In this document: in pieces, positions 1 to 64,000 of the stretch
Layout of the letters: every line of letters begins with the position of its first letter
Numbering within the stretch: the first letter of the stretch is position 1
DNA from: an uncultured Alphaproteobacteria bacterium
GTDB lineage: Bacteria; Pseudomonadota; Alphaproteobacteria; Sphingomonadales; Sphingomonadaceae
NCBI GenBank assembly: GCA_963768995.1
Contig: CAVYKA010000005.1
Location: 17,513-81,512, forward strand
Length of the DNA: 64,000 bases
Reading direction: 5' to 3'
Notes under the pieces: model-generated
The model's database searches: none
The model's input: the letters and a program-made list of their open reading frames with translations, nothing else
What the model was told of the DNA's origin: nothing
Program-made: the position numbers and the translations under genes

Positions 1-718
1 CGACCAGGTCGTCAACGACCTTGCCGGCGCCGCGTTCGGCTCGGCCGGCGAGCGCTGCATGGCGCTTCCGGTGGTCGTGCCGGTCGGGCGCCGAGACCGC
101 CGACGCCCTGCGCGAGAAACTGATCCCGGCGATCGAGGGGCTGCGGGTCGGCGTCTCGACCGACCCCGACGCGCATTACGGCCCGGTGGTCAACGCCGCG
201 CACAAGGCGCGCATCGAGAATTACATCCAGATGTGCATCGACGAGGGCGGCGAGCTGGTCGTCGACGGCCGCGGCTTCTCGCTCCAGGGCCATGAGGAGG
301 GCTTTTTCATCGGCCCGACCCTGTTCGACCATGTGAAGCCGAGCTTCCAGAGCTACCAGGAGGAGATTTTCGGCCCGGTGCTGCAGATCGTCCGCGCCGA
401 CAATTTCGAGGAAGCCGTCGCGCTTCCGTCCGAACCATCAGTACGGCAATGGCGTCGCCATCTTCACCCGCAACGGCCACGCGGCGCGCGAGTTCGCTGC
501 GCGGGTCAACGTCGGCATGGTCGGCATCAACGTGCCGATCCCGGTGCCGGTCGCCTATCACACGTTCGGCGGCTGGAAGCGCTCGCGGCTTCGGCGACAT
601 CAACCAGCACGGCACCGAGGGCGTGCGCTTCTGGACCAAGACCAAGACCATTACGCAGCGCTGGCCCGATGGCGGGGCGCATGGCGAAAACACGTTCAAC
701 ATCCCGACGATGGGCTAA
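1..718 (+). CDS. mmsA: CoA-acylating methylmalonate-semialdehyde dehydrogenase, 3' part (5' end outside window; frameshifted)
   Basis: Frames join into [72 protein letters not shown]; stop TAA 716-718. Confidence 0.9.
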
Positions 719-755
719 GTTCGTTGATGGCCTGGACAACATATGGAGGCGACAG

Positions 756-962
756 ATGCAAGGCACTGACGATGGCGCTGCTGGTTGGAGCTGCCACAGC
801 GTCTGGGCGGCTGCTCGAAGCAGGATGAAACCGGCCAGAACGTGGCAATCGACATCAATGACGCGGACCCCGTCGGACATCGAGGCGGTTCCAGCCGACG
901 AGACCGCGGACGGGACCGAAGACCCCGCCGACGCCAGTGCCGAGGCCGTGAACGCCAATTGA
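756..962 (+). CDS. Small acidic putative lipoprotein (reconstructed across frameshifts)
   Basis: GGAGG then ATG at 756; [62 protein letters not shown]; lipobox-like LGGC. Confidence 0.55.
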
Positions 963-973
963 GGACATCAGGA

Positions 974-1596
974 ATGAAGCTTTATTACTCCCCGGGCGCC
1001 TGCTCGCAGGCTCCGCACATCATCCTTCACGAGCTTGGGCTGTCGCACAGCAGCGAGCGGGTCGACCTGCGCGCCAAGCAGACCGAGAACGGCCGTTCTT
1101 ACCTGGACATCAATCCCAAAGGGTCGGTCCCGGCGCTGGAGATGGAAAGCGGCGAAATGCTCACCGAGAATGCGGTCATCCTGCAATATCTCGGCGACCG
1201 ATCGGGGCTTGGCGAAATCCTTCCGCCGATCGGCAATTTCAGCCGCTACCGCGTGCTCGAATGGCTCAATTTCATCACCACGGAGCTGCACAAGTCGTTC
1301 GGCCCGCTGTTTTCGCCGGACGCGGGCGAGGAGACCAAGGACTTCTTCAAGACGCTGATCGGCAAGAAGCTCGATTACGTCGAGCAACAGCTCGGCGACG
1401 GTCCGTTCCTGATGGGCGAGACGCTGACGCTGCCCGACGCCTATCTGTTCGTCATCACCGGCTGGACAGACAAGATGATCGGTCTCGACCGCTGGCCCAA
1501 CCTGACCGCCTTCCGCAAGCGCATGATGGAGCGCGAGTCGGTGCCGCATCGTGCTTCGATGCCGAAGGATTGCTTGCCCGGGAGAACGCGGGCTAA
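974..1596 (+). CDS. gstA: Glutathione S-transferase (beta/GstA type)
   Basis: MKLYYSPGACSQAPHIILHE, INPKGSVPAL, LTENAVILQYL, WLNFITTELHKSFGPLF; frameshift near 1545. Confidence 0.88.
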
Positions 1597-1606
1597 GGCC
1601 GCCGCG

Positions 1607-2752
1607 ATGAGCCAGTTCGACCTCACCGACGACCAGCTCCAGATCCAGGAGATGGCGGCCAAATTCACCGCCGACGCGATCACGCCGTTCGCCGCCGAGT
1701 GGGACGAGAAGCATATCTTCCCGCGCGACACGATCCGCGAGGCGGCGGAGCTCGGCTTCGGCGCGATCTATGTCAGCGAGGAAAGCGGCGGGATCGGCCT
1801 GGGCCGGCTCGAGGCGGCGCTGATCATGGAGGCGATGGCCTATGGCTGTCCCGTCGACCAGCGCCTTCATCTCGATTCACAACATGGCGGCGTGGATGAT
1901 CGACCGCTTCGGCTCGGCGGAGGTCAAGGCGAAGTATCTGCCGGCGATGATCCCGATGGAGAAGATCGGCAGCTATTGTCTGACCGAGCCGTCGTCCGGC
2001 TCCGACGCGGCCGCATTGAAGACCAAGGCCGTCCTTGACGGCGACCACTATGTCGTCTCGGGCTCCAAGGCGTTCATCTCCGGCGGCGGCGAGAACGAAG
2101 TCTATGTGACCATGGTCCGCACCGGCGAGGAAGGCCCCAAGGGCATCTCCTGCCTGGTCATCGACAAGGACATGAAGGGCGTCAGCTTCGGCGCGCCAGG
2201 AAAAGAAGCTCGGCTGGCATTCGCAGCCGACTGCCCAGGTCAATTTCGACGAGGTCCGCGTGCCGGTCGCCAACCGCGTCGGCGGCGGAAGGCGAGGGCT
2301 TCCGCATCGCGATGATGGGCCTCGACGGCGGCCGCATCAACATCGGCGCGTGCAGCCTCGGCGGTGCCCAGCGCTGCCTCGACGAAGCGGTTAATTACAC
2401 CAAGGACCGCAAGCAGTTCGGCACCGCCATCGCCGATTTCCAGAACACCCAATTCACGCTTGCCGACATGGAGACCGAGCTCCAGGCAGCGCGCTATCTG
2501 CTCTACGTCGCGGCCGCCAAAGTCACCGCCAATGCGCCCGACAAGACCAAGTTCGCGGCGATGGCCAAGCGCCTCGCGACCGACAGCGGCTCATCGATCG
2601 TCGACCGCGCGCTGCAGCTCCACGGCGGCTACGGCTATCTCCAGGATTATCCGATCGAGCGCTTCTGGCGCGACCTCCGCGTCCACTCGATCCTCGAAGG
2701 CACCAACCAGATCATGCGCATGATCGTCGGCCGCGAGCTGACCCGCCAGTGA
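1607..2752 (+). CDS. Acyl-CoA dehydrogenase (isobutyryl-CoA dehydrogenase-like), frameshifted
   Basis: YCLTEPSSGSDAA, GSKAFISG, GLDGGRINIGACSLG, RKQFG, LQLHGGYGYL, ILEGTNQIMR; mmsA/mmsB context. Confidence 0.9.
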
Positions 2753-4375
2753 GCAAGCCCGCGATGCCGTTCGACCCATTCGCCCTGGCCAAAAGCGCGA
2801 CCGATCTTGCCTGGGGACTCGCCGCCAAGCCCGCCGAGCTGCTCGAGGTGCAGATGCAGGCCGCGCGCCAGTGGGGCGATTTCTGGACCGGCGCGCTTGG
2901 CGGCAAGCCCCCGGAACCGCCGCGCGACCGTCGCTTCTCGGCGCCCGAATATCAGGCCGATCCATATTATCGCGGGCTTCGCGACGCCTATCTGCTGGCT
3001 TCGCAGCAGTTGCGCGACCTCGTCTCGCGCGGCGGCGGGGATGAGAGCGGCAAGGCGATGAACCGCTTCCTGCTCGACCAATATCTGAACGCTGTCTCGC
3101 CGAGCAATTTCGCGCTGACCAACCCGGCGGTGGTCAAGCGCATCCAGGAGACCGGCGGCCAGAACCTCGTCCAGGGTTTCGCCAACCTCCTCGAGGACCT
3201 CTCGTCGGGCAAAGGCATTGTCCGCCGCCGCACCGACGACCGCGCCTTCGTCAAAGGCCAGAACATTGCTGCGACGCCCGGCCAAGTGGTGTTCGAAAAC
3301 GCGCTGTTCCAGCTCATCCAATATACGCCGACCACCGCCAAGGTCGCCGCCGAGCCTTTGCTATACGTGCCGCCGCTGGTGAACCGTTATTACATGATCG
3401 ACCTCCAGCCGCGCTCGAGCCTGGTCAAATGGCTGGTCGACGAGGGACGGACGGTGTTCGTCATTTCCTGGGTCAATCCCGGCGACGAGCATCGCGACAA
3501 GGATGTCGCGGCCTATGTGACCGAGGGCGTTGTTACCGCGATCGAGCAGGTCCGCAAGCGGGCCAGGCACGCGCCCGACCTCTTCTCCTTCTGCCTCGGC
3601 GGGACGCTAGCCGCGATCGCCCTCGCCTGGCTCGCCGCCGAAGGCCGCGCCAACGAGGTCAATTCGGCGACGCTGATCGGCTCGATGATCGACTTCGCCG
3701 ACATGCGCGACTGGTCGGCGTTCGTCCACGAAGGCCATCTCGGCGCGCTCGAAGACCATCTCGAGGCCCAAGGCTTCATCGACAGCGTCGAGCTTCAGCG
3801 GCTGTTCGCGGCAATGCGCGCCAACGACCTCATCTGGTCGTCGGTGGTCCAGCATTATCTGCTCGATCAGCCCGCGCCGCCGTCCGACCTTTTGACCTGG
3901 TTCGAGGATGGTTCCCGGATCCCCGCGGCCTTCCTCAAATCCTACAATCGCGACCTTCTGCTCACCAACAGCCTCAAGGAGCCGGCCGGGTTCAAGGTCG
4001 GCGGCACCGCCATCGACCTCGCGGCGATCGAGGCGCCGGTCCTGTCGATCGCCTTGAAGGACGACCATGTGTCGGCGTGGACCGCGGTCTATGATGGCGC
4101 GCGGCTGCTCGACGCCGATTTCGTTCTCGGTGGTTCGGGACATAACGCCGGCGTGATCAACCCACCGGCAGCCAACAAGCACGGCTATTGGACCAATAGC
4201 GCCCGGCCCGAAGACGCCGGAGCAATGGCTCGCCTCCGCCACGCGCCATGAGGGCAGCTGGTGGCCGTGGTGGACCGGTTGGCTCGACGCCAGGGGCAGC
4301 GGCAAGAAGGTCAAGGCGCGCGCGATCAAGGACGGCATCGAGCCGGCTCCCGGCCGCTATGCGATGATGCCGTGA
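2749..4375 (+). CDS. phaC: Class I-type poly(hydroxyalkanoate) synthase
   Basis: DRRF, SPSNFALTNP, ATPGQVVFEN, LIQYTPT, VPPLVNRYYMIDL, VISWVNP, lipase-box FCLGG, KDDHV, GSGHNAGVINPP, SWWPWW, APGRY; frameshift near 4230. Confidence 0.85.
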
Positions 4376-5466
4376 TGGACATTGCGGCTACGCAAAAGGA
4401 CGTGCTGACGCTCAAGCAGGGCGCCGCCGGCCGGCTTCGGCTCAACCGCCCGAGGCAGCTCCACAGCCTTAACCGCCAGATGGTCCGCGACATGGCGGCG
4501 GCGCTGCTCGAATGGCGCAACGATCCCGAAGTGCGCATCATTCTCATCGATCATGCGCCCGCGCCGGATGGCGATCCAAAGCTTTCGCGCGGCTTTTGCG
4601 CCGGCGGGGATGTCGTCGGCATTGCGCAGGACGTCGCCGGTCACGAGGCCGCCGCACGCGCCTTTTTCTTCGACGAATATCGTCTCAACCACCTCGAATA
4701 TACCTACCCCAAGCCCGGCGTCGCTTTCATGGACGGGATCACCATGGGCGGCGGCGTGGGCATCGCCTGCCCGTGCCGTTTCCGCGTCGCCACCGAGCGC
4801 ACCGTGTTCGCCATGCCGGAGACGACCATCGGCCTGTTCCCCGACGTCGGCGGCGGACGCTATTTGTCCCGACTGCGCGGGCGGCTTGCGCAATATCTCG
4901 CGCTGACCGGCGCCCGGCTAAGCGGGGCGGAATGCGTCGCGCTCAGATTGGCCACCCATTATGTGCCGTCTGGCCGGCTCGACGAGGCCAAGGAACGGAT
5001 CATCGACCAGCCGTTCCGGACCGAGGCGATACTTGACGAATTGTCCGCCGAGGAAGTGCCGCACGCGCCGCTGATGGGTCGGCTCAAGGATATCGACCGG
5101 CTGTTCGCTTCCGACCGGCTCGAGGACATTCTTGCCGCGCTCGACGCCGACGGCGGCGAGTGGGCGGAGGAGCAGGCGGCGATCATCCGCGCCAAGTCGC
5201 CGATGGCGTGCAAGGTCAGCCTCAAGCTGCTCGTCGAGAGCCAGTATCAGCTCCATTTCATCGACGAGATGAAGCTCGAATATGCGATCATGGTTCGGCT
5301 CATCCAGCACCCTGACTTCCGCGAGGGCGTGCGCGCGTTGCTGATCGACAAGGACAATGCGCCGAAGTGGCAGCCGGCCGATCCCGCCGCGATCGGCGAT
5401 GCCGAGGTCGACGCCTTTTTCGCCCCGCTCCCCCCCGAGGAGCAATGGCGGCCGCTCGAGATTTGA
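4375..5466 (+). CDS. 3-hydroxyisobutyryl-CoA hydrolase (crotonase family)
   Basis: [73 protein letters not shown]. Confidence 0.88.
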
Positions 5467-5476
5467 GGACAGAAGA

Positions 5477-6253
5477 ATGAGCGAATACGAAACCATCCTG
5501 GTCGAGCAAAAGGGCGCGGTGACGTTGGTCACGCTCAACCGTCCCCAAGCGCTCAACGCGCTCAACACGCAGGTGCTTGCCGACCTCATCGCCGCCTTCG
5601 CCGCATATGACGCCGACGACAGCCAGCGCTGCCTGGTGCTGACCGGCTCAGAAAAGGCGTTCGCCGCCGGCGCCGACATCAAGGAAATGCAGTCCCAGGG
5701 CTTTGCCGACATGTATTCGTCCAACTTCTTCGCGGGGTGGGAGCGGGTCACCGCGACGCGAAAGCCGTGGATCGCGGCGGTCGCCGGTTTCGCGCTCGGC
5801 GGCGGCTGCGAAGTAGCGATGATGGCCGACTTCATCATCGCAGCCGACAGCGCCAAATTCGGCCAGCCCGAGATCAAACTCGGCGTCACCCCCGGCATGG
5901 GCGGATCGCAGCGCCTGACCGCCGCGATCGGCAAGGCCAAGGCGATGGAGATGTGCCTGACCGGCCGCATGATGGGTGCCGAGGAGGCGGAGCGCGCCGG
6001 CCTCGTCGCCAAAGTGGTCCCCGCCGCCGACCTTCTCGACGAAGCGCTAAAGACTGCCGAGACGATCGCCGGCATGGCGCCGCTCGCTGCCATCGCCACT
6101 AAGGAAATGGTCAACGCCGCGTTCGAGCTGCCGCTCGCCGCCGGAATCAATTTCGAGCGTCGCCTGTTCCACGGCCTGTTCGGGACGCAGGATCAAAAGG
6201 AAGGCATGGCGGCGTTCGTCGAAAAGCGGCCCGGCAAGTGGACGGGGAAATAG
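5477..6253 (+). CDS. Enoyl-CoA hydratase
   Basis: [53 protein letters not shown]. Confidence 0.92.
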
Positions 6254-6260
6254 ACGGCTG

Positions 6261-6312
6261 TGCTCCTGCGCAGGCAGGAGCGTTGGCCAAGGTTCCTGCC
6301 TACGCAGGAATG
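6261..6312. repeat. REP-like intergenic dyad palindrome
   Basis: CTCCTGCGCAGGCAGGAG and TTCCTGCCTACGCAGGAA are near reverse complements, each self-folding. Confidence 0.6.
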
Positions 6313-6326
6313 CAGTGGAGTAAGGT

Positions 6327-7232
6327 ATGAAAATCGCGTTCATCGGGCTTGGGAACATGGGCGGCGGGATGGCCGCCAATCTGGTCAAGGCAGGGCATGA
6401 CGTACGCGCATTCGACCTCAGCGAAGACGCGCTGGCCCGCGCCGAGGGGCAGGGCGCCAATCGCTGCTCATCGGCCGCCGACGCGGTGAAGGATGCCGAG
6501 GCGGTGATCACCATGCTCCCAGCGGGCAAGCACGTGCGCCAGGTCTATCAGGACGATGTCGCGCCGAGCGCCGCCAAAGACACGCTGATGGTAGATTGCT
6601 CGACGATCGACGTCGCCACCGCCAAGACAGTTGGAGAGCAATTCCGCGGGCTGGGCTTCGAATTCGTCGATGCTCCGGTGTCGGGCGGGATCGCCGCCGC
6701 CAATGCCGGGACGCTGACATTCATGGTCGGCGGGACCGGCGAGGGCTTCGAGCGGGCCCGGCCGCTGCTCGAGCAAATGGGCAAGGCGGTGATTCACGCC
6801 GGCGAGGCAGGCGCGGGGCAGGCGGCTAAGATCTGCAACAACATGCTGCTTGGCGCGACCATGGTCGCGACCTGCGAGGCGTTCGCGATGGCCGAGAAGC
6901 TCGGGCTCAATCTCCAGACATTCTACGACATCTCGTCCAAGGCGTCGGGGCAAAGCTGGTCGATGACATCCTATTGCCCGGTGCCCGGAGTGGGCCCCGA
7001 AACCCCGGCCGACCGGGGATATGAAGGCGGCTTCGCGGCGGCGCTGATGCTCAAGGATTTGAAGCTCGCAATGGAGGCCGCCAAGGCGAGCGGCGCCTAT
7101 ACGCCGATGGGCGGCGAGGCCGAGGAGCTTTACCAAAGGTTCGTCGACCGCGGCGGCGGGAACAAGGATTTCTCCGGAATCATTCAGATGATCGACGACA
7201 GCTGGGTCGCGCCCGACAAGAAGGAAAACTGA
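6327..7232 (+). CDS. mmsB: 3-hydroxyisobutyrate dehydrogenase
   Basis: FIGLGNMGGGMAANL, DAPVSGG, GTLTFMVGG, AKICNNMLLG, LMLKDL. Confidence 0.93.
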   Translation: MKIAFIGLGNMGGGMAANLVKAGHDVRAFDLSEDALARAEGQGANRCSSAADAVKDAEAVITMLPAGKHVRQVYQDDVAPSAAKDTLMVDCSTIDVATAKTVGEQFRGLGFEFVDAPVSGGIAAANAGTLTFMVGGTGEGFERARPLLEQMGKAVIHAGEAGAGQAAKICNNMLLGATMVATCEAFAMAEKLGLNLQTFYDISSKASGQSWSMTSYCPVPGVGPETPADRGYEGGFAAALMLKDLKLAMEAAKASGAYTPMGGEAEELYQRFVDRGGGNKDFSGIIQMIDDSWVAPDKKEN

Positions 7233-7777
7233 TGCGTATTCTGCTTACCGCCTGCGCCGCTCTGGCCCTTGCCGCCTGCAATCAGGGCGAATCCAATGTC
7301 TCGCTCGAGGAAGCGAACGCCAGCGGCAATGCCGCCGGCAATGCTGTCGAGAACGCGATCGCCGCTTCCCCGGCGGCCCCACTCGAGAAGCAGGCCGCGG
7401 TGGCGCTGATGAAGGAGCGACACGAGAATTACGAAAAGATCGGCGACGCCATGAAGCGCATCGGCCGCACGCTCAAATCGGATTCGCCCGACCTCGCCGT
7501 GGTGCGGACCGGCGCCGACACCATCGCGACGCTCGCTCCGCAGGTCAAAACCTGGTTCCCGGCCGGCACCGGGCCCGACGTCGGGAAGACCGAGGCCAAG
7601 GCGGAAATCTGGCAGAAGAACGACGATTTCAACGCCAAGGCCGACGACTTCGTTCGCGCGGCAACCGCGTTCCAGGCGGCGGCGCGGGGCGGCGACCTGG
7701 CGGCCATCCGCGCGGCCCAGGGCGACCTCGGCAAAAGCTGCAAGGCGTGCCACGATCTCTACCGCGAAAAGCATTGA
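7232..7777 (+). CDS. Cytochrome c' (class II), lipoprotein-type N-terminus
   Basis: LAAC lipobox; AKAEIW; C-terminal heme motif CKACH. Confidence 0.85.
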   Translation: MRILLTACAALALAACNQGESNVSLEEANASGNAAGNAVENAIAASPAAPLEKQAAVALMKERHENYEKIGDAMKRIGRTLKSDSPDLAVVRTGADTIATLAPQVKTWFPAGTGPDVGKTEAKAEIWQKNDDFNAKADDFVRAATAFQAAARGGDLAAIRAAQGDLGKSCKACHDLYREKH

Positions 7778-8463
7778 TGGAGGCTCCGGCTGAAGCCCCG
7801 CCCGCGACTGCCAAAGTTGCGGTTTGGGACCTTCCGGTTCGGCTGTTCCACTGGTCGCTGGTCGCGCTGGTCGCATTCAGCTGGTGGTCGGCCAAGAATG
7901 ACGAACTCGAGCTGCATATGTACTCGGGTTTCGCGGTCCTCACTGCGGTTATCTTCCGTGTGTTGTGGGGGATTTTCGGCAGCTCGACTGCTCGTTTCTC
8001 GAGCTTCATCCACGGCCCGCGCGCGGTCATCGCCTATGTCCGCAACAGCGCCGCCTGGCGCAAGATCGGCCACTCGCCGATCGGCGCGTTAAGCGTCCTT
8101 GCCATGCTCGTCGTGCTCAAGCTTCAGGTCGCCACCGGCCTGATCAACGCCGATGACGACGGCCTGACCGAAGCCCCGCTTGCCCCGCTGGTCAGCTTCG
8201 AAACGGCCGATTTTGCGCATGACGCGCATGAGCTCTTGTTCAACGTCCTGCTCGCGCTGATCGCGCTGCATGTCGCGGCCGTCGCTTATTACCATTGGCG
8301 CGGCCGCAATCTGGTCGGGCCGATGGTGACCGGCCACGCCAAGGCCGAACCGGGGATCGAGCCAATGCGCCCGGGCCGCTGGTGGGTGGCGCTGCTGTGC
8401 CTGATCGCGGCGATCGCCACGACCCGCTGGGTTATCGCTGGCGCGCCGCCCTTCGGCATTTGA
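7777..8463 (+). CDS. Cytochrome b/b6-domain membrane protein
   Basis: VWDLPVRLFHW, FRVLWG, GHSPIGAL, LIALHVAAV, NLVGPMVTG. Confidence 0.88.
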   Translation: MEAPAEAPPATAKVAVWDLPVRLFHWSLVALVAFSWWSAKNDELELHMYSGFAVLTAVIFRVLWGIFGSSTARFSSFIHGPRAVIAYVRNSAAWRKIGHSPIGALSVLAMLVVLKLQVATGLINADDDGLTEAPLAPLVSFETADFAHDAHELLFNVLLALIALHVAAVAYYHWRGRNLVGPMVTGHAKAEPGIEPMRPGRWWVALLCLIAAIATTRWVIAGAPPFGI

Positions 8464-8508
8464 CGCGCAGACCTTGATCGCCGTCGCGCCGAGGGCCACA
8501 TCGCGCTG

Positions 8509-9078
8509 ATGTTGATCCGCACCGAGCAGACGCCGAACCCCTCGACCCGCAAATTTCTTCCCGGCCAGCCGGTGATGGAAACCGGCGTGCGCGATTTCGC
8601 TGACGCCGCCGCGGCCGAGGCATCGCCGCTGGCCAACGCATTGTTCGACAGCGGGCTGGTCGAAGGCGTGTTCTACGGCAGCGATTTCATCTCGGTCACC
8701 GCAGCGCCCGGCGTCAGCTGGACGGACCTTGAGCCGCTGGTGATCGAAACCCTGCTCGACCATTTTGTCAGCGGCGCGCCATTATTTGCTCCGGGCACCG
8801 CGGCCGGCATCCACATCGCCGCGGACGATTTCGACGACCGGCCCGAGGATGCCGAGATCATCGACCAGATCAAGGAATTGATCGAAACCCGCGTCCGCCC
8901 GGCGGTCGCCCAGGACGGCGGCGACATCGCCTACAAGGGCTATCGCGACGGCCGCCTTTATCTGTCGATGCACGGCGCCTGCGCCGGCTGCCCGTCCTCG
9001 GCGGTGACCCTCAAGCGCGGGATCGAGGGCCTGATCCGCCATTATGTCCCCGAAGTCGAAAGCGTCGAGGCGGTCTAG
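8509..9078 (+). CDS. NifU/Nfu-family Fe-S carrier protein
   Basis: TPNPSTRKFLPG; RVRPAVAQDGGDI; GACAGCPSS CxxC motif. Confidence 0.92.
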   Translation: MLIRTEQTPNPSTRKFLPGQPVMETGVRDFADAAAAEASPLANALFDSGLVEGVFYGSDFISVTAAPGVSWTDLEPLVIETLLDHFVSGAPLFAPGTAAGIHIAADDFDDRPEDAEIIDQIKELIETRVRPAVAQDGGDIAYKGYRDGRLYLSMHGACAGCPSSAVTLKRGIEGLIRHYVPEVESVEAV

Positions 9079-9137
9079 GCCGTAGCGGTTCAACCCGGGG
9101 GTTGCGGCAACGCTTCGCTTGTGACCACAATCGTCCC

Positions 9138-9740
9138 ATGATCCTGGCTTTCGACACGTCGAGCGCAGCCTGCACGGCCGCCTTGTTCGAGGATGGCCTC
9201 TGCATCGCGCGTGCCGACGAGCAGATTGGCCGCGGCCATGCTGAGCGGCTGGTGCCGATGCTCGCCGAGCTGCTCGACGGCCGCCGGCCCGGCCCATCCT
9301 CGTCGGCGTCGGCCCGGGCAGCTTCACCGGAATCCGCGTCGCCATCGCCGCGGCGCACGGCCTCGCCATCGGCTGGGGCTGCGAGATTTCCGGCATGTCG
9401 TCGCTCGCGCTGATTGCGGCAGGGCGCGCAAGGCGAAGTCGCCGTCGCGGTTGCGGGCGGCCACGGCGAATTGTTCGTCCAGCAATTTGATGGGCAGCTC
9501 CAGCCACGCACCGATCTCCACAACGCGGCCCCTGAAAGTGCGGCTGCAGCTGATCCACGCCGACGTCGTGATTGGCTCGGGCGCCGCCGCGCTGGTCGAG
9601 GCGCGCGGGTCGGGCGAGGCACGCGAGCGCGTGGCCGGCCGCGGCCGATGCCATGCGTCTGCCCGAAGCGCTGCGCAGCCTTTCCGCCCAAGCCGATCTA
9701 CGCCCGTGCGCCCGACGCCCGCGCCAAGGTCGCGGCCTGA
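9138..9740 (+). CDS. tsaB: tRNA t6A biosynthesis protein TsaB (frameshifted)
   Basis: MILAFDTS, GRGHAERLVPM, VGVGPGSFTGIRV, PKPIYARAPDA. Confidence 0.85.
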
Positions 9741-10230
9741 TGGCGACTGCCGACATGACGCTTGGGCGTCTCCTCGTCGAACCCGGGCGATTCGAATGAC
9801 CTCGATGGGGTGATGACCGTCATGGAAGCGGCGTTCGGCGACCGCTTCGGCGAGGCGTGGACGCGGTCGCAATGCGCCGGAATCCTGCCGATGCCGGGCG
9901 TGTCGCTTACGCTTGCCCGGACCTCGAGCGGCGGCGAAGTCGACCGGCTTTTCGCTCGTCCGGACGGTCGCCGGCGAATCCGAACTTCTGCTGATCGCGG
10001 TCGCGCCTGACCGTCACCGCCAGGGCATCGGCACCGCGCTGCTCGACGATTTCCTCGCCCGCGCCCGGGACGCGGGCGCGACCCGGGTCCATCTCGAGGT
10101 GCGCGACGGCAATGCCGCGACGAGCATGTACCAGGCCGCCGGCTTCGCGCCGGTCGGCCGTCGCCGCAATTATTATCGAGCGTCCGACGGGCAACGGTTC
10201 GACGCTCTGACTTTCGCCCGGGCTATCTGA
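9740..10230 (+). CDS. rimI: RimI-like GNAT acetyltransferase (frameshifted)
   Basis: AFGDRFGEAW, ESELLLIAV, RQGIG, LEVRDGN, GFAPVGRRRNYY; follows tsaB. Confidence 0.75.
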
Positions 10231-10332
10231 ACCAAAGGCCGCATTGCCGTGCGTCCGTGGCCACGACTAATGGACCATGCAGACTACGCAGAAAAACTGC
10301 AGTCAATCTGCTCGAACCACAGGAACTCATTG

Positions 10333-10756
10333 ATGGCCGACAACGAATTTGCCGAAGATACATTGCTCACGCTGACCGCCGACATTGTCGCCGCGCATGT
10401 CAGCAACAACAGCGTCTGCGGTGAACGACTTGCCCAACCTCATCCAGAACGTCCACGGCGCGTTGGCCGGCATTTCGGGAGCATCGTCGGCGCCCGAGGC
10501 GCGGCCCGAGCCTAAGGTCTCGATCCGCTCGTCGATCAAGCCCGACTATATCGTCTGCCTTGAGGACGGGAAGCGGATGAAGATGCTCAAGCGCCATTTG
10601 ATGACCCATTATCAGATGACTCCCGACCAATATCGCCAGAAATGGGGCCTTTCCGCCGATTATCCGATGGTCGCGCCCAATTATGCCGAGCAACGGCGCG
10701 CGCTCGCCAAGTCGATCGGGCTCGGCACCAAGCGCCGCAAGACGCGCGGCAAGTAA
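10333..10756 (+). CDS. mucR: MucR/Ros zinc-finger regulator (one frameshift)
   Basis: LTADIVAAHVSNN, IVCLEDGKRMKMLKRHL, YRQKWGL, YPMVAPNYA. Confidence 0.92.
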
Positions 10757-10841
10757 AGCGCCGAGCGCGAAGACCGGCGTCAGCCCCAACGTCTCGGGGA
10801 TGGCGCTGGCATTCGGCTGCCGCTCCGCCTAAATCACCTCT

Positions 10842-11264
10842 ATGCCGCGAAGCATCGACATCGAGGCGCTGTGCGCCGACAAGGGCCTGCGCATCACCGA
10901 GCAGCGCCGGACCATCGCCCGCGTCCTCGGCGACAGCGAGGATCATCCCGACGTCGAGACGCTTCACGCCCGCGCGTCGGCGATCGATGCCAACATTTCG
11001 ATCGCGACCGTTTACCGCACCGTCCGCCTGTTCGAGGAGGCCGGTATCCTCGAGCGCCACGAATTCGGCGACGGTCGCTCGCGCTACGAAGCCGCGTCTG
11101 ACGCGCATCACGACCATCTGATCGACGTCGAGACCGGCAAGGTGATCGAATTCGTCGACGATGAGCTCGAGACCCTGCAGAAGCGCATCGCCGAAAAGCT
11201 CGGCTTCCGCCTCGTCGATCATCGCATGGAGCTGTACGGCGTCGCCCTCGACCGCGAGCGCTGA
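10842..11264 (+). CDS. fur: Fur-family transcriptional regulator
   Basis: GLRITEQRR, DHPDVE, SIATVYRTVRLFEEAG, HHDHLID. Confidence 0.93.
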   Translation: MPRSIDIEALCADKGLRITEQRRTIARVLGDSEDHPDVETLHARASAIDANISIATVYRTVRLFEEAGILERHEFGDGRSRYEAASDAHHDHLIDVETGKVIEFVDDELETLQKRIAEKLGFRLVDHRMELYGVALDRER

Positions 11265-11286
11265 GCGCCCGACCCCGCGCGTAACC

Positions 11287-12028
11287 GTGCGCGCCGGCGC
11301 TCCGCATCGCCGGGCTGATCGGCCTGTTCCTGATCTGCGCGCCGCCGCATTTCCTGAGCAAGCTGATGTTCGGCCGCTCGGCCTGGCCGCACCGGTTCTT
11401 GAGCGGCGCGGCGTGGATTGCCGGCGCGCGAGTGCGCACCAGGGGTCATCCCATCGCTCCGCACAGCCTGCTCATCGCCAATCACATGAGCTGGCTCGAC
11501 ATCCTCATCCTCGGCGGTGCGACCCGTTGCGCTTTCGTCTCCAAGGACGATCTCGGTCACGGGTTGATTCACTGGCTCGCCGACCAGAATGGGACGGTTT
11601 ACGTCAAGCGCAGCCATGTGCGCGGGGCCAGGGACCAGGCGCTGACCATCGCCCGCGCGCTTGAAGGCGACAAGCCGGTCGCGCTGTTCCCCGAAGGGAC
11701 CACCGGGCCAGGGACGCCATCTGCTGCCGTTTCGCTCGACCCTTCTCGAAGCCGCCAATTTCGCCGCCAAGGATGTCGCCATCCGGCCAGTTGCACTGCA
11801 CTATGGAGCGGCCGCCGCGGAAGTCGGCTGGTTCGAAGAGCCAGGCCATGTCCAACGCGCTGCGCCTGCTTGGACGGCGCGGCAGCTTTCCGGTTACCGT
11901 CCACTTGCTCGCCGGCGCTGGAACGGACCGGCGACCGCAAGCTGCTCGCCGCCCACGCGCATGCCGCGATCGCGTCCGCGCTCGGCTTCAAGTCGGACGC
12001 GACACCGCCTATAGAGTTGGCCGAATGA
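11287..12028 (+). CDS. Lysophospholipid acyltransferase (PlsC family); start uncertain, frameshifted
   Basis: [22 protein letters not shown] motifs. Confidence 0.82.
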
Positions 12029-13337
12029 CCCCCACCACGTACCGAATCAAAAGCTTCGGCTGCCAGATGAACGTCTATGACGGCGAGCGCATGGGCGAGC
12101 TGCTGGCGAGCCGCGGCATGACCGCGGCAGGCGAGGGCGAGGACGCCGATCTCGTCGTGCTCAACACCTGCCACATCCGCGAGAAAGCGGCGGAGCGGGC
12201 CTATTCGGACGTCGGCCGGTTGCGCCGCGAGGATGGCTCGAAGCCGATGGTCGCCTTGGCCGGCTGCGTCGCCCAGGCCGAAGGCGCCGAGGCGCAGCGG
12301 CGCTCGCCGCTGATCGACATCGTCGTCGGTCCGCAAGCCTATCATCGCTTGCCCGAACTGGTCGCCGAGGCGGCGCGCGGCGGCCGGCCGCTCGACACCG
12401 ACATGCCGGCGATTTCGAAGTTCGAGGCTATGCCCGCGCGCCGCCGCAGCGGACCGTCGGCCTTCCTCACCGTCCAGGAAGGCTGCGACAAATTCTGCAC
12501 TTATTGCGTCGTGCCCTACACCCGCGGCGCCGAGGTCAGCCGACCGGCCGCCGACATCGTCGCCGAGGCGCATGCGCTGGTCGACGGCGGCGCGCGCGAG
12601 ATCACCTTGCTCGGGCAGAACGTCAACGCATGGTGCGACGGCGCGCTCGGCCTCGCCGGCCTCATTCGCACGCTCGACGCGCATCGATGGCCTCGAGCGG
12701 ATCCGCTACACCACCAGCCACCCGACCGACATGGGCGACGACCTCATCGCCGCGCATGGCGAGGTGGCCAAGCTGATGCCCTATCTCCATTTGCCGGTGC
12801 AGTCGGGCAGCGACCGCATCCTGCGCGCGATGAACCGCAGCCACAGCGTCGACGGCTATTTGCGGACCATCGAGCGGGTTCGCGCGGCGCGGCCCGACAT
12901 CGCGATTTCGGGCGATTTCATCGTCGGCTTCCCAGGCGAGACCGAGGCGGATTTCGAAGCGACGCTGCAATGTAGTTGACGCGGTCGGCTATGCAGCGGC
13001 TTATTCGTTCAAATATTCGCCGCGCCCCGGGACCCCCGCGGCAACCATGGAGGACCAGATACCCGCACTCGTAATGGACGACCGCCTCCAGCGCCTCCAG
13101 GCGCGCCTTGCCGAGCACAGCATTGCCTTCAACCGCGACTGCGTCGGCCGCGACACGCGCATCCTCATCGACCGCGTCGGCCGCAAGCCCGGCCAGATGA
13201 TCGGCAAGTCACCCTGGCTCCAGTCGGTCTTCGCCACCACCGACGCCCGCATCGGCGAGATGATCGACGTGCATATCGTCGAGGCACTGCCCAACAGCCT
13301 CGGCGGCGTCGCGCTGGCGCAGGCGGAGGCCGCCTGA
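12025..13337 (+). CDS. miaB: tRNA ms2i6A37 methylthiotransferase MiaB (frameshifted)
   Basis: [29 protein letters not shown] radical-SAM motif, [19 protein letters not shown]. Confidence 0.93.
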
Positions 13338-14344
13338 TGGCCCGCCGCGACCTCGCCGCCGTCGTCGACAATGGTGAGGGCCGCGCGCGGCTCGAGCTGG
13401 AGTTCGACCAGCCCTATCTGCTCGGGCCATTGTTCGGCGACTACGACCGCCATTTGGTGACGATCGAAAGCCGGCTCGGCGTGCATATCGCGGCGCGCGG
13501 CAACAAGGTTCAGATCGAGGGCGAGGCGGATGCCGCGGCGCGCGCCCGCGACGTGCTGCTCGGTCTCTACAACCGACTCGACCAGGGTCATGACGTCGAT
13601 GCCGAAGCGGTCGCAGGCAGTCCTCGGCATGGCCGCGCAGCCGCACCTCGACGGGATTATCGAGGACGAAGTCACCTCGCCGCCCAAGGTGATGATCCGC
13701 ACGCGCAAGAAGACCATCGTCCCGCGCTCGGCGATCGCAGACCACCTACATGGAAGCGCTCGGCCGCGACGACATGATCTTCGCGCTTGGGTCCGGCGGG
13801 CACCGGCAAGACCTATCTCGCGGTCGCGCAGGCGGTGTCGCAATTGATCACCGGAAGCGTCGACCGGCTGATCCTGTCGCGACCGGCGGTCGAGGCCGGC
13901 GAACGGTTGGGCTTCCTTCCCGGCGACATGAAGGAGAAGGTCGATCCCTATCTGCGCCCGCTATACGACGCGCTCTACGACATGCTCCCGACCGAGCAGG
14001 TCGAGCGGCGGATCGCCAGCGGGCGAGATCGAGATCGCGCCGCTCGCCTTCATGCGCGGGCGCACGCTCAACGACGCTTTCATCATCCTCGACGAAGCGC
14101 AGAACACCACGCCGTTGCAGATGAAGATGTTCCTGACCCGCTTCGGGATGCGCGCCGGATGGTCATCTGCGGCGACCCCAATCAGGTCGATCTGCCCGAC
14201 CCGTCGAAGTCCGGCCTGGCCGATGCGGTGGGCAAGCTCGACGACGTCAAGGGTATCTCGATGGTCCGCTTCTCGTCCGCCGATGTCGTCCGCCATCCGC
14301 TCGTCGGGCGAATCGTCGATGCCTATGAGGGCCCCGGCGCATGA
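13337..14344 (+). CDS. phoH: PhoH-family ATPase (frameshifted)
   Basis: [44 protein letters not shown]. Confidence 0.9.
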
Positions 14345-14396
14345 GCGCCAAAAACGGGAAAGCTCGCATGAGCGCCAAAGCGAGAAGCGCCAAGTG

Positions 14397-14901
14397 ATGC
14401 TCGACATTGCCCTTGAAGCCGATGCGGAGTGGGACAGTAAAACGGGCTGGGATGCGCTCGCCCGCCGCGCCGCCGAAGCCGCCGTCGCCGAAAGCGCGTT
14501 CCCACAGCTGACGGGCTCGGCCCGTGCGGTCGAGATTTCGGTGCGGCTGGCAACCGACGAGGCGGTGCGCGCCCTCAACGCCGAGTGGCGCAGCAAGGAC
14601 CATCCCACCAACGTGTTGTCCTTTCCAATGGTCGAAAGAGCCGATCTGCTCAAAACAAATGTTGCGGGTCCGGAACTATTGCTCGGCGACATGATCCTTG
14701 CTCACGGCATCTGCGCCGCCGAAGCCGCGGACAAGGGCGTAGCGTTGGAGGACCATGCCGCGCACCTCATCGTCCACGGCACCCTCCACTTGCTCGGCTA
14801 CGACCATGAAGACGACGACCGCCGCCGATGACATGGAAGCGCGCGAAATCCGCGCTCTCGGGCGTCTCGGTATCGCCAACCCGTATCCGGCGTCCGTCTG
14901 A
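14397..14901 (+). CDS. ybeY: rRNA maturation RNase YbeY
   Basis: [39 protein letters not shown]. Confidence 0.92.
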
Positions 14902-15804
14902 TGGCGACTAACGACGACAGCGCTCGCAACGACGACCAGGATGGCGGCTCGCGGCTGTGGCGCGGAATGCGGCACCTGATTTTCGGCGGCGAAGGAGCCG
15001 AGCCTGCGCGACCAGATCGAGGAAGCGATCGAGGAAGCCGAGGATTCCAATCCGGTCGAAGGCGACCTGACGCCGCCCGAGCGGCAGATGCTGAGGAACT
15101 TGCTGCAGTTCGGCGACCAGACCGCCGGCGACATCTGCGTCACGCGCGGCGACATCATCGCGGTGCCGTCAAGCATCAGTTTCGAAAACCTCGTGCTCGC
15201 CTTCGCCGACGCCGGACACAGCCGCCTTCCTGTGTTTGGCGAAAGCCTCGATGAAGTCGTCGGCATGGTCCACATCAAGGATGTTTTCATCGCCAACGTC
15301 GATGAAAGCCGCGACCGGGCGATGACCGCGCTAATGCGCGAGCCCCTGTTCGTGCCCGAATCGATGGGTGTCATCGAACTGCTTGCGCGAATGCGCGCCG
15401 ACCACATCCATCTGGCGATCGTGGTCGACGAGTTCGGCGGGACCGAGGGTTTGGTGACGATCGAGGATGTCGTCGAGGAGATCGTCGGCGAAATCGAGGA
15501 CGAGCATGACGAGCAGGACAGCGCGATGCTGACCCTGCTCGAGGACGGCCTGTGGGAAGCCGACGCCCGGCTCGAGCTCGACGATCTGCGCGAAGCGGTC
15601 GACGCGCGGCTGACTGCGGTCGACGATGAGGTCGACACCATCGGCGGCCTCGCCTTCTTGCTCGCTGGCCGCATCCTGGGTGCGGGCGAAAGCGTCGAGC
15701 ATCCCTCGGGCTGGCGAATCGAATGCGTCGCGGCCGACTCGAAGCGGATCATGCGCGTACGCCTCCACGCGCCCGACAGTGATGCGGTGGCAACCGAGGA
15801 ATAA
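14901..15804 (+). CDS. CBS/CorC-HlyC domain protein (Mg/Co efflux CorC-like)
   Basis: HSRLPV, VVDEFGGTEGLVTIEDVVEEIVGEIEDEHD; ybeY-corC-lnt synteny. Confidence 0.88.
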
Positions 15805-15805
15805 G

Positions 15806-16228
15806 CTAATCCGTCGCGAATAGTTTCGCGGGGTCGGCCATCGCCTTGAACTCGAGCGCGTTGCCCGCCGGGTCGAGCAGGAACATCGTCGCTTGCTCGC
15901 CCGGCTCCCCGGCGAAGCGAACGCCCGGCGCGATTACGAATTGCGTCCCGGCGTCCTCAAGCCGCGACGCCAGCGCCCGCCAATCCGCCATGTCGAGAAC
16001 GACCCCAAAATGCGGCACGGGCACGTCTTCGCCATCGACCGGGTTGCTCGCCCGCGCCCGCACAGCTCCAGGCGCGTGATGCGCGACGATCTGGTGGCCG
16101 AACAAATTGAAATCGATCCAATGGTCCGCGCTTCGCCCTTCCGGGCAGCCGAGCAGCTCGCCGTAAAAGCGCCGCGCCGCGGCCAGGTCGTCGACCGGAA
16201 AAGCAAGGTGGAATGGGCGCAGCTCCAT
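15806..16228 (-). CDS. VOC/glyoxalase-family protein
   Basis: [43 protein letters not shown]. Confidence 0.88.
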
Positions 16229-16239
16229 TCATAACTCTT

Positions 16240-16313
16240 GTCATTGGGAGCGCAGCGAAGCAATCCATGCGCGGGGAGTGGAATTCTTCGTCGCTTCGCT
16301 CCTGGCCATGACG
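16240..16313. repeat. Alphaproteobacterial palindromic element (REP/RPE-like), degenerate
   Basis: GTCATTGGGAGCGCAGCGAAGCAATCC...GGAATTCTTCGTCGCTTCGCTCCTGGCCATGAC; GTCAT/ATGAC termini. Confidence 0.65.
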
Positions 16314-16321
16314 GAGCCGTG

Positions 16322-17841
16322 ATGCTGTATGTTCTTTACGCCCTGCTGACCGGCGCTGCTTCCGCGCTCGCGTTCGAGCCGGTTGGCTGGTGGCCGCTGA
16401 TGCTCGTCGCGTTCGCCATAATGTGCGAGCTGATCTGCCGCGCGCGCTCGCTGTGGATCGGCATTCTCGCCGGCTTCGCGTTCGGCTTCGGGCAGTTCGT
16501 CGTCGGCCTCAACTGGATCGCGACCGCATTCACCTTCCAGGCGGCAATGCCGCCCGCGCTCGGCTGGGTCGCCGTCGTACTTGCTGTCGCTTTATCTCGC
16601 AGTGTATCCCGCGCTCGCCGCCGGGCTCGCCTGGCGCTTCGGCCGCAAGAACCGGCTCGGGTTGCTGTTCATTCTCGCCGGCGCGTGGGTCATCACCGAA
16701 TGGCTCCGCGGCACGCTCTTCACCGGCTTCCCGTGGAACCCGGCCGCCGTGGTCCTCGCGCCGACGCCGCTGGTGACCATGTCCCCGCTGATCGGCACTT
16801 ATGGACTGTCGGGTCTGGTGGTGCTGCTGGGCGGCGCCATGTGGCTCGAATTCCACAAGCGCTGGCTGCCGTTGGTGGTCATCGTCGGCGTCACTACGAT
16901 GCTGTGGCTGCTGCCCGCCTCGTCGGTGCCCGAAAATCCGCTTGCCGTACGCAACGATTCGCGTCGTTCAGCCCAATATCGGCCAGCAGGACAGGTGGCG
17001 TCCGGGGTTCGCGGATCAATCCGCACGCCGCCTCGCCGGGCTCTCGGGCGCGCCTTCGGCCCAGCCGCGCCTGCTGCTGTGGCCCGAATCCGCGGTCACC
17101 GAGCCGCTCGACGATCCGCGCCCGCAATATCAGGCGCTCGCGCAAGCCCAGCGCGACGCGCGCCGCGTCCGTCGCTTGGCGCCAACGACCGGCTGCTGAC
17201 CGGCGGCCTCGGGGTCACCTCGGCCGATGGCGGGCAGCGTCGACGGCCTCGTCCAACAGCGTTTTCGTGCTCGGCCCCGGCGGCCGGATGATCGGCCGCT
17301 ACGACAAGGCGCATCTGGTGCCTTACGGCGAATATCTGCCGATGCGCTCATTGCTGTCGTCGCTCGGCCTGGCGCGCCTCGCGCCGGGCGACATCGATTT
17401 CACCGTCGGGCCAGGCCCGCGCACGATCGACCTCGGCGGTCAATGGGGCAAGGTCGGGTTCCAGCTCTGTTACGAAATCATCTTCTCGGGCCGGGTGGTC
17501 GATCAGCGCAACCGCCCGGGCTTCATCTTCAACCCGTCCAACGACGCCTGGTTCGGCACCTGGGGCCCGCCGCAGCATCTCGCCCAGGCGCGGCTGCGCG
17601 CGGCCGAGGAAGGGCTGCCGGTGATCCGCGCGACTCCGACCGGGATCAGCGCGGTGATCGATGCCAAGGGCAAGGTCCTCAAGCAGATCGGCTGGCAACA
17701 GGCCGGCGTGATCGACTCGCGTGCTTCCACCGGCAGCCGATTCGCCGCCAATCTTCGCGCGCTTCGGCAACCTGATCCCGCTGCTGCTCGCTCTCGCTGC
17801 TGCTTGCCGTCGGCATTGTGCTTGGCCGGCGCGAGCGCTAG
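16322..17841 (+). CDS. lnt: Apolipoprotein N-acyltransferase (several frameshifts)
   Basis: [64 protein letters not shown]. Confidence 0.9.
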
Positions 17842-17850
17842 GGCGCGCTC

Positions 17851-17870
17851 ATATAAAGACTTCCTTATAT
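17851..17870. promoter_or_regulatory. 20-bp AT-rich palindromic operator upstream of metK (SahR-type candidate)
   Basis: ATATAAAG-ACTT-CCTTATAT, 27 nt before the metK ATG in GC-rich DNA. Confidence 0.55.
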
Positions 17871-17897
17871 CCCAGTCACAGGAATCCGCCGCGGGCC

Positions 17898-19125
17898 ATG
17901 CGCAGCTCCTATCTCTTCACGTCCGAATCCGTTTCCGAAGGCCATCCCGACAAGGTCGCCGACCAGATTTCACGACGCCATCGTCGATCTCTTCCTCGGC
18001 GAAGGATCCCGAAGCGCGGGTCGCTTGCGAAACCCTGACCACGACCCAGCAAAGTCGTCCTCGCGCGGCGAAATTCGCGGGCGCGGCATCATGGACGAAG
18101 CGCCGAGCACACTGGGCGCCCGGCGCGAGCAGGAAATCGAGCAGGTCGTCCGCAAGACGGTCCAGGACATCGGCTATGAGCAGGAAGGCTTCCACTGGGA
18201 AAGCCTCGACTTCGCCAACAATCTGCACGGCGCAGTCCGCGCACATCGCGCAGGGCGTCGATCGCCGCGGCAACAAGGACGAAGGCGCCGGCGACCAGGG
18301 CATCATGTTCGGCTATGCCACCGACGAAACGCCCGAGCTGCTGCCGGCGACGCTCTATTACAGCCACAAGATCCTCGAGCGCATGGCCGCCGATCGCCAC
18401 TCGGGCGCGGCGCCGTTCCTCGAGCCCGACGCCAAGAGCCAGGTCACGCTTGCGCTACGAGGACAGCAAGCCGGTGGCCGCGACCGCCATCGTCGTCTCG
18501 ACCCAGCACGCCAAGGGCTATCGACCAGGGTGACCAGGAAGCCGGAGCTCCACGCTTATGTGAAGCGCGTCGTCGCCGACGTCATTCCCGGCGCATCTGC
18601 TCGAGCGACGAAACCGTCTATCACATCAACCCGACCGGCAGCTTCGAGATCGGCGGCCCCGACGGCGATGCCGGCCTCACCGGCCGCAAGATCATCGTCG
18701 ACACCTATGGCGGCGCGGCGCCCGCACGGCGGCGGCGCCTTCTCCGGCAAGGACCCGACCAAGGTCGACCGTTCGGCCGCTTACATGGCGCGCTACCTCG
18801 CCAAGAACATCGTCGCCGCCGGCCTTGCCACGCGCTGCACCATCCAGCTCGCTTATGCGATCGGCGTGTCGCGAGCCGCTGTCGCTCTATGTCGACACCC
18901 ATCGGCACCGGCACGGTCGGCGACGACGCGATCGAGACGGCCATCGGCCGCATCGAGAAGCTCGGCGGCCTGACCCCGCGCGGCATCCGCACCCACCTCG
19001 GGCTCAACAAGCCGATCTACGCGAAGACCGCGGCCTACGGCCATTTCGGGCGCAAGGCCGGAAGGCAATCTGTTCCCGTGGGAAAAGACCGACCTGATCG
19101 ACGATTTGAAGGCGGCGCTGGCCGA
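17898..19125 (+). CDS. metK: S-adenosylmethionine synthetase (many frameshifts; 3' end approximate)
   Basis: [74 protein letters not shown]. Confidence 0.93.
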
Positions 19126-19158
19126 CCCGCGTCCGCACGTTCCCTGCGTGCGGCTTGT

Positions 19159-19518
19159 GCAGCCTTCGCGGCAGCGGACCCAGCGGCGCTTGCCGCCGCG
19201 CCAGATCGAACCGTCGTAATTATTGCCCGCGCGATCTTGGCGCGCAGCCGCAGCTCGTGGCGTTCGAGCGTTGGGGTCGACAGGTCGACGCGGACTTCGA
19301 TTCTGCTCGAGCCAGGATTGGGCGAGCGTCACCGGAATAGTCTCGCTCGTTGTCGATCAGCCGCGCCTGGAAGATCGCGCCGACCGCGCCCCTGCCGATC
19401 ACCAGATGAACCTCGATCGGCTTGGCGCCGGCCGTGCTGCACAACAGGCTTGAAGTCGCGTGGGCCGGGCTTGCCGCGAACAGCGCGAGCGCCGGGGACA
19501 AGGAGCGAGTTTGTTCAT
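19159..19518 (-). CDS. Small secreted hypothetical protein (reconstructed)
   Basis: [17 protein letters not shown] signal peptide, [10 protein letters not shown]..., [24 protein letters not shown]. Confidence 0.5.
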
Positions 19519-19580
19519 GGGCGCGACAGGTTGCGCCTTTCTTGCTGAACCGCAAGTTGAGCGACTAGGCGCGCTCACCG

Positions 19581-20285
19581 ATGACCGCGTTCAAGCCTGG
19601 CGACCCGCTCACCCTCAACCGGCTTTACGGCCGGTCGACCGGGCACAAGCTGCGCGACGGCCAGCAGGCGCTGATCGATACGCTGCTGCCGCAGATCGCG
19701 GTTCCGGAAGATGGCGAGATCAGCGCCGCGCTCGCTGTTCGGCGACGACCGCCCGCTCCATTTCGAGATCGGTTTCGGCTCGGGCGAGCATCTCGCCGAC
19801 GCGCGCCGACATGCTGCCCGACCACGGCTTCATCGGCGCCGAGCCGTTCCTCAACGGCGTCGCCACCGCGCTCGGCCACATCCGCGACAACGGGCTCGCC
19901 AATGTCCGGCTGTGGCGCGGCGACGCGCTCGACGTGCTCCAGCGCGTCCCCGACGGCGCGCTTGAGCTTCGTCTATCTGCTCCACCCCGACCCGTGGCCC
20001 AAGGCGCGCCACGCCAAGCGGCGGATGGTCAACGACGGCCCGCTCGGCCTGTTCGCGGCCAAGCTTCGCCCCGGCGGCGAGTTCCGCCTCGCGACCGACG
20101 ATCCGACCTATCTCGCCTGGTCGCTGATGGTCATGCAGCGCCATCGCGCACGCGTTCGAATGGCTCGCGCGAACGCCCGGCGCGATTTCCTCGAGCCGTC
20201 GGGCGGCTGGATCGAAACCCGCTACGGCGCCAAGGCGCGCCGCGAAGGCCGCCGGCCTTATTATTTGCGCTATCGGCGCGCCTGA
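19581..20285 (+). CDS. trmB: tRNA (guanine-N7)-methyltransferase
   Basis: FEIGFGSGEHL, FIGAEPFLNG, HPDPWPKARHAKRR, RLATDD, TRYGAKA. Confidence 0.9.
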   Translation: MTAFKPGDPLTLNRLYGRSTGHKLRDGQQALIDTLLPQIAVPEDGEISAALAVRRRPPAPFRDRFRLGRASRRRAPTCCPTTASSAPSRSSTASPPRSATSATTGSPMSGCGAATRSTCSSASPTARLSFVYLLHPDPWPKARHAKRRMVNDGPLGLFAAKLRPGGEFRLATDDPTYLAWSLMVMQRHRARVRMARANARRDFLEPSGGWIETRYGAKARREGRRPYYLRYRRA

Positions 20286-21404
20286 ACCGGCTCCAGCCGC
20301 AGCAGCCTCGCGCCACTGCCGCCGCGGCCGTCCTCGAGCAGATAAACCTCGCCGCGCGGTCCCTGGTCGACTGCGCGGATGCGCTGGCCCATGTCCCACT
20401 GTGTCGGCCTTGCGCGCCTTGTCGCCGTCGATGTCGACGCGGATCAGCGCCTGGCCCGACAGCGCCGCCGATCAGGGCGTCGCCCTTCCACTCCGGGAAC
20501 AGGTCGCCGGTGTAGATCATCAGGCCGCCCGGCGAGATCGCCGGGTTCCACCACAGCTTTCGGCTCCTCGAAGCCGCGGCTCCTGGTGGTCGTCGGGAAT
20601 GTCCGCGCCGTCATAATGGCTGCCGTAGGAGACCTCCGGCCAGCCGTAATTCTTGCCCTGGACGATCAGGTTGAGCTCGTCGCCGCCTTGCGGACCCATC
20701 TCCGCCGACCACAGCCGCCCGTCGGGCGCGAACGCCAGCCCGAGCAGATTGCGGTGGCCCATGCTGTGGAAGCGGCCGCCGATCGCGCTGCCCTTCGGCG
20801 GTCAGGTGGACGATCTTGCCGAGGTCGCTGTCCGCGGTCCTGCGCCGGCTGCATCTTCTGCCGGTCGCCCGAGCTGAGGAAAATCGTCCCGTCGGGCGCA
20901 AACGCGATGCGGTGCGCGAAATGGCCGTTGTCGGTGACCTTTGGCGTCTGCCGCCAGATGATCTTGAAGCCCTCGAGCCGCGGCGCGCCCTGGCCCATGA
21001 CCAGCCGGCCGTACCCGAGCGCCGCGCCGCTGGTGTCGTTCGGGCCGGCCTCGACGAAGGTCAGATAGATCGCGCTGATTGCCGGCGAAATCGGGGTGCG
21101 CGACGACGTCGCCGAGGCCGCCTTGCCCCGCGACCTTGACCGCGGGGACGCCGCTCACTGCCTGCCGGTTGCCGCTGGCGGTGTCGACCAGCCACAGCTT
21201 GCCTTCCTTTTCGGTCACCAGCGCCAGGTGGTCGTGCGCGACGCCGCTGCCCGGGCAGGAAGTCCATCGCCCACGGGTGTGGAGAAGCTCGCCACCTCGG
21301 TCGCCGTGAACGGCCGCGTCGGCACTTTGGGCATCGGCCGGGGGCGCCTGGGTGCACGCGGCGATGCTGGCCAAAAGCAGGGCTTGTAACGCTTTACGGG
21401 TCAT
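20270..21404 (-). CDS. PQQ-dependent soluble sugar dehydrogenase (YliI-type), lipoprotein; frameshifted
   Basis: IAAC lipobox, PWAMDF, GQGGLGDV, GHRNLLGLAF, EMGPQGGDELN, NYGWP, YTGDLFPEWKG. Confidence 0.85.
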
Positions 21405-21470
21405 CCACTTGTCCTTTTCTCTTCGTGGCCTTCATCGCCGGTCGTCATCGACTTCCTATATAGGACCGCA

Positions 21471-22527
21471 ATGGCATCTTGCAGCCTCTTGTCTCTCGCC
21501 ACCGCGGTTCCGCCGCATGTCGTCGAGCAATCGGCGGCCAAGGAAATCGGCCGGCGGGCGTTCCGCGGCAAGGCGGCCCTGTTCGATCGGCTGTCGGGCG
21601 TGTTCGACAATGCCGGGATCGACCGGCGCCATCTGGTCGCGCCGCTCGACTGGTATGAGCAGGCGCACGGCTGGGCCGAGCGCAATGCGCTTTATCTCGA
21701 AGCGGCCGACGCTGCTGTTCGCGCAAGCGGCGCGCAGGCGGCGATCGCCGAGCGCCGGCCTGACGTCCGGCCGACATCGACGGCGTCGTCACCGTTTCGA
21801 CCACCGGTATCGCCACCCCGAGCCTCGAAGCCCGCGTCGGTCCGCGGCTCGGTCTTCGCCCCGACGTCCGCCGCGTCCCGGTGTTCGGCCTCGGCTGCGC
21901 CGGCGGGGTCAGCGGCCTGGCGCTCGCCGGCGCGCCTCGCCGGCCGCCGAGCCCGGAACCAACTGGCTGTTCGTCACCGTCGAGACCTGCTCGATCTCGA
22001 TCCGCCTCGACAGCGACGATCCCGCGGCGATCGTCGCCACCGCCTTGTTCGGCGACGGCGCGGCGGCGGCGGTCGTCCGGCGCCGGGGACGGCGGCCTCG
22101 CGCAGCTCGGCCGGTCGGCCGAGAAATTGTGGCCCGACACGCTCGGGATCATGGGCTGGCGGGTCGAGGACCCGGGCCTCGGCGTGATGTTCGACCGCGC
22201 GATCCCGCCGTTCATCGAGGCCAATCTCGCCGACGCGCTCGACGCCATGTGCGGCGGAGCTTGGCATCACCCGCGCGGACATCGACCGCTTCTGCTGCCA
22301 TCCCGGCGGCGTCAAGGTGATCGACGCGATCGAGACCGCGCTTGCGCTTGCCGCAGGGCGAGCTCGACCTCGAGCGCGAGGTGCTGCGCGACTTCGGCAA
22401 CATGAGCGCGCCGACCGTGCTGTTCGTGCTCGAACGGCTGCTTGCCCGCGGGCTTCCGGAGCGGCCGATGATGACCGCGTTCGGCCCCGGCTTCACCTGC
22501 GCCGCACTGCTGCTCGAAGCGCCATGA
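21471..22527 (+). CDS. Type III polyketide synthase (BpsA/SrsA-like); frameshifted
   Basis: FGLGCAGG (Cys), ALFGDGAAA, CHPGG (His), FGNMSAPTVLFVL (Asn), AFGPGF. Confidence 0.88.
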
Positions 22528-23037
22528 TGTGGCCGGCCATCGCCATCCTCGCCTTCGTCACGCTGCAACGGCTCGGCGAGCTGGTCCTCGCGCGCGAGAA
22601 CACGCAGCGCGCTGCTGGCGCTGGGCGCGCGCGAGCATGGCCGTCGCCATTATCCGCTGATCGTCGCGCCTCCACGCATCGTGGCTGATCAGCTTGTGGT
22701 GGCTCGCGCCAGGCCGCGCCGGTCGCACTGGCCGTTCCTGCTCATGTTCGCGCTGCTTCCAGCTCGGCCGCTTGTGGGTGATCCGCACGCTCGGCCCTCG
22801 CTGGACGACACGGATCATCGTCCTGCCCGGCGCGCCGCTCGTCACGCAGCGGCCCGTTCCGCTTCGTCAGCCATCCCAATTATCTGGTCGTCATCGGCGA
22901 AATCGCGGTGCTGCCCCTGGTCTTCGGGCTGTGGCAGTTCGCGCTGCTGTTCAGCGTCCTCAATGCCGCTGGTCCTCGCGATCCGCGTCCGGGCGGAGAA
23001 GATCGCGCGCTGGCGCAATCGTCCGCGGCCGGCCTAG
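22524..23037 (+). CDS. Isoprenylcysteine carboxyl methyltransferase-family protein (BpsB/SrsB-like)
   Basis: LQRLGELVLAREN, HYPLIV, LGPRWTTRIIVLPGAPLV, HPNYLVV; overlaps PKS stop. Confidence 0.82.
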
Positions 23038-23047
23038 CAGCTGGGCG

Positions 23048-23612
23048 ATGAGCTTGATCGTCAATCGCTTCCGCCGCACTTCTCAGGCTGCGCACCACGC
23101 CGGCGCCGAGCCCGCAGGACCAATTCTTCGCCGCGCTTTCGAGCCATTGCGGCAGACGCTCGTCAGGGCCGGCTCGTCGCAACGACGCGCAGGACGCGGA
23201 CATGGCCGCCAAGCCGATGATCGCGCGGTTCGCGCAGCTGCGCCGGCGAATGAAGTGCGCATCAATTTCGCGGTCGGCGACGACACGTCGCGCAACTGGG
23301 TGATCACGCGCATCGCCCGGCGGCCTTCGCCTCAAGCACGTCCATCTCCACAAGGACGGCACCGAGGACGAACTGTCGCGCTACGGCGGCGACACGCGCT
23401 TCGCCCGGGACCGCGGCGCGGCAGGAATTCCCCGCCGACGCTTTTTCCCAGGACCTGTTCACCCGCCGCAAGACGCCGCAGTCGAACGCCAATGTCTGGG
23501 CGATCGAGGTCCGTGGCCGGGCCAATGCTTCGCCTACGAACTGCGCCGTCCCGGCCGCTTCTTCCGGGTCGAATTCGATCAGAAGCCAAGGCCGCAACTG
23601 CCGATTCAATAG
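23048..23612 (+). CDS. Hypothetical exported/lipoprotein (reconstructed across many frameshifts)
   Basis: Hydrophobic N-terminus, QDQFFAALSSHCG, VGDDTSRNWVIT, LRLKHVHLHKDGTEDELSRYGGD, QEFPADAFS, NVWAIE, YELRRPGRFFRVEFD. Confidence 0.55.
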
Positions 23613-23617
23613 CTCGC

Positions 23618-23646
23618 TTGCCGCGCGGCGGCCGTTGGGCCTATAT
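23618..23646 (+). promoter_or_regulatory. Sigma70-type promoter of rimP-nusA operon
   Basis: TTGCCG-N17-CTATAT, resembles alphaproteobacterial TTGACN-N17-CTATAT. Confidence 0.5.
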
Positions 23647-23745
23647 CCCGCTCTCTCTCCTCGACATCGTCAATGATGCTGAGGCTGGTTCCCACCCCGG
23701 GGGCCGGTCCGAGAGCCGTTTTGTATTCATCGCTCACGGAGCCGC

Positions 23746-24286
23746 ATGACCGACACTGCCGCACTGACCGCGCTGATCGAGCCCGAGGTCGAAAGCCTCG
23801 GCTATGGGCTGGTGCGCGTGGCGATGATCGGCGGCACCAGCGATCCGACGCTGCAGGTCATGGCCGAGCGCCCCGACACGCGCCAGCTGGCGCTCGAGGA
23901 TTGCGAGCGCATCTCGCGCGCGCTGTCGGAAAAGCTCGACGCGCTCGAAGCCGAGGGCCGCGACCCGATCGACGGCGCCTACCGCCTCGAAGTCTCGTCG
24001 CCGGGCATCGACCGCCCGCTGACCCGGCTCACGGATTTCGCCGACTGGGCCGGCCATGAAGCGCGCGTGAAGCTCGCCGCACACCGTCGACGGCGCCAAG
24101 CAGGTTTCGGGCGTGATCGAAGGCGTCGAGGACGACATCGTCAGCATCGGCTCGCCCAAGGGCGCCCGCGCCATCCCGTTCGCCGCCATCGCCTCGGCCA
24201 AGCTGGTCTTGACCGACAAGCTCATCAAAGCCACCGCGCCGCTCAGCACCGAGGGCGCCGATACCATCCTGACCCAAGAGGACTGA
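23746..24286 (+). CDS. rimP: Ribosome maturation factor RimP
   Basis: LQVMAERP, EDCERISR, YRLEVSSPGIDRPLT. Confidence 0.92.
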
Positions 24287-24292
24287 TCCACC

Positions 24293-25938
24293 ATGGCCAC
24301 TGCTGCCCCAACGTCCGCCGTCAGCGCCAACAAGGCCGAGCTGATCGCCATCGCCGACGCCGTCGCGCGCGAGAAACTGATCGACCGCGCGATCGTCATC
24401 GAGGCGATGGAAGACGCGATCCAGCGCGCCGCCCGCGCCCGCTACGGCGCCGAGAACGACATCCGCGCCAAGCTCGACGCCGAGACCGGCGACCTTCGCC
24501 TGTGGCGCGTCCTCGAAGTGGTCGAGGAGCCCGAGGATCATTTCAAGCAGGTCGACGTCGAAGGGCGCGCAAAAGCTCGAGAAGGGCGCCGCGATCGGGC
24601 GACTTCATCGTCGACCCGCTGCCGCCGATCGAGTTCGGCCGGATCGCCGCCCAGGCTGCCAAGCAGGTCATCTTCCAGAAGGTCCGCGACGCCGAGCGCG
24701 AGCGCCAGTATCGAGGAGTTCAAGGACCGCGCCAACGAAGTCATCACCGGCGTCGTCAAGCGAGTCGAGTTCGGCCACGTCGTCGTCGACCTTGGCCGCG
24801 CCGAGGGCGTCATCCGCCGCGACCAGCAGATCCCGCGCGAAATGGTCCGCGTCGGCGACCGCATCCGCTCGCTGATCTCCGCCGTTCGCCGCGAAGCCCG
24901 CGGCCCGCAGATCTTCCTCTCGCGCGCCCACCCCGAGTTCATGAAAAAGCTGTTCGCGCAGGAAGTGCCCGAGATTTACGACGGCATCATCGAGATCAAG
25001 GCCGCCGCCCGCGACCCCGGCAGCCGCGCCAAGATCGGCGTCATCAGCCACGACAGCTCGATCGACCCGGTCGGCGCCTGCGTCGGCATGAAGGGCAGCC
25101 GCGTCCAGGCGGTGGTCCAGGAGCTTCAGGGCGAAAAGATCGACATCATCCCCTGGTCGGAGGACCTCGCGACCTTCGTCGTCAACGCGCCTCCAGCCGG
25201 CGACCGTCAGCCGGGTCGTGATCGACGAGGAGGAAAGCCGCATCGAAGTCGTCGTTCCCGACGATCAATTGAGCCTCGCGATCGGCCGCCGCGGCCAGAA
25301 CGTCCGCCTCGCCAGCCAGCTGACCAGCAGCCAGATCGACATTTTGACCGAGGCCGACGCCAGCGAGAAGCGCCAGCGCGAGTTCGTCGAGCGCTCCGAG
25401 ATGTTCCAGACCGAGCTCGACGTCGACGAGACGCTGTCCCAGCTGCTGGTCGCCGAAGGCTTCACCAGCCTCGAGGAAGTCGCCTACGTCCAGCTCGACG
25501 AGATCGCCTCGATCGAGGGACTCGACGACGACATCGCGGCCGAACTTCAGAACCGCGCCGCCGAAGCGCTCGAGCGGCGCGAAGCCGCGTCGCGCGAGGA
25601 GCGCCGCAAGCTCGGCGTCGACGACGCGCTGGCCGAGATGCCGCATCTGACCGAGCAGATGCTGGTGACCTTGGGCAAGGCCAACATCCGCACGCTCGAC
25701 GACCTCGCCGATCTCGCGACCGACGAGCTGGTCCAGAAAAAGCGCGTCGAGCCGCGCCGCCGCGAGCCGAGCACGCGCCCCGAGGACAAGGGCGGCCTGC
25801 TCGCCGAATATGGCCTCAGCGAAGAGCAGGGCAATGAGATCATCATGGCCGCCCGCGCCCACTGGTTCGAGGACGAGGACCAGGCCGCTGCCGAAGCCTG
25901 CAACCGGGGAGGACGCGGTTGCGGAAAACGAGCAATGA
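24293..25938 (+). CDS. nusA: Transcription factor NusA (frameshifted)
   Basis: [69 protein letters not shown]. Confidence 0.95.
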
Positions 25939-26637
25939 TACGGTAGCGACTGCGCCGTCCCGCGAACGCGAGGCGGACCCCGAACGCACCTGCATCCTGA
26001 CCCGCGCCAAGGGCAGCCGCGACGACGTTCATCCGTCTCGCGCTCGGCCCCGACGGCCAGGTCGCGCCCGACGTCCGCGCCCGGGCGCCGGGCCGCGGCG
26101 CGTGGATCTCGGTCGGCCGGCCGAGCTCGACGACGCCAATGCCAAGGGCAAGCTCAAGGGCGCACTGCAGCGCGCCTTCAAGACCCAGGCGCTCAGCGTC
26201 CCCGCCGATCTCGGCGCCCGGATCGAGGCCGCGCTGCGCCAGACCGCGCTCGACCGGCTCGGCATGGAAGCGCGCTCGGGCAAGCTGATCAACGGCTGCC
26301 GACAAGGTCGAGACCGCCGCCCGCGCCGGCAAGGTTCAGCCTGCTGATCCACGCCGCCGACGCGGGCGAGGACGGCCGCCGCGCGCTCGACCAGGCGTGG
26401 CGCGTGGGCGGCGGCGAGCCGCGCGGGGTGATTTTCCCCGAAGCCCGCCCTATCTTGTCCGTGGCGCTTGGACGCGAAAATGTGGTACATGTCGCGCTGA
26501 CTGATCCCGCTGCCGCGGCGCGTGTGGCCCACGCGCTTGCCCGGTGGCGGAATTTCACTGGCCCCGATTGTGGTCCGGAAGGCGGTGAACCCGCCTTGAG
26601 GACCGGCTCGGCTGAAGACGATTTGACGAAGGATTAG
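25919..26637 (+). CDS. DUF448/YlxR-family RNA-binding protein (frameshifted)
   Basis: [33 protein letters not shown]; nusA-infB position. Confidence 0.8.
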
Positions 26638-26638
26638 A

Positions 26639-29172
26639 ATGGTAGACCAGACCGAAAAGCCGAAGCTTGGCACCCGGCCGCCGCTGGGCACTCAAGCGCA
26701 CGGTCGAGACCGGCAAGGTCAAGCAGAGCTTCAGCCACGGCCGCTCGAACACGGTCGTCGTCGAGGTCAAGAAGCGCCGCATCCTCGGCCGTCCGGGCGA
26801 TCCGCCGCCGGCCGAAGCGCCCAAGCCCGAGCCGGTCGCCGCAACGCCCGCGCCCGCGCCCGGCCGACGCCGGCACCGCCGCCCGCGGCGCGCCGTGCCG
26901 CGATCGACGACATTACGGCGCGCAAGGAAATGCAGACCCGCCTGCTGCGCGAGGCCGAGGAAGCGCGCATGACTGCGCTCGAGGACGCGCGCCGCCGCGA
27001 GGAGCAGCGCCAAGAGCTCGGCCAACGACGAGGAGCGCAGGCGCGCCGAGGAAAATCGCCGGCCGAGGAAGCCGCTGCCGAGGAGGCCGCCCGCCGCGCC
27101 GAGGAAGAAGCCCGCGCGCTGACCGAGCCGCAGCCCGACGAAGCGCCGGCCGCCGAACCGTTTCGCCCGGCGAGGCCGACCGTCAGGGCGAGGACGAACG
27201 CCGCTTCACCCGCCCCGCGGGTGCTCCGTCCCACGCGCCCAAGCGCGCCGAGCCGTCACGCCCGGGCCGCGCCCGCGAGGATCATCGCAAGGCCGGCAAG
27301 CTGACCGTCAGCCGCGCTTTGTCGGGCGAGGACGACAGCCGCGCCCGCAGCCTCGCCGCGCTGCGCCGCGCGCGCGAAAAGGAAAAGCGCGCCCACCAGT
27401 CGTCCGGACCGTCGGCCAAGCAGGTCCGCGACGTCGTCGTGCCCGAGGCGATCACCGTCCAGGAGCTGGCCAACCGCATGGCCGAGCGCGGCGCCGACCT
27501 GGTCAAAGCATTGTTCAAGATGGGCATGCCGGTGACGCTCACCCAGACCATCGACCAGGACACCGCCGAGCTGCTGGTCACCGAGTTCGGGCACACCATC
27601 AAGCGCGTCAGCGAAGCCGATGTCGACATCGACAGCGCGGCCGACGTGGACGAGGCGGGAACGCTCGTTCCGCGCCCGCCGGTGGTCACGATCATGGGCC
27701 ATGTCGATCACGGCAAGACCTCGCTGCTCGACGCCATCCGCGGCGCCGACGTCGTCTCCGGGGAATCGGGCGGGATCACCCAGCATATCGGCGCCTATCA
27801 GGTGACGCTGCCGGACGAATCCAAGGTCACCTTCCTCGACACGCCGGGCCACGAAGCGTTCACCGAAATGCGCATGCGCGGCGCCAATGTCACCGACATC
27901 GTCGTGCTCGTGGTCGCCGCCGACGACGGCCTTCGCCCGCAAACCATCGAGGCGATCAACCACACCAAGGCGGCCGGCGTGCCGATGATCGTCGCGATCA
28001 ACAAGATCGATAAGCCCGAAGCCAAGGCGCAAAAGGTCCGCGAGGAGCTTCTCCAGCATGAGATCATCGTCGAGGAGATGGGCGGCGACGTTCAGAACGT
28101 CGAAGTTTCCGCGACCAAGAAAACCAATCTCGACAAGCTGCTCGAGGCGATCCACCTGCAGGCCGAAATCCTCGAACTGAAGGCCAATCCCGACCGCGCC
28201 GCCGAAGGCACTGTCGTCGAAGCCAAGCTCGACAAGGGCCGCGGGCCGCTCGCCACCATTCTCGTCGAGCGCGGCACGCTGCGCGTCGGCGATGTGTTCG
28301 TTGCCGGCGCATCGAGCGGCAAGGTCCGCGCGATGATCGACGACAAGGGCCGCCAGTTGAAGGAAGCCGGTCCGGCAATGCCGGTCGAGGTTCTCGGCCT
28401 CGGCGCGGTCCCGTCGGCCGGCGACGCCTTCACGGTCGTCGAAAATGAGGCGCGCGCACGCGAAGTCGCCGCCTATCGCCAGAGCGTGATGGACCGCAAG
28501 CGGACCACATCGGCGCCGATCAGCCTCGAAAATATGTTCGCCAACCACGCCTCGACGACCATGGAATTCCCGATGGTCGTCAAGGCCGATGTCCACGGCT
28601 CGGTCGAGGCGATCGTCCACGCGCTCCACCGCATCTCGACCGACGAGATCAAGGTCCGGGTGCTTCATTCGGGCGTCGGCGCGATCACCGAAAGCGACGT
28701 CACGCTGGCGAGCGCGAGCGGCGCGCCGATCATCGGCTTCAACGTCCGTCCCAACGCCAAGGCGCGAGAAGTCGCGGCTCGGTCAAAGGTCGAGTTTCGC
28801 TATTACGACGTCATCTATCACCTGACCGACTGGGTGAAGCAGGCGATGGCCGGCGAGCTCGGCCCGGAGATCATCGAAACGATCGTCGGCCGTGCCCGCG
28901 TTCAGGAAGTCTTTCCCGCCGGCAAGCGCGACAAGGCCGCCGGACTGCTCGTCCTCGAAGGCAATATCCGCAAGGGGCTCAATGCCCGGCTCACGCGCGA
29001 AGACGTCATCGTGTCGAAGACCACGATCTCGTCGCTGCGCCGGTTCAAGGACGACGTCGCCGAAGTTGCTTCCGGCCTCGAATGCGGCGTCATGCTGGCC
29101 GACACCAACGACATCAAGGCCGGCGACATGCTCGAGGTGTTCGAAGTGGAGGAACGGGCTCGTACACTTTGA
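26639..29172 (+). CDS. infB: Translation initiation factor IF-2 (N-terminal part frameshifted)
   Basis: [20 protein letters not shown]; [31 protein letters not shown]. Confidence 0.96.
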
Positions 29173-29210
29173 TTATTCCCCCTGCCGCGCGTGGCAGGGG
29201 AGGAGCTTAA

Positions 29211-29603
29211 ATGCGCAAGATCGAAACCCCCGAAGGCCGCTCGGTCCGACTGCTCCGCATCGGCGAGCAGGTGCGCCATGTGCTCGCGGAAATATTGATG
29301 CGCGGCGAGGTCCATGACGACACGCTCGCTTCACATTTGATCAGCGTCACCGAGGTCCGCATGTCGCCCGACCTGCGCCACGCCACTGTTTTCGTGAAGC
29401 CTTTGCTCGGCCAGGACGAGGAAGTGGTGCTCAAAGCTCTTCGTACCCACACCGCCTTTTTCCAGCGCGAGGTCGCGCGGCGGGTGGTCACCAAATATGC
29501 CGCAAAGATTCGCTTCCGCGCGGACGAAAGTTTCGACGAGGGCAACCGCATCGACGCCATTCTCCGCTCGGACAAGGTCGCGCAGGATATCAAGGACGGA
29601 TAA
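29211..29603 (+). CDS. rbfA: Ribosome-binding factor A
   Basis: [37 protein letters not shown]. Confidence 0.94.
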
Positions 29604-30319
29604 TGCGCGCACTTTTCGCTGCCTTATTGTCGTCGGCCGCCGCGGAAATGCCGGAACCGCCGGAAGTCACTTTTCCCCGGCTGCCCCAAACCGCCGCGAG
29701 CGAAGCCGCAATCGTCCCGGCCGGCTGGAAGATCGTCGAGCGCCAGGCCGGCGACCTCAATGGTGACGGCAAAAGCGACCTTGCTTTGCTGCTCAAGATG
29801 GACAGCAAGGCCAACGTCCTGCCGATCCCGGACAGCAGCCCTCCGGCGACCCTCGATACCAACCCGTTTTTGCTCGCAATTGCCTTTGCCGAAGGCGGCG
29901 GCGGATATCGCGTCACGGGCAGCAGCCGCGGAATTTTCCGGCGCGTCGAATTCCCGCACAGCGGGGATCTTCCGCCAGGGGAAGGCGACAGCGTGCGGAT
30001 CGAGCGCGGGACATTGTTGCTGTCCAACGAATATCTGCGTGGCCATGAAAGCTACCGCTTTCGCTGGGAAAAAGACGCGTTTCGGCTGATCGGCTATGAA
30101 ACGGGCGGTTCGTCCGGCGGCTGCGCGGAGACGATCAGCATCAATTACCTGACCGGCAAAGCGCGGTGGGAAAACACGCCGATCAGGAAGGACAAAGGCG
30201 CCGCCGTGGCGCGGCGCGTGAAGCCGGGCCCACTCCTGACCCTCGAAAGTTTCGACGATGGGAACTTCATCCCTTCGGACACGATTGCCGGCGAACCTCC
30301 GCCCTGCGACGCGCAATGA
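29603..30319 (+). CDS. Hypothetical exported protein with DxNxDGxxD motif
   Basis: Uninterrupted 238-aa ORF overlapping rbfA stop; GDLNGDGKSD; FRLIGY, SINYLTG. Confidence 0.65.
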   Translation: MRALFAALLSSAAAEMPEPPEVTFPRLPQTAASEAAIVPAGWKIVERQAGDLNGDGKSDLALLLKMDSKANVLPIPDSSPPATLDTNPFLLAIAFAEGGGGYRVTGSSRGIFRRVEFPHSGDLPPGEGDSVRIERGTLLLSNEYLRGHESYRFRWEKDAFRLIGYETGGSSGGCAETISINYLTGKARWENTPIRKDKGAAVARRVKPGPLLTLESFDDGNFIPSDTIAGEPPPCDAQ

Positions 30320-30852
30320 TCGAGTGCCTGTCCGCGCCGATGACCGGCGAGGGGTGTCGCGCCGAATTGTTCGAAGAGCAGCATCGCGCCGCGCTCAAGG
30401 CCGCTTGCGCGGAAGACCACGACATCTGGTCGATCTTTGCCAACAATTTCGGCCCCGAGGGCTTTGACGAAAGCGTCGATTTCTACCGGTCAAGCGCGCG
30501 CAACCGCATGTTCGTGCTGTTCGACGGCGACGATTTCGCTGGAATGTCGAGCTTTCTCGGAATTGATGAACACCGCCAGTGCGTTGAAATCGGCGGCACT
30601 TATTACCGCCCGCATTTGCGCGGCACCGGCTTCAACCGCCGCGTCAAGGACATGATGCTGAAGCGCGCTTTCGATTGCGGAATCCGCCGGGTCGAGTTCC
30701 GGGTCGACGCCCGCAACGACCGTAGCCAGGCGGCGATGACCAAGCTCGGCGCGGTTCGCGAAGGCGTGCTCCGCGCCGACCGCATCACCTGGAACGGCCA
30801 CGTCCGCGACACCGTGCTGTTTTCGATTCTGCGCGACGAATGGCCGGCCTGA
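30316..30852 (+). CDS. GNAT acetyltransferase (RimJ/RimL family)
   Basis: VEIGGTYY, RGTGFN, RRVEFRVDARNDRSQAAMTKLGAVREG, RDTVLFSILRDEW. Confidence 0.85.
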   Translation: MIECLSAPMTGEGCRAELFEEQHRAALKAACAEDHDIWSIFANNFGPEGFDESVDFYRSSARNRMFVLFDGDDFAGMSSFLGIDEHRQCVEIGGTYYRPHLRGTGFNRRVKDMMLKRAFDCGIRRVEFRVDARNDRSQAAMTKLGAVREGVLRADRITWNGHVRDTVLFSILRDEWPA

Positions 30853-31744
30853 TTGCTCCACGGCTGGATCATCCTCGACAAGCCAATTGGCCTCGGTTCG
30901 ACCCAGGCGGTCGGCGCGATCAAACGGCTGCTGCGCGAAGCCGGCGAGCCCAAGACCAAGGTCGGGCACGGCGGAACGCTCGATCCCCTGGCGAGTGGCG
31001 TACTGCCGATCGCGCTGGGGGAAGCGACCAAGCTCGCCGGCCGCATGCTCGATGCGAGCAAAGAATATGATTTCACGATAAGCTTCGGGGCGGAGACCGA
31101 CACGCTCGATGGCGAAGGGGAGGTTTTCGCGGCCAGCGACGTCCGCCCGACGCGGGCGCAGATCGAGGCGATCCTGCCGAGCTTCACCGGCCCGATCGAG
31201 CAAGTCCCGCCAGCCTATTCCGCGCTCAAGATCGATGGCAAACCCGCCTACGCCCGCGCCCGCGCCGGCGAACAGCTGGAGATGACGGCGAGGGAAGTCA
31301 CGATCCATTCGCTGTCAATTCGGGGCGGCGACGATGGAGCGGGTCAAGTCACCCTCTCTGCCACCGTTTCAAAAGGCACCTACATCCGCAGCCTCGCCCG
31401 CGACATCGCGCGCGCGCTCGGCACCGTCGGCCATGTCGCCATGCTGCGCCGCACCCGCGCCGGGCCCTTCGCGCTCGACGCCGCCGTTTCACTGGACTTT
31501 CTCGCGCAATCGGCTAGGGAGCGCGCACTGACGCGGGCGGTATTGCCGCTGCAAGCGGCGCTGGACGACATCCCGGCCCTCCCCGTCACTCCCGGCCAGG
31601 CCAGTCTGCTCGCTCATGGGCAGACGGCTTGCCGGTTTCCCCGAACAGCCGGGGCTTCTGTTGGCCATGGACGGCAACCGTCCGGTGGCTCTCGTCGAAG
31701 CCACGGCCGACGGCCTCACGGTCGTCCGGGGGTTCAACCTCTAA
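30853..31744 (+). CDS. truB: tRNA pseudouridine(55) synthase
   Basis: [38 protein letters not shown]; frameshift near 31625; ends VVRGFNL. Confidence 0.94.
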
Positions 31745-31760
31745 TTACAGGAGTACATCG

Positions 31761-32030
31761 ATGTCGATTACCGCCGAACGCAAGGCAGAAGTGATCAAGG
31801 ACCATGGCCGGGGCAAGGACGATACCGGTTCCCCCGAAGTCCAGGTCGCGATCCTGACCAGCCGAATCCAGACGCTGACCGACCATTTCAAGACCCACGC
31901 GAAGGACAATCACTCGCGCCGCGGTTTGCTGATGATGGTCAACAAGCGCCGGTCGCTGCTCGATTACCTCCGCCGCGAGGATGAGCAGCGCTACACCGAC
32001 CTGATCGCGAAATTGGGTCTCCGTAAGTAA
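31761..32030 (+). CDS. rpsO: 30S ribosomal protein S15
   Basis: [28 protein letters not shown]. Confidence 0.97.
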
Positions 32031-32037
32031 CTTTTTG

Positions 32038-32068
32038 AAAGGGCGCCCGTGCGGCGCCCTTTGCCTTT
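32038..32068 (+). terminator. Intrinsic terminator after rpsO
   Basis: AAAGGGCGCC-CGTGC-GGCGCCCTTT then GCCTTT. Confidence 0.7.
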
Positions 32069-32189
32069 GGAAATTCCCGCAATGAGGCGGGATGTCCGCG
32101 GGGCCGCAAATATGCCCCAACCGCTGGTGAGCCGGATGCTTGCCCAAGCTGTCCCGCCGGCATCTGGCCCGCGGGGTGAAGGAAATAAA

Positions 32190-34595
32190 ATGTTCGATAT
32201 CAAAACCGTAGAAATCGACCTCGGCGGCAAGACGCTGAAGCTCGAAACCGGGCGCGTCGCGCGCCAGGCCAATGGCGCCGTTCTCGCGACTTTGGGCGAA
32301 ACCGTCGTGCTGTGCGCCGTGACGGCCGCCAAGAGCGTCAAGCCGGGGCAGGACTTCTTCCCGCTGACCGTCCACTATCAGGAAAAATTCTCGGCCGCCG
32401 GGCGCATCCCGGGCGGCTTCTTCAAGCGCGAGCGCGGCGCGACCGAAAAGGAAACGCTGACCAGCCGCCTGATCGACCGCCCGATCCGCCCGCTGTTCCC
32501 GGACGGCTTCTACAATGAAGTCCTGGTGATCACGCAGGTCCTTTCCTACGACGGCGAGAACGAGCCTGACATCGTCGCGATGATCGGCGCGTCGGCCGCT
32601 CTGACCATTTCCGGCGTTCCGTTCATGGGGCCGATCGGCGCTGCCCGCGTCGGCTTCAAGGACGGCGAATATATCCTCAATCCGACGCAGACCGAAATCG
32701 CCGAGGGCGATCTCGACCTGGTCGTTGCCGGCACCATGAGCGCTGTGATGATGGTGGAATCCGAAGCCAAGGAGCTGTCGGAAGACGAGATGCTCAAGGC
32801 CGTGATGTTCGGCCATGCCGCATCGAAGAAGGTCTGCGAGGCCATCATCAGTCTTGCCGAACAGGCCGCCAAGGAGCCGTGGGAGCTGCCCGAAGACGAG
32901 GACAGCGAAACGCTGTTCGGCAAGCTCAAAGATCTCGCCGGGTCGGGCCTCGAGCAGGCCTATAAGCTGGTCGGCAAGGCCGAGCGCGTCGCCGCGATTG
33001 CCGCCGCCAAGACCCCGCTCAAGGAGTATCTGGTCGACGCCGAGCCCAACACCGCGATCAAAGCCGGCAAGCTCGCCAAGAAGCTCGAAGCCGCGATCGT
33101 CCGCAACGCGATCCTCAAGGAAGGCCGCCGCATCGACGGCCGCGACACCAAGACCGTTCGCCCGATCGAAGCGATGGTCGGTTTCCTTCCGCGCACGCAC
33201 GGCTCGGCGCTGTTCACCCGCGGCGAAACCCAGGCGATCGTCACCACCACGCTCGGCACCAAGGACTCCGAGCAGATGATCGACGGTCTCGAGGGCCTGA
33301 GCTACTCGCGCTTCATGCTGCACTATAACTTCCCGCCTTATTCGGTCGGTGAAGTGGGCCGCTTCGGCGCCCCGTCACGGCGCGAGACCGGCCACGGCAA
33401 GCTCGCCTGGCGCGCGCTTCGTCCGATGCTGCCGTCGAACGAGGAGTTCCCCTACACGATCCGCGTCCTGTCCGACATTACGGAGAGCAACGGCTCGTCG
33501 TCGATGGCCACGGTGTGCGGCGGAAGCCTCGCAATGATGGACGCCGGCGTGCCCCTCAAGCGCCCGGTCGCGGGCATTGCGATGGGCCTGATCCTCGAAG
33601 GCAAGGACTTCGCTGTGATCAGCGACATCCTCGGCGACGAGGATCATCTCGGCGACATGGACTTCAAGGTTGCGGGGACGTCGCAAGGCATCACCGCGCT
33701 GCAGATGGACATCAAGGTCGCCGGCATCACCGAGGAGATCATGAAGATCGCCCTCGCCCAGGCGAAGGACGGCCGCGAGCATATCCTCGGCGAAATGGCC
33801 AAGGCGCTCGGTGAAGTCCGCGGCGAGCTTTCCGCTCACGCGCCGCGCATCGAGACGATGCAGATCCCCAAGGACAAGATCCGCGAAGTCATCGGCACCG
33901 GCGGCAAGGTCATCCGCGAAATCGTCGCCGAGACCGGCGCCAAGGTCGACATCGACGACGAGGGCGTGATCAAGATCAGCTCGTCCGACGTCAGCCAGAT
34001 CGAGGCCGCGCGCAACTGGATCCGCGGCATCGTCGCAGAGCCGGAGCCGGGCACGATCTACACCGGCAAGGTTGCCAGCATCGTCGATTTCGGTGCCTTC
34101 GTGACCTTCATGCCGGGCAAGGACGGTCTCGTCCACGTCTCGGAAATCAAGAACGAGCGGGTCGAGAATGTCCGCGACGTCCTCTCCGAAGGGCAGGAGG
34201 TTAAGGTCAAGCTGGTCGAGGTCGACAGCCGAGGCAAGGTGCGCCTGTCGATGCGCCTGGTCGACCAGGAAACCGGCGCTGAGCTCGAAGACACCCGTCC
34301 GCCCCGCGAGCCGCGTGAAGGCGGCGATCGGGGGCCAAGAGGCGACCGTGATCGTGGTCCCCGCCGTGATGGCGGTGGTGGCCGTGACCGCGGCCCGCGT
34401 CGCGACGGTGGCGGCGGTGGACGTGGTGGCGAAGGTCGGGGCGGCGACCGCGATCGCGGACCGCGCCGCGAAGCTGGCGGCGAGGGACGCGGTGACAACC
34501 GCGACCGCGGTCCGCGTCAGGACCGCGACGGCGGCGATGGCGGCCCTGCGCCGGAATTCGCCCCCGCATTCCTGACCGGCGACAAGGAGGATTAA
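32190..34595 (+). CDS. pnp: Polyribonucleotide nucleotidyltransferase
   Basis: [52 protein letters not shown] and S1 domains, G/R/D-rich tail. Confidence 0.97.
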
Positions 34596-34648
34596 TCCTC
34601 CTCATCAGTCCCGGACTTGGTCCGGAGCCAGCCGGCTGTTGAAACAGG

Positions 34649-34681
34649 AAAGGCCCCGCAGCGATGCGGGGCCTTTTCTTT
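34649..34681. terminator. Bidirectional intrinsic terminator
   Basis: AAAGGCCCCGCA-GCGA-TGCGGGGCCTTTTCTTT between convergent genes. Confidence 0.8.
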
Positions 34682-35855
34682 ATTGGCCGGCGCGGCGGAA
34701 GCGGTAGCGGCCGCGCACCGGCGTTGCCTGGTACGTCTGGCCGGAGCTGCACGCGACCTTGTAAACGCCGGCGCCGGCGCCCTCCACACTGGTGGTCGAA
34801 ACGACCGACCCGCATGGATAGCCGATCCGCGCGATCGTTCGCGCGATCACGCTATTGGGCAGTGGCAACTTCGCCGCGACCGCCGTCGGGGCGGCGGTTT
34901 CGGGCTCGGCCTGAGCATCGCTGGCGCTTACTGGCGCAGTTGCGGCTAGCCCGCTGTCCGCCACCTGAGTGCGTTCGGCCGGCCGCGCAATCGAGGCTTC
35001 GGCCTGGCGCGTTGCGCGCTCGCCCTTCGCGCCAGCCGAAGGCGCCGGCATCCGTCCTGGCGTCTCATTTTGCCTGAGCGCCACCTGGGGGACGGGGGCC
35101 GGCGTTGCCGCGGAGCTGTCAGCTTCCGGCGCGGCCGCTGGAAGGGCGACGGTGAGGCCGCGCTTGGGCGGGGCTGGCTGCTGGTCGCGATCGTCGGCCG
35201 ACGCTCCGGCAATCGCCCCGATCAGCCCGGCGGCAAGGACTGCGCCCAAGCCGATGAGGGCCGGCCGCTTCAAATCGAGCGGGCGGGGTTCGGCGTCGAG
35301 CCACATATCTGCGCCGTGGCCGGGCGCAGCCGGCGGGCCCTCCTCGACGGGCGCTACGGCCGCCGCCGGCGGATCCGGCTGCGGCGACGGTTGCGGGGCC
35401 GCCTCGCTCGCGACTTCGGCGGCGATGGGTCGCGCCAGGTCGCGAAGCGACGAGCTGATGAACGACGCGACCCTCGGCTCGGCCGATGGTCCCTGACCCG
35501 CATCGCTCGGCGCATCGGCAGGCGAGGGGACGTCCTTGTCGATGACGTCTGCCTTCGCTAGCGGCGCCCATCGCGAACCCGTCAGGCCCGGGCTGCTCCA
35601 GCCGACGCCCCCGACCTTCCACTGGCCGCTGCTCGGTTCGGGGCGAAGTCCGAGCGTACGGTCATAGGCGCGCCGCTTGTCGGGGTTGCGAAGGACTTCG
35701 AACGCGGCGCTGACGCTTGCTGCGGCAACCACCGGGTGAGCGCCGAACATGCCCATCATCCGTGCAAAGGCGCGGCGTATCTCGTCGTCGGTAGCGCTCG
35801 GCGAAAGCCCGAGCGTCTCATAGTGGTTCGGCCGTGAGCGTACCGCGGTGACCAT
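34680..35855 (-). CDS. J-domain-like membrane protein
   Basis: NHYETLGLSPSATDDEIRRAF...AFEVLRNPDKRRAYD; Pro/Ala linkers; TM ALIGLGAVLAAGLIGAIAG; C-terminal two-Cys domain. Confidence 0.72.
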   Translation of the reverse strand: MVTAVRSRPNHYETLGLSPSATDDEIRRAFARMMGMFGAHPVVAAASVSAAFEVLRNPDKRRAYDRTLGLRPEPSSGQWKVGGVGWSSPGLTGSRWAPLAKADVIDKDVPSPADAPSDAGQGPSAEPRVASFISSSLRDLARPIAAEVASEAAPQPSPQPDPPAAAVAPVEEGPPAAPGHGADMWLDAEPRPLDLKRPALIGLGAVLAAGLIGAIAGASADDRDQQPAPPKRGLTVALPAAAPEADSSAATPAPVPQVALRQNETPGRMPAPSAGAKGERATRQAEASIARPAERTQVADSGLAATAPVSASDAQAEPETAAPTAVAAKLPLPNSVIARTIARIGYPCGSVVSTTSVEGAGAGVYKVACSSGQTYQATPVRGRYRFRRAGQ

Positions 35856-36115
35856 TGCTGTTCCCTTCCCCGAATCGCGCGGCATTTTTCTGGCCGGCGG
35901 ACCGATTCCCAAGCCTCGGAGCTTCCGCCTTTTCCTGGCGAATGCCAGCTCCGCTCGGCGACGGACTCCACCGATTGGTCGGCAATGCCCGGCCCGCGAA
36001 ACAGTTAAGCCAAAAGTAAATGGACCGGCGCCGTGCGACTCGGACCTGCAATGACGGGCTTTGTCCCGCGGCGATTCAGCGCTAAGCTAGGCGCGTGCAA
36101 TTTGGGGGCAAAAGC

Positions 36116-37120
36116 ATGAAAACCATCCGCAATCTCGCGCTCGCCGGGCTCCTGCTGGCCGCTGTGCCGGCACCGCTGCTCGCCCAGGGCGCGAAGTCCT
36201 CGGCGCAATTGAAGCTCGCCCGGCAGGCGGAGAAACTCAAGCCGGGCGAGTTCGTCTTCGCGCCGCAGATTGCGCCCAAGGGGCCTGTGCTGGTCTATGT
36301 CGACCTCGGCCGCCAGCGCGCGACCGTCTACCGCAACGGCGTGCGGATCGCCGTTTCGACCATCTCCTCGGGTAAGCCCGGCCATTCGACTCCGACGGGC
36401 GTCTTCACCATCCTCCAGAAGAATAAGGACCACCGCTCGTCGACCTACGACAACGCGCCGATGCCCTACATGCAACGGCTGACCTGGATGGGCGTCGCGA
36501 TGCACGCCGGCAATTTGCCCGGCTATCCCGCCAGCCACGGCTGCGTCCGCCTGCCGATGGAATTCGCCAAGAAGCTGTTCACGATTACGCCGATGGGCGG
36601 CACGGTGGTCATCGCCGGCGGCCACGAAGACCCGATCAAGCGCCCGGTCGCGGGCGTGCTCGCGCCGGTCATGGCCGGAGTCAGCAAGGCGCCGCGCATG
36701 CCGCTGGCGCCCACCGGCGAATTCAGCTGGAACGCGGCCGCCTCGCCGAGCGGGCCAGTGTCGATCATCATTTCGACCGGCGACCAGCAAGTGGTCGTGT
36801 TGCGCAACGGCGTCGAGATCGGGCGCGCCCATGCGGTGGTCGCTCAGGAAACCACCGAATCCCAGGTGATGACGCTGTCTGGCGGGCCGAAGCCGGAATG
36901 GATCCAGGTCGGCGTCGGCGAGCTCACCGGCGAGCCCGCCGAGATCATTTCGACCGAGCGCGTCGAGCAGATGCATCTGCCCGCCGAGTTCGTGAAGAAT
37001 ATGCGATCGGTGATGACGCCCGGCACCACCGTCCTCGTCACGCAGGCGAGCGTCAACGCCGACTCGACCGGCGTGCAGCAGACGGTGATGGACACAAGCG
37101 ACGCCAAGGCGACGAATTAG
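36116..37120 (+). CDS. L,D-transpeptidase (YkuD family)
   Basis: Signal peptide; TPTGVFTILQK, APMPYMQRLTW, HAGNLPGYPASHGCVRL. Confidence 0.9.
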   Translation: MKTIRNLALAGLLLAAVPAPLLAQGAKSSAQLKLARQAEKLKPGEFVFAPQIAPKGPVLVYVDLGRQRATVYRNGVRIAVSTISSGKPGHSTPTGVFTILQKNKDHRSSTYDNAPMPYMQRLTWMGVAMHAGNLPGYPASHGCVRLPMEFAKKLFTITPMGGTVVIAGGHEDPIKRPVAGVLAPVMAGVSKAPRMPLAPTGEFSWNAAASPSGPVSIIISTGDQQVVVLRNGVEIGRAHAVVAQETTESQVMTLSGGPKPEWIQVGVGELTGEPAEIISTERVEQMHLPAEFVKNMRSVMTPGTTVLVTQASVNADSTGVQQTVMDTSDAKATN

Positions 37121-37281
37121 CGGGCGAGCTTGCGCTCACAATTCAATGACGGCGACAGTGGTCGTTTGAGCACAGTTGCGGAATTTTCAGTGACTTTGAA
37201 GACTCGATGACTTGCGCACTTTCGAGTGAAGGCTAGCCTCGCAATATTGGGCCGCAGTTGCGCGGCCGGCGGGGGGTTTTC

Positions 37282-39096
37282 ATGACCAAGACATTCTGCG
37301 CTCGTCTTTTGTTGTTCGCTGGAGTGGCGGCTTTGTCCGCACCGGTCGCCGCGCAACGTGTCGACAGCATTGTGGCGTTCGGGGACAGCTATGCTGACGA
37401 TGGCAACGCTTTCGAGCTCGGACTGGTGCCGGCGCAGCTGTTGCCCTTATATCCGACGAAGCGCTTCACGGGCGGCGAAAATTACGTCGATGTTCTTGCC
37501 GAATTGCTCGATGTGCCGGTCGAAAATTTCGCCATCGGCGGTGCCACGGCCAACCCTGTTTTCCTGTTTGAGGTCGGCACCTATCTGGCCGGCGGCGGGG
37601 GCGTCTTCCCGGTCGTCAGCCCGACTCTCGACCAAGGCGACCTTGTCACCGTCTCAATCGGCGGGAACGATGCGCGCGCCTACGGCAATCTTCCGGGCGC
37701 AACCGTGGAAGGTGCAGCGGCCGCCAGTGTGCCGGCGGTTGCGGCGACCACCGCTGGCCTCGACGCTCTCGTCAACGCGGGCGCAAGCACGATCAGCTTC
37801 CTGGCCGGCGATACTGGCGAGCTGCCCGAAGTCGCCGCCAATCCTGCGGTTGCAGCGATCCGCTCGGCCTATTCCAGTGCATTCAACCTCGGGGTGCAAA
37901 ATGCCCTCGCCGGTTACGCCGCCGATGGCGTGATCGTCCATTATCTCGACCTTTCGGCGCTCCTTGCGAACGTCGAGGCCAATCCGCAGGCCTACGGCTT
38001 GAGCTCGATCACCTGTCCCGCCTTCCCTGATCCGACGTGCCTTCTGAATGGCGGAACGGGCTATCTGTTCTACGGCGATTTGCTTCATCCGACCTCGCAA
38101 GGGTCGGCAATCATCGCTCATTACATCGCCACACAGCTTGACGGTCCGCTGATCCTTCAGGGACCGAGCGAGACCGCGCTCGCCACCGGTTTTCAGTTCG
38201 GACGGACATTGCGCAATCGAGCGGACGTTGCACGGTCGCCGGCGGCCGCTGGCATCCAGGGGATTGAGTGGTTCGCCATCGGCGACGCCTTCTCGCGTGA
38301 CCTCAATGAAACGGATTCCACCGATGAGGCCGACGTCAATGGCGGTGGCGGAACCGTGGGCATGAGCTACCGCTTCGGCAACTCGGTGGTCGGCCTCGCG
38401 GGTAACTACTCGCGCGTCCGCAACCGCTTCTCCAGGGATACCGCCCGCAGCAAGATGAGCGCGTGGCAGATCGGCGCATTCGCCGGCTTTGGCGGGCCCA
38501 ACCTCTTCGCCGAAGGCCATGTCGGTTACGGCAAGGACGATCATGACTTGCGCCGCGAGGGCGTGGTCGAGGACCTCGATGCGTCGCCCGACGGGTCGCA
38601 CTGGGTCGCCGGAGCGAAGGCCGGCTATCTGATCGACATGACCTTGCCGCTGCTTGGCGCGATGCGCGCCGGACCTGTCGGCGCAGTCGAGTACGTCAAG
38701 GCCAGGGTCGACGATTATGCCGAAGAAGGTGACGCGGTGCTGAACCTCAATGTCAGTAGTGTCACAGCCAAGTCGTTCGTCGGCAGCATCGGCGCCGAAG
38801 TCCGCAGGAGCTTCGGTGACGGGCCGGGCGCCTTGCAGCTGTTTTCCACCACGGTGATCGAGAAGGAGCTGTCCGGCAACGCGGACACCGTCCATTTCGC
38901 GCAGCAGAGCGCGCCGATCATCGTCAATCGCTGGGACTTCCAGAAGCGGTCGCGCAAGGCCTATGCCCGCTTCTCGACCGGCGGCAGCGTGCGCGTGCTC
39001 GACAGGCTCGGCCTCGATTTCCTGATTTCGAGCACCACCGGGCGAAAGGACGGCCTCGACTTGTCGGCACAGGTCGGACTGCGGACCAGCTTCTAG
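37282..39096 (+). CDS. SGNH/GDSL esterase autotransporter (EstA-like)
   Basis: Signal peptide, FGDSYAD, SIGGND, DLLHPT; C-terminal beta-barrel-like region ending in F. Confidence 0.85.
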   Translation: MTKTFCARLLLFAGVAALSAPVAAQRVDSIVAFGDSYADDGNAFELGLVPAQLLPLYPTKRFTGGENYVDVLAELLDVPVENFAIGGATANPVFLFEVGTYLAGGGGVFPVVSPTLDQGDLVTVSIGGNDARAYGNLPGATVEGAAAASVPAVAATTAGLDALVNAGASTISFLAGDTGELPEVAANPAVAAIRSAYSSAFNLGVQNALAGYAADGVIVHYLDLSALLANVEANPQAYGLSSITCPAFPDPTCLLNGGTGYLFYGDLLHPTSQGSAIIAHYIATQLDGPLILQGPSETALATGFQFGRTLRNRADVARSPAAAGIQGIEWFAIGDAFSRDLNETDSTDEADVNGGGGTVGMSYRFGNSVVGLAGNYSRVRNRFSRDTARSKMSAWQIGAFAGFGGPNLFAEGHVGYGKDDHDLRREGVVEDLDASPDGSHWVAGAKAGYLIDMTLPLLGAMRAGPVGAVEYVKARVDDYAEEGDAVLNLNVSSVTAKSFVGSIGAEVRRSFGDGPGALQLFSTTVIEKELSGNADTVHFAQQSAPIIVNRWDFQKRSRKAYARFSTGGSVRVLDRLGLDFLISSTTGRKDGLDLSAQVGLRTSF

Positions 39097-39176
39097 CTGC
39101 TAACGGCATACGGCGGCGGTCCCTTGCAGGGGCCGCCGGACCCCTTGCCGGGTGTGATCTAAGGCGTTGAAATGGC

Positions 39177-39252
39177 TGGTGGAGCTGAGGAGGATCGAAC
39201 TCCTGACCTCTGCAGTGCGATTGCAGCGCTCTCCCATCTGAGCTACAGCCCC
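39177..39252 (-). tRNA. tRNA-Ala(CGC)
   Basis: GGGGCTGTAGCTCAGATGGGAGAGCGCTGCAATCGCACTGCAGAGGTCAGGAGTTCGATCCTCCTCAGCTCCACCA; 76 nt, G3:U70, CCA encoded. Confidence 0.96.
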
Positions 39253-39444
39253 GCGTCCCAGCCAGGACGGGGCCCGATGCGCCATCGGGCCCGGGAGAGC
39301 GGCTCCACTACCTGCGAATTTTGGCCCGTGCAACGCGCTTGTCGCGTGGCACTCATCCCGCGCGTCAACGCGCTTGTCGGGCCGCTCATTTGTCCCGCCG
39401 CCGCGTCGCTCCGCCGCATTGCCCGGCGATTACCTGCGCCAGCC

Positions 39445-39470
39445 GGAACAGCCGACGCCGGATGTTCGTT
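39445..39470 (+). promoter_or_regulatory. EcfG/sigmaT-type general-stress promoter
   Basis: GGAAC (39445-49), 17-nt spacer, CGTT (39467-70). Confidence 0.6.
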
Positions 39471-39475
39471 TCCCA

Positions 39476-39596
39476 CCCCGCGACCGACCAAGTCGAAACG
39501 ATTACAGCCTCCACATGGCGGAGGCGGGCGGCCCGGCCTCCAGCCCGGGCCAATACAGGCCCGGCGGTGTTTCCCCTTCACCGCCGGGCCTTTTTC
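39476..39596 (+). ncRNA. Candidate small regulatory RNA
   Basis: Between EcfG-type promoter and terminator; hairpins GCCTCC/GGAGGC, GGCCCGG-CCTCCAGC-CCGGGCC, 13-bp stem with TTTCCCCTT loop plus T-tract. Confidence 0.5.
39557..39596 (+). terminator. Intrinsic terminator
   Basis: AGGCCCGGCGGTG-TTTCCCCTT-CACCGCCGGGCCT-TTTTC. Confidence 0.75.
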
Positions 39597-39680
39597 ATCA
39601 GCGCTTTTGAATCCGCCGCGCCGCGCCTATCGCCGATCCGATCGCTCCGCGTCTTTCGCGCAGTTTGAAAGGATTTGATC

Positions 39681-40680
39681 ATGGCCCGCGCCTGGCACCT
39701 CAAGAGCCGCCCCGAGGGGCTTCCGACCGACGACAATTTCGCGCTTCAGGATGTCGCCTTGCCGGCGCCTGGCAAAGGCATGGTCCATGTCCGCAACCGC
39801 TGGCTGTCGGTCGATCCCTACATGCGGGGGCGGATGAACGACGTCAAAAGCTACGTCCCGCCGTTCGCAATCGATGCGCCAATGGATGGCGGCGCGGTCG
39901 GCGAGGTCGTCGCCAGCAAGGCCGCAGGCTTCGCCGCGGGCGACCTCGTGATCCACATGTCCGGCTGGCGAGACGAGGCCGTGCTGCCGGCTGAAGCGCT
40001 GACCAAATTGCCCGATCTCGGCGTGTCCCCCGCAGGCATTCCTCGGCCATCTCGGCCTGACCGGCGGCACCGCTTATTTCGGCCTGCTCGACGCTGCTTC
40101 GGCCAAAGCCGGCGACGTCGTGTTCGTCTCAGCCGCGGCGGGTGCGGTCGGCTCGGCGGCGGTGCAGATCGCCAAGGCCAAGGGCATGATCGTGATCGGC
40201 TCGGCGCGCGGCCCGGACAAATGCGATTTCGTCCGCTCGCTCGGCGCCGACGCGGCGGTCGATTACACCGCCGGCCCGCTGCTTGGATCGCTCGCCGCCG
40301 CGGCTAAGTCGGTTGGGAGCGGCGGCATCGACGTTTATTTCGACAATGTCGGCGGCAATCACCTGGACGCCGCGTTCGCCCTTGCGCGGCGGGATGCGCG
40401 CTTCGCCATTTGCGGGATGATCGGGGGCTACAACAAGGGCGAGCCGGCGCGTTTTCGTTACATCATGCGCATAATCGCAATGCGCATCCGCCTGCAGGGC
40501 TTCATCTTCACCGATTATCAGCCGCGGATGGGCGAATTCTACAGCGAGATGGGCCCGTGGCTCGCCAACGGCGCGGTCAAGTCGCACGACACGGTCGTCG
40601 ACGGCCTCGAAGCGATGCCGGGCGCGTTCCGCGGCCTGTTCAGCGGTGCCAACACCGGCAAAATGCTCATCCGGCTTTAG
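39681..40680 (+). CDS. NADP-dependent oxidoreductase (MDR, CurA/PTGR-like)
   Basis: WLSVDPYMRGRM, VSAAAGAVGS, YFDNVGG, NTGKMLI; one frameshift near 40035. Confidence 0.9.
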
Positions 40681-40689
40681 GACTCCAGC

Positions 40690-41566
40690 TCAGAAGCTGC
40701 ACTTCGCCGGGTCGCCCGACTGCATCCCCAGCCGAAGCGCCGCCAGCCGCTGCGCCGAGGTGCCGTGGGTGAAGCTTTCGGGGACGATCGTGCCCTGCGT
40801 CTGGCGCTGCAGCGTGTCGTCGCCGATCGCTTCGGCGGCGCGCATCGCTTCCTCGGCATCGCCGGGCTCGATGATCGTGCCCTGCGCGTCGCGCGCATTG
40901 GCCATCCACACGCCCGCATAGCAATCGGCCTGGAGCTCGACCTTGACCTGAAGCGCATTGCCCTCGGCCTTGCCGGCGCGCGCCTGGGCGCTCTGCGCCT
41001 GGTCGAGCGTGCCGTCGAGGTGCTGCAGATGGTGCCCGACCTCATGCGCGATGACATAGGCCATGGCCGCGTCGCCGGCCGCTCCGAACCGCGTCGACAG
41101 CTCGTTGAAGAAGCCCGGGTCGATGTAGATGCTGCGGTCGTTGGGGCAGTAGAAGGGCCCCATCGCGGCCTGGCCGAAGCCGCAGCCGGTCTGCGTCCCG
41201 CGAGAGTAAGCGACCATCGTCGTCGGCGTATACCGCTGGTTCGACCTGGCAAAGATTTCCCCCCAGGTTTCCTCGGTCGATCCGAGCGTGCGGGTCAGGA
41301 AATCGCGCATGTTCGGGTCGAGCGTCGATTTGCCGGATGGCGCTGATGTCGTCGGGCCGCCGCCGCCGAGCAACGCCGCCGCCGCCGCCGCCTAGTGACT
41401 GCAGCGCGCAATAGCCAAGCAGCAATATGATCACGCCGACGATGCCGAACCGGCTCATCACCAGTGGCAGCAGGCAACCGAGCATACCGCTACCGCCGCC
41501 ACCGAAACCGCCGCCGCCTGTCCGGTCCTGGAAATTCCCGCTCGGGCCTTCGCCGCCTAGCCGCAT
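40690..41566 (-). CDS. Neutral zinc metallopeptidase (YpfJ-like)
   Basis: GPFYCPND, YVIAHEVGHH (HExxH), ELQADCYAG, IGDDTLQ, ESFTHGTS. Confidence 0.9.
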
Positions 41567-41651
41567 CGCTCATTCCTCCTGTTGCGCAGCCGAAATGCTT
41601 GGCGGGCCGCTGCGGTTGCATTTCTCTGCCCGCGCCGCGAGGACATTGTCC

Positions 41652-42420
41652 ATGATTCTCCACGGCAAGGTTGCGCTGGTCACCGGATCGACCTCGGGCA
41701 TCGGCCTGGCGATCGCGCGCGCGCTTGGCCGCGAGGGCGCGAAGCTGATGCTCAACGGGTTCGGCCCGCCCGAAGACATCGCGCGGCTGAGCGAGGAGCT
41801 TGGCGCGGTTCACGACGGCGCCGACCTGTCGAAGCCGGCCGAAATCGAAGCGATGATCGAGCGCTGCGGCGACACGCTCGGGCCGCCCGACATCCTGGTC
41901 AACAATGCCGGGATCCAGCACGTCTCGCCGGTCGACACATTCCCGCCCGACAAATGGGACGCGATCATCGCGGTCAATTTGACCGCGCGCGTTCCACACC
42001 ATCCGCCTTGCGCTGCCGGCGATGAAGGCGCGCGGCTGGGGCCGCATCGTCAACACCGCCTCCGCCCACAGCCTCGTCGCGAGCCCCAACAAATCGGCCT
42101 ATGTCGCGGCCAAGCACGGCATCGCCGGCCTGACCAAGAGCGTCGCGCTGGAGGCTGCGCGCGACGGCGTCACGGTCAATTGCATATCGCCCGGCTACGT
42201 CTGGACCGAGCTCGTCGAGCGCCAGATTCCAGACACGATGAAAGCGCGCGGCCTGACTCACGATGAGGTCGTCAACGACGTCCTCCTCGCCGCCCAGCCG
42301 ACCAAGCGGTTCGTCACCCCGGACGAGGTCGCGGCGCTCGCCTTGTTCCTGTGCCGCGAAGAAGCCGCGTCGATCACCGGCGCCAATTTGAGCATGGACG
42401 GCGGATGGACCGCGCAATGA
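41652..42420 (+). CDS. bdhA: D-3-hydroxybutyrate dehydrogenase (SDR)
   Basis: VTGSTSGIG, NNAGIQHV, ASAHSLVASPNKSAYVAAKHG, MDGGWTAQ. Confidence 0.88.
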
Positions 42421-43053
42421 GCCGCGCGCTCTTCCTCGCCGGGTTACTGGTCCTTTCCGGCTGCAACGCCATCCGCCAGCCGGCGACGATGATTTCCGAC
42501 TGGACCACCGACTGGCGAAGCGTGGTCACGCCCGCCGACCGTGCCCGGCTGCGCGACTGGCGCGACGCGTTCGCTGACGGGCTCGCCGCCGCGCGCAAGG
42601 CTGGCCACGGTGGCGAGATCGCGCGCGAAGGCGCGTTGCTTGAGCCCGATGCCGCGCTCGGCGGCCCGATCCCCAACGGCGATTATTCGTGCCGCATCAC
42701 CAAGCTCGGCGCCAAAGCCACGGGCCTGCTCGATTATGTGGCTTACCCGGCCTACCGCTGCCGCGTGACCGCCGACCGCGAGCTGCAGCGGCTGGCCAAG
42801 ACAGGCGGCTCGCAGCGCGTCGTCGGACTCATTTTCCCGGCCGACGCGATGCGCCAGGTTTTGCTCGGCACGCTGGTCCTCGGCGACGAACGGCGTGCGC
42901 TCCAATATGGGCAGGACGCGACCCGCGACGTGGCCGGGTACATCGAGCGCATCGGCCCCGACTCGCTGGCGGCTGATCATGCCGCGCCCCAATTTCGAAT
43001 CCCAGCTCGATGTGATGGAGCTGGTCCCGCTATCGCAAGGAACATCGCCATGA
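42417..43053 (+). CDS. DUF4893-like lipoprotein
   Basis: LSGC lipobox; GDYSCRITKLG, YPAYRCRV, KTGGSQR, RWRL, SQLDVMELV; frameshift near 42960 fuses it to next ORF in track. Confidence 0.65.
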
Positions 43054-44360
43054 AAAAGCTCCTGCTCGCGGCTGTCGCAATGACCGCGGCTGCGCCCGTC
43101 CATTCCGCCACCCTCGCCAGCGCGATCCGTGGCGACATGCCGGAATTGATGACCATCTACCGCGACCTGCACGCCAACCCGGAACTCAGCCGCCGTGAGA
43201 CTCGCTCGGCCGCCATCCTCGCCGCCCAGGCGCGCAAGCTCGGCTATCAGGTGACCGAGAAGGTCGGCGGGACCGGCGTCGTCGCGGTGATGAAGAACGG
43301 CGCCGGGCCGACGGTATTGATCCGCGCCGACATGGACGCGCTGCCGGTCGAGGAGAAAACCGGGCTGCCGTTCGCGTCCAAGGTGCGGACCAAGACCGAC
43401 ACCGGGCTCGACACCTCGGTGATGCACGCCTGCGGCCACGACACGCACATGACGGCGTGGATCGGCGTCGCCCGGCGGATGGCGGCAATGAAGGATCAAT
43501 GGTCGGGGACGCTGGTGCTCATCGGGCAGCCGGCGGAGGAAGTCGGCGCAGGGGCGCAGGCGATGCTCGCCGACGGGCTGTACACCCGCTTTCCCAAGCC
43601 CACGCACGCGCTCGCCTTCCACGACAGCGCGAGCCTTCCAGCCGGCGCGATCGGGGTCACGCCGGGCTATGCGCTGGCGAACATCGACGCGGTCGACATC
43701 CTCGTCAAAGGCGTCGGATCGCATGGCGCGGCGCCCAATCTCGGCAAGGATCCGGTGGTGCTCGCCAGCCGCATCGTGCTCGCCCTGCAAACACTCGTCA
43801 GCCGGGAAATCGACCCGCGCTCCCCGGCGGTGGTGACCGTCGGCAGCTTCCATGCCGGGACCAAGCGCAACATCATTTCCGATGAGGCGAAGCTCGAGCT
43901 GACGGTGCGCAACTACGATCCCGAAACGCGCAAGCTTCTGCTCGACGGGATCAAGCGCATCGCGCGCGGCGAGGCGATCGCCGCCGGAATGCCCGACGAC
44001 AAGATGCCGGTCGTCACGGTGCGCGAGGATGAGCGCGGCAACGCGACCTATAATGACGAAGGTCTCGCCAACCATGCGCTCGGCCTGTTCAAGACGCGGT
44101 TCGGAGAGCGGGCGAGCCTGCAGCGGCCGGTCATGGTCAGCGAGGATTTCGGCGAGCTCGCGACCCGCGACAGCGGCATCAAGGGGCTGATTTTCTGGGT
44201 TGGGGGCGTGCCCAAGGCCAAGTGGGACGCCGTCGGCGGCGACCCTGCCAAACTGGTCTCGCTCCATTCGCCTTTCTGGGCGCCTGATGCCGAAGCGGTC
44301 ATCGCGACCGCGACCGAAGCAATGACCGAGCTCGCGCTCGACACGCTCAAGAAAAACTAG
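43050..44360 (+). CDS. M20 amidohydrolase, exported
   Basis: Signal peptide; HANPELS, RADMDALP, MHACGHDTH, QPAEE, SEDF. Confidence 0.9.
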   Translation: MKKLLLAAVAMTAAAPVHSATLASAIRGDMPELMTIYRDLHANPELSRRETRSAAILAAQARKLGYQVTEKVGGTGVVAVMKNGAGPTVLIRADMDALPVEEKTGLPFASKVRTKTDTGLDTSVMHACGHDTHMTAWIGVARRMAAMKDQWSGTLVLIGQPAEEVGAGAQAMLADGLYTRFPKPTHALAFHDSASLPAGAIGVTPGYALANIDAVDILVKGVGSHGAAPNLGKDPVVLASRIVLALQTLVSREIDPRSPAVVTVGSFHAGTKRNIISDEAKLELTVRNYDPETRKLLLDGIKRIARGEAIAAGMPDDKMPVVTVREDERGNATYNDEGLANHALGLFKTRFGERASLQRPVMVSEDFGELATRDSGIKGLIFWVGGVPKAKWDAVGGDPAKLVSLHSPFWAPDAEAVIATATEAMTELALDTLKKN

Positions 44361-45352
44361 GCGCTGGCTTCGTCGAGCAGCGCCATCTGCGCCGGGGTCA
44401 GCTCAAGCGTCAGCGCGCCGAGAATTTCATCGAGCTGATCGAGGCTGGTCGCACTTGCGATCGGCGCGGCGATCCCCGGCTGCGCCATGGCCCAGGCCAG
44501 CGCTATGCTGGCCAGCGGCGCGCGCGTCTCCGCGGCGATTGCGTCCAATGCTTCGAGCACCTTTGGGCCGCGCCCTTCGAGATATTCGACGTTGCGCATT
44601 CCGCGGACCGATTTCGCGAGGTCCTCGCGTGAGCGATATTTGCCGGCGAGGAAGCCGTTGGCGAGGCCGTAGAAACTAAAAAAGCCGAGGCTGCGGCCCA
44701 AGGCGACTTCCTGCAGCGCCCCTTCATATTTGTCGCGCTCGAGCAAATTGTACCAGCCCTGCGCCGCCACCGCTGGAGCGATCCCCTCGCGCTCGGCGGT
44801 GGCGATCGCTTCAGCGACCCGCTCAGCAGTGAAGTTGCTCAGTCCGGTCGCGCGGATTTTTCCCGCCGTCCGCAGTTTTTCGAAGGCGCCAAGACTATCG
44901 GCCAGCGGCACGTCGGGATTGTCGCGGTGCTGATAGTAGAGATCGATCGTCTCGACCCCCAGGCGCTTCAGCGAAGCCTCGGCGGCGCGGGCGATAACGG
45001 CCGGATCGAGCGAGGCGACGAACTCGCCGCTGTCGACCTTGCCGTCATAGCTTGCCGGCTGCGCGGGGCCGTCGAGGAAACCGACCTTGGTCGCGATCAG
45101 CACCTTGTCGCGCTTGGCAGGATCGCGTTTTAGCCAGCGCCCGATGACGCTCTCGCTTTCGCCGCCCTGATTGCCGGGCGCCCACGCCGAATAGACGTCG
45201 GCGGTATCGATCATGGTGCCGCCAGCATCGACGAACGCATCGAGCAAAGCGAAGCTGGTTTTCTCGTCCGCCGTCCAGCCGAACACATTGCCGCCCAGCA
45301 CCAAAGGCGTGATTTCGAGGTCGCTGTTTCCGATCCGTCTTTTGTCCATCAT
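44357..45352 (-). CDS. Aldo/keto reductase
   Basis: LGGNVFGWT, DTADVY, IATKVG, IDLYYQH, GLSNF. Confidence 0.92.
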   Translation of the reverse strand: MMDKRRIGNSDLEITPLVLGGNVFGWTADEKTSFALLDAFVDAGGTMIDTADVYSAWAPGNQGGESESVIGRWLKRDPAKRDKVLIATKVGFLDGPAQPASYDGKVDSGEFVASLDPAVIARAAEASLKRLGVETIDLYYQHRDNPDVPLADSLGAFEKLRTAGKIRATGLSNFTAERVAEAIATAEREGIAPAVAAQGWYNLLERDKYEGALQEVALGRSLGFFSFYGLANGFLAGKYRSREDLAKSVRGMRNVEYLEGRGPKVLEALDAIAAETRAPLASIALAWAMAQPGIAAPIASATSLDQLDEILGALTLELTPAQMALLDEASA

Positions 45353-45451
45353 CGCGCTCTCTAGCGCATCCGTTCATCACTTCTTTGTAAAATTTAGCGA
45401 CACCCGTCGCATGTCGGACGATTTTACAGCTGCGGCGCGACCGAAAGCCGG

Positions 45452-47509
45452 ATGAGCGCGCTGATTGCCTTCTGGAGCCATGCGCTCGCGGCGGTCGCCT
45501 TCGGCGCGCTTGCGATCTGGCGTCTGGGCGAGGCGTCACGCCGCCCCGGCCAGCGGCTGCTGCTCGGGGCATTCGCGCTGACCGCCTGTTGGGCCTGGCT
45601 CAGCGCGGTCGCGCCCGGCGACCCGCTCGTCGCGTTCGCGGAAAGCGCCCGCAACCTCATCTGGATTGGGCTACTCTACAGTCTGTCCGCCGCGAGCGGC
45701 GAGCGGCAGCACGGCGTCCGGCTGGTCTATGCCGCGGTCGCCGCCGCGATCGGCCTTCAGCTGGTCGCCGATGCGCTGGCCTTGCTCGGCCCCGGCGGAA
45801 CGGTCGGTCAGACCGCCCTCATCCTTCATCTCGCCACCGCCGCCGGAGCGCTGGTTTTGGTCCACAATGTCTACGGCCAGGCCGCGCCTGCGAGCCGTTC
45901 GAGCATTCGCCTGGCGATGCTCGGGCTGGCGATGATGTGGGTCTACGACCTCAATTATTACACCATCGCCTATCTCGAATCGCCCAGTGCGGCGGGGCTC
46001 GAGCGCTGGCGCGGGCTTGCGGTCGCGCTGACCGCGCCGCTGTTCGCAATGGGCCTTCGCGCCGGCGACGTGTGGCGCATCAAGCTGTCGCGCGCCGCCA
46101 CTTTCCAGTCCCTCTCGCTGTTCGCGATTTGCGCCTACTTCGCATTGATGGCGATCGTCGCCACCGCGCTTCGCGGGTCGAGCGTCGATTGGCCGGCGGC
46201 GCTGACCATTGGCGTGCTGGCGGTGATGACGGTCGGCGCGATGGTCGTCCTGCCAAGCGGCCGGGCGCGCGGCTGGCTCAAGGTCAAGGTGGCCAAGCAT
46301 CTCTTCGAGCATCGCTTCGACTACCGCGCCGAATGGCTCCGCTTCACCGACACGCTCGGTCGCGCCGGGGCCGACGAAGCTCCGCTCGGCGAGCGCATCG
46401 TCAAGGCATTCGCGGACATCGCCGAAGCGCCCGGCGGCCTGCTGCTGATCGGTGACGGCGCCGGCGGGGCTCTTGGCGTGGCGACCTCGTGGAACTGGCC
46501 CGGCGACAATCTGCCGGCCGATCGGCTGGATGATTCGGCCTCGTTCTGGACCGAAGTCGAGCGCAGCGGCCGGGTGCTGGACCTCGAGGCGTTCCGCAAG
46601 GGCTGGGCGAGCAGCAAGGACAAGGCGCTCGCAGTGCCCGACTGGCTGGTCGCGGAGCCTGACGCGTGGGCGGGCGTTCCACTGGTTCATCACGGCCGGC
46701 TGATCGGCCTCGTCCTGCTTGCCGCGCCCGAATATCGCCGCGCGCTCGACTGGGAGGATTTCGACCTTTTGCGCACCGCCGGCCGCCAGGCCGCAAGCGC
46801 GCTGGCCGAGGCCCAGGGGCAGGATGCGCTTGCCGATGCCCGGCGGTTCGAGGAGTTCAACCGCCGCTTCGCCTTCATCCTCCACGACATCAAGAATCTC
46901 GTCAGCCAATTGTCGCTGCTCGCGCGCAACAGCGAGCGTCATGCCGATAACCCTGACTTCCGCGCCGACATGGTCGCGACCCTGAAGTCATCGGTGGGCA
47001 AGATGAACGACCTTCTCACGCGGCTCGCCCCGCACGCCCAGGGACGCCCACAGCAGCTGGCGGCCGAGCCCTTGGATAGGATCCTCGCCGCGTCGATTGC
47101 GGCGTTGCAGCGCGACCAACGTCACGCTCCGCGGCGATCGCGGACTGTGGGCCACGGTCGACGCCGCGGCGCTGGGCCAGGCGCTCGAACATCTGCTGCG
47201 CAACGCGATCGAGGCCAGCCCCGAAGATGCGCCGGTCAGCGTCAATGTGGCGCAAGACGGGAACTCGGTGGCGATCGCAATCGCCGACCGGGGCTGCGGC
47301 ATGGACCGCGATTTCATCCTTAACCGCCTGTTCCGGCCGTTCGTCTCGACCAAGCCCGGCGGTTTCGGCATCGGCGCCTTCGAAGCGCGCACCGCTGTTG
47401 CTGCGATGGGCGGGCGGATCACCGTCGACAGCCGCCCCGGCGAGGGCACGACATTCACCATCCTCGTGCCAGCCGCGCAAGCGGCAGCCGAGCCAGTCCG
47501 GAAAATCGC

Positions 47510-47513
<4 letters not shown>
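45452..47513 (+). CDS. prsK: PEP-CTERM system sensor histidine kinase
   Basis: Multi-TM N-terminus, KHLFEHRFDYRAEWLRFT, GAF, FAFILHDIKNL, NAIEAS, DRGCGM, GFGIGAFEAR; frameshift near 47110. Confidence 0.88.
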
Positions 47514-48898
<1,385 letters not shown>

Positions 48899-48911
48899 GC
48901 GCCTGCTCGCG

Positions 48912-49368
48912 CTAGCGAAGCACGCCCTTCTTCTCCATCGCCCGGGCGTAGAGGAACAGCCCAAGCGCGATCAGGATGATGACATAGGGCATCAGCTCGA
49001 CCATCGGCCCTTCAGCGCCCGCAAGCGGCGGTGCGCCCACAATCTGGTACCCAAGTCCGAGCAGCGCGCCGACCAGCGACAGGCCCATCGCCCACACCGC
49101 CCAGCGGTTGCGGAGCAAAAGGAGCACCGCGCCGACCAGGCCGCCCCACACTCCGAGGCCCCAGCCGAACTGCGCCCACATTGGAAAGGCGTCGATCCAG
49201 CGCCAGCGTCGCGTCGGGATCGACGGTCGGCATCATCTTCGCCAGATATTCGGTGTCGCGCATCCGGGTCATCGTATAATCGAACCCGCCAAAGCCGCTC
49301 CACAGCAGCGCGAGCAAGCCGACGATCCACAAATGCGCGGGAGTCCGCGCCTCGATTGCATGATCCAT
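48912..49368 (-). CDS. Hypothetical 4-TM membrane protein
   Basis: TPAHLWIVGLLALLW..DY; WGLGVWGGLVGAVLLLLR; LFLYARAM; one frameshift. Confidence 0.7.
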
Positions 49369-49469
49369 TTTTCCCCCTCTCGGGCCGCCGTCCCAGGGCG
49401 CCCAAGCGCATGACACGCCCACGCGCGAGCGCTGTCAACACGGCGCCGCCAACGCACTGGAATGAGGGA

Positions 49470-50779
49470 TTAACGCCGCTCCGCCGAAAGCCGGCTCATC
49501 AGGATGGCGGCGCGCTTGGCCTGCTTGAAGATCGACGGGATGTCGACCGCTTCATCGGCGGTATGGTCGCCGCTGCTCGACGGCCCGAGCCCGACCAGCC
49601 CGTCGACGTCGGCGGCGACGAAGCTGATGTCGCCGGCGCCGCGCTTCAACGGATCGAGCGACGCCATCGCCGCCAGTCCGAGGTCGCGGTTGACGATGTT
49701 GAGCCGGTCGAGCAGCGCCTGGTTGCCGGGCGTCGGCGGCATCGGCGGATAGCCGCCCTCGCCAAAGTCGATCGCGGCCTTCGCGCCGGGCAGCGCGGCG
49801 GCGACGATGCTCCGCATTTTGGCCATTGCGCGGTCGAGCTGCTCTCGCGAAATGGCGCGCAAATCGCCGCGCGCGATCGCTTCGGCGGCGATGATGTTGG
49901 TCTTGCCGGTGACCTCGGCGCGGACTTCGTCCTTGTCGAGCTTGGCGGTGGTGCCGCCGGCGACCAGCCCGACGTTGAAGGTCAGACTTGTCCTCGGGGA
50001 GTTCGCGCCGGAACGCATCGACGATCCGCGCCAGCTCGTAATTGGCGCCATAACCGGCAGTCGGCGAGAACACCCCGCTCGAATGCGCGCTTCGGCCGCT
50101 GACCCGAAGCGTCCAGTCGACCACGCCGCGCCGCGCGATCGAGCCCATGTCGAGCCCATTGTCCTGCGCCAGCCCTTCGAAATCGAGCGCTGCGTCGGCG
50201 CGCTTGCCGGCCGCGACCAGATCGCGTCGCGCAAGCTCCAGTGGCGTGCCCGAATCTTCCTCGTCGCCGGTGAGCACGATCTCGATATTGGCGCCGCGCA
50301 AAGTGCCTGCGGCGCGCATCGCACGCAGCGCGGCGATCATAACCGCCATGCCGCCCTTGTCGTCGGCCGCCCCAGGCCCATGACCCTGGTCGCCGCTGCC
50401 GCTCCCAGCGCTGGAACGGCGAATCGAGCTCGAACACCGTGTCGAGATGGCCGATCAGCAGCAGGCGCTTGCGCCCCGGCGCGCCATTGTGCGTGGCAAT
50501 CAGATGGCCGGCGCGTCCGGTTTGCGGCAGCGGCACCCAGCGCACGGTGAAACCCAGCGGCTCCAGCTCGGCCCGAACCATCCGCCCGACCGCTTCGACG
50601 CCCGCCAGATTGTGCGACCCGCTGTTCTGGTTGACCCAGCGCTCGAGCATGCCGAGCGTCCGCGCCTGTTCGGCATCGACCGTCGCGATCATGCGCTGCT
50701 CGGCCGGCCTCAGCGCGGCCGGGGCAGCGGCGGGAACCAGGAACAAGGCGAAGAAAGCGAGCAGGAATCGTGCGGTCAT
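49470..50779 (-). CDS. M20/M25/M40 metallo-hydrolase (carboxypeptidase G2-like), exported
   Basis: VNQNSGS, LIGHLDTVF, DDKGG, LTGDEE, AHSS, RGAGD. Confidence 0.85.
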
Positions 50780-50925
50780 CGCGCCAGCCTAGCGAGCCGG
50801 CCCCGCTTCGTCATCCCCGCGAAGCGCAGCCACGCGGGCACTGCGAAACGGCCAACAGGCAGCAAACAACTTTCCTATTTGTAACCTATGTGGTTATAAC
50901 TCCGAACTCGAACGAGGACCTGGCT

Positions 50926-51487
50926 ATGGACGTTGACTTACTGATCGCAGCCCTGATCGAGCGCGAAGGCGGCTACGTCAATCACCCGGCCGACCGGGGC
51001 GGGCCGACCTGTTACGGAATAACCGAATCGGTTGCCCGCGCGCATGGCTATGGCGGCGGAATGCGCAACCTGCCGCAAGACCGAGGCGGCGGCAATCTAC
51101 CGCCGCCTTTACTGGCTGCGCCCCGGCTTCGACGCGGTCGCCGAGCGCAGCGCGGCGGTTGCGGCGCCGAGCTGTTCGACACCGGCGTCAACATGGGCCC
51201 GGCGGTCGCCGCGACCTTCCTCCAGCGCGCGCTGACCGCGCTCAACCGCAACGGCGGCGACTATGCCGACCTCGCGCCCGACGGCCGCATCGGCAAGGGC
51301 ACGCTCGCCGCGCTCGACGCGCTTCCTCGCGGTGCGCGGAAAGACCGGCGGCGAGACCGTCTTGCTGCGCGCGCTCGAAGCTCTGCAGGGCGAGCGCTAC
51401 TTGCGCCTCGCCGAGCGCCGCCCGGCCAATGAGGCGTTTCTCTACGGCTGGCTCGCCAACCGCATCGGCGAAGGCGGAGGCCAATGA
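50926..51487 (+). CDS. Glycoside hydrolase family 108 muramidase with PG-binding domain (endolysin-like)
   Basis: REGGYVNHPADRGGPTCYGIT, IYRRLYW, LFDTGVNMGP, LQRAL, DGRIGKGTL, NEAFLYGWLANRI; frameshifted. Confidence 0.88.
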
Positions 51488-51568
51488 TCGACGTTCGGCC
51501 CAGGGCTGCGTCACTCCGCACGGCGTCACTGCGAACTTTGGGAACTTTCGCCCCGCGAGGACGGCCGC

Positions 51569-51878
51569 GTGAGGCGGCTTCCTCCACCCCAGACCTTCGC
51601 CGAGGGCCAGCGCCTGATCTATGGCCTGCTCGCCGCGTCGGCCGGCATTTTCTGCGGCTTCTGCGCGGTCGCCATGATCGCGCTTCTGATGTGGGGCGGC
51701 TGGTCTCCGGCTCGACGAGCATAGCATCGTCGTCATCTTCGGCTGGTCGCTCGGCGGGTTCATCGCCGCGATGGTCGCGGTGATCGTCGGGCTGCTCGCC
51801 GGCGGGCCGGTCGGCCGGTTCAAGATGAGCGCCAGCCGCGACGGCGCCTGCCTCGAAGCCGACGGCGGCGCCGAATGA
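51569..51878 (+). CDS. Two-TM small membrane protein, holin candidate
   Basis: GTG after GAGGA; LIYGLLAASAGIFCGFCAVAMIALLMWGG and IVVIFGWSLGGFIAAMVAVIVGLLAGG; one frameshift near 51712; between endolysin and spanins. Confidence 0.55.
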
Positions 51879-52039
51879 CCCGCGCTCTGCTCGCCATCGC
51901 GTTGCTCTTGCCCGCGGCCGCGCAATTCGCGCCGGCCCAGCAGCAGTCTCTGTGCCTGCCAGCGCCTCCGCGCGCGACGCCCCACCGCAAGATGGACCGC
52001 GTCGACAAATGGCAGCATGACGAAAGGACCCTCGTATGA
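51875..52039 (+). CDS. 54-aa putative secreted peptide
   Basis: MTRALLAIALLLPAAAQFAPAQQQSLCLPAPPRATPHRKMDRVDKWQHDERTLV; ATGA overlaps at both ends. Confidence 0.45.
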   Translation: MTRALLAIALLLPAAAQFAPAQQQSLCLPAPPRATPHRKMDRVDKWQHDERTLV

Positions 52040-52617
52040 TGCTTCGCCTGATTGGCTGGCAGGGGATCGCAGGCCTCGTCCTCGCCGGCGCCTTCGCGCT
52101 GCTGCTCCTGATCCAGAAGGGCGAAACCCGCCACTGGCGCCGCCAGAGCGTCCAATATGAGCAGCTCTATCGCGCGGGCGAGGTCGCGCTGGCCGGGACC
52201 ATCGCCAATTACCGCGCCGCCGCGGCGACCGCGCGCGCCGCCGACCAGGCCAATCTGACCCGCGTCGCCGCCGCGCAAGCCGCCATCACCGAAAGGACCG
52301 CCGATGACTATCAGAACCGCCTGGCTGCTGCCCGCGTGCTCGCGCCTGCTGATGCTGCCGATGTTGAGCGCCTGCGCCGGCAAGACGCCCCCGCCGCAGC
52401 CGATCCCGGCGCTCGCCGAGCAGCGCCAGTGCCCGGCCTATCCGCTGCCCCCGGCGGCGCTGCTCAAGCCGCCGGCGAAGCTCGACTTTCTCGACTCCCC
52501 TCGTTGAAGCTCGGGACAGGCGACGCGCTGACCGCGACCGAGCAGGCGATCCAGCTCGACGAGCTGATCAAATGGGTCCGGCGCCAGCACGGCGTCGATC
52601 CGAACCCGTCAACCTGA
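52036..52617 (+). CDS. Rz-like inner-membrane spanin
   Basis: N-terminal TM, Ala-rich helical segment, linker, C-terminal helix EQAIQLDELIKWVRRQ; hosts nested lipoprotein gene. Confidence 0.72.
   Translation: MMLRLIGWQGIAGLVLAGAFALLLLIQKGETRHWRRQSVQYEQLYRAGEVALAGTIANYRAAAATARAADQANLTRVAAAQAAITERTADDYQNRLAAARVLAPADAADVERLRRQDAPAAADPGARRAAPVPGLSAAPGGAAQAAGEARLSRLPSLKLGTGDALTATEQAIQLDELIKWVRRQHGVDPNPST
52304..52507 (+). CDS. Rz1-like outer-membrane lipoprotein spanin, nested in +1 frame
   Basis: AAGGA RBS; LSAC lipobox; Pro-rich mature part with second Cys (QCPAYPLPP); fully inside Rz-like gene. Confidence 0.72.
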   Translation: MTIRTAWLLPACSRLLMLPMLSACAGKTPPPQPIPALAEQRQCPAYPLPPAALLKPPAKLDFLDSPR

Positions 52618-52674
52618 CCCGAGGCCTTAGGCCCCGGTTGCGCCGGCGGCGCGCGACCGCCCACTTGCGCGCCG

Positions 52675-53565
52675 ATGACCAATCGCCGCACTTCGTTCTT
52701 CCGCCCGGCCCTGGGCCTGGGCGCTGCCTCTGCTGGCGCTGACCGCCTGCACGCCCGCCGGATTGCTCACCAGCCTCGACCGGCTGTCGTCGTCGGGTGA
52801 GGCGAAGCGCGCCGCGCAGGGCATCGCCTACGGCGCCGACCCGCGGCAGAAGCTGGACGTGTGGGCGCCGCGAAGCCCGGCCAAGGCGCCGCTTCCGGTG
52901 GTGATCTTCTTCTACGGCGGCGGCTGGGTGGATGGCGCGCGCGGCGACTATGGCTTTGCCGGCGCGGCCTTCGCCAGCAAGGGCTTCATCGCCGTCCTGC
53001 CCGATTATCGACTGGTCCCGCAGGCGCGCTTCCCGACCTTCGTCGAGGACGGCGCGCTGGCGGTCAAATGGGCGCGCGACCATGCCGCGCAATATGGCGG
53101 CGATCCCAAGCGGATCACGCTCGCCGGCCATTCGGCGGGCGGTTACATCGCCGCGATGCTCGCGCTCGATCCGCATTTCCTGCGCGACGCCGAAGGTCGA
53201 TCCCAGAAACCATCCGCGCCGCCGCTCTGCTCGCCGCGCCGCTCGATTTCTACCCGTTCACCGAGGCACGCGGCCGCGACGCGCTGGGCCAATGGCCGCG
53301 CCCCGCCGAAACCCAGCCGATCACCTTCGCCCGTCGCGACGCGCCGCCGATGTTCCTCGCCCACGGCACGTCGGACACCATCGTCATGCCGCGCAACAGC
53401 AAGGCGCTTGCGGCGCGGCTCCAGGGTCTCGGCGCGCCGGTCGAGCTCAAGCTTTATCCCGGCCGCGACCATGTCGATCTCGCCAAGGCGCTGTCGCGCC
53501 CGTTTCGCGGCACCGCGCCGGTGCTCGACGACAGCGCCGATTTCCTCCTCCGCCACGCCCGCTAG
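52675..53565 (+). CDS. Alpha/beta hydrolase (esterase), lipoprotein
   Basis: LTAC, QKLDVW, FFYGGGW, PDYRL, GHSAGG, HGTSD; frameshifted. Confidence 0.85.
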
Positions 53566-53606
53566 TTGCAGCGACGCCGCGCCTCTCCCACATTCCCCCC
53601 AGGCAA

Positions 53607-54162
53607 TTGAGCGGGAGCATCACTTTGGAAAGCTGGCACGGCACCACGATCCTCGGCGTAAAGGCGGGCGGCAAGACGGTCATCGCCGGCGACGGCCAGG
53701 TGTCGATGGGCAATACGGTGATGAAGCCCAACGCGCAAGAAGGTTCGCCGGCTGGGCGCGGAGGGAAAGGTCATCGGCGGATTTGCCGGCGCCACCGCCG
53801 ACGCCTTCACCTTGTTCGAGCGGCTCGAGAAGAAGCTCGAGCAATATAACGGCCAGCTGATGCGCGCCGCGGTCGAGCTCGCCAAGGACTGGCGGACCGA
53901 CAAATATCTCCGCAACCTCGAGGCGATGATGATCGTCGCCGACGCCGACGTGCTGCTGATCCTGACCGGCAACGGCGACGTGCTCGAGCCCGAAGGCGGC
54001 ATCGCGGCGATCGGCTCGGGCGGCAATTATGCGCTCGCCGCGGCCAAGGCCCTGACCGATTATGAGAGCGATCCGGAGAAGCTCGCCCGCCGCGCGATGC
54101 AGATCGCGTCGGAAGTGTGCGTGTTCACCAACGACCGGCTGACGGTGGAGACGGTTGAGTAG
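53607..54162 (+). CDS. hslV: ATP-dependent protease subunit HslV
   Basis: [37 protein letters not shown]. Confidence 0.93.
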
Positions 54163-55254
54163 CGTTCTGCGACCGACGTGCGACGCATTCGTCGCCGCGG
54201 GATCCGCGTGCATTCCTGTCGGCCTGCGCGACCGTCTCGCGGCGCGAAGCCTGCACTCCGCTGGCGCCGCTCAACCTCGGACCGGACCGGATCCTGCGCA
54301 CGTTACGCCTGCCTCCGGCCGTACCGCGCCGGCGGCTTCGTCGTCCGCCGCGACCAGCTCGGCGACAAGGCGCTGGTCCATAATTACGGTCACGGCGGCG
54401 CCGGGATCACGCTGAGCTGGGGAACCTCGCAGCTCGCGGCCCAGCTCGGTCTCGCCGGACACAGCGGACCGGTCGCGGTGATCGGCGCCGGCGTCATGGG
54501 TCTGACCACCGCGCGGCTGGTCCAGGAAGCCGGCTTACCGGTCACCATCTACACCGCCGAACTCCCGCCCGACACGACCTCGCAGCCTCGCCGGCGGCCA
54601 GTGGGGCCCGACCGGCCATTATCGCGAAGCGGCGGTCACTCCCGAATGGCGCGAGCAATATCAGAGCGCGCTGGCGGTCAGCTGGGCGCGATTCCAGCGG
54701 CTCGACGCCGACCGCTACGGCATCCGCTGGCTGCCGACCTACACCGAGGCGCGACCGCGTCGCCGTCGCCCGGGCTCGAACCATATTATTCGGCGTCGCG
54801 GCTGCTCGGCCAGAGCGAGCATCCGTTCGCGATCGACAATCTCGCGGTCTACCGGACCATGTACGTCGAGGTCGGCCGCTACCTCTCGGAACTCGCCGCC
54901 GATTTCCTTCGCGCCGGGGGGCAAATGAAAGTCCGGCGTTTCGGAACCGCTGCCGACCTGACACCGCTTCCCGAGCGGCTGATGTTCAACTGCACCGGCC
55001 TTGGCGCGCGCGAACTGTTCGGCGACGAGGAGCTCGGCCCGATCCGCGGCCAGATCGTGATGCTCGCTCCCCAGCCCGAGGTCCAATATGCCTACACTTT
55101 GCCCGACGGCTACATGTTCCCGCGCGGCGACGGCATCGTCCTTGGCGGCACGTTCGAGCGCGGCGTTTGGGAGACGACGCCCGACCCGCAGACCATCGCC
55201 GGGATCATCGAATCGCACCGCAACGTCTTCGCCTCCGTTCGCTGCACCGCTTGA
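54155..55254 (+). CDS. FAD-dependent D-amino acid oxidase-like protein, permuted motif order
   Basis: [21 protein letters not shown] precedes VIGAGVMG; NCTGLGA, PIRGQ, LGGT; frameshifted N-terminus. Confidence 0.8.
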
Positions 55255-55287
55255 ACTGCGTGACCCAGCGTCCAATTTAACCAGCAC

Positions 55288-56630
55288 ATGAATTACCAGG
55301 CACCCACGGCGGACGCCGGCAACCCTTCCCCAACGAAGGACGCGCTCACCCCCAAGGCGATCGTCGCCGCGCTCGACGAGCATATCGTCGGCCAGGACGA
55401 CGCCAAGAAAGCGGTCGCGGTCGCGCTTCGCAACCGCTGGCGCCGCCAGCAGCTCGGCCCCGAGCTGCGCGAGGAAGTCACGCCCAAGAACATCCTGATG
55501 ATCGGCCCGACGGGCTGCGGCAAGACCGAGATCAGCCGGCGGCTGGCGAAGCTCGCCGACGCGCCGTTCGTCAAGGTCGAGGCGACCAAGTTCACCGAGG
55601 TCGGCTATGTCGGCCGCGACGTCGAGCAGATCGCCCGCGACCTGGTCGAGGAAGCGGTGCGGCTCGAGCGCGAGCGCCGCCGCAACGCGGTCAAGGCGGC
55701 GGCCGAGGAAGCGGCGATGGAGCGGCTGCTCGACGCCTTGACCGGCAAGGGATCGAGCGAGGCGACGCGGGCCAGCTTCCGCCAGCGCTTCGCCGACGGC
55801 AGCCTCGCCACCGCCGAGGTCGAGATCGATGTCGACGAAGCGCCGGCGATGCCGTTCGACATCCCCGGCATGGGCGCGCAGATGATCGATCTGAAGGCGA
55901 TGATGGGCAAGGCGCTCGGCCAGGGGCCGCGCAAGCGCCGCAAGCTGAAGGTGCCCGAAGCGTTCCAGCGGCTGACTGACGAGGAAGCCGACAAGCGCCT
56001 CGACCCCGACGACGTCAACCGCGCCGCGCTTGCCGACGCCGAGGCCAACGGGATCGTCTTCCTCGACGAGATCGACAAGATCGCGGTTCGCGACGTGCGC
56101 GGCGGATCGGTCAGCCGCGAAGGCGTCCAGCGCGACCTTCTGCCGCTGATCGAGGGGACCACGGTGGCGACCAAATATGGGCCGCTCAAGACCGACCATA
56201 TCCTGTTCATCGCATCGGGCGCGTTCCATCTCGCCAAGCCCGCCGATCTGCTGCCCGAGCTCCAGGGGCGCCTGCCGATCCGGGTCGAGCTGAAAGCGCT
56301 GACCGAGGCCGATTTCGTCCGCATCCTGTCGTCGACCCGGGCCAGCCTGACCGAGCAATATCAGGCGCTGCTTGGGCACCGAGGGCGTGACGATCAATTT
56401 CGCCGAGGATGGCATCGCCGCGCTCGCCAGGATCGCCGCCGAGGTCAACGAAAGCCTCGAGAATATCGGCGCCCGGCGGCTTGCAGACGGTGATGGAGAA
56501 ATTGCTCGAGGACATCAGCTTCACCGCCGAGGACCGCCGCGGCGAGACGTTGACGGTCGACGCCGCCTTCGTCGAAGGCCAGCTCGCAAGCATCGCCCGC
56601 AACGCCGACCTCAGCCGCTACGTGCTCTGA
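55288..56630 (+). CDS. hslU: ATP-dependent protease ATPase HslU
   Basis: [54 protein letters not shown]. Confidence 0.95.
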
Positions 56631-57332
56631 TCGGCTCGACGATAGCGCCACACCAGGCCCTGGACGAAGGGCGGCCACAGGCTGGTCTCGACCCCGGCGA
56701 GACGCAGGCGGCCCGCCGCCCAGCTGTTGCAGGTGCGGATCGCGCTGGCCTTGCCGGTGGCGCGGTAGAATGCGTCGCCAGGCCCGTAGCCCGGATGGTC
56801 GATGCGCCTTGGCCGTCCATGCTCGTCGAGCGCAAAGTCGCTACGGATCGCCGCCCACAAGCGGCGATATTCCTCCGGCCGCAAGCGGATCTCACGAGCG
56901 GCATATTGCGGGCTCGGCGACATATTCGACGTGCATCACGCGGTTGCCGCCGGTCAGTCCCGACCAGATCGTCCTCGGCTTGATGTCGCGCCAGCGCGGC
57001 GTCTCGAGATAGACGCGCTCCTCGCCCGATCCGAACGCGATCCAGCGCGCGCCGGGCGGCGGCGCGGCGAAATCGCGGCGCGGGATCAGCGGCGCCCAGT
57101 CGAGCCCCTGCGGCGTTGACCGGCAGGATGAGGTCGCGCGTGAATGCCATTGTCGGCGATATAGATGGTGACGCCGCGCTCCGGCTCGCTCCAGCCGCGG
57201 TTGACCGGGACCAGCGAGCCGATCAGCGCGGCCAGCAGATACAGCGCCGGGACCGCGGCGGGCAGCAGCCACCAGCGGCGCAGGATGCACTTCCAGCGCA
57301 CTCGCCGCTGTTCTTCTCCGCCGCCGCGCCAT
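56618..57332 (-). CDS. DUF2459/TIGR02117-like protein (frameshifted)
   Basis: [49 protein letters not shown]. Confidence 0.7.
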
Positions 57333-57430
57333 CACCTGTCTCCGCTTGCCTTGGCCAACCCGTCCCACTAGATGCGCCGTTCGCCGATCAAGCAGACTTT
57401 GCAAAGGGTTTGCAGGCTTTGGCGAACGGT

Positions 57431-57507
57431 CGGGGCGTAGCGCAGCCTGGTAGCGCATCACACTGGGGGTGTGGGGGTCGCTGGTTCGAATCCAGTCGCC
57501 CCGACCA
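57431..57507 (+). tRNA. tRNA-Pro(GGG)
   Basis: CGGGGCGTAGCGCAGCCTGGTAGCGCATCACACTGGGGGTGTGGGGGTCGCTGGTTCGAATCCAGTCGCCCCGACCA; 77 nt. Confidence 0.95.
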
Positions 57508-57537
57508 TCCGGTTCATTTCGAAAGCTTGACCCTCAA

Positions 57538-57879
57538 ATGTCCATGGTCCTCCTGCAATCCACTCCCGCCGCCGGCGCCGAAGCCGGTGGAACCGCCCAA
57601 TTCCTTATCGGAATCGTGCCGTGGCTGCTGGTCTTCGTCATTTTCTACGTGCTGATGATCCGCCCGCAGCAGCGCCGGATGAAGCAGCATCAGGCGGCGA
57701 TCGCGGCAGTCAAGAAGGGCGATGAAGTGGTCACCGGCGGCGGCATCCGCGGCAAGGTGACCAAGGTCAGCGACGATGAAGCCGAGGTCGAGATCGCGTC
57801 CGGCGTCCGGGTGCGCGTGGTCAAGTCGACGCTGACCCACATCATCGGCAGCGGCGCCGCCAAGCCCGCCAACGATTAG
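57538..57879 (+). CDS. yajC: Preprotein translocase subunit YajC
   Basis: IFYVLMIRPQQRR, KGDEVVTGGGIRGKV. Confidence 0.94.
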   Translation: MSMVLLQSTPAAGAEAGGTAQFLIGIVPWLLVFVIFYVLMIRPQQRRMKQHQAAIAAVKKGDEVVTGGGIRGKVTKVSDDEAEVEIASGVRVRVVKSTLTHIIGSGAAKPAND

Positions 57880-57890
57880 GGTCAGGCGAA

Positions 57891-59486
57891 GTGCTCGATT
57901 TTCCGCGCTGGAAAGTGTGGTCGATATGGCTGGTGGTGGCGGTCTGCATCCTGCTTTCCGTGCCAAGCCTGATTTCCGGGACGACGCTGGCCGGTCAGCT
58001 ACCCAGCGTGGTTGCCGCAATATAAGATCAACCTCGGCCTCGATCTCGCCGGCGGCAGCCATCTGCTGTACGAAGCGGATGCCCGCGATGCTGCAGAAGC
58101 AGCGCCTCCAGACGATGGAGGACGCGGTCACGACCGAGCTCCGCCGCACGCCGCGGATCGAGATCGGCGATGTTTCCACCGTCGGCGGCCGCGTTGCCTT
58201 CATGGTTCGCAACCCGGCACAAGTCGATGCGGCGGTCGACGCGCCTGCGCCAGCTGACCCAGCCGTCCGGCCTGACCGCGACTCGCGACTGGGACGTTGC
58301 AGTGGTGAACTCGACCGGGATCGTGCTGACCCCAACCGCGAGCGGATCGGCGCAGGCGATGAAAAATGCGATGACCGTGGCGCGCGACGTCGTTCGCCGC
58401 CGGATCGATCCCGGCGGGACGAAGGAGATTACGGTCATCACCCAGGGCGGCAACCGCTTGCTCGTCCAGGTGCCGGGCGTCGAGGATCCCGAAGCGCTGA
58501 AGGCGCTGATCGGCCAGACCGCGCGGCTCGAGTTCAAGCTGGTCGACCAGTCGGCCAATCCCGACGATGTCCAACAAGGCCGCGCGCCCGCGGGCAGCCA
58601 GGTGCTGCCGATGGCCGACGGCACCGGCTTCATCGCGGTCAAGCGCCGCGTGATGGTCTCCGGCGAGCAGCTGATCGACGCCAAGCAGGGTTATGACCAG
58701 GACGGCCGCGCGGTGGTCGACATCACTTTCAACTCCTCCGGCGCCCGGCGCTTCGGGCGGGTCACGCAAGAGAATGTCAACAAGCCGTTCGCGATCATCC
58801 TCGACGACAAGGTGCTCTCGGCGCCCAACATCAACGAGCCGATCCTTGGCGGACGAGCCCAGATCAGCGGCAACTTCACGGTCCAGACCGCCAACGACCT
58901 CGCGGTCAGCCTCGCCTCGGGCCAGCTGCCGGTGAAACTGAACGTGATCGAGGAACGCACCGTCAGCGCCGAGCTGGGCCGGGATTCGATTCGAAAAGGC
59001 GCCATCGCCAGCGTCGTCGCGACAATCGTGGTGATGCTATTCATGCTCATTACTTATGGCCGCTTCGGCGTTTACGCGAACATCGCGCTGGTGGTGAACG
59101 CGCTCATGATCCTTGGCATCATGGCGCTGTTCAACGCGACCCTGACCTTGCCCGGGATCGCCGGTTTCGTTCTGACCATCGGTGCGGCGGTTGACGCCAA
59201 CGTGCTGATGAACGAGCGCATCCGCGAGGAAATTCGGCGAGGCCGCAGGACCATCGATGCGTTGGAGACCGGCTACAAGGAAGCCTCGACCGCGATTTTC
59301 GATGCCAACATCACCAATACCATCGCCGCGGCGCTGATGATGTATTTCGGTTCGGGTCCCATCCGCGGCTTCGCGGTGGTGCTGCTGATCGGTATCGTCA
59401 CTTCGGTGTTCACTGCGGTCAACTTCACCCGGATGCTGGTCGCCCAATGGGTCCGGCGGACGCGCCCCAAGCAACTCAACATCTGA
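57891..59486 (+). CDS. secD: Protein translocase subunit SecD (frameshifted 5' part)
   Basis: NLGLDLAGG, RRRIDP, LTLPGIAG, AVDANVL, IFDANIT, GPIRGFAV. Confidence 0.94.
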
Positions 59487-59500
59487 CGGGCGATTAGACC

Positions 59501-60454
59501 ATGAAACTTCTCAAGCTGGTTCCCGACAACACCAACATCGACTTCATGCGTTGGCGCAATTGGGCGCTGATGCTGTCGCTGGTAGTGACGATCGGAAGCA
59601 TCGTCCTGATCGGTGTTCGCGGACTCAATCTGGGCATCGACTTCGTCGGCGGCCAGCAGCTGCGCGTCAATTTCGCGCAGCCGGTCGAGCATCGAACAGC
59701 TCCGCGCGCGGGTCGCTACATTGGGAGTTGGCGACGCAACGATCCAGGAATTCGGCGACGGCAAGGGCTATGTCATCCGCCTCCCCAAGCCGGATGGGCC
59801 CGAAGCCGCGGCCAATGCCGTTGTGACCAAAATCCGCGCCTTCCTGCCGACCGCCTATCCGGGCGCCGTGGTCAGCGCCGGCGAATCGGTGTCGGGCAAG
59901 GTTTCCCAAGAGCTCGCCAAGGATGGCGCGCTGGCGATCCTGTTCGCGATGATCGGGATCGCCGCCTATATCTGGATACGCTTCGAATGGCAGTTCGGCG
60001 TCGGCGCTCTCGTGACTCTGTTCCACGACGTCGTGATGACTCTGCGGTTTCTTCGCGCTGACCCAGCTTCCGGTCGATCTCAACGTTGTCGCCGCGTTGC
60101 TCACGATCGTCGGCTATTCGCTCAACGATACCGTCGTCATCTATGATCGGATTCGCGAGAATTTGCGCAAGTTCCGCAAGATGGCGATCATACCGCTGAT
60201 CAACCAGTCGCTCAACGAGACGCTGAGCCGGACGGTCGTCACTTCGCTGTGCGATCCTGCTTGCGCTCGGCGCGCTGCTGATCCTTGGTCCCGACGTCAT
60301 TTTTGGCCTGACCATCGCTATTTTCCTGGGCATGTTCATCGGGACCTTTTCGTCGATCTACATCTCCGCGCCGATGCTGGTGTGGCTCGGCGTGAAGCCC
60401 GATAGTTTCCTTCGCCACGAGGACAGCGACGACCCGCAGCCGCAGGCCGCGTGA
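59501..60454 (+). CDS. secF: Protein translocase subunit SecF (frameshifted)
   Basis: [40 protein letters not shown]. Confidence 0.94.
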
Positions 60455-60555
60455 TGTCGCTTTGCTTTCAAGTTCGGCAAGCCGTTCAGCCTGGGCCAAG
60501 CTTTGCTGGTCCATCCGAGCTTGGCCTGCCCCGGTGCCCACGCTAAGAGGTTCTC

Positions 60556-61468
60556 ATGCTCAAGCTTGTCCGTAACGCCCTGCTGCTTGCCGCGGGTGCC
60601 GCCGCCCTTTCCCTCACCGCTTGCGCATCCAATCGCGCCAAGGGGGATACCGCCTACGTCGCGCGCGACGTCAATTCGCTTTACGCCGCGGCGAAGCGGA
60701 CGATGGACCAGGCCGATTACGAGCGTGCCGCAAAGCTGTTCGACGAGGTCGAGCGCCAGCATCCTTATTCGGCCTGGGCGCGGCGGGCTCAGCTGATGAG
60801 CGCGTTCAATTATTATCTGGCCAAGAAATATAACGAGTCGGTCGGCGCCGCGCGTCGCTTCATCACCATCCACCCGGGCAACCGTGAAGCGCCTTACGCT
60901 CAATATCTCATCGGAATGAGCTATTATCAGCAGATCGAGGACGTCACCCGCGACCAGTCGTCGACCGAACTCGCGTCTGGTGCCTTTGGCGAGTTGATCC
61001 GGCGCTATCCCGAGACGCGCTACGCCGCCGACGCGCGGCGTGAAGCTCGACCTCATCAACGATCATCTCGCCGGCAAGGAAATGGAAATAGGGCGCTTCT
61101 ATCAGCGCTCGGCCAACTGGCTTGCAGCGACCTATCGGTTCCGCAGCGTGGTCGATAAATATCCGCGCAGCAGCCACGTCCCGGAAGCGCTCGAGCGGCT
61201 GGTCGAATCCTATTCCGCGCTCGGGGTTCCCGAAGAGGCGTGGAAGGCTGCGGCAATTCTCGGCAAGAATTATCCGGAATCCTACTGGTACCGGCAGTCG
61301 CTCCGCATCCTGCTCAAGGGCCGCAAGCTCGAAGAGCGCCTGGCGAGCTTGCCCAACGCCGGCCGGACGACGCGCTACAAGCCGGGGTCGGCCCGGGCGC
61401 CCGGACAGCCCGCGGGTCCGAGCGCGACCGACTATCCGGATCTCATCAAGCCGCCGCCACAGAACTAA
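60556..61468 (+). CDS. bamD: Outer membrane assembly lipoprotein BamD
   Basis: LTAC, FDEVERQHPYS, HPGN, DVTRDQ, LAGKEMEIGRFY, EALERLVE; frameshift near 61040. Confidence 0.92.
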
Positions 61469-61493
61469 GCTGCACTAAGCTGCACTAAGCTGC
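61464..61493. repeat. Tandem repeat (ACTAAGCTGC) x3
   Basis: Three perfect 10-bp copies, first overlapping bamD stop codon. Confidence 0.9.
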
Positions 61494-61550
61494 GCGACTG
61501 ATCGAGCGCGAAGCTAGGCAAGCTCACCCGCGCGGCCTATTTCGCGGAGC

Positions 61551-63203
61551 ATGCTGAGCCAGCTTGCAATCACCAACATCGTGCTTGTGGAGCGGCTCGA
61601 GCTTGAGTTCGAGCGCGGCCTGGGCGTGCTCACGGGCGAGACCGGCGCTGGCAAATCGATCCTCCTCGACGCGCTTGGTCTTGCGCTCGGTGCCCGCGCC
61701 GACAGCGCGCTGGTCAGCGCCGGCCAAAGCGAGGGGACGGTCAGTGCCGAGCTCGCCTTGCCTGCCGGGCACCCGTTGTTCGCGGCGCTCGAGGAGCAGG
61801 GGATTTCGACGGAAGCCGGTGAAGCGCTGCTCGTGCGCCGGACGATCAAGGCCGATGGCGGCAGCCGCGCGTTCATCGGAGGCACCGCGGTTCCCGCTTC
61901 CGTGCTTCGAGAGCTTGGCGCGGGCGCGGTCGAAATCCACGGCCAGCACGACGACCGCGGCCTGTTGAACCCCAAGGGCCACCGCGCTTTGCTCGATGCG
62001 TTCGGCAAGCTCGACTGCGGACCGGTCGCCGTCGCCTGGAGCGACGTTCGGCGGCTTGAAGCCGAACTGGACGCGGCGCGCGAGGCGGTCGCGGCAGCGC
62101 AGCGCGACCGCGATTATCTCGAGCATGCCAGCGCCGAGATTGCCGAGCTTGCACCCGAGGAAGGCGAGGAAACACGCCTCGCCGACGAGCGCGCGGCGAT
62201 GCAGGCCGGCGTCAGGGCGGGCGAGGCGCTCGTCGGGCTCGACGAGTTGCTGGGCGGCTCGGACGGCGCGCTCGCGCAATTGCGCCAGGCGGCGCGCAAG
62301 ATCGAGCGCGGCGCGGCCGAGCATCCGCTGCTCGCCGAAGCGCTCGCAGCCCTGGACCGGGCGGTGATCGAAGCGAGCGAAGCCGACGAGCGGATCGCCC
62401 GCGCGGCCGATGCCCTGACGTTCGATCCCGCCCGCCTCGAGCAGGCGGAGGCTCGCCTGTTCGATATCCGCGCGCTCGCCCGCAAGCATCGCGTCGAGCC
62501 CGATGCTTTGGCGGCGCTGGGCGAGCAGATGCGCGCGCAACTTGCGGCGATCGAAGCGGGCGGCGAGAAAGTATCGGGGCTCGAACGCCAGCTGGCCGAC
62601 GCGACGCTGGCTTATCAGGCGGCTGCAGCTGCGCTGAGCGGGCAGCGTCGTGCGGCCGCCTTGAAGCTCGACTCCGCGGTTGCCGCCGAGCTTGCGCCGT
62701 TGAAGCTCGACGCCGCGCGATTTCGGACCGCTATTGCCGCGGCTGAGCCTGGCCCGACGGGCAGCGACCGCGTCGAATTCGAAGTGTCGACCAATCCCGG
62801 AGCGCCGTTCGGCCAGCTGACCCGGATCGCGTCGGGCGGCGAATTGTCGCGCTTCATCCTCGCGCTGAAGGTCGCCCTGGCGGAGGCGGGAAGCGCGGCG
62901 ACGATGATCTTCGATGAAATCGACCGCGGCGTCGGCGGCGCCGTAGCAAGCGCCATCGGCGAGCGGCTGGCGCGCCTCGCGCATCGATCGCAAGTGCTGG
63001 TCGTCACCCACAGCCCGCAGGTCGCGGCGCGGGCCTCGCACCACTACCGCATCGAAAAGAGCCACGGGCCCGAAGGCACGCGGACCAGCGTGCGCAAGCT
63101 GGACGGTCCCGAGCGGCGCGAGGAAATTGCCCGGATGCTGTCGGGCGCATCGGTCACCGACGAAGCCCGCGCGCAGGCGACGCGTCTGCTGGACGCGGCG
63201 TAG
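61551..63203 (+). CDS. recN: DNA repair protein RecN
   Basis: LTGETGAGKSILLDAL, EIHGQHD, ASGGELSR, FDEIDRGVGG, VTHSPQVAA. Confidence 0.96.
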   Translation: MLSQLAITNIVLVERLELEFERGLGVLTGETGAGKSILLDALGLALGARADSALVSAGQSEGTVSAELALPAGHPLFAALEEQGISTEAGEALLVRRTIKADGGSRAFIGGTAVPASVLRELGAGAVEIHGQHDDRGLLNPKGHRALLDAFGKLDCGPVAVAWSDVRRLEAELDAAREAVAAAQRDRDYLEHASAEIAELAPEEGEETRLADERAAMQAGVRAGEALVGLDELLGGSDGALAQLRQAARKIERGAAEHPLLAEALAALDRAVIEASEADERIARAADALTFDPARLEQAEARLFDIRALARKHRVEPDALAALGEQMRAQLAAIEAGGEKVSGLERQLADATLAYQAAAAALSGQRRAAALKLDSAVAAELAPLKLDAARFRTAIAAAEPGPTGSDRVEFEVSTNPGAPFGQLTRIASGGELSRFILALKVALAEAGSAATMIFDEIDRGVGGAVASAIGERLARLAHRSQVLVVTHSPQVAARASHHYRIEKSHGPEGTRTSVRKLDGPERREEIARMLSGASVTDEARAQATRLLDAA

Positions 63204-63211
63204 GGGTACGC

Positions 63212-63910
63212 ATGGCGACGATCGAGCATGCTTACGGCAATGAGGGTTTCGCGAGTGAGCTGATCGCCGCATCCAACGCACCGCGCCCGACGGTGATCCT
63301 GTTCCCGACCGTCGCCGGCATCTCGAAGCTCGAGCTCGGATTCGCCCAGCAGCTCGCCGACGCCGGCTATAACGGCTTTTGCGCCGACCTTTACGGCAAG
63401 CAATTTCGCGGCTGCGACCGCAAGGCCGGGGCCGAGCAGATGAAGCGCCTGAGCGCGAACCGCGGCGACCTGCGCAAGCGCCTGCTGGTCGTGGCCGACA
63501 CCGCTCGCGCCCAAAGCGAGTGCGACGGCCGAATCGCGGCCATCGGCTTTTGCTTCGGCGGCCTGTGCGCGCTCGACCTCGCGCGCAGCGGCGCCGATGT
63601 CGCTGGCGTGGCGAGCTTCCACGGCCTGTTCGACCCGCCCGGCCTGCCGCCGCAGCCGATCGCGGCGAAAGTCATCGCGTTCCACGGCTGGGACGACCCG
63701 ATGGTTCCGCCGGCCAAGGTCGTCGCGCTCGGCGCCGAGCTGACCCGCGCCGGTTGCGACTGGCAAATCCACGCCTTCGGCGGAACGGTCCACGGCTTCA
63801 CCAACGCCGATGCCGACAAGATCGGCAATCCGGCGGTCCGCTACAGCCCCGACGCGACCCGCCGCAGCTGGCAGATGCTCGAGCGTTTCCTCGAAGAGCT
63901 GTTCGGGTGA
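63212..63910 (+). CDS. Dienelactone hydrolase family protein
   Basis: GFCFGG nucleophile, SFHG, HGWDDP, HGFTN. Confidence 0.9.
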   Translation: MATIEHAYGNEGFASELIAASNAPRPTVILFPTVAGISKLELGFAQQLADAGYNGFCADLYGKQFRGCDRKAGAEQMKRLSANRGDLRKRLLVVADTARAQSECDGRIAAIGFCFGGLCALDLARSGADVAGVASFHGLFDPPGLPPQPIAAKVIAFHGWDDPMVPPAKVVALGAELTRAGCDWQIHAFGGTVHGFTNADADKIGNPAVRYSPDATRRSWQMLERFLEELFG

Positions 63911-64000
63911 CGGCCTATGTCGCAATGCTGCGCGGGGTGAACGTTGCCGGGACCAGCAAATTGACGATGGTCGACCTCAGGGCAATCGGAAAGGAGTGCG
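63907..64000 (+). CDS. DUF1697-family protein, 5' fragment
   Basis: MTAYVAMLRGVNVAG...M.DLR; runs off window. Confidence 0.7.
   Translation, partial: MTAYVAMLRGVNVAGTSKLTMVDLRAIGKEC

Follow-up and report, generated by a model that had tools for sequence, protein, structure and literature searches.

A chromosomal lysis operon of Sphingomicrobium that probably belongs to a GTA regulon and carries a phage-type holin-spanin set

What does a phage-type lysis cassette do in a bacterial chromosome that has no prophage around it? The question is raised by a short locus in an uncultured sphingomonad, found in a 64,000-nucleotide stretch of DNA ("the window") on contig C5 of a 2.27 Mb assembly, which is 81% complete and rich in frameshifts in this region. 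The initial annotation of the window described a stand-alone cassette of a GH108 muramidase, a 2-TM membrane protein, a 54-aa ORF and an Rz-like gene with a nested Rz1-like gene. With the exception of the 54-aa ORF, these components are confirmed. The annotation also stated that the window holds no integrase, capsid, tail or replication gene; no such PHROG match, nor a match to a terminase, was found in the 83/100 selected ORF stretches, a selection that leaves gaps, and no GTA genes were found in the window by tblastn. The comparative analysis described here suggests, with a probability of about 0.62, that the cassette is the lysis operon of a sphingomonad GTA regulon, in which the GTA holin was replaced by a phage holin-spanin set and which would still burst a few cells without a particle.

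All genes of the cassette are on the plus strand. The first (50926..51487) encodes the endolysin, a GH108 protein with a PG_binding_3 domain (PF05838, E 1.9e-13; PF09374, E 1.8e-9) and an EGGY motif with the catalytic Glu; its role as a muramidase is predicted from these domains and this residue. Its intact homolog has no hydrophobic segment. The closest solved relatives are Sen1395 (6V3Z, E 2.8e-57) and 6V40, which we take to be TtsA. The second gene (51569..51878) encodes the 2-TM membrane protein; measurement on its intact homolog gave two hydrophobic segments. It matched no named holin family in Pfam, PHROG, NCBIfam or the ESM Atlas, where only unnamed clusters were found, and the 124 matches of a representative search were all unnamed. 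The protein is small, has more than one TM segment and adjoins the endolysin, as a holin does, and is likely to be the holin of an unnamed family. The 54-aa ORF (51875..52039) has a hydrophobic N-terminus and matched no family. It recurs, at equal length, in only one of 80 related loci (L171), and is a lineage-specific insert rather than a cassette member.

The Rz-like ORF (52036..52617) is unbroken and encodes a putative inner-membrane spanin with one N-terminal TM and a conserved C-terminal EQAIQLDEL block; a homolog matches the Rz-like spanin family phrog_2466 (E 7.5e-4). The Rz1-like outer-membrane lipoprotein (52304..52507) is encoded inside it in the +1 frame and has an LSAC lipobox and a second Cys. 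With an N-terminal TM in the one protein and a lipobox in the other, encoded in an alternate frame, the pair has the features of an embedded two-component spanin. The lipobox pattern is present in 66 of 77 loci, in 65 of them in the +1 frame, and the remaining 11 lipoprotein genes were found by tblastn. In 74 sequences pS is 0.31 in the Rz/Rz1 overlap and 0.57 outside it, which indicates that the second frame is constrained. The lipoprotein ORF starts at about 0.46 of Rz. In this position, the +1 frame, the lipobox and the periplasmic Cys the pair resembles the lambda-type arrangement (PMC6139136).

A domain search confirmed the flanks named in the annotation. The M20 peptidase (49470..50779, minus strand) is the usual upstream flank and lies outside the cassette. 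The alpha/beta esterase is the first gene of the downstream flank (52763..56630, plus strand), where it is followed by hslV, an oxidase-like gene and hslU, and these genes fix the site. Further upstream, at 45452-48898, there is a membrane histidine kinase and a sigma-54-type response regulator, presumably a PrsK/PrsR-like pair, which is frameshifted too.

The window copy of the GH108 gene is split into four frame pieces by three small insertions relative to the sister species locus L171, and the 2-TM gene has one insertion. The flanking M20 (2), esterase (1), hslV (1) and hslU (2) genes are also frameshifted. The cassette has 4 insertions over 1.7 kb and the flanking genes have 6 over about 4.9 kb, so that the load of the cassette is not clearly above the background. 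Because the flanking core genes are frameshifted too, the frameshifts are no sign of cassette decay. At three frameshift sites of the window the contigs of relatives are one base shorter, which is compatible with either error or mutation.

The cassette is not confined to this strain, a prospect that the annotation had left open. Of the 151 genomes surveyed in the genus, Sphingomicrobium, 134 have PF05838, nearly always in a single copy. The genus tallies of PF05838, GTA_TIM, capsid, DUF6456, large terminase and tail tube include three genomes flagged as unpublished (G020, G175 and G186), and no claim depends on these alone. In a set of 40 loci, chosen from GH108-positive genomes with few contigs, the GH108 proteins share about 70-80% identity, and 36 of the loci have hslV within about 6 kb. 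The genes that accompany the endolysin are of three types. A PF11351 holin is found in 29 of the 40 loci (type A), a window-like 2-TM gene with Rz/Rz1 in 5 (type B), and another 2-TM gene with overlapping spanin-like genes in 6 (type C; phrog_456, E 0.002; L042, L043, L045 and L047-L049). Among the best 80 of 116 Rz relatives from a GTDB scan, those long enough to judge have GH108 in 58 of 61, the 2-TM gene in 56 of 61, the promoter described below in 57 of 57 and the M20 gene upstream in 36 of 54. The comparison of synteny and dN/dS that the annotation had proposed gave median pairwise dN/dS values of 0.16 (GH108), 0.23 (2-TM gene), 0.38 (N-part of Rz) and 0.44 (Rz1); the value for hslV is 0.13. 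The cassette is nevertheless dispensable, as 17 of the 151 genomes are without GH108. The type-B endolysin is intact at 52 of 61 loci, broken at 6 and missing from 3, and in the closest sister species GH108 is interrupted by a stop codon. In 12 regions from genomes without a cassette or with a broken one, the flanks are either adjacent, forming clean empty sites, or separated by remnants. At two loci (L208 and L211) Rz/Rz1 is kept beside the M20 gene, and GH108 and the 2-TM gene are deleted.

The annotation left the trigger of the cassette unknown and did not mention the conserved promoter found at 50870..50910 (plus strand), upstream of GH108. The promoter has three parts: box I, YTKTCCTAYA (50870-50879), a palindrome, AACC-N5-GGTT (50883-50895), and box III, which is CGACTCG-like (50903-50910). 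It precedes GH108 in 48 of 52 endolysin loci. The strict pattern occurs in 46 of 61 genomes from the genus, against 2 hits in the control, and in 56 of 78 genomes of the family versus 1 of 72 outside it. Only the strict and composite patterns are specific: box I alone gives 15 sites versus 51 in the control, and a relaxed pattern is equally frequent in controls. Among 30 loci from the strict-pattern search, the next gene is a holin in 19, GH108 followed by a holin in 3, and a terminase-like gene in 2; in 1 the holin is second, and 5 have none of these. In many other genera of the family (L100-L128) the promoter precedes a PF11351 holin, and there is no GH108 within 1.5 kb.

The same promoter elements precede a gafZ-like (DUF6456) gene in 36 of 37 loci, with the palindrome shifted upstream; in 2 of these 36 an insertion separates the elements from the gene, and box III is present in 25. 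An XRE-family gene is divergent from the gafZ-like gene. The combination of box I and palindrome occurs at three sites in the genome from which the window comes and at one in the reversed genome. The three sites precede the window cassette, gafZ and, with an IS in between, a terminase-like gene. At this last site (L056, G000:C6:47523-50546) a transposase gene, which we assume to be IS1595-like, lies between the promoter copy and the terminase-like gene. Of the ORFs behind 12 additional promoter sites in the genus, 9 match the small-terminase family phrog_4044. Such stand-alone HTH paralogs are found behind the promoter at G000:C6:47269, C6:752570 and L069-L097, several of them leaderless. A promoter PWM has no strong match at the GTA head-tail promoters. 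The palindrome alone is common to both, and in the 4 cases seen it lies upstream of the -35 of the head-tail promoter. The cassette thus shares its promoter with the gene of a gafZ-like, probable GTA activator.

The cassette and gafZ are also lost together. DUF6456 is present in 133 of the 151 genomes; 12 genomes lack both GH108 and gafZ, 5 lack only GH108, 6 only gafZ, and 128 lack neither (Fisher p 5e-10, overstated by kinship). Hence 12 of the 17 genomes without GH108 are also without gafZ, and none of the 51 genomes with a capsid lacks either gene. On the hslU tree the genomes that lost both are spread over at least 4 places. Together, the shared promoter and the co-loss suggest control by an XRE/GafY/GafZ circuit, which would be the likely trigger. 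The names gafY and repressor are putative and follow from position and HTH domains. DUF6456 proteins are described as gafA homologs, and both gafA homologs and GTA clusters are reported from Sphingomonadales (PMC9765227); in Caulobacter the activator is divided between two proteins, GafY and GafZ (PMC9632790). The site reported there for RogA, GGAA-N4-TTCC, is unlike the palindrome found here.

The annotation had proposed GTA release as one role of the cassette, and the part of this proposal that stands is the link to GTAs: most relatives have PF11351 in the same slot, and the promoter and losses are common with gafZ. Release of particles in the source genome itself is not supported. The search for a GTA cluster elsewhere in this genome led to a remnant at G000:C6:369068-379018 (L276 and L277), where both terminase genes, small and large, are intact and of the portal a 76-aa stub is left; gafY-like, tRNA-like, frameshifted XRE and gafZ-like genes come next. 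Host genes lie behind the stub, well within a contig of 1.36 Mb. In the assembly, which is 81% complete, there is no capsid or tail tube, and no PF11351 was found. Across the genus, a capsid is present in 51 of 151 genomes (prophages counted), a tail tube in 33 and a large terminase in 89, many of them partial. In about 15 genomes (for example G064, G074, G110 and G185) the match to the GTA large terminase covers no more than its first 160-175 residues, which could reflect a recurring truncation or an artefact of the search. GTA_TIM (PF13547) was found in 0 of 151 genomes, a result that is uninformative because G033 has a head-tail cluster yet no match.

The lysis locus is retained where the particle is gone. 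Among 53 near-complete genomes, 27 are without any capsid, and 21 of these 27 keep intact GH108 and gafZ. Five genomes (G085, G087, G137, G157 and G102) keep gafY although the capsid, portal, tail-tube and large-terminase genes are all missing. In the first four of these, GH108 has a dN of 0.11-0.19 versus a dS of 0.6-1.45, and dN is far below dS also for the holin, gafZ and the XRE gene. The dN/dS is 0.16 in capsid-less and 0.15 in capsid-bearing genomes, pairwise values that average over time, including the time before capsid loss. A shared early loss of the particle is the simplest reading of the capsid-less genomes, with independent recent losses as a possible alternative. Since the cassette is kept in relatives without particle genes, it is likely to drive a controlled self-lysis of its own.

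In the GTA of R. capsulatus (RcGTA) the corresponding genes are rcc00555 and rcc00556, which we take to be GH108 and PF11351, respectively. This endolysin-holin pair is described as a separate, syntenic GTA locus (PMC5026251) that responds to GafA (PMC9638019). The Sphingomicrobium cassette resembles it in lying at a syntenic site away from the head-tail cluster, in its probable tie to Gaf and in that most relatives hold the PF11351 "gene-transfer release" holin in this slot. It differs from the two-gene locus in that the type-B clade has another holin and embedded spanins, in that the operon persists without particle genes, and in that the endolysin falls under the cut-off of NF040573, the holin-associated N-acetylmuramidase equivalog (66 bits for the window GH108, cut-off 240). 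PF11351 is present in 124 of 151 genomes of the order, and in 19 of the 26 genomes of family f4 it is found downstream of the tail-tube gene, no more than 20 kb away. The six f4 regions examined (L325-L330) are GTA-type head-tail clusters with the PF11351 holin at the end; in none of them is GH108 beside the holin, and a Peptidase_M15_3 gene is found there in the three tested. The likeness to the Caulobacter RogA/GafY/GafZ system lies in a putative split activator, made up of a DUF6456 gene and a winged-helix neighbour, an XRE regulator next to it and scattered accessory promoters. Unlike Sphingomicrobium, Caulobacter is described as having no holin-endolysin pair and lysing through LypABC (PMC9632790 and PMC13236601), and no GafYZ motif could be predicted for it (PMC9632790), in contrast to the clear shared promoter found here.

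Phages are the probable source of the type-B partners. Rz/Rz1 homologs were found in 7 viral contigs of IMG/VR, of which three, presumably transposable prophages, have GH108 close upstream. Homologs of the 2-TM protein were found in 10 viral contigs, and in 6 of the 8 inspected the gene lies directly behind an endolysin, which may be a GH108, GH19, amidase, glucosaminidase or lysozyme protein. A position directly behind five different endolysin families marks a holin slot. One viral contig (L246) carries the full trio of 2-TM, Rz and Rz1 genes at 57-69% identity. GenBank phages searched with the Rz-like and 2-TM proteins gave no matches. The cassette thus resembles those of temperate sphingomonad phages, but unlike these and the lambda-type cassettes it is chromosomal, vertically inherited and preceded by a host GTA-type promoter, with no phage around it.

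The history of the endolysin probably differs from that of its partners. In a GH108 tree of 44 rows, the 38 chromosomal rows of the genus form one group (SH-aLRT 91) that excludes the 3 rows from phages and the 3 from other genera, and types A, B and C are interleaved within the genus group. In an hslU tree of 60 rows, which leaves out loci without usable hslU, 9 of 10 type-B rows are in one clade of 20, whose other members are 2 type-A rows and 9 rows without a cassette; the 6 type-C rows all fall into a single clade. Both trees were built by quick searches and leave many forks open. When the profiles of the type-B and type-C 2-TM proteins were compared, the probability was 9.8%, and homology between them is unsupported. 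We infer that the endolysin was inherited and that phages supplied new partners for it on at least two occasions.

Based on these findings, the following sequence of events may be postulated. The XRE repressor beside gafZ would bind the AACC-N5-GGTT palindrome, and upon its release GafY and GafZ would switch on the lysis operon. The cytoplasmic, signal-less GH108 protein would then exit through the 2-TM holin and cut the wall, after which Rz and Rz1 would fuse the membranes. The resulting full lysis would release DNA, vesicles and cytoplasm. The steps taken by endolysin, holin and embedded spanins would be those established for phages (PMC6139136).

Several other explanations of the locus were weighed. 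That it is a scar left by a recent prophage in this strain is hardly credible and already refuted by the genus survey, even though the Rz/Rz1 and 2-TM genes have close phage homologs and the window copy is frameshifted: the cassette is found at the same site genus-wide, its genes are under purifying selection, the chromosomal GH108 clade stands apart from phages, and none of the 80 related loci has a match to a GTA or phage structural gene or to a terminase. The same observations bear out the claim of the annotation that the cassette is domesticated, and run against its alternative of a cassette that decays or is flanked by prophage remnants in relatives. A slower decay is also conceivable, in which an ancestral GTA-release operon has been silent since the loss of the head-tail genes and survives as a relic because small loci outlast a large cluster. 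The GTA clusters of the genus do look eroded, broken or deleted cassettes recur (the sister species with its GH108 stop among them), the window copy has its four frameshifts, and GTA loss and pseudogenization have been described (PMC10883770). We consider such a relic unlikely, since in four related near-complete genomes that have lost capsid, portal, tail tube and large terminase the frames are still open and the promoters still present across a dS of 0.6-2, dN/dS is alike with and without a capsid, and the large terminase is kept less often than the cassette.

The remaining explanations assign the lysis genes another task. Type 10 secretion, in which a holin and a muramidase open the wall locally for a specific protein cargo, is known from Salmonella TtsA and the Serratia chitinase system; lytic release in Yersinia entomophaga is a further case, and such systems occur with or without spanins. 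The cassette is likewise a domesticated holin and hydrolase retained without a particle, and its nearest solved relatives are Sen1395 and TtsA. In an alignment read against PMC6996933, which names E14 as the catalytic residue of TtsA, it has Asn at the N166 position and is uncharged at 3 of 4 groove positions. However, a phage homolog (L130) has the same Asn, and the spanins point to lysis (PMC9527704). The export role suggested in the annotation also lacks a conserved cargo gene, the neighbours varying among an esterase, a membrane protein and a phospholipase-like gene; there is no local regulator, the promoter ties the cassette to gafZ and terminase-like genes, and the cassette co-varies with gafZ. 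Type 10 secretion is therefore improbable. A module for suicide under phage attack or stress, in which the old GTA circuit would answer infection or DNA damage by killing the cell early, would agree with a regulon that keeps small-terminase-like DNA-binding paralogs and lysis genes after the particle is gone, and with the use of immune-like genes in Caulobacter GTA lysis (PMC13236601), but appears very improbable.

The lysis operon of a GTA regulon thus remains the preferred reading. A broader view, which we put forward tentatively and at less than even odds, is that in most Sphingomicrobium the GTA has been reduced to a particle-free suicide circuit, with holins and spanins refreshed from phages, that is selected for lysis itself. 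The XRE protein and GafY/GafZ would act on one promoter and drive both the small-terminase-like DNA-binding proteins and the lysis operon, and the benefit would be the release of DNA, vesicles or nutrients, or defence, rather than gene transfer. No description of the locus, the promoter or retention without a capsid was found in the main texts searched, most subscription papers lying outside this scope. The cassette provides a candidate Gaf-regulon promoter, an example of a GTA-type lysis locus that includes spanins, and a probable phage holin family that has no name yet. Whether GTAs are kept for gene transfer or for the products of lysis is an open question. As Sphingomicrobium has strains with a whole GTA, strains with the switch and the lysis genes only, and strains with neither, the two benefits may be separated by experiment.
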